Source of the DNA: Carcharhinus amblyrhynchos
Lineage: Eukaryota
DNA: 64,000 nucleotides
Assembly (NCBI GenBank): GCA_965287045.1
Contig: OZ336871.1
Coordinates: 127,968,001-128,032,000 of the forward strand
Direction of reading: 5' to 3'
Part shown: one piece after another, positions 1 through 64,000 of the stretch
Layout: each line of letters opens with the position of its first letter
How positions within the stretch are numbered: position 1 is the stretch's first letter
The notes under the pieces: model-generated
Told to the model about the DNA's origin: nothing
Database searches by the model: none
Seen by the model: only the letters and a program-made list of their open reading frames with translations
Translations under genes and position numbers: made by a program

Positions 1-747
1 CCACCTGATCAGCAGCCTGCATTAGAAAGGTGATGTACTGCTGTCTGTGAAGAGGCCACCTATCAGCTGTGAGATAGCCATATGCCCAGCAAACCAACTG
101 ATATTTAATGCCATCTGTTGTATCCCAGAGTGAGCCTGAGGCATTAAAGACATTCACATTCATAGGCAGTGCTATCCTTGCATTTGGCGCCAGTTCCTGC
201 TGCAACAGGTTATGTTGGTCAGTGACTGCCTGTCTGCTGAAGTACAGCTCCTCATTCACTGCTTCACTGTCACATGAGATAGGCCATCCTGTTGAGAAAG
301 TGTTGCATGCTGTCAGGCTGCCTTTGTCCTTTTTTAGAGCCAGTGGAGGTCTGTGCATCCATGCTTATCATTTTTTTCTGCCGTGACTCTCTGTGGTAAT
401 CTCAGCAACACTCCCCTCTGCATTGCTGAAGCTGTCCAACAGCTATTTAGCATGAAAGACTTCCCAAACTCAGCAACAGTAGCCAGAAGTGGCCTTAAAT
501 TCTCCAGCAGCCAAAAATTACAACCAGGGACTTACCTTAATGGAGGTGGGGAATCATTTATTTATCACCGCTTCGGCAAGTTTCTTGAGCGTACACACTG
601 TGTTGTTCTGGGAGGGTTTACGAATGAGAAAATCAAATTCACCTATGCACCAATTTCCTAAAGGTTTCATTTTCAAAGAGAACATTGCTGATTCGAGGTG
701 GCCACCAGTGATGTCCAAGGGAGAACATTAGTTGGAGTGTAAAGTTG

Positions 748-1073
748 AGCGGCATGGTAGCATAGTGGTTAGCACTGCTGCTTCACAGCTCTAGCGTCCT
801 GGGTTTGATTCCCAGCTTGGGTCACTGAATGTGTGGAGTTTGCACATTCTCCTCGTGTCTGTGTGGGTTTCCTCCAGGTGCTCCGGTTTCTGCCCAGAGT
901 CCAAAGATGTGCGGGTTAGGTTGATTGGCCCTGCTAAGAAATTGTCCCTTAGTGTCCAGGGATGCATAGGTTAGAGGGATTACTGGATATGATATGGGGG
1001 TAGGGCCGTGGTGGGATTGTGTTCCATGCAGACTCGAAGGGCCTGTTTCTGCACTGTAGGGTTCTATGATTCT
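748..1073 (+). mobile_element. HE1-type V-SINE (tRNA-derived), full length
   Basis: tRNA-like head with A/B boxes (TAGCATAGTGG...GGTTTGATTCC), V-domain (TGTGTGGAGTTTGCACATTCTCC...GTGGGTTTCCTCC) and tail ending CTGCACTGTAGGGTTCTATGATTCT. Confidence 0.88.
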
Positions 1074-1645
1074 AAAAGTATGAAAGAAGTCTTGCTACAA
1101 CTGTACAGGCCAATGGTGTGATTGAGAGAACTGTGTATAGTTTTGGTGGCCTTACTTAAGCAGCAGCAATCTTGTATTGGATGTGGCTCAGAAAAGGCAC
1201 ATTGAGCTTATTCCTGGGATGCAGGATGAGCAGTCTGGGCCTACACTCATTGGCGTTTAGAAAAATTAGAAGTGATCTTATTGGAAGATATAGGATTCTG
1301 AGGGGGCTTGACAAGGTAGGTGCGTGGAGGATATTTCTCCTTATGGGAAATCTACAATTTGGGGACACAATTTAAAAAATGGGGTCTCATATATGATATA
1401 AATGAGGATGAATTTCTTCTCCTAGAGTGTCATTAGTGTTTGTTGTTCTCTTCCCCCAGTGAGCTGAGCAGTTATGTCATTGAATATATTCAAGGCTGAG
1501 TTAGACAGATTTTTGATTGATGAGGATGTGAAGGGTTATGGGGAACTGGCAAGAAAATGGAATTAAGGCAACATCAGATTAGCCATGATCTTATTGACTG
1601 GTGGTGCAAGCTCAAGGGGACAAATGGTCTACTCCTGCTCTGATT
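1074..1645 (+). mobile_element. Old CR1 LINE 3' fragment
   Basis: Degraded ORF2 C-terminus (LLQLY...LV, LGLHSLAFRKIRSDLI) plus a 3' UTR ending CTACTCCTGCTC. Confidence 0.8.
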
Positions 1646-2415
1646 TCGTACAGAAGGCTCTGTGTCTCACTACGAGGGACATTTGTAATAAGGTGGATGA
1701 ACTAACTGCACGGACAGTCATTGACAGATATGGTATAATTGGGATCACAGAGACCTCACTCCAGGGTGACCAAGAGTGGGGACTCAACATCCAGGGGTGT
1801 TCAATATTCAGTAAAGATAGATAGAAAGGAAAGTTGTGGGGGGGGGGGGAGGTGTTGGTGGGGTAGCATTGCTGGTTAGAGGCAATTAACACAATAGTAA
1901 GTAAGGACATTAGCCTGGTCAATGTGGAATCTTCATGGGTGGAACTGTGGAACATCAAAGGACAAATAACGCTATTGGGAGTGTGCGCAGACTACCAAAC
2001 AGTAGTAGAGGTTGGGGTTGGATCAAGCAGGAAATTAGAGATGCATGCTTTAAGGGTAGAGCATTTATTATGCGTGACTTCAATCTACAAATTGATTGGG
2101 CTCACCAGGAATATACAAGGGATGGTTTCCTTGACCAAAATGTTGAGGAACCAACTTGAGAGCAGGCCATCCTAGATAGGGTATTCTGTAATGAGAACGG
2201 ATTAATTAGCAACCTTGTAGTGCGAGACCCTTTGGGGAAGAGTGACCATAATATGATAGAATTTTTCATTAAGATGAAGAATTAGCTGAGACTAAGGTCC
2301 TGAACTTAAGGTAAGCTAACTCTGATGGTATGAGATGTGCGTTGGCTTGGATAAGCTGCCAAAGGATACTTAAGGGATTGACAGTGGATAGGCAATTTAA
2401 AGGCATTAAAGACAT

Positions 2416-2769
2416 GGGCGGCACGGTAGCACAGTGGTTTGGGTGGCACGGTAGCACAGTGGTTAACACTGCTGCTTCACAGCTCCAGGGACCTTGGTTT
2501 GATTCCCAACTCAGGTCACTGTCTGTGTGGAGTTTGCACATTCTCCTCGTGTCTGTGTGGGTTTCCTCTGGGTGCTCCAGTTTCCTCCTACAGTCCAATG
2601 ATGTGCGGGTTAGGTTGATTGGCCATGCTAAAGTTGCCTCTTAGTATCCTGGGATGCATAGGTTAGCGGGATTAGCGGGTAAATATGCAGGGATATGGGG
2701 TAGGGCCTGGGTGGGATTGCAGACTCGATGGGCCAAAGGGCTTCTTTCTGCACTGTAGGATTCTATGAC
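2416..2769 (+). mobile_element. HE1 V-SINE with a duplicated 5' end, inserted in CR1
   Basis: GGCACGGTAGCACAGTGGTT occurs twice in tandem, followed by the normal HE1 body and tail. Confidence 0.9.
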
Positions 2770-4049
2770 ACTTAAAAAAACGTATGGATGAACTTCAGCA
2801 ACTGTACATCCCTGTATGGCATAGAAGTAAAATGGGGAATGTGGCTCAATCATGGCTAACAAGGGAAATCAGGGATAATGTTCAAGCCAAAGAGAAGGCA
2901 TATAAATTGGCCAAAAAAAAAGCAAACCTGAGCACTGGGAGAAATTTACAATCCAGCAGAGGAGGACAAAGGGTTTAATTCAGAAATAGAAAATAGAATA
3001 TGAGAGTAAGCTTGCAGAAAACATAATAACTAACTGCAAAAGCTTCTACAGATATGTGAAGAAAACAAATGTAGGTTCCTTACAATTAGAATCAGGTGAA
3101 TTCATAATGGGCAACAAAAAGATAGCAGACCACCTGAACAAATACTTTACATCTGTCTTCACTAAGGAGGACACAAATAATCTTCCAGAAATACTAGTGA
3201 TCAGAGGGTCTAGCATGAAGGGCGAACTGAAGGAAATCCTCATTAGTCAAGAAATTGTATTCAGGAAATTGCTGGGATTAAAACGCGAGAAGTCCCCAGG
3301 GCCCGATGCTCTGCCTTCCTGAGTAAGGAAGTGGCCTTAGAAATAGTGGATGCATTGATGATCATTTTCTAGCATTCTATAGACTCTAGAAGAGCTTCAA
3401 TGGATTGGAGGGTAGCTAATGTAACCCCACTTTTTAAAAGAGGGAGATAGAAAACGGGGAATTACAGACCAGTTAGCCTGACATTGGTGGTGGGGAAAAT
3501 GGTGAAGTCAATTATTAAGGATATAGTAACTGAACATTTCGAAAGCGGTGACAGGATTGGCCCAAGTCAGTAATGGATTCACTAAAGGGAAATTGTGCTT
3601 GACAAATATTCTGGAATTTTTTGAGGATATGACCAGTAGAGTGGACAAGGGTGAACCAGTGGATGTTGTGTATCTGGACTTCCAAAAAGTTTTTGACAAG
3701 GTCCCACACAAGCGATTGGTGAGCAAAATTAAAATTCATGGTGTTGGGGATAATGTATTCACATGGATAGACAACTGGTCGGCAGACAGAAAGCAGAGAG
3801 TGGGAATAAATGGGTCCTTTTCAGAGTAGTAGGCAGTGATTAGTGGGGCACCATAGGGTTAACTGCTTGGGCCCCAGCTATTCACAATATACATTCATGA
3901 TTTGGGTGAAGAAATTGAATACAATATCTCCAAATTTGCAGACAACACTAAGCTGGGTGGCAGTGTGTGCTGTGAGGAGGATGCCAAGAGGCTGCAAGAT
4001 GAACTGGACAGGCTGGCTGAGTGGGCAAATAATTGGCAAATGCATTATA

Positions 4050-4176
4050 AGGTGGAATTCTACCGGCTTGTCTGCCTGAAATTTGTATGATCCCGCCAGA
4101 GGCCAACGGAGAATGCCATTCTCTGAGCCTCATCCACTCCCGGAGTCGGGGCAGACGTGCTGGTAAAATTCCGGCC
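4050..4176. mobile_element. Small MITE, PIF/Harbinger-like
   Basis: Imperfect TIRs AGGTGGAATTCTACCGGC / GCTGGTAAAATTCCGGCC with internal complementarity (TGTCTGCC/GGCAGACG). It interrupts the CR1 RT region and has a 3-bp TSD, ATA/ACA. Confidence 0.7.
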
Positions 4177-5234
4177 ACAATGTGAATAAATGTGAGGTTA
4201 TCCATTTTGGTGACAAAAATGGGAAGGGAGGTTGTTAACTGGATGACGGAAGTTTAGGGAAAGAGGAAATGCAACATGGCCTGGGTGTCATGGTGGAATA
4301 GTCGCTGAAGGTTGGCATGCAGGTACATAGGCAGTGAAGAAAGCTAATGGAATGCTGGCCTTCATAGCAAGAGGATTTGAGTATAGGAGTAAGGATGTCT
4401 TGCTGCAGTTATACAGAGCCTTGGTGAGGCCACACGTTGAGTATTGTGTGCAGTTTTGGTCTCCTAGTCTGAGGAAGGTCATTCTTGCTATTGAGGGAGT
4501 TCACTGAAGGTTCACCAGACCGATTCCCAGAATTTCAGGACTGACATATGAAGAGAGACTGGATCGATTGGGTTTGTATTCACTGATATTTAGAAGAATG
4601 AGAGGGGATCTCATAGAAACATGTAAAATCCTGATGGGACTGGACAAGCTAAACATGGGAAAAATGTTCCCAATTTTGGGGAAGTCCAGAATTGGGGTTC
4701 ACAGTCCAAGAATAAGAGGTAAGCCATTCAGGCTTACTCACTCACTCAGAGATTTGTGAACCCGTGAAATTCTCTACCACAGAAAGCTGTGGGGGGCATT
4801 CGTTAGATATGTTCAAGAGGGAACTGGACGTGGCCCTTGTGGCTAACGGGATTAAGGAGTATGGCGAGAAAGCAGGAATGGGATAAAGTGCATCATCAGC
4901 CATGATCATATTGAATGGTGGTACAAGCTCGAAGGGCTGAATGGCCTACTTCTGCACCTATTTTCTATGTTTCAAGTTCTTATGTTAACATTAGTTAATG
5001 TGGTGGCACCCACATTCTGGCCGCATTTCTGGTAATGGGATGTCCTTGCTGTGAAATTGGCAAGTAAAATATTGATTTTGCATGTGAAAACTGGGTAAAA
5101 GCAATATTTTGTTATCCTACAGATTCCCTGGAATTTCACACAGTCATATTATTTCCCATCCACATTGTCTTCTCATTCCTGTGGCTATCTTTCTGAGGCA
5201 CATTGTTTTTTGTTGTCTTCTCACACACATCAGA

Positions 5235-5430
5235 TGGCACAGTGGTTTGCTCTGCTGCCTCACGGTGCCTGGGATCTGGATTCCTTCTCCGGCTTGGGCC
5301 ACTGTCTGTGCAGAGTTAGTACTCACCTGATGATGGAGCAGCGCTCTGAAAGCTCGTGATTCCAAATAAACCTGTTGGACTTTAAGCTTGTGTGCCCACC
5401 CCAGTTCAAGGCTGGTATCTTTACATCATG
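5235..5430 (+). mobile_element. HE1 5' head joined to a Penelope-like terminal repeat containing a hammerhead motif
   Basis: 5235-5315 is a degenerate HE1 head. 5323-5359 reads TCAC-CTGATGA-T-GGAG..CTCT-GAAA-GCTC-GTGA, then AAATAAACCTGTTGGACTTTAA as in the 41 kb and 44 kb elements. Confidence 0.65.
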
Positions 5431-6879
5431 ACTAATATAAACAAAATCCTATTTTGTTTTTTAACATTGCATTTTCTTGCTGTACCTTTCTTCATAGTCT
5501 TTATTGCTTAGTTTTATTCTGAACAGGCAATTTGCATCTTTGTCTCTCCATCAATACTCCATTCTCTTTTTCAGACGTAATGTTTCTCTTTGTCTCATAC
5601 AAATACTTTGCATATTTCCCTAGATCTTATTGTGCACGCCTCGCAGATTGTTTTCCCTTTGTTCCTGGTATGCTGCATCTTTTTCTAAGATGCATTGTTT
5701 CTCTCCCACGGTGATGATTGTTTCTCGCTGACTTGTCTCTTTTCAGATATAGTTTTTTCTGTCGAATGCAGGTGCATTATATTTCTCCGTCACCTTGTTT
5801 CTGTATTACAGATACGGTATCCTTATCAGAAATAGGTTGCAATTTTCTCTATCCAAATTGTTTCTTCCGGGTTTGTCTTTGTCTCAGAACATATTCCACA
5901 TTTGTCCCTTGCATATATGTATATATGTATATTTCACATTAAAATTACTTGTGCGATACTAATGAGCGAAGACGACACATTTCGTTGAAGTTCTCTCTCT
6001 AGGCGTAGAGGCTGATTCAATTTACTTAAAGATGATGGATTAACACCTCTGCTAAAATAATTGAGCGAATGCTTGGGTACACTTGTAATTCCAGAGCCAC
6101 TGTACCTTTCTTTGTCTCAGATGTATTGTACCTTTCTCTCTCTCGGCACGCACAATATCTGTTTCTCTCCCACACAGTTCTTACTCTTAAGACCTATTTC
6201 CCCTTCACAATTCTCCATCTACTTCCCCTCTTGTTTTTTGCACGACGAGTCTTTCTGTCTCAGCCACTTTACCCTCGCGCGCGCGATCGGCACATTTTAT
6301 TTATCTCACACACAAAGGGATTTTCTTCCGGATACTGTTCAAGACACATTGTGTCCTTTTTCTTTCCTCCAATTCTATCTTTCCCTCACAGGATACATTG
6401 TATCATTCTCTCGCTGAGATGTATCATTCTGGCAGGCTGATAAATGGTATCACTCTCACACAGATACATTGTATCATTGTCTCGGGCCGATACATTGTAT
6501 CTCTCTCTCACTCCCGCACACACAGATACAGAATATGTTTTTTCCCACCTCTCTCGGACATGTTTCTTTATGCCTTACATTATATTTTCTGCCTCTCTCA
6601 GTCCCTCCTCCTCCTCCTCCTCACCTTTTGCTCGCTCCCTCTAGTGGTTGTCCTGGCGGGCTCGCTCCCTGCGCGAGACCACCACCCCCCTCCTTCCGCA
6701 AGCCCGCCAAACCCTCCAGCGCGCGCGTGCGCGCCGTGCTGTGCTCTCCTGGAGCGCGCGCCTCTGTGCTCACTGTCTCCCCCTCCCCTCTCCTCTCTCT
6801 CTCTCTCTCTCTTCCTCCCCCCCCCCACCTCCCCTCCCTCCCTCTCCTACACACAGACAGAGCACACACACACGCAGAC

Positions 6880-6894
6880 ATGGCGCTGGTGTGA
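6880..6894 (+). promoter_or_regulatory. Candidate uORF1 (MALV*) in strong Kozak context; overlaps a YY1-like ACATGGCG motif
   Basis: gacATGGcgctggtgTGA, 131 nt upstream of the DIP2C ATG. It is a uORF only if the TSS lies upstream. Confidence 0.45.
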
Positions 6895-6932
6895 AGCGGT
6901 GGAGATTCCCTCCCTCCCTCCTGTACAATATC

Positions 6933-6965
6933 ATGCATCTCCTTTACCTCTGTGCAAAGTGCTGA
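6933..6965 (+). promoter_or_regulatory. Candidate uORF2 (MHLLYLCAKC*)
   Basis: ATG at 6933, TGA ending at 6965, 45 nt before the main ATG. Confidence 0.45.
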
Positions 6966-7010
6966 AGTGTTGGCCTCCTCATTTTGGACACAAAGAGGGA
7001 GAGAGAGAGA

Positions 7011-7095
7011 ATGGCGGACCGCAGCATTGATAGTCTAGCTCTTCCTCTCGAGGTGAGGGCGAAGCTAGCCGAGCTGGATTTGGAATTATCCGAAG
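7011..7095 (+). CDS. DIP2C: First coding exon of disco-interacting protein 2 homolog C (start of the DMAP1-binding domain); intron 1 starts at 7096 and runs past the window end
   Basis: ATG at 7011 gives MADRSIDSLALPLEVRAKLAELDLELSE+G, very close to the vertebrate DIP2C N-terminus as I recall it (MADRSLEGMALPLEVRARLAELELELSEG). It is followed by the donor GAAG|GTAAAA (85 nt, phase 1) and lies directly downstream of a CpG island. Confidence 0.93.
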
Positions 7096-8088
7096 GTAAA
7101 AAGCGGATTTTTTTTTCTCCCTTTCTCTCTCTCTCTTTCCTCCTCCTCTCTCTCTCTCTCTTCCCATTCGTTTCATGGGTTTCTCTCCTCTTCTATATCC
7201 CGTACTTTCCCTCTTTATCTTTTTTGTTAAATCAATGCCCGGACCTTGGCTTTGATTTTTTTTTGGTTGTTGTGATTTGATTGCAATGTATTAATGATAC
7301 AGCGTTGCCTTTCAGCTGACACTTCATTTAGCGGTGAAACCGAAGGAGGTGGAAAAATGATATTAGGGCTGGGTTTTTTTTTTGCTCGGTTAACGGTTCT
7401 ACAAGCAAGGCTTCTTTGATATGTTGTTGTTGGAGCTATTATTTCATTCTCCTTCCGATTTGGAATGGAAAGGGCAAGGCCAGATTGATATCTTTGTGTG
7501 TGAAGAATATGTGACCGTGGCGTTAATTCATATTCTCTACACCCCCCCCCCCCACGGTGTGAAATATTTGTAACGATTTATGGACCATCCCAATGTATTT
7601 GCTAAACTTGAGGTTGCAGCATTTCAACAAAAAAAATCATTGAAGTGAAGAGCCGTGTTAATCAAGTGTGTGTACATGTTGTGTAATATATAACAAACAG
7701 ATGTTCGGTTTAGCAATAGATCTCGACAGTGTACTGATGGGCGACTGTATAATTTGAATGTAAAGGCAGGAAGACGGCGTACTCCAGCACTTAAATCTTT
7801 GACATGATGGAAAGAGCTGAGAGTAGTGGGGAAATAACTCGTGTGCCTTAAGGTCGATGTGGCTGGCGTTGTGTGGGATTTGATGTTGCCATTTGCACTG
7901 CCAGTTTGTAACACCGACGTGTGCTGCAAATAATAAGTTTTAGATTTCCCAAATTTAAAAACAGAGGTGGCCAAAAAGAAAAATCCTCTTTCTCCTTTTT
8001 GTAGTCTTCCTTTCCTGCTCATACTTGTGTCTGTCTGTCTGGCTGGGTTTATGCGTAACGTAACGCTCGTTTTATCCCCTAGCCTGGG

Positions 8089-8121
<33 letters not shown>

Positions 8122-11100
8122 ACCGTTTCTCCCTCTTGAAGATAATTTGGTCGTGATTAAATGTCTTCTAGTTTAAAATCGACGAGTGTAGGAGTGTGGA
8201 GCTCATTAATGCGTGTGATACTTGTAGATTTTTGGCTATCTCTCTCTTCTCTATTCCTTTTTTTTTACAAGTGCTGGCTTCGAGATAGGCAATCCACTGG
8301 CTGCCAGTTCACATCTTTTTAGGCACATATTTACCACCGGGTCTCTCCCCTAACAGCTTTGTGCTTTATCCGAAAACTGGAATTAATAGAAGCCAGCAGT
8401 TTGACAGCAGAGGGGATTTGCCAGTTGGTTTAAAAAAAAAGGGTCAAACTAACGGCTTCGCCCGTCAATTTAACCCTATGCGTGTCGGTTCTTTTCCCGA
8501 TGAAGACAGATGTGCATCCTTCATTCGGGTACGGTCACGCATTCAAATTCTACTCAACCCTCGGAGGGAAACTAATCGGTTTTAACTTTTTTATATATAT
8601 ATCTAAACATATATACACGATTCGTTTGATGTGGCTTCCTTTTAGTTTGGTTCTGAGATCTGTGGTCCAGGAGTGCCATTCCAAGCCTTTGGGGCAGGGA
8701 CTGTGTGTGAACCGCACCGGATGTTTTTTTTTGGGGGGGGGGCGGTGTTTGAAATCTGATACTTTTAACGGCGTGTGGTTCAAATCCAGGTGTGACATTG
8801 TTGATCGCTTCTTCAGTCGTTCCCTTTTTGTCCACATTCTGGTGTGAACGTGTGTGTGTTGTGTGCGCGCTGTGGCTATGTGTGTGTCACTCTGGGCAAA
8901 CTTTGACACTAAGTGTTTGGGAAGCAGCAAGTTTGCTGCGAAACCCTTTTATGGACTGAGCGGTTTTTTTGACATTGTGTGTTGGTTGGACCAGCCCCCA
9001 GAAGAAGTTGAAATGCTTAACGGTTGGACTGGGCGCAAGTAGGAAGTGAAGGAGTACCCAGATGCTGTATTCTGTGTGTGTGTAAACACATGACATGTAG
9101 CCGTTATTAATGACGTTTATTCCACAGTCTGATTAGCTGGCAGTTTTGAAATAGTCCATATGTGACCTCCACGCTTCGTTTTCCCCCTGACTTGCCGGAA
9201 CACACTTAGAATTTTATAACAGCCGATCTCACGGCGGTTTCCGATTGCTGGAGTTTCGAGTAAAAACCTAGCTAGTGATTTCACAGCCCCCCCCCCCCCC
9301 CCACCACACTCAGATTTTATTTTTGCTCACCAAAGTTGTGTTCGTGCAAATATCCGTTTGAAAAGAATTATCCCGCCATAAATCGCCCCTCCAAAATATG
9401 CCGCACGGTGGTTTGCACTGTCTCTTGTGTCAGATTCAATGTGGCTGTTCCCACTTGTGTGGTGGTGGGGGGGGAGAAATAAAGAATCTGGTGATGAGAG
9501 ATTGATTGGGGCAAGCAGGCTTACCTGCAAATAGAAATAATCATTGTGATTGAGCGGATGGGGGCAAGTCGAGCTGCTGTTCTTTATTCAAGGATAGAGA
9601 GATTATCCAAATGAGTGGTTTTGAGGTGTGTTGATGCTGCCAGTTTCCGCATTAAGTGCGCAGGTGAGTTCATCCCAACCGTACTTTGGACGTGGGGAAC
9701 ACACCTGACTGACTGACTTGCTGGACCAGTTTTGCTTTGTTTTGACGCGACACTGCCTTGTAAAGTGCTCGGGTTGGCCACTGGATCCCATAGATACTTT
9801 GCAAACCTAGCCAACCTTGAAATTTCTTCTCCTCCTCCTCCTCCTCCTGCAGAATTCTGACTTTTTTTCAGGAGGCACTTCTCCCTGACTTCTCTCTCAA
9901 ACAGGAGTTTTAAAAAAGCAACCCAGGCCAGAGGTAAGCAATGTAAACCAGGTTCTAAGTGGCCTGATTGTGTTTTTCACACCCTTCCCTCAGATGTGAA
10001 ATGCCACCCTGATGTCTCAGTCTTGGTTTGAGCAGGTGTATTCAAGTACACAAACCATTAGTGCTGCCTTTCCTGTGTTCTTCTGTCTCTTCCACAAATG
10101 TTCCAATCGTAATAAATGAATACTATAAACCACGTCACAACAGATAGGTGGTTTGATGGCTGGCACATACATTAAGGGCCGCTTCTTGTGCTGTAAAACC
10201 TGATGTCGACAAGCAGTTTTCATGAAAAAAGATGGATTGCATTTTAATAAATAATGCCTGGAAACCAATAGTGCTTGGGATTTCCATCCAAATAGTTAGC
10301 AAAATGCCAAGAACATATACATTAATAATGCTGCACCAGTCTTGTGTGTATGGTACTGTGGTTACCTCGGGCTGTATTGGGGCCCAAATTTTTTTGGCTT
10401 TCAAGGGTAGCGGTCGCGATTTGATGGAGATGCAAATGCCTCTTTTAATCAGCTACTTGATAGAAACTGGGGAGAAACGGATGGAGTTAAAAGGGATAGC
10501 AACACAAAAATGCTGCATTCGAGTGAATTCAGTGGATTTGTGATCATTGGAGAGTGTTGCATGTGCCTAAGTTGTGACCAGTACAGAAAAGGATAGTTCC
10601 CAGATTCATGTATCAATGGGCTTATTGTTTCAGCAGAACAATTGATACCAGAATGATTGATTATTGTCAAAATTAGAAGGTCTTAGCAAAATAATATCAA
10701 ATGAAAATCCTACTTTGTTTCCATGATTAGTTGTAAATGTACGTACTTTTAAACTTGAGGGGAATCCAGGGAGAGGACTTAAATGGGCACTGCCCACCTT
10801 GCAATGTACTTTCTTCTTTTTTTAAAGAAAGTTTATACATTTGCTAGCACTGCTTCTACAACAGCTGAATACCGATTTGATCTTGTGAATGCAAAAGCAT
10901 CTTGCTTGTCATCTTGTGTTAAATGTTTAATGTATTCCGCCAGTGAGCTTCAATGGAAAGCATAGGAAATTGCACTGAATTGTGGAGTCCCTGTTCTGTG
11001 GTTCCTTTTGCAGTGTCATTTTAATGTTTCAGATTTGTTGATTTCTCATGCTTTGTTGATAGACAATGTATGGATCATTCACAGAAACTGTGTAGTAAAA

Positions 11101-11419
11101 ACAGAAAGCTATTCTTTCCCTTGTCCTTTTGAATGGACCTCTGATAAAACAGTAGCTTATTTTAAAATTGTACTTTATTGTTTTAACTAACATGGATATT
11201 TTCATTTAGATCAATTAAAAACACCAACCAGTTCTTGTTAGTAAGTTGAATTCAGCAGCTAAGTAGTGTAAAATAAAAATATATAAACACGGATATAAAT
11301 GAAACAGGTCTATTGTTTAAAAAGCTCACTGAAGTGAAATCCTAAACAGCTTTCAGTAAAGAAGTTGTAATTGGATACCTTGTTTTTTTTAAAAAATCTA
11401 CTTTCTCTTGTTTATCGAA

Positions 11420-11820
11420 GAAAGAACTTCCACTTACTTAGTGCCTATTGCAACCTCAGGATGTCCCAAAGCATTTTACAGCCGATAAAATGTTCTTCGA
11501 AGCGCTGACCATATTTTAGTACAGGAAATGGAACAGCCAGTTTAAGCACAGCAAGCTTTCACAAACAATAAAATAATCTATTCAAGCAATGATGGTTAAA
11601 GGAAAATTGTTGGCTTGAGCTCTTCTGAACCTTTCATGAGATTAACCCTAGAGGCTGGCCGATGACTCCGTTTAATGTCTCATCCAAAAGATGGCATCTC
11701 CAATAGCACAGCACGCCCTCAGTTGTTGCGCTGATGTGTCAGCCTAGATAATGGGCTGCATTCTTTGGAATGGAGATTGAAACCACAAATTTTCTGACTG
11801 GGCCACTGTGTTCTGAATTG
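11420..11820 (-). mobile_element. Deu-domain SINE (SacSINE1/AmnSINE-like), degraded
   Basis: The reverse strand reads GGAGATGCCATCTTTTGGATGAGACATTAAACGG (Deu core), followed by an L2-like tail. Confidence 0.6.
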
Positions 11821-11859
11821 ATACAGAGACTGGTATGTACTTTTCCAAAAAGACTTTTA

Positions 11860-13920
11860 GAACCTGTGAGAAGGCAGATGTTATTAAAATAAAGCAGGAT
11901 CTGGCCAAAGTTGACTGGGAACAGCTTACAGGAAAATCTGCAGTGGAGCAGTGAGGGCCATTCAAAAAGGAAACAGAGAGAGTACAGATCCAACATGTTC
12001 CTTGTAAGGGGCAATGTAGGAGCAATAAATTCATGGAACATTGGACGCCTAGAACAATTCAGGATTAGATAAGAAAGAAGATAGAGGCTTTTATCAAGTC
12101 CAAAGGATCAATTCAGCTGTGGCCCTAGAGGTGTATAGGAAGTGCAAGAGGGAACTTGCAAAGCAATTAGCAGAGCAAAAAGTGGGATTTGTGAACAAGA
12201 TTAGGGAGAATCTTAAGATATTCTATAAATACATTAAGGGCAAATGGTTGACCAGGGAAAGAGTAGGGCCCATTAGAGACCAAGGGGCAATCTGTGTATG
12301 AAGCCGCAGGACATTGGAAGGGTGTTGAATGAATACTTCTGATCGGTCATCACTCAGGCAAAGGAGAACATAGGTGCAGAATTCAGGAAAAGGGACTGAG
12401 GACTTAGAGCAGTTGACAAAATAAATGTGGACGTAGGTATAGGGGACTCTGATGGGCTTAAAAATGGAAAAATGCCCAGGCTGAGATGAGTTGCATCCCA
12501 TCAGAGGCTGCTGTGGAAGGCAAGGCTGGAAATTGCAGGGGCTCTGACACAAAATTCCTCCCTGACCATGGGGAAAGTGCCAGAGGACTGGAGGATGGCA
12601 AATGTAGTTTCACTTTAAGAAGGATGGTAGAGATGAACTAGGAAATTACAGGCCGGTGAGTCTCATGTCAGTGGTAGGGAAACTATTGGAGAAAATTCTG
12701 AAGGAGAGAATTAATCTCCACTTGGAAAGGCAATGGTTGATTTACAATAGTCAGCGTAGCTTTGTCAGAGGGAGTCATGCTTAACAATTTTTTTGAAAAT
12801 GTAATCGAGTGTGTGGATGAGGGAAGTGCAGTTGATATAGTTTATATGGATTTTAGCAAAGCCTTTGGCGAAGTCCCACATGGGAGACTGAAAGCACATG
12901 AAATTCAGAGAAACTTGGTGAGATGGATCCGAGAGTGGCTTAGTGATAGGACATGAAGGATGGTGGTAGAAGGCAGTTTGAGTGACTGGAGATCAGTGTC
13001 CAGTGATGTACCACATAGTTCAGTGTTGGGTCCCTTATTGTTTGTTACAAACAGTAATGATACAGATGATAATGTGGGGGGAGTGATCAGTAAATTTACA
13101 GATGACACCAAGATTGATAGGATGGTTAATAGTGAAGAAGGTCATAGGATACAGGAAGATTAGATGGGTTGGTCAGATAGGCAGAGCAGTATGAGATTGT
13201 ATTTAACCCTGATAAGTGTGAGGTGATTTGGAAGAAGTAACAAGACAAAGGAGTATTTAATGAATGGCAAGACACTAGGAAGCTCAGAGGATCAGCTGGA
13301 TCTTGGGATAATTTTTCACAGATCCCTAAAGGTGGCAGAACAGGTGAATAGGGTAGTTAAGACATATGTGATACTTGCTTTTATCAGTGATAGCATTGAG
13401 TATTACAGCAAAGAAGTAATATTGGAGCTGTTCAGAATGTTGGTTTGGACACAGCTGGAGTTGTGTGCGCAGTTCTGGTCATCTCGCTATAGGAAGGATG
13501 TGATATCGCTAGAGTGGTATTCAGAGGAGATTCACCAGGATGAAGCATTTGAGCTACAGCGAGAGATTGCTTTCTCTAGAGCAGAGAAGGCTGAGGGTGG
13601 ACATAATTGAGGAGTAGGGACACGGTGAGTAGGAAGCAGCTGTCCCTCATGAGGGGGCACAGTTTTAAGGTAAAGGGCAGGAGATTTGGAGGGGATTTGT
13701 GAAATGTTCTTTTCATTGAGGATAGTGGGAATCTGGAATGTGCTGCCTGGAAAGGTAGTGGAGGCCAGAAATCTTGCAACCATTAAAAAGTATTTAGCTG
13801 AGACTTGAAACGTCATAACAATATGGTCAAGTGTTAGGATTAGCGTGATGTTAGTGGTAGTTATTGTCGGTGCAGACTCGATGGGCCGAAGGACCCTTTT
13901 GCGCAGTGCAACTCTGACTC
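11860..13920 (+). mobile_element. Degraded CR1 LINE, RT region to 3' end
   Basis: FYKYIKGK, VYMDFSKAF, SVLGPLLF, ISKFTDDTKI and a 3' tail CAGACTCGATGGGCCGAAGG. Confidence 0.9.
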
Positions 13921-16384
13921 GAATGCCTATATTTATGGATTAATTCTTTTTATTGCCAATACTACAATTTAGAAATGGAAAAATATACATAATTTAAGAA
14001 ACCTGTCAACGTAGCTGGCAATCCCATGTCAGTGATGGTTTGGGGCAGGGAAGTATATGAGAGTGGATTGGGGTGAGGAAACACTAACATTCTGAGAAAC
14101 TTCACTAAACATTGGAAAAATTAAACTCGCAAAATCATTTCCCACTAAGTTAAATAGGAATTACTCAAGGGAGTCTTGAAAAAAATTTGAAAGGTGAAGT
14201 AAAAATAACTTAATGGATTTTCAAATGCTTATGTTAACAAGCCCATAGATTTTAAAAATGAACATTTATAAGAATTGTTTGGAGATGGCAAATCATGATG
14301 GTGATTTTGTTCTTTTGGTTCGGTTTTAATTCAGTAGCTATCCTGTCTATTTGTCTTTTCCCTTACTTTCATAGAACGATGGCGATTTAAAAATGAGCTG
14401 CCATGACTAAAGTGCTGGATACTGAGTCATTACTTGCTGGTTTTCAGTGCTGGAGGCAAAGAAAATCACCATTGTATGTTTTCTCAATTTGACAATCCAA
14501 AATCCATCTATTTTTTGAGTAGCGCTGTTTTCAGAAGCGAGGAGGAGTATAGAAACCACCTGCTACGCAGCATTTTCATCAATCCAAAGTCCGTATAGAT
14601 ATTATGATATGGAATGAGCAATGAATATTTAAGTAAAACACAATTATTTGGGTCATCTTTGATCAGATGTTTAGGTCTTTGAAATGGAAGGAGCATAACA
14701 TCTGTTTGGGGAAGTTCTTCAATGTTTGTGTGTTTTGAAAGTAAATTTTTATGAATTGAATATGAGAACATGTGTCTGTTGCACAGTACTCTTTTTAGAC
14801 TGCCACAGTAGCCATTGTGTGTCACATCAAATTTATTCAAATTCCCCACCAATCTTAGATTAATTTGTTTTTGATGTGCTCCAGCAAACAATTGCGCAGC
14901 TTTTAGCCATGTCTAAATGCATTCATCAGTGTTAACCATAATGTAACATATAATGTTACCTTTCTGGTAATCAGTTGTTGATTATTGCTTAACCCACTGC
15001 AGTGATTGCATTGGAGTTACTATTCCCTCAATTTGGGCCACTTCACATAATAACCGAAAGGAGTATCCTGATTGTACATGACCTTCAGGTGATCATTGAC
15101 GTAAACACCCACCAATCTCCACATTGTTCCTGAATGTCTCTCCCCCTCTGCCTCTTTGTTTTCTCACTTTTCTGTGTTCTCACTTTTTCTTTGCTCTCAT
15201 TTGAGCTGCCTTTCACTCTTTCCCTACTCCTTCACTACTCTACCTCTGTCTAGCTTCAGCTGTCTCCCTCCTGCCTCCCCACCTTTTAAGAGCCTCCTTA
15301 AAAGTTAGCTCTAACCAAGCCTTAACTATCTCTTTAGATGTCTCCTTTGACTCATTGTAAATTTTGTCTGATTATCCTTCTGTAGTGGGCCTTGAGACAC
15401 TTTTCTGTTTTAAAACCACCATATGAACTTGCATTGTTCATGTCTGTTGACTATGAATGGAAAAATAGTTTAGTTGTGATGCTTTGAATGTCAAATGATC
15501 TGATTTCATGGAAAAATAGCCACTGGTACAAGATACCAGATAGTTGACAGCAGTTGTGGGTTCATACACCAGTATTTGCCACTTCCTTCAGAAGTAGTAA
15601 GAATATTGATGGACAAGATCTATTTGAGAGTGATTCTCGAAGAATGACTTCATGTTGGGATGATTACTAACCTCGTCATGGAGACCCTTTACTAAAATCA
15701 CTGCCTCATCTATTTTTATGTACTGAAAATTAAGTTTCTTTTGAAAATATTGAATCCATGACTAGTTTTGTTTTTAATTTGCATTATTTCATGAAAATTC
15801 ATACATTTTGTGATCTTGTTTCCTGATGTTCTGATTTTTGGCTGGTTATTTATGACCGTGCACCATGAGTTCCAGCTAATACTTTTGTTTTGGGGTATTA
15901 ATCCAAAATTGATTTTAAAAACAAATAAATCTATTAGTTCAGACAAGGCATGTTCTTCACAAAACAATTCAAATCAGTCATTTTGACAGTGATCTAATTG
16001 TAATTGAAAATTCATTAGCACAAGACAACCAATGCAAATTAGTTCAAGTCTGGATAGAGTTTTAAATTTAATTAAGCAAGACTGTAGAATTGTATTGTAT
16101 ACACTTGCACTTCAGGTCACTTATCTTAACATTGTGAGAGAAACCACTTTTGACCTTGTGTAAGGAGAAAATGGCAGCATAGGCAATGTGACTTTTGCAC
16201 AGTAAATCATTTGTATTACTTCTGTCAAACATCAGAAGCAAGCGCATTTGTGCAGGTAATGTTATGTGCTGCATGTTAACATGAAAATTTTATATTGGAT
16301 CCATGTGAATTGATCAAGTTAATTAATTTTGTAAACTATTTTTAGGAGCAATATTAAAAATTCTTATAGCTCCCTCAGTAAATG

Positions 16385-16470
16385 AACATGCGGTGCGGTG
16401 CTTTGGAGTCCTAGAGACTTAGCCCTGTTAATATAAGCCTACTTGTGACACTAATAAATAAACTTACTTG
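16385..16470 (+). mobile_element. 3' tail fragment of the alternative-tail HE1 subfamily
   Basis: TAAGCCTACTTGTGACACTAATAAATAAACTT, matching the tails at 32.4 kb and 34.7 kb. Confidence 0.55.
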
Positions 16471-17182
16471 AGGGCCATTCTTTGTGCGTTAGCCCAGGAT
16501 AGTTGCTATACACCTGAGCCAGTCAAGTTTTGTGATGATAGTTGGTGAAGGAATTGAACGTGTGGATTGTTTTGAGATTTTTCCTGACTGGAAACGGGGA
16601 GGTTCCAGTTCAATTGGAAACTGGTTGACAACAGAGAGTGATCTCTTGAAAGAAATTTCAAGGCCTAGGCACCATTCATAGTTTACCATATTTTTTTGTG
16701 TGGTTTGCTGCACAGTCTTCTGTCTCAGATTTTTGTTTCTTTAGTTTCTGATTTGGTAGTTTGACACAAATATGGATGAACGTGTGGAATGTAGTAACAT
16801 TTGATTGTAACAAATGGCAATTTACTGTCACCTTCTCAAGGGTGACTTGGGATGAGGTGTGGTGGGATGGGGGCAAGCAATAATAGTTTCACCAATAACA
16901 TGCCAAGGAATGCTGGCTTTAACAATGAAATGTCATGAATGGGAGGGGAAAAGAGATGAATTTCACCATTTCTTAGCTGAATACATGATAGCAATTGGTG
17001 TGCATTTTCTTTTCCTTCTGAGTTGCACCTGTTGCATGTGCACATCTAGCAATATATGTTGCAGTGATTCGTCTCAGACAACGCCATTATAAATTGTGCT
17101 GCGGTGTAATATCAACGTGCTGTGCGTGGTTGAAGTCATTAGGTTACATTTTAGCTTCATTTTGAGGCAATTTTTAAAAGCG

Positions 17183-17383
17183 GCATCTTGGCCTTTTGGC
17201 TAAGATGCAAATGAGATCAAGCCTTGGAGGAGGTGCTATGTCAATCAGCTGGGATAATTTAGATCAAGCCCAAGACAGGAGGAGAGAGAACCCTGTCTTG
17301 TCAGCTTGGATTGGGAATGTCTCAGCTTGTTGAGACCCAGAATTGGACTTGATTCGATTGAATTTGAATTAAAACAAAAAAAA
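17183..17383 (+). mobile_element. Short A-tailed retroposon with a U2 snRNA-like 5' end (SINE or retrocopy of a structured RNA)
   Basis: TCTTGGCCTTTTGGCTAAGAT matches U2 stem-loop I at 20/21 positions. The body is non-U2 with hairpins, there is an A-rich tail, and a probable TSD AAAAGC. Confidence 0.6.
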
Positions 17384-17684
17384 GCACATGGGAGATGAGT
17401 CTTGTGGGGTGAAAACTTCAGAAATATTTGTATTCATCCCAAGGATTTTGTAAATCATTTGCTTTTATCCTTAGATTCTAAGTGAATTAAGTAGCTAACT
17501 ACTTAAAAGGTCCATGCAGTTCCTGTGCTTCTGAAAAATCTATTGATGTCGAAAGATGTTGCTAGAAACTGAAGCTGCCCTCTGGTTAGAGGAAGCACAG
17601 AACATATATCTACATCCAAGTAAATTGTAGAGTGTATGAATGTCAGCTACCAATTAAATGAAAGAAAGAGTTAACTCCTGGGGA

Positions 17685-18565
17685 GGGGAGGTGTAGTGGG
17701 CAGTGAGGAAGGTTTTCAAAGCTTGCAGAGGGATTTGGACCAACTAGAAAAATGGCAAATGGAATTTAACGCAGACAAGTGTGAAGTATTGCACTTTGAT
17801 AGGACAAAGCAAAGTAGAACGTACAGGGTAAATGGTAGGACTCTGAAGAGTGCAGTTGAACAGAGGGATCTGGGAATACAGGTACAGAATTCACAAAGTG
17901 ACGTCACAGGTGGATAGGGTCGTAAAGAGTGCTTTGGTACATCAGACTTTATAAATCAGAGTATCAAGTATTAAAGTTGGAGTGTTATGGTAAGATTGTA
18001 TAAGGCATTGGTGAGGCTGAATTTAGAGTATTGTGTACAGTTTTGGTCACCTAGTTACAGGAAGGATGCAAATAAGGTTGAAGAAGTGCAGAGAAGGTTT
18101 GCGAGGATGTTGCCGGGACTTGAGATGCTGAGTTACAGAGAGAGATTGAATAGGTTAGGATTTAATTCGCTGGGGCATAGAAGAATGAGGGGAGATTTGA
18201 TAGAGGTGCATAAGATTTTGATGGGTATGGATAGAGTGAATGCAAGCAGGCTTTTTTCACTGAGACTAGGGGAGAAAAAAACCAGAGGGCATGGGTTAAG
18301 GGCGAAAGGAGAAAAGTTTAAAGAGAATATTAGGGGGGGCTTCTTTACGCAGAGAGTAGTGGGAGTGTGGAATGAGCTGCCGGATAAACTGGTAAATGCG
18401 GGGTCACTTTTAGCATTTAAGAAATACTTGGATAGGTACATGGATGAGAGGGATGTGGAGGGATATGGTCCAAGTACAGGTCAGTGGGACTAGGCAAAAA
18501 ATGGTTTGGCACAGACAAGAAGGGCCAAAAGGGCCTGTTTCTGAGCTGTAATTTTCTATGGTTCC
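17685..18565 (+). mobile_element. 5'-truncated CR1 LINE
   Basis: ORF 17987-18493 (LEYCVQFWSP...RRMRGDLIE...FFTQRVVGVWNELP) plus 3' UTR. Confidence 0.93.
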
Positions 18566-19383
18566 AATGCAAATTGCTTTCCAATTAACTGACCTGAGTA
18601 TCATAATAGTTGCCTCTATACTTTGTTTGCAAACCTTCTGAGTGCACATGCAAATCTTAGCAAATCTGACATGGTTGACTCTGCATTTCTTATTTTCTTT
18701 AAATGGAGATTTTCCTTAGTTTGAGCTGTTGCCAGGCTACCCCAGCTACTTTCAGTTCTAACGACCAAGCAATCTGTCGTGATAGAATCTCTGAAAACAA
18801 TGAGTATTGAGTTGCTCTTGGGAGGCTGCAGTTGATGACTTGCTTCACAAAATGGACTGTTTATAAACAATTTCCTGTTTTAAAAAAAATAAAGACCTTT
18901 CTGATCACAAAGCAGATGAATTTGGATAAGGCTTTCCAGTACTGAACTTGAAGTAGCACGCAAACTGGACTGTATTTTTGTTGGTAGGAGAGGTTGGATG
19001 TTATTTGTTTCCCATATGGCTTTTTTGCTTATCATGCATATTAGTCATTGTGTCTGAAAGCCTGCTGTGCAAGTAGTTGACAACATCTGCTCCAATTGTG
19101 GTGGGGCATCAACCTACATGGTTCTCCCTATGAGAAAACAGGCAGAGATTCTGGATTTCTAAAAAAAACCTAGTGCAGGAAGAAAATGCCATTCTGTGCA
19201 TCTCAAAAATTAAATGTGGTTGTGACTTGAATGTTGCCCGGTATGGTGCCGACAGAGATGAATTGTGAAGTAATTGGATGTGCACCATTTCCTAGGTGTA
19301 CGTGCTCCTCAGGAGTGTCTGGTGGATTTCAAGTTTTTAAAGTGATTTCTTGATTGGGCATGTCACAGGGTTGATTTGGTAAT

Positions 19384-19694
19384 CATAGAATCACTACAGT
19401 GCAGAAGGAGGCCATTCGGCCCATCGAATCTGCAACGACCACAATCCCATTCAAGCCCTATTCCTGTAATCTCTCCATATTTACTTTACTAATCCCCTGA
19501 CACTGGGGTCAATTTAGCATGGCCAAAAAACCTAACCAGCACATCTTTGGGCGGTGGGAGGAAACGTGAGTACCCGAAGGAAACCCACACAGAGAATGCG
19601 GAAACTCCACACACAGACAGTGACGCAAGGCTGGAATTGAACCTGGGTCCCTGATGCTGTAAGGCAGCAGTGCTAACCACTGTGCCGCGACCCC
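19384..19694 (-). mobile_element. HE1 V-SINE
   Basis: Reverse complement of the HE1 head, V-domain and tail. Confidence 0.87.
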
Positions 19695-20324
19695 AGCTTC
19701 TGGTTAGGTGGAACTGAGGTCCCACTCAATATGCCAATGATTATGTGAAGGTGACTATTGAAGTCAAATGAAATAAAAGCTGAATAATTAGCTAGCCAGT
19801 GAAATGGAATGCATCCAGACTGCAAGTCTTCTTCCTTCCTTTGGTTAACGTTTTATGTGGCTGAATTTACATAGCTGGTCAAAGTGCCTCATGATGGGGT
19901 GTACTTGGTATGAATAAAATATGTGACAGACAACAGAAGATCAGAATAGTTTAACTGGAAAGGCTTCCTTTCAAACCACTGACCAGAGCCATATAAATTT
20001 AAAGGTTGCATATTTGTCACTTGGACTGAATACCTACAAGCCCCAGGTGGGCAATTGCCTCTGGTTTGCAGACATGATATCAGTCTTTGCATTTCAGGAG
20101 TAATTCATTGTTCATGCAAAAATGCGATGAGGTGTTTTATCTTCTGTTTTCATTCTTGCTCATTCTCTTCTTTTTGCCTACCCTTGCATGGTGTCTCTCT
20201 TGCTCACGTGCTCTATCACGCTAGCTTCTAAGATATCCACATTTTTCAAAAATGTGTATAATTTGTTTGAGAAAGGTGAGTTGTCTCCCTTCTGCATTAC
20301 ATTTATGTGGTGCATGTTGCTAAT

Positions 20325-20640
20325 TTTTTTCTATTAATTCATGGGACACGGGCGTTGCCCTCAAATTGAGTGGTTTGTTAGGGGATTTCAGAGTCAACCA
20401 AATTGTAGGCGAGATCAGGTAAGGACGGCAGATTTCCTTCCCTAAAGGACATTAATGAACCAGATAGGTTTTCCTAACAGTGGTTTCATGGTTATCAGTA
20501 AATTCTTAATTCCAGATTTGTTTCATTGAATTCAAACCCAACCGTCTGCTGTGGTGGGTTTCAAACCCAGGTCTCCAGAACATTCGAGTTTCTGGATTAA
20601 TAGTCTAGCGATAATACCACTGGGCCGTTGCCTCCGCAAT
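20325..20640 (-). mobile_element. Second tRNA-type SINE family (non-HE1)
   Basis: Shares the core GGCAGATTTCCTTCCCTAAAGGACATTA and a B-box-like GGTTTGAAACC with copies at 25965, 28985 and 51100. Confidence 0.65.
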
Positions 20641-21289
20641 GTGCTAGACACATTGTCATGACTGGCCAGCAACTTTTGGAAAATTTGACTTGAGCAGAAT
20701 TTTCTTGGAACATCGGAGTATAGGACATAGGAGCAAGAATATCCTTGAGTCTGCTCCAAAGGTCACTAGATTATGGCTAATCTTCTACCTCAGTGATTTT
20801 TTTACATGGTTCTAATCTGTTTTGGCTGGGATGCCCCATCTCAGTGACATGCTCCAATGGATAAAACACATTCCTGAATGTATTTACTTCTAATAGCTGC
20901 AAATGTACAGCCAAAGCTCACCAATCATGGAGCCAGCATATAAATTCTTCAGTATATTCTAATGCTTCATGTTTCCCAGAATTATTTCCTGGAGTAATCC
21001 TGTTTTGTACACCATACCTTATGTTCTGTAGCAGTAAAGCATGTAACCAAAGAGAAACTGCATGACATTAAAAAAATGTCCAAATGCTTGCATCTGGATA
21101 AAATGAATTCAAACCAAGGTGATATCCTAGCAACCTGCACACATGCTGCTATTGCTGCTGCCCTTTTGAGAAAACAACAGTTGATGATGACTACCTTTGT
21201 ACGTTCTTGCATTTTATTTCGTCTACTTCACAGAAATGAAATGCAGGACCATACGTGACTGAAATGTTGAGAGAAGAACAACAGCAGCT

Positions 21290-22390
21290 TTCAAATTGTA
21301 ACCTTTTGGAAGAGATATTAAATCGAGGCCGTGTCTGCTCTCTCAGGTCATGTAAAAGATCCAGTGGCTCTGTTTTGAGGAAGAGTTGGGTAGTTATCCC
21401 CAGTGTCGTGGCCTTTGTCTAATATTCAACCAGAATCATAGGATGCAAGACTGGGCGGAGAAGTGGCAGATGGACTTCAACCTGGATAAATGTGTAGTGG
21501 TACATGGCAGGTCAAATGGATGAAGGAATATAATGTTAAGGGTAAGACCCTTAGCAGGGTGGAAAATCAGAAGGATTTTGGGGTCTGGGTTCATAGGACT
21601 CTCAAATCGGCTTTGCAGGTAGAGGATGTGGTTAAGAAGGTGTATGGTGTACTGGCCTTTATCAATCGAGGAATTGAGTTTAGGAGTTGGGCGATAATGC
21701 TGCAGCTGTATAACACCCTGGTCAGACCCCACTTTACTGTGCTCAGTTCTGGTCGCCTCGTTACAGGAAGGATGTGGAAGCCATTGAAAGGGTGCAGAGG
21801 AGATTTACAAGGATGTTACCTGGATTGGGTGGCATGCCTTATGAGGATAGGTTGAGAGAACTCGATCTTTTCTCAGAGAGACAAAGGATGAGAGGGGACC
21901 TGATAGAGGTGTATAAGACGATGAGAGGTATTGATCAGGTGGACCCCAGGGCTGAAATGGCTGCTAGAAGAGGACACAGGTTTAAGGTGCTGGGGAGTAG
22001 GTACAGAGGAGATGTCAGGGATAAATTTTTCACTGAGGGTGGTGGGTGAGTGGAATCAGCTGCCGTCGGTGGTGGTGGAGGCAAATTCGTTAGGGTCTTT
22101 CAAGAGACTTCTGAATGAATACATGGGATTAATAGGATTTATAGGTAAGCCGAGTAGATAGAGATAAGATCGGCGCAACTTGTGGTCCAAAGGGCCTATT
22201 TGTGGTGTAGTTTTTCTGTGATTGTATGAATCGCAAAAGGAGGGTATCGGGTCATTTTCACATCCTGTACAGGGAGCTTGCTGTGTGCAAATCAGCTGTT
22301 GCCTTTCCTGTATTGTAACAATAGCTGTACTTCAAAGTACTTCATTGACTGTTAAGCAATTTGCGATGTCTGGTGGTTGTGAAAGACTAG
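21290..22390 (+). mobile_element. Deu-domain SINE split by a CR1 insertion
   Basis: Deu core ATTAAATCGAGGCCGTGTCTGCTCTCTCAGG..GTAAAAGATCC at 21317-21430; the 3' part resumes at ~22250. Confidence 0.65.
21437..22222 (+). mobile_element. 5'-truncated CR1 LINE (same subfamily as 47625-48485)
   Basis: WAEKWQMDFN, VQRRFTRMLPGL, and tail GATCGGCGCAACTTGTGG. Confidence 0.92.
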
Positions 22391-22469
22391 GCGATTTCCA
22401 GATTGGACATTTTCAAGATTGCGCTGGATCGAGGCAACTTCTTGCAAGCTGTGCCCAGCATACCTTCTA

Positions 22470-22652
22470 ATTCTATCTTTTACTCTCATTCTATACTTCT
22501 AAAACCTCATTCTAACTCTTTTATGACTGTAACGTTACATTTTGCATTCTCTCGCTTTCTTTTCTATGAAAGATATGTTTTGTCTGTATAGTGTGTAAGA
22601 AACAATACTTTTCACTGTATGTTAATACATGTGATAATAAATCAAATCAATT
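22470..22652 (+). mobile_element. 3' UTR fragment of a Rex1/Babar-like LINE
   Basis: Complementary to the tail at 23030-23150; ends ATAATAAATCAAATCAA. Confidence 0.55.
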
Positions 22653-23024
22653 ATCTGTAAGGTTGTTGAACGCAAAATGCCTTCAAAGTGTGAAAGAGTT
22701 AACAGGTTTTCAAGGGGTTCTTTTTAAACATAGAATTATGTGGAATATACAGCACAGAAATGGGCCATTTGGTGCAATCAAACCATGCTGGCATTTACAA
22801 TGCACTTGAACCTCCTCCCATCTTAATCAACTGTAACCCCTTAAATACATTGATGCTATTCACGTCAACTACTCCCAGTGGTACTGAGTTCTGCATTTTC
22901 ACCACTTCGTGGATAAAGAAGTTTTTCTTGAACTCGGTTTTAATTTCTTGGTGACTTATGTTGATAGCTCTTAGTTCAGATCATCCCTTCAAGTGAAAAT
23001 CTCATAATTTTAAAGATTTGCTAT

Positions 23025-24855
23025 TTAATTTATTATTGTATGTGTTAGTATACAGTGAAAAGTATTGTTTCTTGTGTGCTATACTGACAAAGCATACCGT
23101 ACATAGAGAAGGAAAGGAGAGAGTGCAGAATGTAGTGTTACGGTCATAGCTAGAGAAAAATCAACTTAATGCGAGGTAGGTCCATTCAAAAGCTTGATGG
23201 CAGCAGGGCAGAAGCTGTTCTTGAGTCAGTTGGTATGTGTCCTCAGACATTTGCACCTTTTTCCTAACGGGAGAAGGTGGAAAAGAGAATGTAAGGGGGA
23301 ATGCATGGTATGATCTGGAGGAGGGAACGGAGTGTATGGTGTCGAAATTTGCTGATGACACCAAGATTGGTGGAACGGCAAATTGTGCGGAGGGTGTGGA
23401 AAGTCTGCAAAAGGATCTAGATAGGCTAGGCGAATGGGCCAGGAAATGGCAAATGGAATTTAATGTTGGCAAGTGTGAAGTTGTCCACTTTGGTAGGAAT
23501 AATGGTAGGAAGGACTATTACTTACATGGAGAAAAACTGCAGCATGCAACGGTGCAGAGGGACCTCGGGGTCCCTGTGCATGAGTCGCAAAAACCCAGCC
23601 TGCAGGTGCAGCAGGTGGTCAGGAAGGTGAATGGGATGCTGGCCTTCATAGTGAGGGGGATTGAATATAAAAGTAGGGAGGTCTTGCTGCAACTGTACAG
23701 GGCACTGGTGAGGCCGCAGCTGGAATACTGTGTGCAGTTTTGGTCGCTGCACTTATGCAAGGATATTTTGGCCTTGGAGGGAGTGCAGAGGAGGTTTACC
23801 AGGCTGATACCAGAGTTGAGGTGGTTGAACTATGAGGAGAGGCTGAATAAACTAGGTTTGTACTCGTTAGAGTTTAGGAGAATGAGGGGAGATCTCATTG
23901 AGACATATAAGATGATAAATGGGATGGATAGGATAGAGGTGGAGAGGCTGTTCCCGCTCAAAGGACAGTAGGACTAGAGGGCACAGCCTCAAGATAAAGG
24001 GGGGGCGGTTTAGAACGGAGTAGAACTTCTTCACTCAGAGGGTGGTGAATCTCTGGAATTCTCTGCCTGTTGAAGCGGTGGAGGCTGCCTCGCTAAATAT
24101 GTTTAAGATGCGGGTAGATAGGTTTTTGATAGGCAAGAGGATTAAGGGTTATGGGGAGAAGGCGGGAAAGTGGAACTGAGCCACGACAGATCAGCCATGA
24201 TCTTATTGAATGGCGGGGCAGGCTCGAAGGGCTAGATGGCCTACTCCTGCTCCTAGTTCTTATGTTCTTATTATGTTCTTATGTCCTTAATTATGCTGGC
24301 TGCTTTTCCAAAGCAATGAGAGGTGTAGACCATGTCAGTGGTTTGGAGGCTGGGGTTTGAGTGATGGACTGGGGTTTGTTCATGACCCTGTGTAGTTTTT
24401 TGCAGTCTTGGACAGAGCAGGAGTCATACCAAGCTGTGATACAACCAGAGAATGCTTTCTATGGTGCATCTGTAAGAATTGGTCAGAGTCGTAGCAGACC
24501 TGCAAAATTTCCTTTGTCTTCTGAGAAAGTAGAGGCGTTATTGGTCTTTCTTAGCTATAGTGTCAGCATGGAGGGACCAGGATAGGCTGTTGCTGACCTG
24601 GAGGTCTGAAAACTTGAAGCGCTCAACCATTTCTGCTTTGTCGCCATTGATGTAGATGGGGGCGTATCCTCAGCTGTGCTTCCTGATGTCGTTGACTATC
24701 TCCTTCGTTCTGTTGACATTGAGGGAGAGATTATTGTCATTGCACCAGTTCACCAGATTCTCTATCTCTTTCCTGTACTCTGTCTTGTCATTATTTGAGG
24801 TCCGATGGTATCATCAGCAAACTTGAAAATCGAGTTGGAGGGGGATATGGCCACC
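23025..24855 (-). mobile_element. Rex1/Babar-like LINE 3' portion, interrupted by a young CR1
   Basis: The minus strand encodes a K-F-A-D-D motif near 24810-24825 and a C-terminal TNxLKNSFxPAAIxLLN motif near 23185-23235, typical of Rex1/Babar. The host sequence resumes at 24286. Confidence 0.7.
23304..24285 (+). mobile_element. Young 5'-truncated CR1 LINE
   Basis: ORF to 23971 with VSKFADDTKIGG and LEYCVQFWS; tail (TTATGTTC)n. Confidence 0.95.
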
Positions 24856-25964
24856 TCTTTTGGTCACTACTTAGCTTTCTCTTTTCAACCTGTTCGTGAG
24901 AGATGTAACCTCTGGTATCATCCTTGTGAATCTATTTTTTTGTACCTTCCCCAGTGCCTCCATATCCCTTCTATAAAATAGTGACCAGAACTGCAATGCA
25001 GTATTACAAGTGTGGTCTTTCCAAAATTTGATGCAAGTTTCCGTAACTTATAAAAGTAGAGAAGTTATCTGCTTCTGCTTAACTTGTTTACCATTGCATT
25101 TTCCTGCGGTAATAAACTGTACATTGCCCATTTTCTTAAAACCATGTGTCAATTGACTTAAAAAAATAGAATTGCTTAATGGTTTTGGGAAGTGATATAG
25201 GCTCTGTTTTGAACTAGGGCAAAGCGTTAGAATGACAGGTTAACAGGCAGTTAAATTTGTTCATATTCATTCCATGAATAATTCTTAAGTAACCAGTGAA
25301 CATGATTTTGGTAATGCTGTTAATGGGACTGAACATTTTTATTGAACTTTGAACATGTTACTAGCATCAGTATGTTATTTTTGGTCTTGCCCATGACATT
25401 TCTTTTAGAAATTGAAACTTAATTATGGGGAAAAGATGGGAGCTTTTTTTAATCTGCTAATGAAAGCCTATTCTCAGTAATTTCACATTTCAAAGCTGCG
25501 TGTTCTCCATGATTTCACTCGTGCGTCATTAATTATGGAGTAAAACAGACATTCTCCCATATTTCATTAAAATAATTTCAGCCCTCAGATTATTTGGCTG
25601 CACAAACACTTTTGTCATCCCTAAGAGCCCTGGGACAAACCAAGTGCTTTACAGAGGTTAAATGATGTGAAATTTCCATGTTGATTCAGTAGAAAGCCTT
25701 GTTCTGTCACATTTTCTTTCTTGCTTTATTTTGTTTCCAAACTCCAAAAATAATAGATTGAATTAAAGATTTATTGAAACCATTGTTAAATGAAGACTTT
25801 GTGTAGTGCAAGATTAATTTGGCAAGATATGGAATGGAAAATGACACATTTAGAAAGTTGTAATTGGGAATTATTTTTTAACTTTAATCTTAATCATGTC
25901 ATGCGTTGAGGTATTGTACCAGTTGGGTAATACTGTACATTTGTCTTGTGGCTCTGGGGAAATG

Positions 25965-26708
25965 TAGATCTAGTGATATTATCGCTAGACTATTAATGCA
26001 AGAACTCAGCTAATGTTCTGGGGATCTAAGTTGGAATCCCAGTACGGCAGATGGTGGAATTTGAATTCAATAAAAAATATCTGGAATTAAGAATCTACTG
26101 ATGACCACACAACCATTGTCGATTGTTGGAAAAACCCAGTTGGTTCACTAATGTCCTGATAGTGGCCAGGTCTAATGACCTGATAGATGTCTACAAGGCC
26201 ATGAGTTGCATGGACAGAGTGGATAGTCAGATGCCCTTTCCTAGGGTAGAATGGTCAAGTATTAGGGGACATATTTTTAAGGTGTGTGGGGAAAAGTTTA
26301 GAGGAGGTGTGTGAGGCATGTTTTTTACAGGGAGGGTGGTAAATGTCTGGAACTCACTGCCTGGGGAGCTGGTGGGAGCAGGTACGATAGTGGCATTTAA
26401 GGGGCAACTAGATGAATACATGAATAGGATGGCAATGGAATGATACGAACACAGTAAGTGGATATGGTTTTAGTTTAAGCAGGCATCATGATCAACATGG
26501 GCTTGGAGGGTTGAAGGGCCTGTTTCTGTGCTGTACTTTTTTGTTGTTTGTCCTTTAGGGAAGGAAATCTGCCATCCTTACTTGGTCTAGTCTGGCCTAC
26601 ATGTGACTCCAGAGCCACAGCAATGTGGTTGACTCTCAATTGCCTGCTGAATAAGGGTAACTAGGGATGGCCAGACAGCGATGGCTATGTCCCGTGAATG
26701 AATAAAAA
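25965..26708 (+). mobile_element. Non-HE1 SINE interrupted by a CR1 3' fragment (~26160-26550)
   Basis: The SINE core GGTTCACTAATGTCC|TTTAGGGAAGGAAATCTGCC is split, with TGTCCT repeated on both sides of the insert. Confidence 0.75.
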
Positions 26709-27554
26709 CAAATGGCAAATTATAATACATTGCCAGCTTAAGAGTAATAAACCATGCATAGAAGTGAAGACTAGCTAAGTCACATGGAGAGATAAATGGT
26801 CTATTTTGTTGAAGAATGCAACATAAATGTAGATGTCACTAGGGAGCAGTTGTCTGAAAATGCGGCAGCTAACTTTTAGAAATGATTCCTGACTTACTGT
26901 GCAGCTGGTTAGAATCTGTCCTTTGGGAATTCTCTATTCGTATAGAGTGGGCAAGTGAATGCCTGTTATGCTTCAGTAATTTGGCGGTGGTGGGGGGGGG
27001 GAGTTGCGGGCGGAGGTGGTGGTTGAAAATACGGAAAAACAACACTGTGTATGCCAAGTACTATTTGCATCTACAGAATTTTAATAACACAATAAACATG
27101 GAAGCTTTTGGTGCTGAGTATTTGCACACCAATGGTGCAGTTGCCTTTGGGGTAAGTGATCTTTTATTTCAACTCGTATTACTGAGGGGAGGGATGATCC
27201 AGTGGAATTAATCTTTTAATTGTGCTTTGAATGCGAGGACGTTGGAGTGGAAAGGTGAAAATGATTACTGCTGCCACTGAAGGTGGGCCTGTATATATCT
27301 CAAAAAAGAATAGGATGAATTTCAATGAAAACTTTGGTATGCAGACAAGATCTGGCCCAGGGCAGAACTGGTGGACTTTTGACAAAGATGCTGAACCGAT
27401 CTAGATCCTGGAATTTGTTTTTAAAGGATGCATTAGCATTGAGAGAGAAAGAGAGCAAATTGACTTTTTTAGAATGTTGTGGCTTTATTTAGAAAGGTGT
27501 TGATTGTCTCAGTTGCTGTGATGGAATTTGTCCCTAGCCATATACATATTGTGG

Positions 27555-28035
27555 CTACCAGAGCAGGTTAGGAGTTGGGAATCCTGCAATGAGTAACTCG
27601 CCTCCTGACTTCCAAATGCCTGTCCACCATCTACAAGGCAAAAGTCAGGAATGTGATGGCATACTTTCCACTTGCCTGGATAAGTGCAGCTCCAAAGACA
27701 CTCAAGAAGCTCAATGCTATCCAGGACAAAGCATCACATTTATTTGTTACCCATTTCTTAAATATTCATTCCCTCCACCATTGACATTCACCCCCTCCAT
27801 TACCGATGAATAGTGGCAGCAATGCGCGTCATCTATAAGGTGCTCAGCAAGACTCACCAAGGCTGCTTAGACAGCATCTTCAGAACCCACGAATGCTACC
27901 ATCTTGAAGGACGCGAGGAAGAGACACGTGGGAGCACCATCACCTGAAAAATATATTGCTGTTCCTTCGCAGTCACTAAGTGAAAATCTTGGAACTCCCT
28001 CCCTAACAGCACTATGGATGTGGGCAATAAATACT
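27555..28035 (+). mobile_element. Degraded LINE of a second CR1/L2-group family, ORF2 C-terminus
   Basis: Reads like AG.LGIL..V..LLT..CLSTIYKA.VRNVM...PLAW with frameshifts; tail TGGGCAATAAATACTG. Confidence 0.65.
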
Positions 28036-28444
28036 GAAGGCAGAGTTGATGGTCCAAAGATGTTGCATGCCATTTTAATACAAGCTGAATCACAATAGTC
28101 TGCAGTTTCAGACTTGCTGTAATTGGGACCTACTATGGTGTATGATTTCAAATGAATTCTACTAATTTGATAAGTGCTATTTTTGCTTGTTAAATTTTGA
28201 CGCCCTTTGGAGCAGCTGATTATTCCACAGTTTTGCAATTACATGGCTCCTGATAAATGTTGTTTCTGGGTCAGAAATTTCTGCACAATTTTGACCAGTT
28301 AATTTTAAAATTCACACCAAAAACATACCTAAAGATGCTACTTCATTTTTGGAAAAAAATCCTTCAACTTAAAAATGAATGGTAAAATAGTGAGAAAGCT
28401 ACAGTTTTACTTAACAAATTGACACTGTGTTGAGAAGATTGTGT

Positions 28445-28980
28445 TTTTCTTCGACCTTCGTGAGATGTGGGTATCCTTGGCATGGCCAGAATTTGTGAAG
28501 GTGATGATGAGTTGTCACCTTGAACCACTGCAATCCATGTAGTGTAGGTACATCACCAATGCTGTTGGGGTGGGGGAGAGGGGACTCTAGCATTCTGGTG
28601 ATATCGAAGAATATGGTGATACATTTTCAAATCTGGATGGTGTGTGACTGGAAGAGAACATGTAGGTGGTGGCCTTCCCAAGCGCATACTGCTTTCTTTA
28701 GGTGGTAGAGGTTACAGGTTTGGAAGGTATTGCCAAAGAAGCCGTGGCAAGTTGCTGCACCGTATCTTCTAGTGGTACACACTGCTGCCATTGTGCGTTG
28801 ACGATGGAGGGATGAATGTTTAAGGTGGTATCACGCATACAGCTTTATCCTGGATAGTACAGAGCTTCTTGAATGTTGTTGGACCTGTGCTTGTGCAGGA
28901 TATTCCATCACATTCCTGACTTGAACTTGTAGATGTTAGAAAGGAATTAAGGTGAGCTGAGAATACGTGGCCTCTGACGC
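28445..28980 (-). mobile_element. Same second LINE family, degraded
   Basis: Homologous in reverse to 27555-28035 and 52228-52850. Confidence 0.6.
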
Positions 28981-28984
28981 GCGT

Positions 28985-29320
28985 TTTTAAAAATCATTGG
29001 ATGCGAGCCAGCATTTATTTCCATTCCCTATTTGTCCTTGAACTGAGTGGCTATTTCAGAGGGCATTTAAGAGTCAAGCACATCACCATTAATCTGGAAT
29101 CTCATGTTAGCCAGACCAGTTAGGGATGGCAGATTTCCTTTCCAGATGACGTTCATGGCAATTGACAATGGTTCTGTAGTTGTCATTCGATTTTTTTTTT
29201 GTTAATGAATTCAAACTTCACCATCTTCCACGTTAGGATTCCAACCCGGGTCCCAGAACATTACCTTGGGATTCTGGATTGCTAGGCTGGTGAAAATACC
29301 ACTATATCACCGTCTCCTAT
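28985..29320 (-). mobile_element. Non-HE1 SINE copy
   Basis: GGCAGATTTCCTT core, GAATTCAAA motif and tRNA-like end. Confidence 0.6.
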
Positions 29321-30207
29321 AGTTTTGTGCATCACAATTTTTATGTGATTAGCCCAGTTAAGTTTCTGGCCTGCTGGGGGGCAATGTACACAGAACAACA
29401 ATGAATATATTACATTGTTGATGTGAAACCTCAGTCTCCCTGCAGTCAGAATGAAATGATGGCACTTTCATTGCCAGAAGGGTAGCAATGTCATATAAAT
29501 AGGGTGCAATGCAATTCACGAACATACAAGCAAGTAAGGCAGGAAATCAAACCTGTCTAATCCAGATATTGGACAGACCTGTACATTCCTCTTGCTCCAC
29601 TTCTTATGCTGGATATCCTACATTACGTTGAAAGTTGTCTGCTGTATATCCTCCATGTGTAAGTTTCTGCACGCATACCGTTATTTTAAAGGTACAAATG
29701 GTGGTTATTACTGGACCCACTAGAGTGGTTGGAGAAAAACTAAACAATCCAAGAATGCCAAAACTCATTGCTGTCCTGGCTGGAGATACAGTGTGGCTTC
29801 AGTGCTCAGCTGAACAGAAGACTCTTCCTACAATAAAGAGCTTCTTTGCTATTGTTGGAGGTGATGCCTTATTTTCTTTGCAAGTTTGCTTTGGTAAATT
29901 GGCAGTGTAATTGTGTTGTGAGTGAACTAATTTCTCCTCAATGCTCTGTAAATGTCCCTGCCCTAGGCAGTGTGTAGGCATTTATTTGGATTGTATTTGT
30001 ATATCTTTTTTCGTATCATTTATAATTATATTTTGTTTTTGAAATTAAATCTGAAGTATAAATTGTGTATTGATCTTAATTTCTGAAAAACAAGGAAATA
30101 TGATCTAATTTCATTTAAAGTTGGCTACATACTCGGCAATTAATCTGGGGGCTCAAGTAATGATAAAAATACTTGAAAAGACGACACCTCCCAAGCCTGT
30201 GACCAAG

Positions 30208-30540
30208 AGTGGTTAGCAGTGCTGCCCCACGGCCTCAGGGATCCTGGTTCAATTTCGGTCTTGGGTGATTGTGTGAAGTTTGCACGTTCTCCCTGTGTCC
30301 GCATGGGATTCCTCCAGGTGCTCCGGTTCCCTCCTACAATCCAAAGATGTGCATGTTAGGTGGATTGGCCATGCTAAGTTGCCCCTTGGTGTCCAGAGGT
30401 GTGTAGATTAGGTGGATTAACTATGGTAAGTGCACAGAGTTACTGGGGTGGGGGTAGTAGGCCTGAGTAAGGTGATCTTTTGAAGAATATGTGCAGACTT
30501 GATGGGCTGAACGGCCTCCTCCTGCACTGTAGGATTCCAC
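30208..30540 (+). mobile_element. HE1 V-SINE, older copy
   Basis: Head, V-domain and CTGCACTGTAGGATTC tail. Confidence 0.85.
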
Positions 30541-30993
30541 AGGATAACCTAGAAAGACAATTTAGCAGATGTGTAAGAACACCACCACCTCCAAGTTTCC
30601 ATCTGAGCCTCTCAGTGTCCTGACTAGGAAATATATCACCATTCCTGGATCAAAATTCTGGAACACCCTTCTTTAACGTTGGGTCCACCTTCACCTCATG
30701 GGCTCTGGCTGTTCAAGAAAAAGGCCCATCTACACTTTTCCAAGAGTGCACTAGAGATCTGCAATAAATTTGAGCATTGCTTGTGATTGCCATTTCCTGA
30801 GAACAAATTTTAAAAAAGCAGGTTGGGGCGTAGAACTCACACGTCCATAGTGACAGTAATATATGAGACCCCTGGGGCAATCAAATCTTCTGCTTTCTCT
30901 CTTTGATAGTTAACAGTGTACTCACTTGAATGTCAAGCTAAGTTTAACTGGCAGGTACTGGACAAGAAATCCAGATGGCATGAGTTCAATTTA

Positions 30994-31130
30994 ACTCTGA
31001 TGAAGAGTCACCCAGAATTGCAACATTAGCTCTATTCTCTCCCCCTAGATGCTGTCAGACCAGCTGAGATTTTCCAGCATTTTCCATTTTGGGTTTCAGA
31101 TTCCAGCATCCACAGTAATTTGCTTTTATA
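30994..31130 (+). mobile_element. Penelope-like terminal repeat of a different family, degenerate
   Basis: CTGATGAAGAGTCA...GATGCTGTCAGACCAGCTGAG...TTCAGATTCCAGCATC; a related reverse copy lies at ~59955-60055. Confidence 0.5.
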
Positions 31131-31159
31131 ATGGTCAACAATCTTAAATTGTTTTGTCA

Positions 31160-31640
31160 GCATAGCAGTTTCGCCGTAGCAACATGAGTGGTATTCACCA
31201 CTAACAGGATGTTGTCATCAGGTCTAAAAAACATTCTGCCTGCCACACAAATGACTAAGGTAGTATATGAATTTCAGTGCCAGTATGATGCTAGGTATTT
31301 AGTCTGTGCATCTCAATGACTAGTGGATTGTATCAAACAGCATGCCCTGGCTGCTGTTTGCAGTGGGCAAGGTACAGACCACATCCAGCCAGCCCATACT
31401 TTCAGAACTCAAAACAATGTCCAACATTAGATGTTATTCTGCAGTTGGACAACATTTGTTGAAAGCTTCTACCAATCGGAGACCAATTACCAACCAATCA
31501 GCACTCTCTTCTCCTACAATATAAAGTTATTGTTTCTCCTGACATTGGTGTTATTGTGATTGCCCTGAAGAATACAAGATGAAAAGCTTTGACAAAATGT
31601 CAATTTTCAGCATTACTCAGGTCTGTACTGCCAAACGGCT
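31160..31640 (+). mobile_element. Penelope-like element remnant: GIY-YIG endonuclease pseudogene plus terminal repeat
   Basis: From 31251 it translates as MTKVVYEFQCQYDARYLVCASQ*LVDCIKQH, then SAVGQHLL. This fits the PLE GIY-YIG pattern VVY..C.C...YVG.T...L..R..H. Confidence 0.72.
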
Positions 31641-32431
31641 AATTATGATAAAATTGATTATTCTGACTGGTTTGACAGCTGAGAATGATGTTTGCAATAC
31701 CATTGTGCATATTGTTTAAGAATTCAGAATAATGTTCCAGTGTGGTACTACATGTCACGCAAAGCTATTTCTAAAACCTCATAATTATCCAGGCTGTGAA
31801 ATTTTCCCTTTTGTTTGCTGTTGCCCACAATCAGCTGTTCCTGCGCCAAAGTCAACTTTCATGCACAAATTCTCCACTGTGGAGAAGAGCAACTAGAGGC
31901 CATCAGCACGCGGTAATCACCAAGTTAAATAGAGTTCAGGAGGGACGTCTTTACCCACAAAGTGACGAGAATTTGGAACTCGCTAACACAGGAAGTAATT
32001 GAGTTAAATAGCATTGAAGCACTTAAGGAAGAGGCAAGATAGATTTTTGAGAGCAGGCAATAGTGGGTTGTGCTGGTAGTTATTTGAGAGAGGACAGGAC
32101 AAGGATTAGGTGGAATATAAATTCTGGAATGGTCCAGTTAGGCTGAATGGCCTATTTCTGTATTCTTGTTACGTTTTCTGTGCAATTCTATGTATAATAT
32201 GCTCTTAGCGAGAAGCATTTATACATCTGTATATTCAAATATACACACAATAGATTTAGTTTCACATTGTTACAGGCTATTTAGTTTCAATGGCTACGAT
32301 TTGCATGTTTATCATTTACGTACAGATATAAAACAGTACCTGTGTTTCTGCACAACCTCGAGGGTAAATGGGTTGCTGCTGCATGTAGATCTTGTGACCA
32401 AGACTATGGATTTGGTGGGTGATATGCATAT

Positions 32432-32730
32432 AAAGTTTAAGTTTGAAGTTTATTTTATCGGTGTCACAAGTAGGCTTACGTCAACACTGCAATGAAGTTC
32501 TTGTGAAAATCCCCTAGTCACCACACTCCGGCACCTGCTCAGGTACGCTCATGGGAGAATTCAGCATGGCCACTGTACCTAACCAGCACATCTTTCAGAC
32601 TGTGGGAGGAAACCGGAGCACCCAGAGGAAACCCGTGCAGACTCCGCATAGTGACCCAAACGGGGAATTGAAACTGGATCCCTGAAGCTGCAAAGCAGCA
32701 GTGCTAACCACTGTGCCACTACGCCGCTCC
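32432..32730 (-). mobile_element. HE1-headed SINE, alternative 3' tail
   Basis: HE1 head followed, on the minus strand, by ...GTAAGCCTACTTGTGACACCGATAAAATAAACTT. Confidence 0.8.
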
Positions 32731-34483
32731 ATATCTGTACTTATTTGGGATAATCCTTGCTGCTAACTGTGTATTTGGATTTTTTTTCACCTCATCTTGA
32801 CTGAGTGTGATGTCAATGGATGAGCAGTCTTGCCAACCTGAGGGTGATGTATTTGGCTTCAAATTAGGATTTTCCTGCATGAAATAATGGAACCTTTATC
32901 TCAAATCTTTTTTACAATAGCAATTGACAGTATTTTGATTTTTCTTTTTATATGCATAAAATATGGCCCCACAAAGAAGCATTCAATCAAAATTAATGGT
33001 GTGGTCACTATGCATTGCTTGAAAAGCTATTTTTAAAGATATATTTCAAACATTTTATTACAATATAATAATGAACGTTGTGTATAGTTTGACGCATATT
33101 GCTGCAGAGATTTTTGAATTGCTCTTCTTGCAATGATGTTTATAAGCTTCCAGCAACCTCTGCTGGTTCGCTTTCTTATCTTCACAGTTACCTGTCTTTA
33201 AATTGCACCTTGGCTTTTGTTGCTTGCCTTTTTTTAAATTATATGAGTCAGGCCTGCATTTACTGCGAGATTTCTTGGTCTGGCCAGAGTAGTCAGAAGC
33301 GCTTGGATCTCAATTGCAAATAATTGTGGCAGAAAGAATTGCATACTATCACTGCATATCCATAAATTCTCTATGTTGCTGAATCAGATTGTGAAGTTGT
33401 TTTCATTAAATTGTGAAGTGTTTCTAAAGTTTTGTGTCAGACTGACACTCTTCTTCCTTTTTATCTCGAATTAAGACCAACAGATTTACCCTCCCTTCCC
33501 AATTTTGAGTCATTCCTCTTCAGCTCTTTTTCCCTCCCATGTGCTGTCATCTTGATTCATCTTTCACATCTGACTTTGACTTGATTTTGCTGTTACTGCA
33601 ACGGTTTGAACTGCCTTAGTGTCTGCTGTGGCTGCCTCCACCCGCCCGCGCACCCCCCCCCCCCCCCCACTATGGGATTAAATGCACCATTTACAGAAAT
33701 GGATCCGGTTGCTTCCTCGACTATTTCATCTACAGATCCATTGTTCATTTCATGTTGTTATCTATATGTATGCAGCCTATCTATCTCCACTTCAATAGAG
33801 CCGGAGTGGACTTGAGGTTACCACTGCCAATACACAATTAAAGTGTTCTCCTCTGCAGCCAGACTGTGGAAAGTTGGACCAAACTCATCTAAAGTAGGAA
33901 AACAATAGCTAGCACCACTTAGTATTCCCGGTTTAAAATAGAATTTTAAGTTCAATAATGGTATGCTGTCATCTACTCAAACTGGAACATAGGTCTCCGC
34001 CAGTCTGTGAATCTTGTTTCCCTGGAGATACCTAACTCAAACCACATACGTTTTGAATTGCATTCTACCCTTAAATTAGAAACTCTCCAAGACCAGCTGC
34101 AAAGTTGTTTGCAAGAAATAGTATGATCTCAGCCATGGCTGAACCCTCGCCGAGTAGCTGAAGAATGCAGAAAGGATTGAAGGACATTGCTCAGAGTCTT
34201 CACAAAGAATAGCATCAGTGCCATTTGAGACTTGTTTGGAGCAGGTGAAAATGCTGAATGATGAATAAAGCAATTGTTCAACATTGCTGCAAGTGTGAAG
34301 AATCAGAGATTGTGACATTGCCAATGTTATGTGGTTCATTTATCTACAAATGCTGGATCCTCATGGTGTTTCTCCCATTGAAATTCGTCATAGTTTGGCT
34401 ACTTGCAGTTGGATAAGTTCATTATGTAAATTAGTAAGGGCATGGTATTTTTGTGGCCTCATCAGGTTTTCAAATGTTCTCTG

Positions 34484-34786
34484 GCGGCCCAGTGGCACAG
34501 TGGTTAGCAGTGCTGCCTTGTAGCGCCAGGGACCTGTGTTCGATTCTTGGCTTGGGTCACTGTCTGTGTGGAGTCTGCACATTCTCCCATGTGTGCGTGG
34601 ATTTCCTATTGGTCCTCCGGTTTCCTCCCACAGTCCGAAAGATATGCTGGTTGGGTGTATTGGCCATGCTAAATTCTCCCTCAATTTACCCAAACAGGTG
34701 TTGGTGTGTGGCGACTAGGGGATTTTCACAGCAACTACGTTGCAAAGTTGTTAGCCTACTTGTGACACTAATAGATAAACTTTAAA
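34484..34786 (+). mobile_element. HE1-headed SINE, alternative 3' tail
   Basis: HE1 head and V-domain, then GGCGACTAGGGGATTTTCACAG...GCCTACTTGTGACACTAATAGATAAACTTT. Confidence 0.82.
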
Positions 34787-34979
34787 AAATTGACTGCGTA
34801 GTGACACAGAAGCCACAGGTATTTAAGCTTGTCATTTCCAATGCCATAAAGAGAAGTAGAAATGCTTTACCGGTTGTGAGAACTACTTAAAAAGACACAG
34901 AATAATCTTGTGATGGAAGTCATCTTGAATTCCGTAGAAAGCAATGTAACAGGGTTAACAAATCTAGATTGAAAAGGTC

Positions 34980-35182
34980 TAGTCACCACAGTCCCAGGTG
35001 ATCATAGGTTGCTGTCATCTGTGAGGGGGAAGAGTTGACTGGTGGTGATTTAATCTGAGGAACACCACACCTCAGGCAAGCTTAAGAAGGCAGTGCCTTC
35101 ATAAATAATCTCAGCTGGACATGCTGTTCGCATCACTCTGCATTACGAACCAGCTGCCCAGAAACTGAGCTAACTGACTCCC
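34980..35182 (-). mobile_element. tRNA-derived SINE, third family
   Basis: The minus strand starts with an A-box-like GTTAGCTCAGTT and contains the core CCTGAGGTGTGGTGTTCCTCAGATTAAATCACCACCAGTC. Confidence 0.5.
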
Positions 35183-35199
35183 TGATTAGCAAATTTACC

Positions 35200-35595
35200 G
35201 TAACAGCCTACATTTATATAGCACCTTTTAACGCAATGAAACGTTCCAAGGTGCTTCACCAGATAATTATAAAACAAAACATGACACTGAGCCACCTATG
35301 GAGATGTTAGTTCAGGTGACCAAAAACTTGGTTGATGAGGAATGTTTTGAGGGGCATCTAAAAGGAGGAAAGCGGCATATGGAAGTGTAGGAAAGAAATT
35401 CCACAGCCAGAGACCCAGACAATTGAAGGCACGGGAGCAATTACTGTTGGGAAATGTGTAAGTGGCCAGAATTAGAGGCGCACAGATAGCTTGGAGGATT
35501 GTCGGGCTGGAGGAGCTTACAAAAATGGAAGGATTTGGGGAAAGGGATCAGAATTTTAATGTCAAGCAGTATAGGTCAGCGTGCACAGGGATTCA
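35200..35595 (-). mobile_element. L2-like LINE 3' fragment
   Basis: Minus-strand tail AAAGGTGCTATATAAATG; similar remnants at 15260-15440 and 46490-46830. Confidence 0.5.
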
Positions 35596-36079
35596 GTTGA
35601 CCATTTTAAAATTTTGCATGCATTATTCTTTATAAATCTCTCTAGTAAAATGCTTGTAATTGTATTGTTCTAACTAAAATGCATAATAATGTAAGCTTTC
35701 CCTTAAATTCTCACTGGGTGGTTTTGTATCTTGAAGACTGAAAAATAAAACGCTACATAATGGGGATCCCATTCTAATGCTCATTGAATTTTGTTGACAA
35801 GCAATTTTAATAGAGTGAAGTCAGCTTATGGTTTGGCTCAAGAATTTTTGACTCCCTTTGATGACTCATGGAGCAGAATGATCTTCTGTATTGTAAATGC
35901 TCAAAATAAACTTTGACTAGACAAACCCTAAATCCAACGTCTTGGAAGATATCCACTGTCAACAGCTGTTAATGCACACATGTAGAAATCTAATTAACCA
36001 GGATCTTTTGATGACTGATGCTATCCAATGAATCTCTGAACCATATTGTACAGGAACGTCCCAAGTTTCTTCATCTGCA

Positions 36080-36794
36080 TTCTGACTTAGTTGACTTCCA
36101 ATCGTCAGGATGCTATGATTGTCCTGGATTGGGCGGGGGTGGGGAAAGTTGGCACAAGCTCCCAAAACTAGTTAGCATCCAGCAATTCCTGCTAGAATGG
36201 ACATAGGCTGGGACCAGAGTTGTACTTGTTTGTGTACTCCCTATAGTCAAAAGGCCTGCTGAAATTCCTTTTTGGTGCTAACATAAAAATAATGGTTATT
36301 GGAAGGGTACCACTTTAATGCAAACGCTTGGCAGGGTGATAAACCTCCACTGACAGAAACCAGGCATGTTGTTCCTAGAGGTTTCAACTGGTTTGATTGG
36401 ACATAAGTGCCTGGATTTTATGCAAGAGTAAAAGTGAGCTATCAGTATCCACTGTTAAGTAGTAAATTGGACTTCTGCCATTCATACACGCATGGTTAAT
36501 ATTTGGGTTAAGGAAGTTTCTTTCACACCACCTTGCACTCATTTTACATGCCATCATCCTGTCTGAAAAATATTAGCTGTGATAATTCCACATGTTCCAT
36601 ACACTCTACCGATATCCACTATTCTTATGTAAGGCAATTTGACCGCAGGGAGCAGAAACAAGAACAATCCTGGTCCTAGCTTATGTCCATCCCAGCAGGA
36701 ATTGCTGGATCTTAACTAACTTGGGGAGCCTTGATTGTTTTTTATTTTTGCCCCCTCGATTATAGCATCCTGATTGAGGTCAACCAAATCAGAA
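36080..36794. repeat. Long imperfect inverted repeat (arms ~36080-36222 and ~36665-36794)
   Basis: ATCCAGCAATTCCTGCTAGAATGGACATAGGCTGGGACCAG pairs with CTGGTCCTAGCTTATGTCCATCCCAGCAGGAATTGCTGGAT; TCAGGATGCTAT pairs with ATAGCATCCTGA. Confidence 0.8.
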
Positions 36795-37067
36795 CTTAAA
36801 AGTGAAAATCAGGAAGTAGTTGTCAGAGATGCATTTCTCCTTCAGAAGTATTGCTCTAGCAATCTCGCGAAGAGACTGTACATTCAAATGCATGAAGGAC
36901 ATGATGTGGCTGTACTTACCTACTTGGTACCCACTAAACACATTGCAAAGAGATGGCAAGAAGATGGCCACAATGAGATCACCTGAGAGGGGAAGGTCAG
37001 GGGAGTGGCTGCATATTGCGAAGCCTATACAGAAAGAGAATTCCAGAATGAAGCAAGAATTAAATAA

Positions 37068-37410
37068 GAACATAATAAGGAATAGAAGCAGGAGTAGGCC
37101 ATTTAGCCCCTCGAGCCTGCTCTGCCATTCAATAAGATCATGGCTGATTTGATAGTGGGTTCAGTTCCACTTACCTGCCCACTCCCCATAACCCTTAATT
37201 CCCTTATTGGTTAAAAATCTATCTATCTGTGACTTAAACACATTTAACAAGGTAGCCTCTACTGTTTCACTGGGCAGAGAATTCCAAAGATTCACTACCT
37301 TCTGGAAGAAGTTGTTCCGCCTCAGCTCTGTTCTAACTTGAGGCTATGCCCCCTAGTTCTTGTTTCCATTGTAAGTGGAAATAACCTCGCTGATTCTACC
37401 CTGTCTCAAG
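37068..37410 (-). mobile_element. CR1 3' end
   Basis: AGAACATAA...AGCAGGAGTAGGCCATT is the reverse complement of the CR1 tail. Confidence 0.85.
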
Positions 37411-37832
37411 GTGAACTTGGAGGAGAGAAAATGATGGAGTTTGAAATCACCAAAGATGAGAAGTTCCTCAGGATGGTGACTGAGGGAGGAATGAAATGAA
37501 GATGTCTAGGCACAAAAATCTTGTCATGGGTGGGTGCATTTTAAGTGCAGAGAGAGTTGTGGAACAAGGTATAATGCTCAAGGGAGACAAAAATGCCAGA
37601 AGTAGGGTTTTACTTTTGCTTTCCGTAATGAAATTTGGCATTGAATGAAGTATTCTAACTGACGTCAATTTTACACTGTGGACTGAAATGTTTGCAGAGT
37701 TAATGCTTTGGACTTCACGTCGACTATGTTGATTCACCTGGAGCAATTGAGCAGGTAACCCATACTGTGCAGGCCATGCAGGTTTCTGCAATGACATCAA
37801 TGCATGGGCTGTGCAGGTAATGACTGGTAGCA

Positions 37833-37834
<2 letters not shown>

Positions 37835-37873
<39 letters not shown>
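37835..37873. repeat. (AC)n microsatellite
   Basis: Uninterrupted AC run of ~19 units. Confidence 0.97.
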
Positions 37874-37876
<3 letters not shown>

Positions 37877-38329
37877 TTCTGTATGTAGTGCCAGCACTGC
37901 GTGCGTAAGTGATCAGGATTCTTGATTTGGGTTGAAGAGCAACACCTGCTTGCCCTGTTCACACAGGTCATGGATCCCCTGAAGAGGGCACTGTGTTGTT
38001 CTGGATCTCTGATTGCTGTTAGTGTCAGTTGCAAAAGCCCACAAAATCTCTGGTTAAGTGTAATGTGTGGTGATTGCTGACCTGTCACAGCAAAATCCAG
38101 GCTGAAATTTTCCAGTACGTTATCCGGGGGTGTTAACAACTCTACACATCTATCTGGGTTCGGTGTGTTTTCTGAGGCTTTGATTTTATTTATTATTGTC
38201 ACTTGGTATTGGTATTCAGTGAAAAGTATTGTTCTTAAGTGCAAAACAGACAAAGCATACCTGTCATGTTGAGGGAAAGGAGAGGGTGCAAAATGTAGTG
38301 TTACAGTCATGGCTAGGGTGTAGACAAAG

Positions 38330-38646
38330 AATCATAGACTCCATACAGTGCAGAAGGAGGCCATTCGGCCCATCAAGTCTGCACTGACCACAATCCCACC
38401 CAGGCTCTCTTCCCACAACCCCACATATTTGCCCTACAATCCTCTGACACGGGTCTATTTAGCATGGCCAATCAACCTAACCCACATGCGCATCTTTGGA
38501 CTGAGAGGAAACCGGAAAACCCGGAGGAAACCCACGCGGACACAAATGTGCAAACTCCACACAGACAATGACCTGAGGCCAGAATTGAACACGGGTCCCT
38601 GCCGCTGTGAGGCAGCAGTGCTAACAACTGTGCCACCGTCCCACCC
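38330..38646 (-). mobile_element. HE1 V-SINE
   Basis: Full reverse-strand copy. Confidence 0.9.
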
Positions 38647-38935
38647 ATTAATATAAGGTACATCCATTCAAAAGCCTGACAGCAGCAGGGAAGAAGCTGT
38701 TCTTTGATCAGTTAGTACGTGACCTCAGAATTTTACATCCTGTTCCCAACAGAGGAAGGTGGAAGAAAGTACATCTGGAGTGTGTGTAGTCCTTGGTCAT
38801 GCTGGCCACTTTTCTGAGGCAGCGGGAAATGTAGACAGAGCCACTGGATAGGAGGCTGGTTTGCATGATGGACTGGGCTTCGTTCACAACCCATTGTAAT
38901 TTCTTGCGGTTTTGGTTAGAACTGAAGCCATACCA

Positions 38936-39366
38936 TAAAACCATATGACATAGGAGCAGAATTAAGCCATGCGGCCCATTGAGTCTGCTCCACTATTCAA
39001 TCATGGCTGATATTTTTCTCATCTCCATCCTCCGGCCTTTTCCTATAAACCCTGAACCCACCCTTATTAATCAAGAACCTATCTATCTCTGTCTTAAAGA
39101 CACTCAATGACCTGGCTTCTACAGCCTTCTGCGGCAAAGAGTTCCACAGATTCACCAGTCTCTGGCTGAAGAAATTTCTCGTCATCTCTTTTTTTAAAGG
39201 ATTGTCCCTTTAGCCTGAGGTTGTGCCCTCTGGTTCTAATTTTTCCTTCTAGTGGAAACATCCTTTCCACATCCACTCAATCCAGGTTTTGCAGCGTCCT
39301 GTAAGCTTCAATAAGATCCTCCCCTCATCCTTCTAAACTCTGAGTACAGACTCAACTGTTCCTCAT
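38936..39366 (-). mobile_element. CR1 3' fragment
   Basis: RNFFSQRLVNLWNSLPQKAVEA plus tail. Confidence 0.9.
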
Positions 39367-41183
39367 ACCAAACTGTGACACATCCAAAAAGGATGCTTTC
39401 TGCGGTGCATCTGTAAAAGTTGGTGAGTGTCATAGTGGACATGTTGAGTTTCTTTACAGGTTATTTTGAAGCAAAAGGCCAAATGCTTTCTTTGTATCTG
39501 ATATCAATGCGGGAATGAAACCCAACTGTCTTCTGAGTTCTGATTTTGTGTTGGGGAGAGGGTGGGTGATTTACAATTTGTTCTGGAACACACGGGGAGA
39601 GCTATGCCTCGGATTCTAACGCTATGTGGTAAGAAATAATCAATGTTTGTACATCTCCATACATAACACCTTGAATTGAATCCTGTTCCTGAAAACCAAA
39701 ATTAAAAACTAACTGCCAGTTGTGTCAGATGGAGTCTTTTGATTTTGATTCTGACAATAGTGATGCTCCCTCAGAACCAAGGATTGCCTTAAATTTGTTT
39801 CATTGAAACATCTTTTGGATATTTGAATTCATTTTTGCTGTTTGATGGGTTGAATCACACTATGAACCATGAGGCAAGATTGGGATAGTCATGCTATTGA
39901 ACTCATTGTTTTCAAGTGTGGAACTTGTTTAATCTCCAGACCAAACTTTTTGCAAAGTTTCGTCTTGCTCTGAAACATAACTTCACTCTCCATCTAATCT
40001 CGCACTTCATGATTCATTCTTGACAAATTGCCTACCTAGGCTTGACATTTCTGTATCGCCAGCAGTTCAAAAACGATCAAATTTTACATTGCGTTTACTT
40101 GTCTCTTCTGTACTTATCCTTGTAATCCTCAATCCAATTCCGAACCATATATTCATCTGGCTGCTTTCGCTGCAGATGTTTCACATCTGGGAAAAATCCT
40201 CCTGATGTCAAAGATCACCTCATTTTATATTTTTCTTGACATATAAGTAGCATTGTATTATTAAACCCTCCTCCCCAATAATCATTTGCATGAAGGAAAA
40301 TAAATGCATCCTTGAATTTTTGTCACTGGTTTCATAAAGTGCTACTTTAATTGAGTTGCGTTTGTAAAGATAATTGGGGGGGCGGGTTTAACATTCGCAA
40401 GATGTTAATTATATTTTGTCTTAATTCATCTATTCATCCAGAAATACTCTACAATTCTTCTTATTTCAGCACATAATTGTTACTTGAATGATCCCAGGGT
40501 TTTCACCTCCACTACTCTAACTGAAAGTGTTGATTACTCTGTGATTGGCGTTAAATTGACCTTCCATGTAGTTTGAACCTGTGCCCCCTTGTCATACTGT
40601 TGCAATTTAATTTGAAGTAATATTCTGGATGTACCTTTTCCATTGCCATGACTATCTTGTAGATTGCTAAGATTACCCCTTAGTTACCCTCTTCATTAAA
40701 CTGAAAAACCCTACTTTCTTCAATCTTTCACCTGAACTGAGACCTTTGATATTATAAATCAGCATTGTGAGTCTTCTCTGCAGTGTGTACAGATTTTTAA
40801 TGTCTCTTCTTTCTCAGTGAAGAACCGATCACACTACTTAAAATGCAGTTGGAATAGAGCACTAATCACGACTCCCCTGACTTGCACTCTGCTGTTTTTC
40901 GCAATCTAGTTCAATAGTTTGTTGATTGCTTATCTACATATGGACCGTTTTGGGTGTCAAAGTTGGTAAGGTTGCTAGCGCTTCCAACTTCTTCTTTTAA
41001 TGCAACGCTTGTGAAGCAGATGTCATCCATTTTCCTTCCTCCGTGCAATGCTTCACAATTATCAATGGTTAAATGTCATCTTTCTTTCAGACAGTCCCCT
41101 GGGACGAAGGCTGACTTGGTTGCACTTCAGTGGGTTCTGAGGTGGCGGCTGAGTCCAATGCATCATCTGTGGACACTGCCACA

Positions 41184-42139
41184 GTAAAAGTCTCACGACG
41201 TCAGGTTAAAGTCCAACAGGTTTATTTAGTAGTAAACGCAGCTAGCTTTCGGAATGCTGTTCCTTCGTCAGGTGAGTGGAGAGTCCTGATCGCAAGCAGG
41301 GTGATCAGAACTCGCCACTCACCTGACAAAGGAACAGCGTTCTGAAACCCAGCCTGCAGGTGCAGCAGGTGGTCAGGAAGGCGAATGGGATGCTGGCCTT
41401 CATAGCGAGGGGGATTGAATATAAAAGTAGGGAGGTCTTGCTGCAGCTGTATAGGGCATTGGTGAGGCCGCAGCTGGAGTACTGTGTGCAGTTTTGGGCG
41501 CCGCACCTGCGCAAGGATATTTTGGCCTTGGAGGGAGTGCAGAGGAGGTTTACTAGGCTGATACCGGAGTTGAGGGGGTTGAACTATGAGGAGAGGCTGA
41601 ATAGACTAGGCTTGTACTCGTTGGAGTTTAGAAGAATGAGGGGAGATCTCATTGAGACGTATAAGATGATGAATGGGATGGATAGGATAGAGGTGGAGAG
41701 ACTCTTCCCGCTCAAAAAAGACAGTAGGACTAGGGGGCACAGCCTCAAGATAAAGGGGGGGCGGTTTAGAACGGAGTTGAGGAGGAACTTCTTCACTCAA
41801 AGGGTGGTGAATATCTGGAATTCTCTGCCCGTTGAAGTGGTGGAGGCTGCCTCGCTAAATATTTTTAAGAAGCGGGTTGATGGGTTTTTGATAAGAGAGG
41901 GGATTAAGGGTTATGGGGAGAGGGCGGGAAAGTGGAACTGAGCCACGACAGATCAGCCATGATCTTATTGAATGGCGGGGCAGGCTCGAAGGGCCAGATG
42001 GTCTACTCCTGCTCCTATTTCTTATGTTCTTATGTTCTTAGTGGCGTTTACTACTAAATAAACCTGTTGGACTTTAACCTGGTGTCGTGAGACTTCTTAC
42101 TGTGTTTACCTAAGTCCAATGCCAGCATCTCCATATAAT
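41184..42139. mobile_element. Inverted Penelope-type terminal-repeat element with hammerhead motifs, split by a CR1
   Basis: Left arm 41184-41291 is complementary to 41303-41347 plus 42039-42100. There is a 3' extension at 42101-42139 and a TSD GACACTGCCACA/GACTCTGCCTCA. Confidence 0.8.
41348..42038 (+). mobile_element. Young 5'-truncated CR1 LINE with open ORF2 C-terminus
   Basis: ORF 41360-41941 is uninterrupted to its natural stop and near-identical to 23304-24285. Confidence 0.95.
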
Positions 42140-42865
42140 GACTCTGCCTCATGTAGGGCAGGTGGTGCTTGAAGGGTTGGATTGCTGGGTTGTTTGGAGG
42201 CTTGTGCATTCCCTCTCATGCCTCAGCTTTGCCTCTGCATATTCCAAACAGACCATCTCTTAATTTGTTTTGTGCCGTCCAGAATGAACCTCCTCTGTTT
42301 TGTTCAGTTACAAATCAAGGTCTCCCATGAGTTGGTTATGTTTGTTTGACCTCTTAACGATGCTTTTGAGCATAGTCCTCAAGCATTTCTTTTGTCCACT
42401 TAGGTATCTCCTACCATGTTTGAGATGCGAACATAGCTTGCTCAGACACTGAGGTCCAAGCCATTGTTGAATCCTTTGGTAAAAGTTATGAGAAAATGGA
42501 CCTTTCACTAAACATCATGATATTGAAGTCCTCATGGAACCAGCTCCACCAACCCCCCCCCCATACTCCTTACCCACTGTCTGTTAAGATGAGTGTCAAG
42601 ATCCTGACAAATAATTTTCCGCATCTTGGGAGCCTCCTCTTGAAATAGGAAGGTATAGGTGATGATCACCTCTAATGTACCAATTCAGTCTTGAGCCAAC
42701 TGAGATAAAGAGTTTCTGAGGACCATGATCTCAAACCCACGACTATGGTCATGGATAACTGGGCAGCAGTAATCCTCGCACTTGGATATACTTCAGAGAT
42801 TAGGTTGACCTACAGCTGGCATCTGTTGAAGTATCACCAACCATGCCTTCGCAACATCATAGAAA

Positions 42866-44105
42866 CTGGATGCAGGATTAGGCCATGCTGCTCTTTAAGC
42901 CTGCTTCGCCTTCATTTTGATCATGGCTGATCATCAAATTCAATATCCTGATTTCTCTCCACCCCACCCCATATCCCTTGATCCCTTTAGCCCCAAGAGC
43001 TGTATATAATTTCTTGAAATCACACACAGTTTTGGCCTCAACTACATTCTGTGGTAGTGAATTCCACACATCCACCACCCTCTGGGTGAAGAGATTTCTC
43101 CTCATCTCAGTTTTAAAATGCTCACCTCTTATCCTCAAACTATGCTTCCTAGTTCCGGACTCCCCCATCATTGGGAACATTCTTTCTGAATCTACCCTGT
43201 CTAACTGTGTTAGAATATTGTAAGTTTTTTTGAGATCTCCTCTCTTCTAAACTCCAGTGAATATAATCCTAACCAATTTAGTCTCCCCTCATTTGACAGA
43301 CCTGCCATCCCAAAAATCAGGCTGGTAAACATTCGCTGTACTTCTTTTACAGCAAGGACATCCTTCCTCAAATAAGGACACCAAAGCTGCATGCAATACT
43401 CGATGTGTGGCCTCATCAATGCCCTATACAATTGCAGCAAAGCATCCCTATCCCTATACTCAAATCCTCTCACTACGAAGGCCAACTTACCATTTGCTTT
43501 CATTACTGCCTGCTGCATCTGTGTGCTTACTTTCAGTGACTGATGCACGAGGATTCCAAGACCTCCTTGATTATCCATCTTTCTTAATTTACACCCATTC
43601 AAGTAATAATCTGACCTATTATTGTTACCAAAGTAGAAAACCTCACATTTATCAACATTATACGGCATCTACCATGCAGATGCCCGCACACTCAGCCTGT
43701 CCAAATCATGCTAACGGATCATTGCATTCTACTCACAGCTCACCTTCCCCTCTCAACTTTGCACCATCTGCAGATTTGGAGATGCTACATTCAGTTCCCT
43801 CTTCCAGATCTTTAATATATAATGTGAACAGTTGGGGGTCCCGACACAGACCCCTGTGGAACCCTACTAGTCACTGACTGTCTATCAGAAAAGACCCATT
43901 TACGTCAATTCTTTGCTTCCTATCTGCTAACCAGCTTTCTATCCATCTCAAGACATTAGCTGCAACCCTCAAGTGCTTTAACTTTACATAGTAGTCTGTT
44001 ACGTCTGATCTTGTCAAAAGCCTCCTGGAAGTCTAAATAAACCACATCCACTAGTTCTCCTCAGCCGACTCTACTAGTTATAACCTCTCAAATTCCAATA
44101 GATTG
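42866..44105 (-). mobile_element. Degraded CR1 LINE (RT to 3' UTR)
   Basis: Minus ORFs 43210-43668 and 42878-43180 are CR1 ORF2 fragments. Confidence 0.92.
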
Positions 44106-44399
44106 CTCTAAATCTTTTAAATCAGGTGGCAAGAAATGTGATCCAACAGCACTGTCCCAAATCAACTTGTCTAGTATTGAGCTGTTTATTGCTTGAAACC
44201 AGCCCCACTGGAATGAACCTGTCCTCCATATCTCTTATACCAGACACCCAAAGCAAATTTCATTTACCACTGTTCTGTTCACATAAACATTTTGTCTAAT
44301 ATGTACTGTCCAACTTTTGTGATGCTTGAACATTTAATGTTGTTACCCTATGTATTTTATATAACCCCTAAATTCATCTAAAGTGCATTGATAAATTTG

Positions 44400-44614
44400 G
44401 TAAAAAGTCTGACAACACCAGGTTTTAGTCCAACCTATTTATTTGATAATATACTCACAAGCTTTCGAGGGGACTGCCTCTTCGTTCACCTGACGAAGAG
44501 GCAGTCCCCTCGAAAGCTTGTGAGTATATTATCAAATAAATAGGTTGGACTAAAACCTGGTGTTGTCAGACTTTTTACTGTGTTTACGCCAGTCCAATGC
44601 CGGCATACCCACAT
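44400..44614 (+). mobile_element. Penelope-type mini-element: perfect 86-bp palindrome, 36-nt extension, hammerhead motif
   Basis: Arms 44400-44485 and 44493-44578 are exact reverse complements. TSD CATTGATAAATTTG at 44386-44399 and 44615-44628. Confidence 0.88.
44486..44523 (+). ncRNA. Minimal type I hammerhead ribozyme motif (PLE-associated)
   Basis: Stem I UCAC/GUGA; core CUGACGA+A; stem II GAGG/CCUC; GAAA; palindromic AGCU stem III; UH site at 44518-44519. Confidence 0.7.
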
Positions 44615-47600
44615 CATTGATAAATTTGCACAGTACTGGTTGTAACACTGAAACTTGACACTCTTCCTGCCATGCCCCAGTGTACTCATTTGGCATATTT
44701 CCTTTTACAAATCCATGGTTTCCCTGCCGTTGCACAGTTCATCCATTTCGTTATCACCCTAAAATCTACCTTGAATCAAAAATCTTAACTTTTTTCCATG
44801 ACCGCCAATGTACCCCTCTCTCCTCCACTCCCTCCACAGTAATTGCATTGTTGACTTAGCTTGGCCTCCTATGATCAGTGAATTAAATTAACGCATGTCA
44901 TGTACAATCCTTCCTGCCTCAAGTTGATATGAAATGAGTGGGCGCAGGTCTGAATCCACATCCTGATTAATTCATATGACCATAATAATGTGCAGATCAA
45001 ATTTAGTCTGATAGCAACATCGTAATGGAAATTAACTCCAAAGGAACCCCTTCTACGGCAAAAGCAAAAATTTTGAAAAATGGCCCACTTGTGTGAATAG
45101 TAAGTGGTGATGTGACTTCAATTTAATTTTTTCCCTTTAAAGTAAGGAGCTTTGATTAAGCAGCAAAAACTGCTCATTGATGTGTGGTTGTGTCAAGTAT
45201 TGCTTTTCTGCTTAAAAGTTAATGTCTCTGCTATCTAGTTTGTATGTTCTTTTGAAAACAAAATATGTTGGTATATCAAATGATGCAGCACAACTCAAAA
45301 AGAACTCAACAATTTGTGTAGAGGTGCAATCTGAGCCTTCAGATTTTTATATTCCAGCAGGCTTGGCTCAAAGATTTCCTCTAAATAAGGAAGGGAGTTC
45401 CAGACGTTAGAATTTTCTGGGAGAGTGTTCCACAAGTACAGCATGTAAATCTTCACAGTTGGAATTGAATTGTTATAGAACATTCAGCTGGAACCGCTTT
45501 AGTATTTTTGGTTTAAGTATAAATCTGAAACTTCAGGGCAGTGCTGCTACAGTTGAAACTTTTGGAACGGATTGACAAACCCATGACATTGGCCAAGGGC
45601 ATAGGCAACTTGGCCTGTGACAACATTTTATTAGATCAGGTAGCTGTACGGCTTAAATCACAACTCTTTGCCCTTTCTCTGCCAATATAAGCATTATAGG
45701 TGAATTATATGAAAGCACAGGACTGGAAAAGATTTTTCAATCCCCTTTAGCCAGTTCTGTTGGTTCAGCCTGATCATTGTGTATTTCCTTCATTTTCCAT
45801 TGGACTCTTCCACACCATCTGTCTTCATTGACAATGCATTTCATACGTTCCAAACCCTTGGAATAAAGCAATTAAATCTGAACCCTCTTTATTTTAAGGG
45901 CATAGGCATGGTGGGCTGTAGACCCTGTTCCTGTGCGGTATTGTTCTTTGGTATCTTTGTTCTTTGTACATAGAATCTGCATATAGAGAAGACAGAAACA
46001 GGCCATTTAGCCCAACCAGTCCATGTTGGTTGTTGTGCTCCACTTGAGTCTTTTCTCATCTAAATCTATGGTAGATTATCATTGTAACCATCTATTCCTT
46101 CTCCCTCATGTTCTAGAATGGTTTCCTGTTGAATGCATATATACTGTTTACTTCACCCACTCCTGTGTAGTGCGTTCCACATTCTTGCCATTCTTTGGGT
46201 GAAGACATTTCTTTTGATTTCCGCTTTGAATTTCCTAGCGACTATCTTATATTGAATGCCTCTAGTTATGTGCTCTTCTCCACAAGAAACAAAATTCTCT
46301 TTCTATCTGTTCCATTAAAAGTTTTCATAATTTGAAAGACCCCAATCAGTCACCCTTCAGGCACCTTTTTTTCAGAGAGAAGTGACTCAATCTGTTCTTT
46401 TTCGTGATGATGCGTACCTACACATTTCTGGAATCATGCTACTAAATGTTTTCTGCACTCTCTCCAGTTCCCCTCTATTCTTTTCATAGTGGAGTTGAAT
46501 TTAGTGAGGGAATCGCAAAGATTAGGGTCAAGGCAGTTGAAGGCATGGGTCATGAATGATGGAGTGAAAGGAGGATGGGCATTTTGAAAGCAAGGCTTTG
46601 TCAGACTGAGAGCCAATGTAAGCGAGAGAATATTGTGTGACTTGGTGTAAGTTAGAATGTGGACAATGTTAACAACTTGCATTTATAAATTGCCTTTAGC
46701 TCATCCCATTGGAGCGCCATCAGGTTAAAGTTGACACCAAGCTAGTGATGGAGATATTGGGATAGGCGACCAAAGTTTGGTGAAAGGATTGGGCTTCGAG
46801 GGAGAGTTTGAAGGAAGATGAGGAATCAAGTAGGCAGAGCATGAAGAAAGCTGCAGTAGGAATTACAGCAACTGGGGAAAGAAGCTGTGCAAACAAATCA
46901 TATTTAGAGAGCTTCAGTTGCTTTTGACATGCTTATTGTACTCTTCTTTGTTAGACCATTCGGTGAGTTTGGTTATTCTGTGATTCTGGGAAATGCTGCA
47001 ACAAATTAATTGAGTCATAAATCCTAATCTAGATATCCTAATCCTAAATTCATCATAGTTGAACAATGTTGTATTTGAATTTAGCAAATGTAATTAATTC
47101 CATCTATCAGGCCAATTGAGTGGCTATTTATTTGTGTCAGAAGTCTATTTCTTACGGCTAAAATAGATTCTCCAGTGCACAATCAAGGGAACGTGTTGTT
47201 TTTAAATGCATTTTTTCTCATTGACTGCTAATGAATGTTCCATTGTGTTTTATGCTGGAATGTGGACCCCAACCTATTTATAGCATGAGGTACACTGGGT
47301 TCCTATTTCAGCATAAGAAGCACTTAAGTGTTCATTAAAAACGCATTAAACTAATTTGTCATTTCAATTTTTTTGTTGGTAAATTAGCTGACATAAACAT
47401 TGCAATAAAAGCTATCACCTTATTAAGTAAAACCAGCATCTACTCATGCTGTTCCTCAAACTGTGTTTAAATTGCTAAGTTTACTCAATGGACAGCTCGT
47501 AGTTGCTCTACTTCAGTTTTTACGTATCCCATACCCATTTCAGTATTTTTCATTAATGTTTAGTGAAAAATATATAATTTGAAGAAATTTAAAAATAAAA

Positions 47601-47624
47601 TCCTTTTTACATCCTGAATTAAGA

Positions 47625-48485
47625 TCATGGATAAGTTGCAGCGTGACATAGATAGGATGCAAGACTAGGCGGAGAAGTGGCAGATGGACTTCAACGCGGA
47701 TAAATGTGTAGTGGTCCATTTTGGCAGGACCAACGGGATGCAGGAGTACAACATTAAGGGTAGGAGTCTTAGCTGGGTTGAAGAGCAGAAGGATCTTGGG
47801 GTCCGGGTCCACAGGACTCTTAAATCAGCCTCGCAGGTGGAGAATATGGTCAAGAAGGCATATGGTGTACTGGCCTTCATTAATCGAGGGATTGCATTTA
47901 GGAGTCGGGAGGTAATGCTGCAACTTTATAGGACCCTTGTCAGACCCCACTTGGAGTACTGTGCGCAGTTCTGGTCGCCTCACTACAGGAAGGATGTGGA
48001 AGCTATTGAGAGGGTGCAGAGGAGATTTACAAGGATGTTGCCTGGATTGGGAGGCACGCCTTATGAAGATAGGTTGAGGGAGCTAGGTCTCTTCTCCCTG
48101 GAGAGACGAAGGTTGAGAGGCGACCTGATAGAGGTTTATAAAATGTTGAGAGGAATAGATAGCCTCAGAATCCACCCTATTTCCCAGGGCTGAAATGGTC
48201 TCTATGAGAGGGCACAGGTTTAAGGTGCTGGGAAGCAAGTACAGAGGAGATGTTAGGGGTAATTTTTTCACTCAGAGGGTGAAAAACTGAGTGAGTGGAA
48301 TCGGCTGCCATCGGTGGTGGTAGAGGCGAACTCGCTGGGGTCTTTTAAAAGACTTCTGGATGAGTATATGGGATATAATGGCATTGGAAGTTACAGATAG
48401 TTCTATGGCTTGGTAGGTATAGATATGATCGGCGCAACTTGTGGGCCGAAGGGCCTATTTGTGCTGTAGTGTTCTATGTTCTATA
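47625..48485 (+). mobile_element. 5'-truncated CR1 LINE
   Basis: ORF 47684-48193; tail (TGTTCTA)n. Confidence 0.94.
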
Positions 48486-49859
48486 AGGATTTAGGCTGCA
48501 GAAATTTTACAAGGTTATTTGAGCAACAGTAAGACTCTCAATCTAATTCAGTGTACCCCTACTAACCAAATGCAATCTTCCACAAGTACACTGACATTTT
48601 AATTTAGTTGTTAAACAAATTACATCTTTGATTGGGGGTATACCTTCAAAGCATATTAACCATGTCACCTCAGCATAGAATGACTTAATGATAAGAAAAT
48701 AACATGTGGCAGTTTGATAGATATAGTTTATAATTGCTCGATCTGTTGCCACTCCAATGATCTGCTGTGCATCATGCCTGAACACTATTCTGAGTTAAAT
48801 TGCAAATGCAAAATGAGGCAATGTTTGATCAATCAGTTGGTCAAAGGCACGTTCTGAACACTCTGAGGAAGCATCCACACAGAAGTAGTTAATAATTTAA
48901 ATTGTCTTCCTGGTAGGATAGTGGCAGCAAAATCGGTGGGCTTAGTCATTTCAAAGCTGTGTTGGGGGAATCATGAATTTTTATGCGAACACTGGCTGAT
49001 TGGCTCACCTTATCTGTGCTTAGCTGTGTGTGTTTTATGAACAGTTAAATATTCTATTACATTTGAATGATTTAATATATATTTTATGTACTGACTGTGG
49101 CGGTGAATTTCTCTTGAAGGAAAAGGAACACAGGTTAATTGGGGCACAGGGGGAAACAGTTTCCTGCATTCACTGTAAAAATAATAGAGCAGACTCCAAA
49201 GTTTATTCAGTGTCTTACATAATCGTATCTTACCAGTTAATTGAACAACTAAGCAGGCATTGCTCGTAAAAGTACAGTCAATTAATTGACATAGCTATGC
49301 TTTTGAAATGGGTTTCTAAGGATTCCCTATCTTCACAAAAATTATTTGGAAAATCTCTTTTCCTTCCACAGATGCAGCGTAATGATGTAAGTCATGCTGA
49401 AGCACATCGTTAATGTCAATTGTGTGTGGTATTGTCATTATGATAATGATGCATTGGTGTTCTTGTTTCCCTTCCCTCAAAGCAAAGGGGAGTTGGCAAA
49501 GGCTTCGCAGAGTGTGACCTTTTTAAACAATACTGAACACTTTCTTGAACATTTAACCTGCTATTTCTCTGCTATAATATTCTCTTGGATTTTTCTCACC
49601 TCCTCTTCCTGTCTAGGTAGATCGAGGATTTCATAGCTGCTTGTACCTTCCTCACCTATATAAATTGTGTTAACAAGTGAATCTCAGCAGAGTGTTAAAA
49701 GGCTGTCTTATCAGTGGGAGCGGAGAGGGCTGGGGGCTTGTGGAATATGGGGTAATTGCAGTTAAAGCCAATCTTGTTCTTGCTCAATATCCACAAGAAT
49801 ACACTTTCAGTAGGAGCTTGTTGTCTTGAGTGCAGTGTTTAAGCTGGTTCTCCTGTGAA

Positions 49860-50605
49860 GGGATACTGTATTGTTGGAGGTGCTGTCTTTTAGATGAATC
49901 ATTAAATCGATCCCCCTCTACCAACTTGTGTGTTTCTTCAGAAGGAACTCTTCAAAAATGCAATCAAACTTACTCCAACTTATAAATTAAAGAAAGGGTT
50001 CAATAAAGAAACATCATTACTCCAAACTTGGGCCTAGCCCTGGGCCACTCCAAGCTACCCACAATTCGTTATAGTTCCTTATTTATAGTAAATCAGCTGG
50101 TCAGCTGACTATTACATAACTCTGCAATTGGTTCTGCCATAGCACAGTGGCGCAGCAGAAGCGGGGTTGATGGATTGAAACCATTCTCTGCTGTTTCCTA
50201 TTAACAGGGATAACAAAACCACTTGACTACAGTTCTGTAATTGGTTCCATGTTTTACTGGGTCAGCTGAGCTTTACATCTTGTTCCCATTGGTCATATTA
50301 CATCCAATTAAAGTTGTCACTGGTTACATTCTAACAAAGTGGATAGAAAAGATCCACAGCACTACTTTGAGGAGGTTAGAGGTTATGACTGTGACCTAGT
50401 GAGCAGATCTGTTCTGTAAAGGAGTTGTCCTGGCCCATTTTCACCCCTTAACCAATACCAAAAGCGACAATCTGATTTGTTACATGGCTATTTCTAGGAG
50501 TAAGTATTTGCAAATTTATTCCTATCTACAATATTGATCATACTTCATTTGTGCTAAAGCACTTTGGATTATGTAGAAAGATGCTGAATAAATGCAAAAC
50601 TTGTT
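49860..50605 (+). mobile_element. Deu-domain SINE split by a ~410-bp insertion
   Basis: GGAGGTGCTGTCTTTTAGATGAATCATTAAATCGA at 49875, resuming GTGGATAGAAAAGATCC at 50339. Confidence 0.6.
49927..50336. mobile_element. Probable solo LTR
   Basis: TG...CA termini, a near-TSD AACT/AAGT, and TATA and several CCAAT motifs on the minus strand. It cleanly interrupts a Deu-SINE. Confidence 0.45.
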
Positions 50606-52227
50606 TTCTTGTTCCGACTTCTGCTTTATCTCATATTGCTCTCTTTCCTGACTTGTAATGGAATGTAAAACCCAATTGTAGCCTTCATCTGATGTTGTGT
50701 CATGAGCTAACAGAACTCTGAGGAGATTGAGATGTTAGTTGTATTGAGATGTTAATTGAGGGATAAATATTGGTCAGCATATTTCCTGAAGTGCACCAGT
50801 TGCTAAGCTTTAAAAGTACCTCAGTGCCTGCAAAAATGCCTTGGGACATCATGTGGTTGTGGAAGGTGCTATATAAATGGACATCCTTTCCTTCTGTCAC
50901 TTTCTTTTGTTAATTTTCTCATCTATTACTATTTCACTTTTGTTGCTTTTTTCTAGGTATGATGTGTTGCCTGCAGTATAAATTTGTTTAATATTCAGTA
51001 TTGAAGCTTGATCTCATGTTAAAATTGAACTATTGTTCAAAAAAAATTGAACTAATGTTACTCTGCTCCAGCAGTGGCAATCTGCATGCATAGAAACAAT
51101 AGAGGGAAGGAAATACAGTCTGGCCTACACATGACTTCAGAACCACAGCAGCGCGGTCAACTCTCAACTGTCCTGCATGGGCAATCAATGCTGGCCAGCC
51201 AACGATGCCCATGTTCCACAAATGAATAAAAAAAATTTACAGAATGCACTATAATAACTTGCCAAAATTGGTGCATCAATCCCCTGCATCAATCACTGAA
51301 GTGGTCAAGAGCAGCAATGTTAAGGCAACACTGTCACCACTTAAGTTCCCCTCCAACGTGTGCCCAATGGTGACTTGAACGTGTATGACTGTTCCTTCAT
51401 CATTACTGGTTTAATATTTTGGAGTTACTGACCGAGTATCCTTGCAGCAACACTGATCACAAGGAGAACTCTCATCACTGCAACCTCAGGGCATCTAAGG
51501 ATGGGGAACGAGTGTGGCCTCACCAACATCCGGAGGACAAGTTTAAAGAGCACATTTTTGACCTACTTCTGCCATTGTAACTCTGTAGCTTTAACGCACG
51601 CAGCCCGTATCTCTCTCGGCCTGAAGTATGAGTGGCATGTATGAAAATTTTGTAGCAGCACATGTACACTGCTGTTTTTATTGTTGGGTAGGCATATGTT
51701 ATCAACACTAGAAATTCAAACAGTTACAGAACTGGGTGGAGAATAAAGCACTAACTCCAGGTTTGGCACAAATTCAGTGAACTTGTGATTTAACTGAGCT
51801 AAAAACATTTGACTGCTTTAATTTTTAGGGTTGAGTTGGAGGAAGAAAATTAGGTTCTATGATTCTGGTGATTTTCTTCTCACTAACACACAAAAATGCC
51901 CTTGTGACTGTTCTTCCTGAAGAAGAAAGGGAGGATTAAAGATAACATTTTTGACATGTTTAATTGTGTTTTCCTTCCCCTGAAAATTTGTGGGTTTTGT
52001 TAATTCCTGTGCATTTTAAAATGAAAAAGCTATATAGACAACTTTTTAGTCAGCAGAAATAAATGTGCTTTCTTCTATAGTCTTGGAAACACTACAGACA
52101 CCAAATGGCATACTCTAGTGCTATGCTTGTGGATAATTATTACTTTTTTTTTGTAGATCAGAGGTAGCATGTTGGTCATTTGGCAAGTTTCAAAGGCACT
52201 GCCTAGTTAATGTCAATTTTTTAAGAA

Positions 52228-52850
52228 TTAATTTATGAAATGTGAGCTCCACTGGCTAGGCCAGCATTTATTGTCCATCCCTAGTTGCCCTTCAGAAGGT
52301 GGTGGTGAACTGCACTCCCTGAAGCGTAGGTACAGCCACAGTGCCATTAGAGAGGGAATACTAGGATTTTGACCTAGTGACAGTGAAAGAACTGCAATAT
52401 TTTTCCACGTTAGGATGGCGAATGACTTGGAGGTGAATCTCCAGATGGTTAGCAAATATCTGGCACCATCTATACATAGTAGCGGTCGTGTGTTTGGAAG
52501 GTACTGCCTAAGGAACCTTGGTGAGTTACTGCAGTACATCTGGTAGATGGTATGCATAGCAGCCACTATTCGTCAGTGGTTGAAGGATTGACTGTTTGAG
52601 GAAGGGGTAGCAAACAAGTGGACCGCTTTGTCCTGGATGGTATTGAGCTTCTTGAGTGCTACAATCGTTGAGGCAAGTGCAAAGTATTCCATTACATTCC
52701 TAAATTATGCCTTGTAGATAGTGGAAAGGCTTTTGGGGGGGCGGTCAGAAGTTGAGTTATTTACCACAGATTTCTAGCGTCAGACCTGCTGTGGTGGCCA
52801 CAGTATTTACATGGCTGGTCCAGTTCAGGTTCTGGTCAATGGTAACTGAT
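52228..52850 (-). mobile_element. Second CR1/L2-group LINE family, 3' portion
   Basis: Tail GGCTAGGCCAGCATTTATTGTCCATCCCTA, shared with 56370-56640. Confidence 0.65.
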
Positions 52851-53037
52851 TAGGTGGATTGGTCATGATAAATTGCCCCGTCGTGTCCTAAGGTGTGTTG
52901 GTTATGGGGATTAGTGGGCAAATGCGTGCGGTTACGTGGATGGGTTGGGCAGTGGGCCTAGGTAAGATGGTCTTTCAGAGGGTTGGTGCAGACTTGACGG
53001 GCCAAATGGCCTCTCTCTGCACTGTAGGGATTCTGTG
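52851..53037 (+). mobile_element. HE1 SINE, 3' half
   Basis: TTAGGTGGATTGGTCATG...CTGCACTGTAGGGATTCT. Confidence 0.75.
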
Positions 53038-53117
53038 ATATTGGAGTGCGAGTATTCCATGATGGAACCTGATGGTTTGAAGTAGGGTTTCGTGAGGACC
53101 GGAAGCTGGTGAGGGTC

Positions 53118-53222
53118 TCATAAGAACATAAGAAATAGGAGCAGGAGTAGGCTATCTGGCCCTTCGAGCCTGCCCCGCCATTCAATAAGATCATGGCTGA
53201 TCTGTCGTGGCTCAGTTCCACA
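53118..53222 (-). mobile_element. Severely 5'-truncated young CR1 (3' UTR only)
   Basis: Near-exact reverse complement of 41932-42035. Confidence 0.9.
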
Positions 53223-54395
53223 TTGGGCTGAACCACGTTTAGCGTCCTACTGGGCCTGTCCCTGAAGCAGTTGTCACTTGGGTCATCTCAGCTGTGCTAA
53301 CTTTGGATGGATGGCCCTTCCAGAATGGGCAACAAATGTGTGTGTTCTTGCAACTCTACGCGAGGCCCATGCCTTACTTGTTCTGACTGGCAAATGTCCC
53401 AGTTTTTGTTTTTTTTTTCTCCCACATCTGGTAGGGAATTGACCTGAACCACAAAAAAGGAATGCATCTTCTTGATCCCAAGAATTAAATCTGTGCGTGC
53501 CCCTGAGTAATAGAGAGTTCCTCACCCTGCCAACAGCCAGCTCCAAATGAATGCAATTGGATGCTGGGTTTGGTGTTTCAAATGCACTCCTGGATTCCTT
53601 TCCAAAGTTTTGAAGACCAACCTAAAGCTGTTTGCATGTCCCGTGTGATGCCATTGCTTGAAGTTGCTCTTATGGAGCATCACTAGTGATATCATCTCCG
53701 TGGGATGCCAGAATTGATCTGAAAAAAGCATAAATGTTTGTATTGTAAAATTATTCACAAACGAGTGAACAGAAATTTTATTTTGCAGTAGGTGCTTTCT
53801 GGCTTGAATGCTGAAGAACAGAACTTGGAGAGAATTAGGGACTGCTAAAGCTGTGCAAAATGAGCAAGCTTTATGCTTCTGATTTTGGTAGCAGTTAATC
53901 TACCCTTTTGTGGCAAGTGATTTGCAATAAATTTTCAAGGGAGCTGATGCTTGCCATAAACTCATCTTTGAAAGAATGATTGACTTACTCCTTTCCGTAA
54001 TTAATTGTTCACCAACTTTTTTTTTTAATCTTGCAACCTAGAGCTACTGTCCTATATGTAGTTGGACAGCAGAGCATTGTATGTGTTTTTAGGCAAGCCA
54101 CGGGATTGCAGTCGCATAATTTTAGATATTTGTTTGCAATGTTCTGCACGTGGGTCTTTGCTGAATGTGTGCAGGACACGCGGGCAGGTCAGGTGGTGCT
54201 GTTACAGGACAGCTCGCAATAGAATCTGAAACAAGACCTCATTAGTAGAACACAGTTTGTGCTTTGTCTAAGCCTGGTGGCAGAAGTGCCATCTGCCAGC
54301 AGGAAATGCCAATGCCAGCCAGGCAGCAATATTGGCAGCACCTGAAAATATGTAATTCCTTTTTTATTTAAAAATCAAAACTAAAAAAAAAACAA

Positions 54396-54665
54396 AGCAC
54401 ACATTTAAAGGTGAGAAATTCAAAGGAGATGTGAGGGGCAATTTTTTTTTATATAGACAGCGGTAGGTGTTTGGAATGCACTGCCAGGTTTGGTGGTGCA
54501 GGCAGATATGATAGAGGCATTTAAGGGGCTTTTAGATAAGCACCTGAATATGCAAGGAATAGGGGGATATGGACCAAAGGCAGACAAGAAGGGATTAGTT
54601 TAATTTGGTGTCAGCATAACATCGTGGGTCAAAGGGTTTGTTCCTGTGCTGTACTGTTCTATGTA
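54396..54665 (+). mobile_element. CR1 3' fragment
   Basis: KVRNSKEM/WNALP-like region and tail CCTGTGCTGTACTGTTCTATG. Confidence 0.8.
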
Positions 54666-55099
54666 AACCTTTCAGCATAGGAATTTCAAAAGCTGGTGCA
54701 CTGTTAATGCAAGTGATTAATTAAAATGTTGACAAATGATTAAGCATCTCTCATCAACATTAAGGTCACTATGATTGTCAAGGATATGATTTGCATACCT
54801 TTAATTTGTTATCCTAAGGGTGATATTCCATAGTCCAATACATGAACACGTGTGATCCTTTTTTCCATTTCACGTGATCAGCCAAGTTCATAATTTCACT
54901 TGCCAAGGAAGCTTTATATTGAAAATGGGATGATATTCACTTTGTTGAGCACGAGTATGAAACACTTAAGAATTACATGAAAGGAAGCCCAAAGAAACAA
55001 TGAAAACTGCACAAAATTATTTTTTTAGCAGACATTTTTAATCACATTTTCAACAATATGTAATGTGCATGGTATGCATCACTACCTTGACTTCCTTAA

Positions 55100-55430
55100 T
55101 AGGATGATGGGATAGAGGCCTGAATAGAGTGGATAGGAAAGACTTTATTTCCATTAGCAGGAGGGTCAGTTCCAAGGTGCTTAGATTTAAAGTAATTGCT
55201 GGAAGGATTAGAAGGGAGTTGAAGAGGAATCTTATCACCCAGAGGTTGCCTGGGTGCCTGGAACCCATTGCCAAAGAGATGATTGGCAGAAACCTCCAGC
55301 CCATTTTTAAAAGTGCTTGGACATGTATTCAAGGCTGTGGACTAAGACCTGGTGACTGGGATTAAGCCAAATAGCTCTTTCTTGATTAACTGAACAACGA
55401 CTTCCTTTGCTGTAAATTGCTCTGATGATT
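55100..55430 (+). mobile_element. Old CR1 3' fragment
   Basis: Degenerate DRVDRK...RFKV...RN..TQR. Confidence 0.6.
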
Positions 55431-56639
55431 AAAGTGTGCTTCTGTCAAGAGTTAGGCTTGTTTTATTTCTATAGAAATATAATCCATAATTTATTGTCTC
55501 CTACTTAATTGATAAATTGGTTATGATCTATTTTTTTAACAGTTGTGGTAAAGTATGCTAAATGGTGATTATGGTGCCAATAGTATGATGGATGGGATAT
55601 TTGAACTGCACAAGTCTTTGAGCATGGATGAAGCTGTAATAGATGTTATCCAGAATACTTGAATGTCGCATGTAGTATACAATTTCTTATTCAATTTTGG
55701 ATCTTGTGATTCCATTACTCGTTGATTTATGTGTTTTTAAACAATGTAAATTCTTCTTAAACAGAGGATAATTAATATATTCTCCCTTCATGTTTAATGA
55801 AATGAATGTTAATGTATTGTGAGCAGCTGCAAGTTGATAAAGTCTACAAGGAAATGTTTTAATCTGCTGTTTAATCGGGGGCACCAGAAACCAAGAGACC
55901 AATGTTTGTTGCCCAAAAAGGGATGAAAGTATTGTGTCCCAAGGGTTACTACTGCACCCACAATTGTCTGTTTGCATGCAATATATATCTGTATCTAGAT
56001 AAATATAGATCGTGTTGAGCATAAAGCTAAAATTTGCTGATGACACAAAAATACGGATTAGACAAACAGCGAGGCAGATTGTAAAATACTTCAGGAAGAT
56101 GTGAATAAGTTGGTAGGATAGATAGCAGACTCAATAGAAATTAGAGAAATGTAGTGATAAATTTTGGGTAGAAGAGCAGAAATGAGAATATACACCAAAT
56201 GAAAAATGCTGATGAGTAGAGACGAGCAAAGGCATGTGGGAGATCAGCTATATAATTCTTTGAAATTGTGGCTGTAAATAGGTAAAACCATGAATGAAAA
56301 GCCAGGAACAGCTTAGATTTTATAGATGAGAGCAGGGAATACAAAAGCAAAGAGCTTTTTTTAATATATCTGTTTGCAAGATGTGGGCATTTCCAGTTAG
56401 GCCAGCATTTATTGCCCATCTATAATTGGCCCCGAGATGATGGTGGTGATCAGTGCCAGCTTGAACTACTGCAGTCCATTTGGTACACTCACAGTACTGT
56501 TAGGATGTGACTCTGAAGATTTTGACCTGACGCGAGTAGAAAAACAGGAATGTAGTTCCAAGTCAGGATGGTGTATTGGGGGGTTGGAGGGCAACTTGCA
56601 AGTGGTGGTGTTCTGCTGCCCTTGTACGCAATGGTGTTG

Positions 56640-57045
56640 AGGATTCCCTATGCTACCACCCTTTCAGGCACTGAGCTCCAAGCTCCCACCACCCTTGAGT
56701 GGAAACTGTTTTCCTCAAATACTCTCTAAATGTCCTCCCTCTTGCCGTTAATCTATGCCCCCTGGTTATTGACCTCTCCACTAAGGGGAAAGTTTCTTCT
56801 TCTTTACTCTGTCCCCCATAATTTAGTGCAATTTAATTGTCAGTTCCCCTCTTGGCCTTCTCTGCTCTAAGGAGAACAATCCCAGCCTAACCATGTCTCT
56901 TTATAGGTGAAACACTCCAGCCTAGGCAACATCCTGGTGCTTCTCCTCTGCACCCTCTCTAGTGCGGTCACGTCCTGCCTGTAGAGTGGTGACCAGAATT
57001 GCATACCTTATTCCAGCTGTGGCCTATGAAGCATTTTATACAGGG
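56640..57045 (-). mobile_element. Old CR1 fragment
   Basis: Reverse complement of the QFWSP / RMLP / GLFSLE coding region. Confidence 0.7.
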
Positions 57046-57200
57046 TTGTGATTTTAAAAAAAAGCCCAAGGCTTAACTGGAGGTCGTATGACAGAATGGT
57101 GTGTTTTTTGCATTATTATGGAGCACTTTTGTTTACTTTGTAGAGGGCTCACACTTGCTGGCAACATAATGTTAATAATACAAAATGAAGATTACAGGAC

Positions 57201-59324
57201 TAGGAGATTACAGGGATTGGGAACGTCCGAAATGTGGAGTTTTTTCAAGGAGCAGCTACTGCGAGTCTGTCATAGGTATGTCCCTGTCAGGCAAGGTGGA
57301 ATTGGTAAGGCTAGGGAACCGTGGTGCACCAAAAAAGTTGATTCGTTGGTTAAAAAGAAAAAGGAGGCTTATGTTCAGATGAGACGTGAGCACTCGGATA
57401 GTGCACTAGAGAGCTTTAGATTGGCTAGGAGGGAGTTGAGGAGGGAGTTGAAGAGCGAGCTAAGAAGGGCTAAAAGAGGACATGAGAAGACTTTGGCTGA
57501 TAGGGTTAAGGAGAATCCTAAGGCATTCTATAGGTATGTCAAGAACAGAAGGTTGGTTAGGGCCAGTTATAGACGGCAGAGGGAAGTTATGTGTGGAACC
57601 GGAGGAGATTGGTGAAGCATTGAACCAATATTTCTCTTCGGTGTTCACGCAGGGGGACATGGATATAGCTGAGGAGGACACTGGGTTGCAGGGGAGTAGA
57701 ATTGACAGTGTTACAGTTGATAAGGAGGATGTGCTGGATATTCTGGAGGGTCTGAAAATAGATAAGTCCCCTGGTCCGGATGGGATTTACCCCAGGATTC
57801 TCTGGGAGGCAAGAGAAGTGATTGCAGAGCCTCTGGCTCTGATCTTCAGGTCGTCGTTGGCCTCTGGTATAGTACCAGATGATTGGAGGTTAGCGAATGT
57901 TGTCCCATTGTTTAAGAAGGGGAACAGAGACTTCCCCAGGAATTATAGACCGGTGAGTCTCACTTCTGTTGTGGGCAAGGTTTTGGAAAAAATTATTAGG
58001 GATAGGATTTATAGTTATTTGGAGAGTAATGAGTTGATTGGAGATAGTCAGCATGGTTTTGTGGCGGGTAGGTCGTGCCTTACTAACCTTATTGAGTTTT
58101 TTGAGAAAGTGACCAAAGAGGTGGATGGGGGTAAGGCAGTGGACGTGGTGTATATGGATTTTAGTAAGGCGTTTGATAAGGTTCACCATGGTAGGCTTCT
58201 GCACAAAATGCAGATGTATGGGATTGGGGATGATCTAGGGAACTGGATTAGGAATTGGCTAGCGGATAGGAGACAGAGGGTAGTGGTTGACGGTAAATAT
58301 TCATCATGGAGTTCGGTTACAAGTGGTGTGCCTCAGGGATCTGTGTTGGGGCCACTGCTGTTTGTGATTTTTATTAATGATCTGGATGAGGGTATAGTTG
58401 GGTGGATCAGTAAATTTGCTGATGACACCAAAGTCGGAGGTGTGGTAGATAGTGAGGAAGGGTGTCATAGTTTGCAGGAAGACTTAGACAGGTTGCAGAG
58501 CTGGGCCGAGAGGTGGCGGATGGAGTTTAATGCAGAGAAATGTGAGGTAATTCACTTTGGTAGGAATAACAGATGTGTTGAGTATAGGGCTAACGGGAAG
58601 ACTTTGAATAGTGTGGAGGAGCAGAGGGATCTAGGTGTATGTGTACATAGATCCCTGAAAGTTGGGAATCAAGTAGATAAAGTTGTTAAGAAGGCATACA
58701 GTGTCTTGGCGTTTATTGGTAGGGGGATTGAATTTAGGAGTCGTAGCGTTATGTTGCAACTGTACACAACTCTGGTGCGGCCGCACTTGGAGTACTGTGT
58801 GCAGTTCTGGTCCCCACATTACAGGAAGGATGTGGAGGCTTTGGAGAGGGTGCAGAGGAGGTTTACCAGGATGTTGCCTGGTATGGAGGGGAGATCCTAT
58901 GAGGAGAGGCTGAGGGATTTGGGGTTGTTTTCGCTGGAAAGAAGGCGGCTAAGAGGGGATCTTATTGAAACATATAAGATGATTAGAGGTTTAGATAGGG
59001 TGGATAGTGATAGCCTTTTTCCTCTGATGGAAAAATCTAGCACGAGGGGGCATGGCTTTAAACTAAGGGGGGGGTAGTTATAGGACAGATGTCAGGGGTA
59101 GGTTCTTTACCCAGAGGGTGGTGAGGGATTGGAATGCCCTGCCTGCTGCAGTTGTAAATGCGCCTAGTTTGGGGGCGTTTAAGAGGTCTGTGGACAGGTT
59201 TATGGACGAAAAGGGATTGGTTTAGGTTAGTGGGTCATTGTTGTTGTTTTTTTTTAACTGGTCGGCGCAACATCGTGGGCCGAAGGGCCTGTTCTGCGCT
59301 GTAATGTTCTATGTTCTATGTTCT
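57201..59324 (+). mobile_element. Young HER1/CR1-type LINE, 5'-truncated, with uninterrupted RT domain
   Basis: ORF 57482-59077: KSPGPDG, NYRPVSLTS, QHGF, DFSKAFDKV, GVPQGSVLGPLLF, FADD. Frameshifts near 57560 and in the G-run at ~59075; tail (TGTTCTA)n. Confidence 0.97.
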
Positions 59325-60320
59325 AAGATATCATCAAAATCTGAATGTTGCAATTCTTAGTTTATGTATAATCACTTCAGATTTTCCATGTCTGTTATAA
59401 CATTTAGCATTCTTGGAAGTTCATTCTGCTGTTGAAAGCACATAAGATTTTATTGAAAAGTGAATGATTTTGTTATTGCATAACATAGTCTGATAACCCA
59501 TAACTGTTTGCTAGTGATCTAATCAAATGGGGAAAATTACATCCTGTAAATAGATTGCCTTCTCCACTGTTTTGCAATTAAGAGAATATGGAGTAAGAGG
59601 TTTCAAATTTTAACACTCTCTGCCTTTTGGTGTTAATGGTGTTTTATGTTACAGCACAAAGTTCTTTTGTGTTACAAATAATTTTGTGAAAGGTTGCAGG
59701 GGTTCATTTAAATGGTAACACTCATAAAGTTTCAGTTTAGTCCACTATGGTACCCCTGACAGCAGGACCAAAAGAATACTGTAACTTTATTTGGGTGCTT
59801 CTTATTTAAGCTTGAGCTTTTGTAGATCCCTTGGCCATTTCAGATATTTATTTTACATAAAAAATGATTGATTGGGAGATCCTTAATATTAGCTTCTCTC
59901 TCTTCTGCTACATGGGATAAAAGGCTGCTGTGTTGATCCTAGGTTTGTACAGAATTAAAAATAAAATGTGCTGGAAATACTCAACCGCTCAGGCAGTATT
60001 GGTGGAGAGAGCAAGAGTTGCTGTTTTAGGTTTGTGATCTTTTCTCAGAACTGGGAAAAGTCAGTACTTTAATCAGCCTTGTGCAAACGAAAGGGGAGGT
60101 GGGAAGAAGAACAAAGGGAAAAGGTTTCTTGCTGGATGGAGGGCGGGTGAGATTAAATGACAAGTAATAAAACAAAGGATATGCCTAAAGGAGGTGTGAA
60201 TGGCAGGGTACCTGCAGACAGAACACACAGTGAAGGAAATAAGAGAAACAAGGAAAAAAAACAAACCAATAAAGAGATACAAAAGGGACAAAGGTTATGA
60301 TTTAAGATGATTGGACTGAA

Positions 60321-61170
60321 TGGGCAGCACAGTGGGATTGTGGTTAGCACTGCTGCCTCTCGATTCCAGGGGCCTGTATTCAATTTCGGTCTTGGATGAC
60401 TGACTGTGTGGAGTTTGCACGTGCTCCCTGAGCCTGTGTGGATATCCTTGGGGTGCTCTGGTTTCCTCCCAAAGTCCAAAAATGTTCAAGTTAGGTTGAT
60501 TGGCCATGCTAAAATTTCTTCCTTAGTATCCCAAGATATGTAAATTAGGGGGGGATCATAAGAGCATAAGAAATAGGAGCAGGAGTAGGCCATCTAGCCC
60601 TTCGAGCCTGCCCCGCCATTCAATAAGATCATGGCTGATCTGTTGTGGTTCAGTTCCACATTCCCGCCCTCTCCCCATAACCCTTAATCCCCTCGCTTAT
60701 CAAAAACCCATCAACCTGCGTCTTAAAAATATTTAGCGAGGCAGCCTCCACCACATCAACGGGCAGAGAATTCCAGAGATTCACCACCCTTTGAGTGAAG
60801 AAGTTCATCCTCAACTCCGTTCTAAACCGCCCCCTCCTTTATCTTGAGGCTGTGCCCCCTAGTTCTACTGTCCTTTCTGAGTCTCTCCACCTCTATCCTA
60901 TCCATCCCATTCATCATCTTATACGTGTCAATGAGATCTCCCCTCATTCTTCTAAACTCTAACGAGTACAAGCCTAGTTTATTCAGCCCCTCCTCATAGT
61001 TCAACCCCCTCAACTCCGGTATCAGTCTAGTAAACCTCCTCTGCACTCCCTCCAAGGCCAAAATATCCAGTGGGGTTACGCGATTAGGATCTGGGTGGGA
61101 TGCTCCATGGGAGAGTTGGTGTAGACCCGTTGGGCAGAATGGCCTGCTTCTGCACTATCGGGTTTCTATT
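60321..61170 (+). mobile_element. HE1 V-SINE split by an antisense CR1
   Basis: Head and V-domain at 60321-60555; the tail resumes at ~61069. Confidence 0.82.
60556..61068 (-). mobile_element. Young CR1 3' fragment
   Basis: Near-identical in reverse to 41516-42035. Confidence 0.94.
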
Positions 61171-62624
61171 ACCTCTCCTATGATTTCCAAAGCTGAGTCC
61201 ACAAAACTTTAAGAAAGGTGAGGTGCGATTCCCTGAGCTTGTGCTGAACTTCACTTTAGCAGTCCAGGGACAGAATAGTCAGAGTGGGTGCAAAGTGGTG
61301 AATTAAAGTAACAAGCAACTGGAAGCTCGGAACCAGAGTTGGAAAATGAATGGGGGCGTTTTGTGAAGCATCTTCAGCCAGAGTATCCGATCCCTCTACA
61401 TCCCCATTCCTTCATCCGTACGCCCTAAGAGCTCTGCATTTCTTCCTTGAACAGAGTCCCAACCAGTTCCAATCACCTCCCTCTCACCTGGCTGAACTTA
61501 CTCTCTCAGACCCTATGAAATGACACCCCTCACATAAATCATCACCACCTTTGGCATAGGAGATTGTGGGGAACAGTGGGCAGAGAGCAAAGTAACACAG
61601 AATGGAAAATTATTTTGTTGTAAAGTTCGTAGACCTCAGTGTATACAATGCAGTACGCCCATTTGCTCTTAGCATTTAGAATTGATAAAAGTACAGAAAG
61701 TTGCTGACAACATTACGAGAATGCCACACCACTTGTGCTCAAATCTATTTTGGGTATGGCATTTTTGGGTCCACAGTTGACACATGTACTGACTAAAACT
61801 TAACTCAGTGAATTGATGTTCAGTATAATGCGAATGTTCAAAGAACTGAACACATTTATCTAGAAATTATGTTTTTTTTCTCAGTGACAGTCTACACCAA
61901 AATTTACTTTCACTAAAAATATAAATTTAGATTTCAAATATAAATCATTTTTGTATCTGCTGCATGTGATTGCTTGAGTCTCGGATGATGATTTTCAGTT
62001 CATCCTTTCAAAAGTCAATAAAATGTTTTACTAACTTCATTCTAATTGCAGTTATTTTTCCTGTTTGCATTACATTTTAAAGATCAGTTTTGATAACTGC
62101 CACTGGTGTGGTTATGTATTTGATCTATGTCAGATTAATGCATGTTGCACACAACAGAACATGGGGAGAATGATATTAACATGTTTAATCATAAATATGG
62201 CTATGTATTGTGACGGTGACCTATTCTCAGATGAGCGAATCACAGCACAAGAGTTTGGAGCTTTGAGTAATCCTTTATCAATGGCCCCCAACAACTTTCT
62301 CAAATTCAGCAATCTGTTCTTTGTCACTGATATTTAATGCAACAATTGGCCCTCTTTTCAAAATACATTCTTAAGAACAATGTGCCCAGTTTGTGTTTAT
62401 GATTTGGCAAGCTTGGCGGAGGGGTTTCTGAAAAGCCTTTTTATTCTTGAGCGATGGCATGTGCTTCATTTTTGAAAAAAGAAAACTCTTGGAACTGTTT
62501 GCTATACTCATCACTATGATTCACACTTATTAATTTGATGATCAAAGAGCATAGATTCCATTTTTTTGCATTGATAGTTGGTTTGGGATCATGCGCTCTT
62601 AAGATTCATGCATTGTAATTCTTA

Positions 62625-62800
62625 GAATCATAGAATCCCTGCAATGCCGAAAAAAGCCGTTCAGCACATTGAGCCTGCACAGACGACAGTTCCACCCAGG
62701 TCCCATCCCCGCACGTATTCATCCTGTCGTTCCCCCTGACACCTGAGGGGCAATCCAGCATGGCCAATCAACCTAATCCGCACGTCTTTGGAGCGCGGGT
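62625..62800 (-). mobile_element. HE1 SINE, 3' fragment
   Basis: AGAATCATAGAATCCC...CATGGCCAATCAACCTAA. Confidence 0.75.
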
Positions 62801-63671
62801 TAGATTGGTCTCCACAAGGCTGTGAGTAATTTCAAACCTTATCCACTCTTTTGCCATCATTGGTTCAGAAGTATTGAGGGCTGAATTTTGCCACTCTTTA
62901 ATTGAAATAGTGATGGAGGTATAAGTGAAAGCTACCAGATCATTTGAAACTGGCCTGTAATTTGAAACTGGCTTTTGTTGATTTCGGAACTATTTCCAGG
63001 TTTTCCATCCTCTTAAGAAGGCTGAACAATTTGACTTAGAAAGAAATTTGCTTGTAAGTCAATTGCTCAATTACTTGGTAATGTCAACCAGTACTGTTTC
63101 TTACTGATGTTCAGGAAACCAACCATTGACCAGTGAGCTACTAGTAGCTGTAGAAAAACACAGCATGTTAGATTCCAGTATTTCTTGTTGCCTGATCGAT
63201 GCCTGCCATGGCACTTCCTTTACTGCACAACCACCACCCACATATAAGGCATATTTTTAGGGGTTGAAGGAGGACCGGTGCAAAAGTAGGCCGAGCCTGC
63301 TCGAGGAATTAATCACTGATTTTTAGTCTGGAGGGACCCTGATGAGTGAATGCTCTGCATCCTATGGAACTGGAGATGCCCACTCTCCTGACGCTTTGTG
63401 TCACAGCAAGCTTCCAGTTCATGACAATTGCTACTGCCTACACCAGATTGCTGAACACATCTGCGTCTGATAAATGGGGTACCATTTCTGAAGCCCCATT
63501 TTCTCTTGACCTGCAACAATTGTGATGACAAGCAGTAGCAATACTTCCATGCATTGTGATTCACTTTCGTGTAGGGAACACGAGCGTTAATGCAAGACAC
63601 AACGTGATACGCAAGCAGAGAAGGTGCAGATGCAGATAGTCTGTGATTGTAAGCTCTGGTTCACACATTTA

Positions 63672-63967
63672 TAGAACCGTAGAAACCGCCCCTCATGTTT
63701 GTACTGACCTTCCAACAGAGCAACCCCCAGGCCCTGTCCCCATATTTTGCCCACTACTTCCCTAACCCACACATTTTGGGGGAGACAAAGGGGCAATTTA
63801 GCATGGGCAATCCACCTAACCACATCTTTGGACTGTGGGAGAAAACTGGAGCACCCAGAGGAAATGGGGAGAACGTGCAAACTCCACACAGACAGTGACC
63901 TGAGGCTAGATTTGAACCCAGGTTTCTGGCACTGTGAGGCAGCAGTGCTAGGCACTGTGCCACCCAT
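63672..63967 (-). mobile_element. HE1 V-SINE
   Basis: Reverse-strand head and V-domain. Confidence 0.87.
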
Positions 63968-64000
63968 TTAAATACTCCATTCCTTTTTTTTAAATATTTA

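Follow-up and report, generated by a model that had tools for sequence, protein, structure and literature searches.

The insertion and its host gene

The window, i.e. the whole stretch of 64,000 nucleotides of the Carcharhinus amblyrhynchos genome that was analysed, contains a small palindromic insertion in an intron of a DIP2-family gene. The features of the locus are listed below; q coordinates run along the sense strand of the element, with q1 at window position 44486, and pLTR stands for the pseudo-LTR of Penelope-like elements (PLEs).

7011..7095, plus strand: first coding exon of the host gene, DIP2 family (Pfam DMAP_binding, profile positions 2-22, E 7e-4, below the cut-off)
44386..44399, no strand: left copy of the target-site duplication (TSD), apparently 14 bp, found once at the empty site of runs X5 and X6
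44400..44485, minus strand: tailless inverted arm, antisense pLTR q8-q93, reverse complement of the right arm
44486..44492, plus strand: 7-nt centre, sense pLTR q1-q7, overlapping the left arm by 1 nt at 44485
44493..44578, plus strand: right arm, sense pLTR q8-q93, exact reverse complement of the left arm
44579..44617, plus strand: PLE 'tail', 36 nt plus 3 nt in common with the right repeat
44615..44628, no strand: right TSD copy, direct repeat of 44386-44399
44484..44525, plus strand: minimal type I hammerhead motif, identified by sequence, of the type described in the accessible text of PMC4209133
44484-44489 with 44520-44525, plus strand: hammerhead stem I, by sequence
44490-44496, plus strand: hammerhead core, followed by an extra A at 44497, by sequence
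44498-44501 with 44508-44511, plus strand: hammerhead stem II, by sequence
44512-44515, plus strand: hammerhead GAAA, then the palindromic AGCU, with a predicted cut after 44519, by sequence

The insert totals 229 bp, with the two arms (44400-44485 and 44493-44578) being exact reverse complements over 86 of 86 positions around the 7-nt loop 44486-44492. The predicted fold of this palindrome is far stronger than that of shuffled sequences (z = -28, with 0/200 shuffles matching it). The locus contains one full hammerhead motif plus an inverted partial copy, and its tailed arm is the longer one by 7-8 nt. An earlier note on this DNA had described an 86-bp perfect palindrome with a 36-nt extension and a 14-bp TSD, and the coordinates given there prove exact. 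The repeat is real, with the refinement that three letters (44615-44617) fit both the right repeat and the 3' end of the element, which makes the extension 36-39 nt long. The seven bases directly 3' of the right repeat (44629-44635) are the reverse complement of q91-97, which lies beside the end of the left arm; base counts at other targets give no strong consensus, and this likeness may be due to chance or reflect priming homology.

Contigs from two related organisms (runs X5 and X6) join 44385 to 44615 and contain the repeat once, differing from the window by 9 and 19 letters, respectively, over about 840 bases; one of these two relatives without the insertion is approximately 1% diverged. 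An empty site with a single repeat identifies the direct repeat as a true target duplication, and since the orthologous site is empty in related organisms, the insertion is young, as had been claimed before. The left junction is carried by runs X1 and X4 and the right junction by X1 as well, the junctions of the insert being spanned by short-read contigs.

The position of the element relative to the host gene follows from the exons on either side. The next DMAP exon (profile positions 22-62) is found at C2:128299999, some 288 kb downstream of the element, and a further DMAP-binding exon is located about 300 kb downstream. The element is thus situated in the first coding intron, in the sense orientation. 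The previous placement in intron 1 of DIP2C, in sense, is upheld as regards the first coding intron, the orientation and the DIP2 family, and as to the paralog, the gene is, judging from the N-terminus, presumably DIP2C. The effect of the insertion on the host gene is likely nil, except for an 86-bp double-stranded intronic hairpin.

Other traces of mobile elements occur in the window. An inverted pair of the same PLE kind, older and diverged, is formed by 41180-41275 (minus strand) and 42056-42139 (plus strand), with the tailless arm on the left, the tailed arm on the right and a LINE-like reverse transcriptase (RT) fragment (41327-41941) between them. Another old piece of pLTR, at 5323-5393 (plus strand), contains a hammerhead core and is about 69% similar to the young family. 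LINE-like RT fragments are numerous across the intron, the longest being an open stretch of 537 amino acids (57464-59077, plus strand).

The element family and its autonomous members

The insertion belongs to a very numerous family. Its sense part (q1-132) occurs at nine genomic places with 100% identity, the window's own included, and a 22-mer taken from the arm has 10,295 exact matches genome-wide (control 0). Family insertions form a continuum from arms of about 20 bases up to tandem units of 3,024 bp, the upstream part of the longer copies encoding a GIY-YIG domain and an RT. The tail runs, in long copies, into the start codon of the ORF (q131-133; 94 places), and tandem units are spaced 3,024-3,026 bp apart, which represents the partial-tandem organization of the source copies. 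Uninterrupted RT + GIY-YIG frames of 893 amino acids are present between pLTR copies at two loci:

L225, 1268-7910: tandem full units with one uninterrupted 893-aa frame
L226, 1430-8517: tandem full units with two uninterrupted 893-aa frames

The pLTRs of these two loci are 93-95% similar to that of the window, and that of a third, L229, is 98% similar, with broken frames. The RT assignment is backed by a Pfam match of an intact 893-aa frame to RVT_1 (E 5e-10); GIY-YIG scored above the cut-off on the translation of L032 and went undetected by Pfam in three others. Translations of long copies display a CX4CxxC linker between the RT and the endonuclease. A CX2-5CxxC linker marks the Neptune and Nematis clades according to the available portion of PMC8557442, so the element is classified here as Neptune-type by a linker that cannot separate Neptune from Nematis. 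The closest named protein relatives come from sharks (80-91%). Judging from the uninterrupted frames, the family has likely retained its mobility.

The earlier note had proposed an extremely truncated PLE insertion as one of two possibilities, and this is the one that holds: the autonomous RT + GIY-YIG partner it called for was found in the genome-wide search, with an intact 893-aa frame, and the terminal letters are common to both. We estimate at about 85% the probability that the locus is a recent, extremely 5'-truncated Neptune-type PLE insertion whose hammerhead is silent. It stands at the shortest end of a continuum of insertions of this family, is one of thousands, and is likely inert.

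The RNA from which the window insertion was copied would, on this reading, be that of a full element. An improbable alternative is a retrozyme-like RNA of the same family that was short and internally deleted. Derivatives of this sort are described in the available part of bioRxiv 10.64898/2026.07.22.740005, and candidates exist in the genome. At one locus (L228; G000:C21:4179500-4184500), positions 670-3815 are occupied by a 288-bp unit in four inverted and eight direct copies, the unit being a pLTR with hammerhead, tail and ORF start that is internally deleted; one end of the multimer is tailed and the other tailless, the same two-armed layout as in the window copy. This is a retrozyme-like multimer, perhaps copied from a circular or multimeric RNA. 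A further locus, L004, holds a 294-bp repeat. However, the L228 unit has another stem II type, and the type seen in the window is found on long ORF-bearing copies (L002, L005 and L229), although the shortness of the window copy leaves autonomous and deleted source RNAs indistinguishable. The window insertion resembles the non-LTR retrozymes of the same preprint in being non-coding, hammerhead-bearing and PLE-derived, but retrozymes are defined there, as far as its accessible text goes, as head-to-tail tandems in which every unit has a full hammerhead, and two or more consecutive units of this kind do not occur at the window locus.

The hammerhead motif

The earlier note gave the letters of the hammerhead, and its predicted cut after 44519, correctly. 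Searching the genome for the exact core pattern gives 43,977 matches (control 0). A set of 153 anchors was reduced to 132 true arms by setting aside 21 false ones; CUGANGA is kept in 126 of these 132, and a G at the cut position occurs in 0/131 parsed arms. Stem II varies across subfamilies by swaps that keep the pairs (GAGG/CCUC, GGGG/CCCC, GGAG/CUCC and GGAA/UUCC), as seen by eye; a MAFFT alignment of ribozyme variants gapped stem II and was left out of the pair counts. As most copies are young, the conservation of the motif says little about selection on individual copies. An Rfam scan of 44200-44800 detected no hammerhead family at E <= 10, which is expected of a minimal motif inside a long hairpin, and sub-threshold matches to miRNA and snoRNA hairpins were dismissed as a by-product of that hairpin. 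Compared with the minimal PLE hammerheads in the accessible text of PMC4209133, where sharks go unnamed, the shark motif has the same core features, but its stem II comprises 4 bp rather than the 7-8 bp reported for Schistosoma.

Folding gives stem II a pair probability of 3e-23 in the window copy, and forcing the ribozyme fold changes the energy from -169.8 to -107.5 kcal/mol, at a cost of about 62 kcal/mol. Outside a palindrome, as in L002, stems I and II do form in the predicted fold. The left arm is therefore predicted to bury the window hammerhead and keep it silent here, and the folding backs the previously suggested masking of the ribozyme by its own antisense arm. Transcription of the host gene would produce the left arm ahead of the ribozyme, with which it would pair in the pre-mRNA.

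An extremely improbable alternative is that the hammerhead, being sense, cuts the host pre-mRNA, or that a regulatory function has preserved the hairpin. An intact motif in the orientation of the gene speaks for this, as do its stems I and II, which are predicted to fold when outside a palindrome (L002). Against this, the antisense arm would be transcribed first and pair with the motif; single minimal hammerheads are reported not to cleave in vitro in the part of PMC4209133 available to us; and the anole hammerhead needed its protein, according to the accessible text of PMC11167929. The insertion is, furthermore, missing from the two relatives mentioned above, including the one about 1% diverged, and its motif is one of tens of thousands.

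A footprint of cleavage in vivo was suggested by two copies starting exactly at q35, an idea abandoned because 5' ends genome-wide show no spike at the cut site: 47 were counted at q31/32, 71 at q34/35 and 129 at q37/38, with patterns that differ in length and also catch small deletions. Such 5' ends agree with cleavage being unneeded for insertion in vitro, as stated in the available part of PMC11167929.

In an older subfamily (L041-L043), a native perfect hairpin of 8-9 bp is located just upstream of the hammerhead, whose catalytic core it is predicted to bury, and at this place the young subfamilies carry two mismatches. This hairpin may be an off-switch for the ribozyme.

Formation of the inverted arms

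The recurrence of short palindromes raises the question whether they constitute an entity of their own, i.e. a self-propagating, non-autonomous ribozyme retroposon moved as a 229-bp unit. Some observations could be read in this sense: the 23-nt junction of the window has 12 exact matches (control 0), and the stem II arms are separated by no more than 30 nt at 291 loci, and by a still narrower centre at 118. However, three of the 12 matches are not inverted and represent the native sequence of an older subfamily, while the other nine, the window included, are inverted, comprise at least four stem II types and vary in their arm ends and tail side, the tail being on the opposite arm in L037, L044 and L149. 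Inspection of all 12 revealed no other copy identical to that of the window. Arm lengths, moreover, form a continuum up to full units. A separate mini-element is thus very improbable, and a mini-family with a fixed junction is rejected in view of the several subfamilies and the varying arm ends and tail sides. The distinct non-autonomous family proposed in the earlier note does not survive its own test, inversion points being spread from q-1014 to q111, and the copies do not share an exact length and inversion point, the same junction being found in different subfamilies. Among the 50 matches listed for each centre class there are many different junctions, with a version of the junction hairpin that keeps both mismatches in 4/50 of those listed for centres of up to 30 nt. 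An imperfect pairing that q-7..0 can form with q8..15 accounts for the recurrence of the window junction. The seemingly common breakpoint at q-513 proved an artefact of a reference that spanned its own inversion and disappeared with other natural references.

Many of the shortest palindromes (L060-L074 and matches listed) are centred exactly on the AGCU of the hammerhead or on its stem II loop. The self-complementary parts of the ribozyme appear to act as joining sites.

An unbiased sample was built on contig C1, where the first 100 exact matches gave 77 stretches, or 72 after five overlapping ones were dropped. With thresholds of 85% identity to a natural reference for each arm and of -40 to 60 for the junction gap, we recognized 39 inverted pairs in these 72 stretches, about half of the stretches being without a pair by these criteria; junctions were taken as BLAST ends, hand-checked in part. 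Without exception (39/39), one arm ends at q127-132 (tailed) and the other at q76-108 (tailless), the latter end falling at q92-102 in 34/39 pairs. The tailless arm reaches farther 5' in 27 pairs and the tailed arm in nine, with three ties (binomial p = 0.004). The arms overlap at the junction by 1-5 nt in 24/39 pairs. The locus L225 has a tailless arm of about 6 kb facing a short tailed one. Two biased sets are closer to even, with 15 tailless-longer and 13 tailed-longer pairs, 10 ties and one pair without a tail in the first (n=39), and 14 tailless-longer and nine tailed-longer pairs, one tie and one double-tailed pair in the second (n=25); they still exclude pure fold-back, but more weakly. 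Among the 101 pairs counted, all of which show a direct repeat of 11 bp or more, the TSD measures 12 bp in 46 and 13 bp in 30 (range 11-16). Arm types are identical in 35 of 43 typed pairs, as a single template or fold-back would also predict, and the arms differ at subfamily-diagnostic letters in three (L017, L129 with two such letters, and L156); those of L105 differ at such letters as well.

These statistics bear on the rival to the mechanism we prefer, in which the same element would form its palindrome by self-priming: one cDNA folds back at a small hairpin and copies itself, reaching to about 36-39 nt from the cDNA start. Self-priming has been proposed for PLE palindromes (accessible text of PMC3846280), and several traits of the window copy suit it, namely the loop on the tailed arm, the identical arms and a junction at a hairpin closing with G-T pairs on the cDNA strand, as does the recurrence of the mismatch-keeping version among the matches listed. 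Being tailed-arm-longer, the window copy alone fits fold-back equally well. However, fold-back of a tail-primed cDNA leaves only the tailed arm longer, so most pairs call for two strands primed separately, barring a later asymmetric deletion across the palindrome centre, which could mimic some tailless-longer cases and microhomologies. The window junction with the tail on the other arm (L037, L044 and L149) likewise speaks against self-priming, and arms that are chimeric between subfamilies are not expected from the copying of one cDNA. Self-priming as the source of the palindromes is hence rather unlikely.

We consider it somewhat better than an even bet that priming from both target nicks is the main route of the family. 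The fuller account, which we would place slightly above even odds, is that the inverted ends of PLEs arise by double target-primed reverse transcription, with the cDNAs joined at self-complementary spots, several of which belong to the stems and the palindrome of the hammerhead itself. The GIY-YIG endonuclease would make a staggered cut in both strands, about 12 bases apart. One 3' end would prime at the distal start (q129-132), beside the AUG of the ORF, and the other at a proximal start (about q93-100), some 36 nt upstream, the template being either one RNA or two pLTR copies. Both cDNAs would stop early, in the window copy at about q0 and q8, and their 3' ends would be joined via short complementarity, here at the recurrent site formed by the imperfect hairpin of q-7..0 with q8..15, followed by fill-in by host repair. 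The cDNA hairpin at this junction is weak by folding (-1.2 kcal/mol), which counts against the account.

Double priming of this kind resembles LINE-1 twin priming, in which synthesis starts from both target nicks, microhomology joins the pieces and the TSD is retained. It differs in that the inverted piece of L1 lacks a duplication of the 3' end, whereas the shark arms carry the same pLTR stretch.

Precedents for parts of this scheme exist among PLEs. The element PAc of Anolis (Poseidon) has been reported to cut and extend both target strands in vitro and to have two RT starts, which define the tail (PMC11167929); the portions of that paper available to us do not invoke the two-strand extension for the inverted arms. 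The shark family is like PAc in having two RT starts a tail's length apart. The starts of PAc, however, lie within an ORF that begins in stem II, according to the same text, whereas in the shark family the AUG directly adjoins the distal start, with the hammerhead some 100 nt upstream. The known PLE layout of an inverted, 5'-truncated pLTR, a one-sided tail of 30-40 bp and a TSD is described in the accessible parts of PMC8557442 and PMC3846280. As far as these texts go, the shark insertions share with EN+ PLE units, including Pen2a of Adineta, the head-to-head ends, one-sided tail and TSD, as well as the partial tandems, the tail continuing into the ORF start and the hammerhead in the pLTR. 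They differ in that both arms of the shark insertion are cut to about 90-130 bases, giving an 86-bp perfect palindrome, in the prevailing TSD length (12-13 bp versus 8-10 bp in the Adineta cases), and in the family being very large and young, with intact sources. A search of the openly available literature found no paper on shark PLE palindromes or on PLE twin priming.

The value of the locus is as a footprint of how inverted pLTRs and one-sided tails are formed in PLEs, an origin called open in the accessible parts of PMC8557442 and PMC11167929, and the junction statistics of the family separate the two main models of this origin. If double priming is true, a young shark family with intact sources and thousands of clean two-armed footprints records it genome-wide. 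Young, near-perfect palindromes with a short spacer number at least in the hundreds in this vertebrate genome (two narrow classes of centre account for 291 and 118 loci) and, together with some 44,000 hammerhead-core motifs, bear on the load of double-stranded RNA and on the stability of palindromes in sharks.
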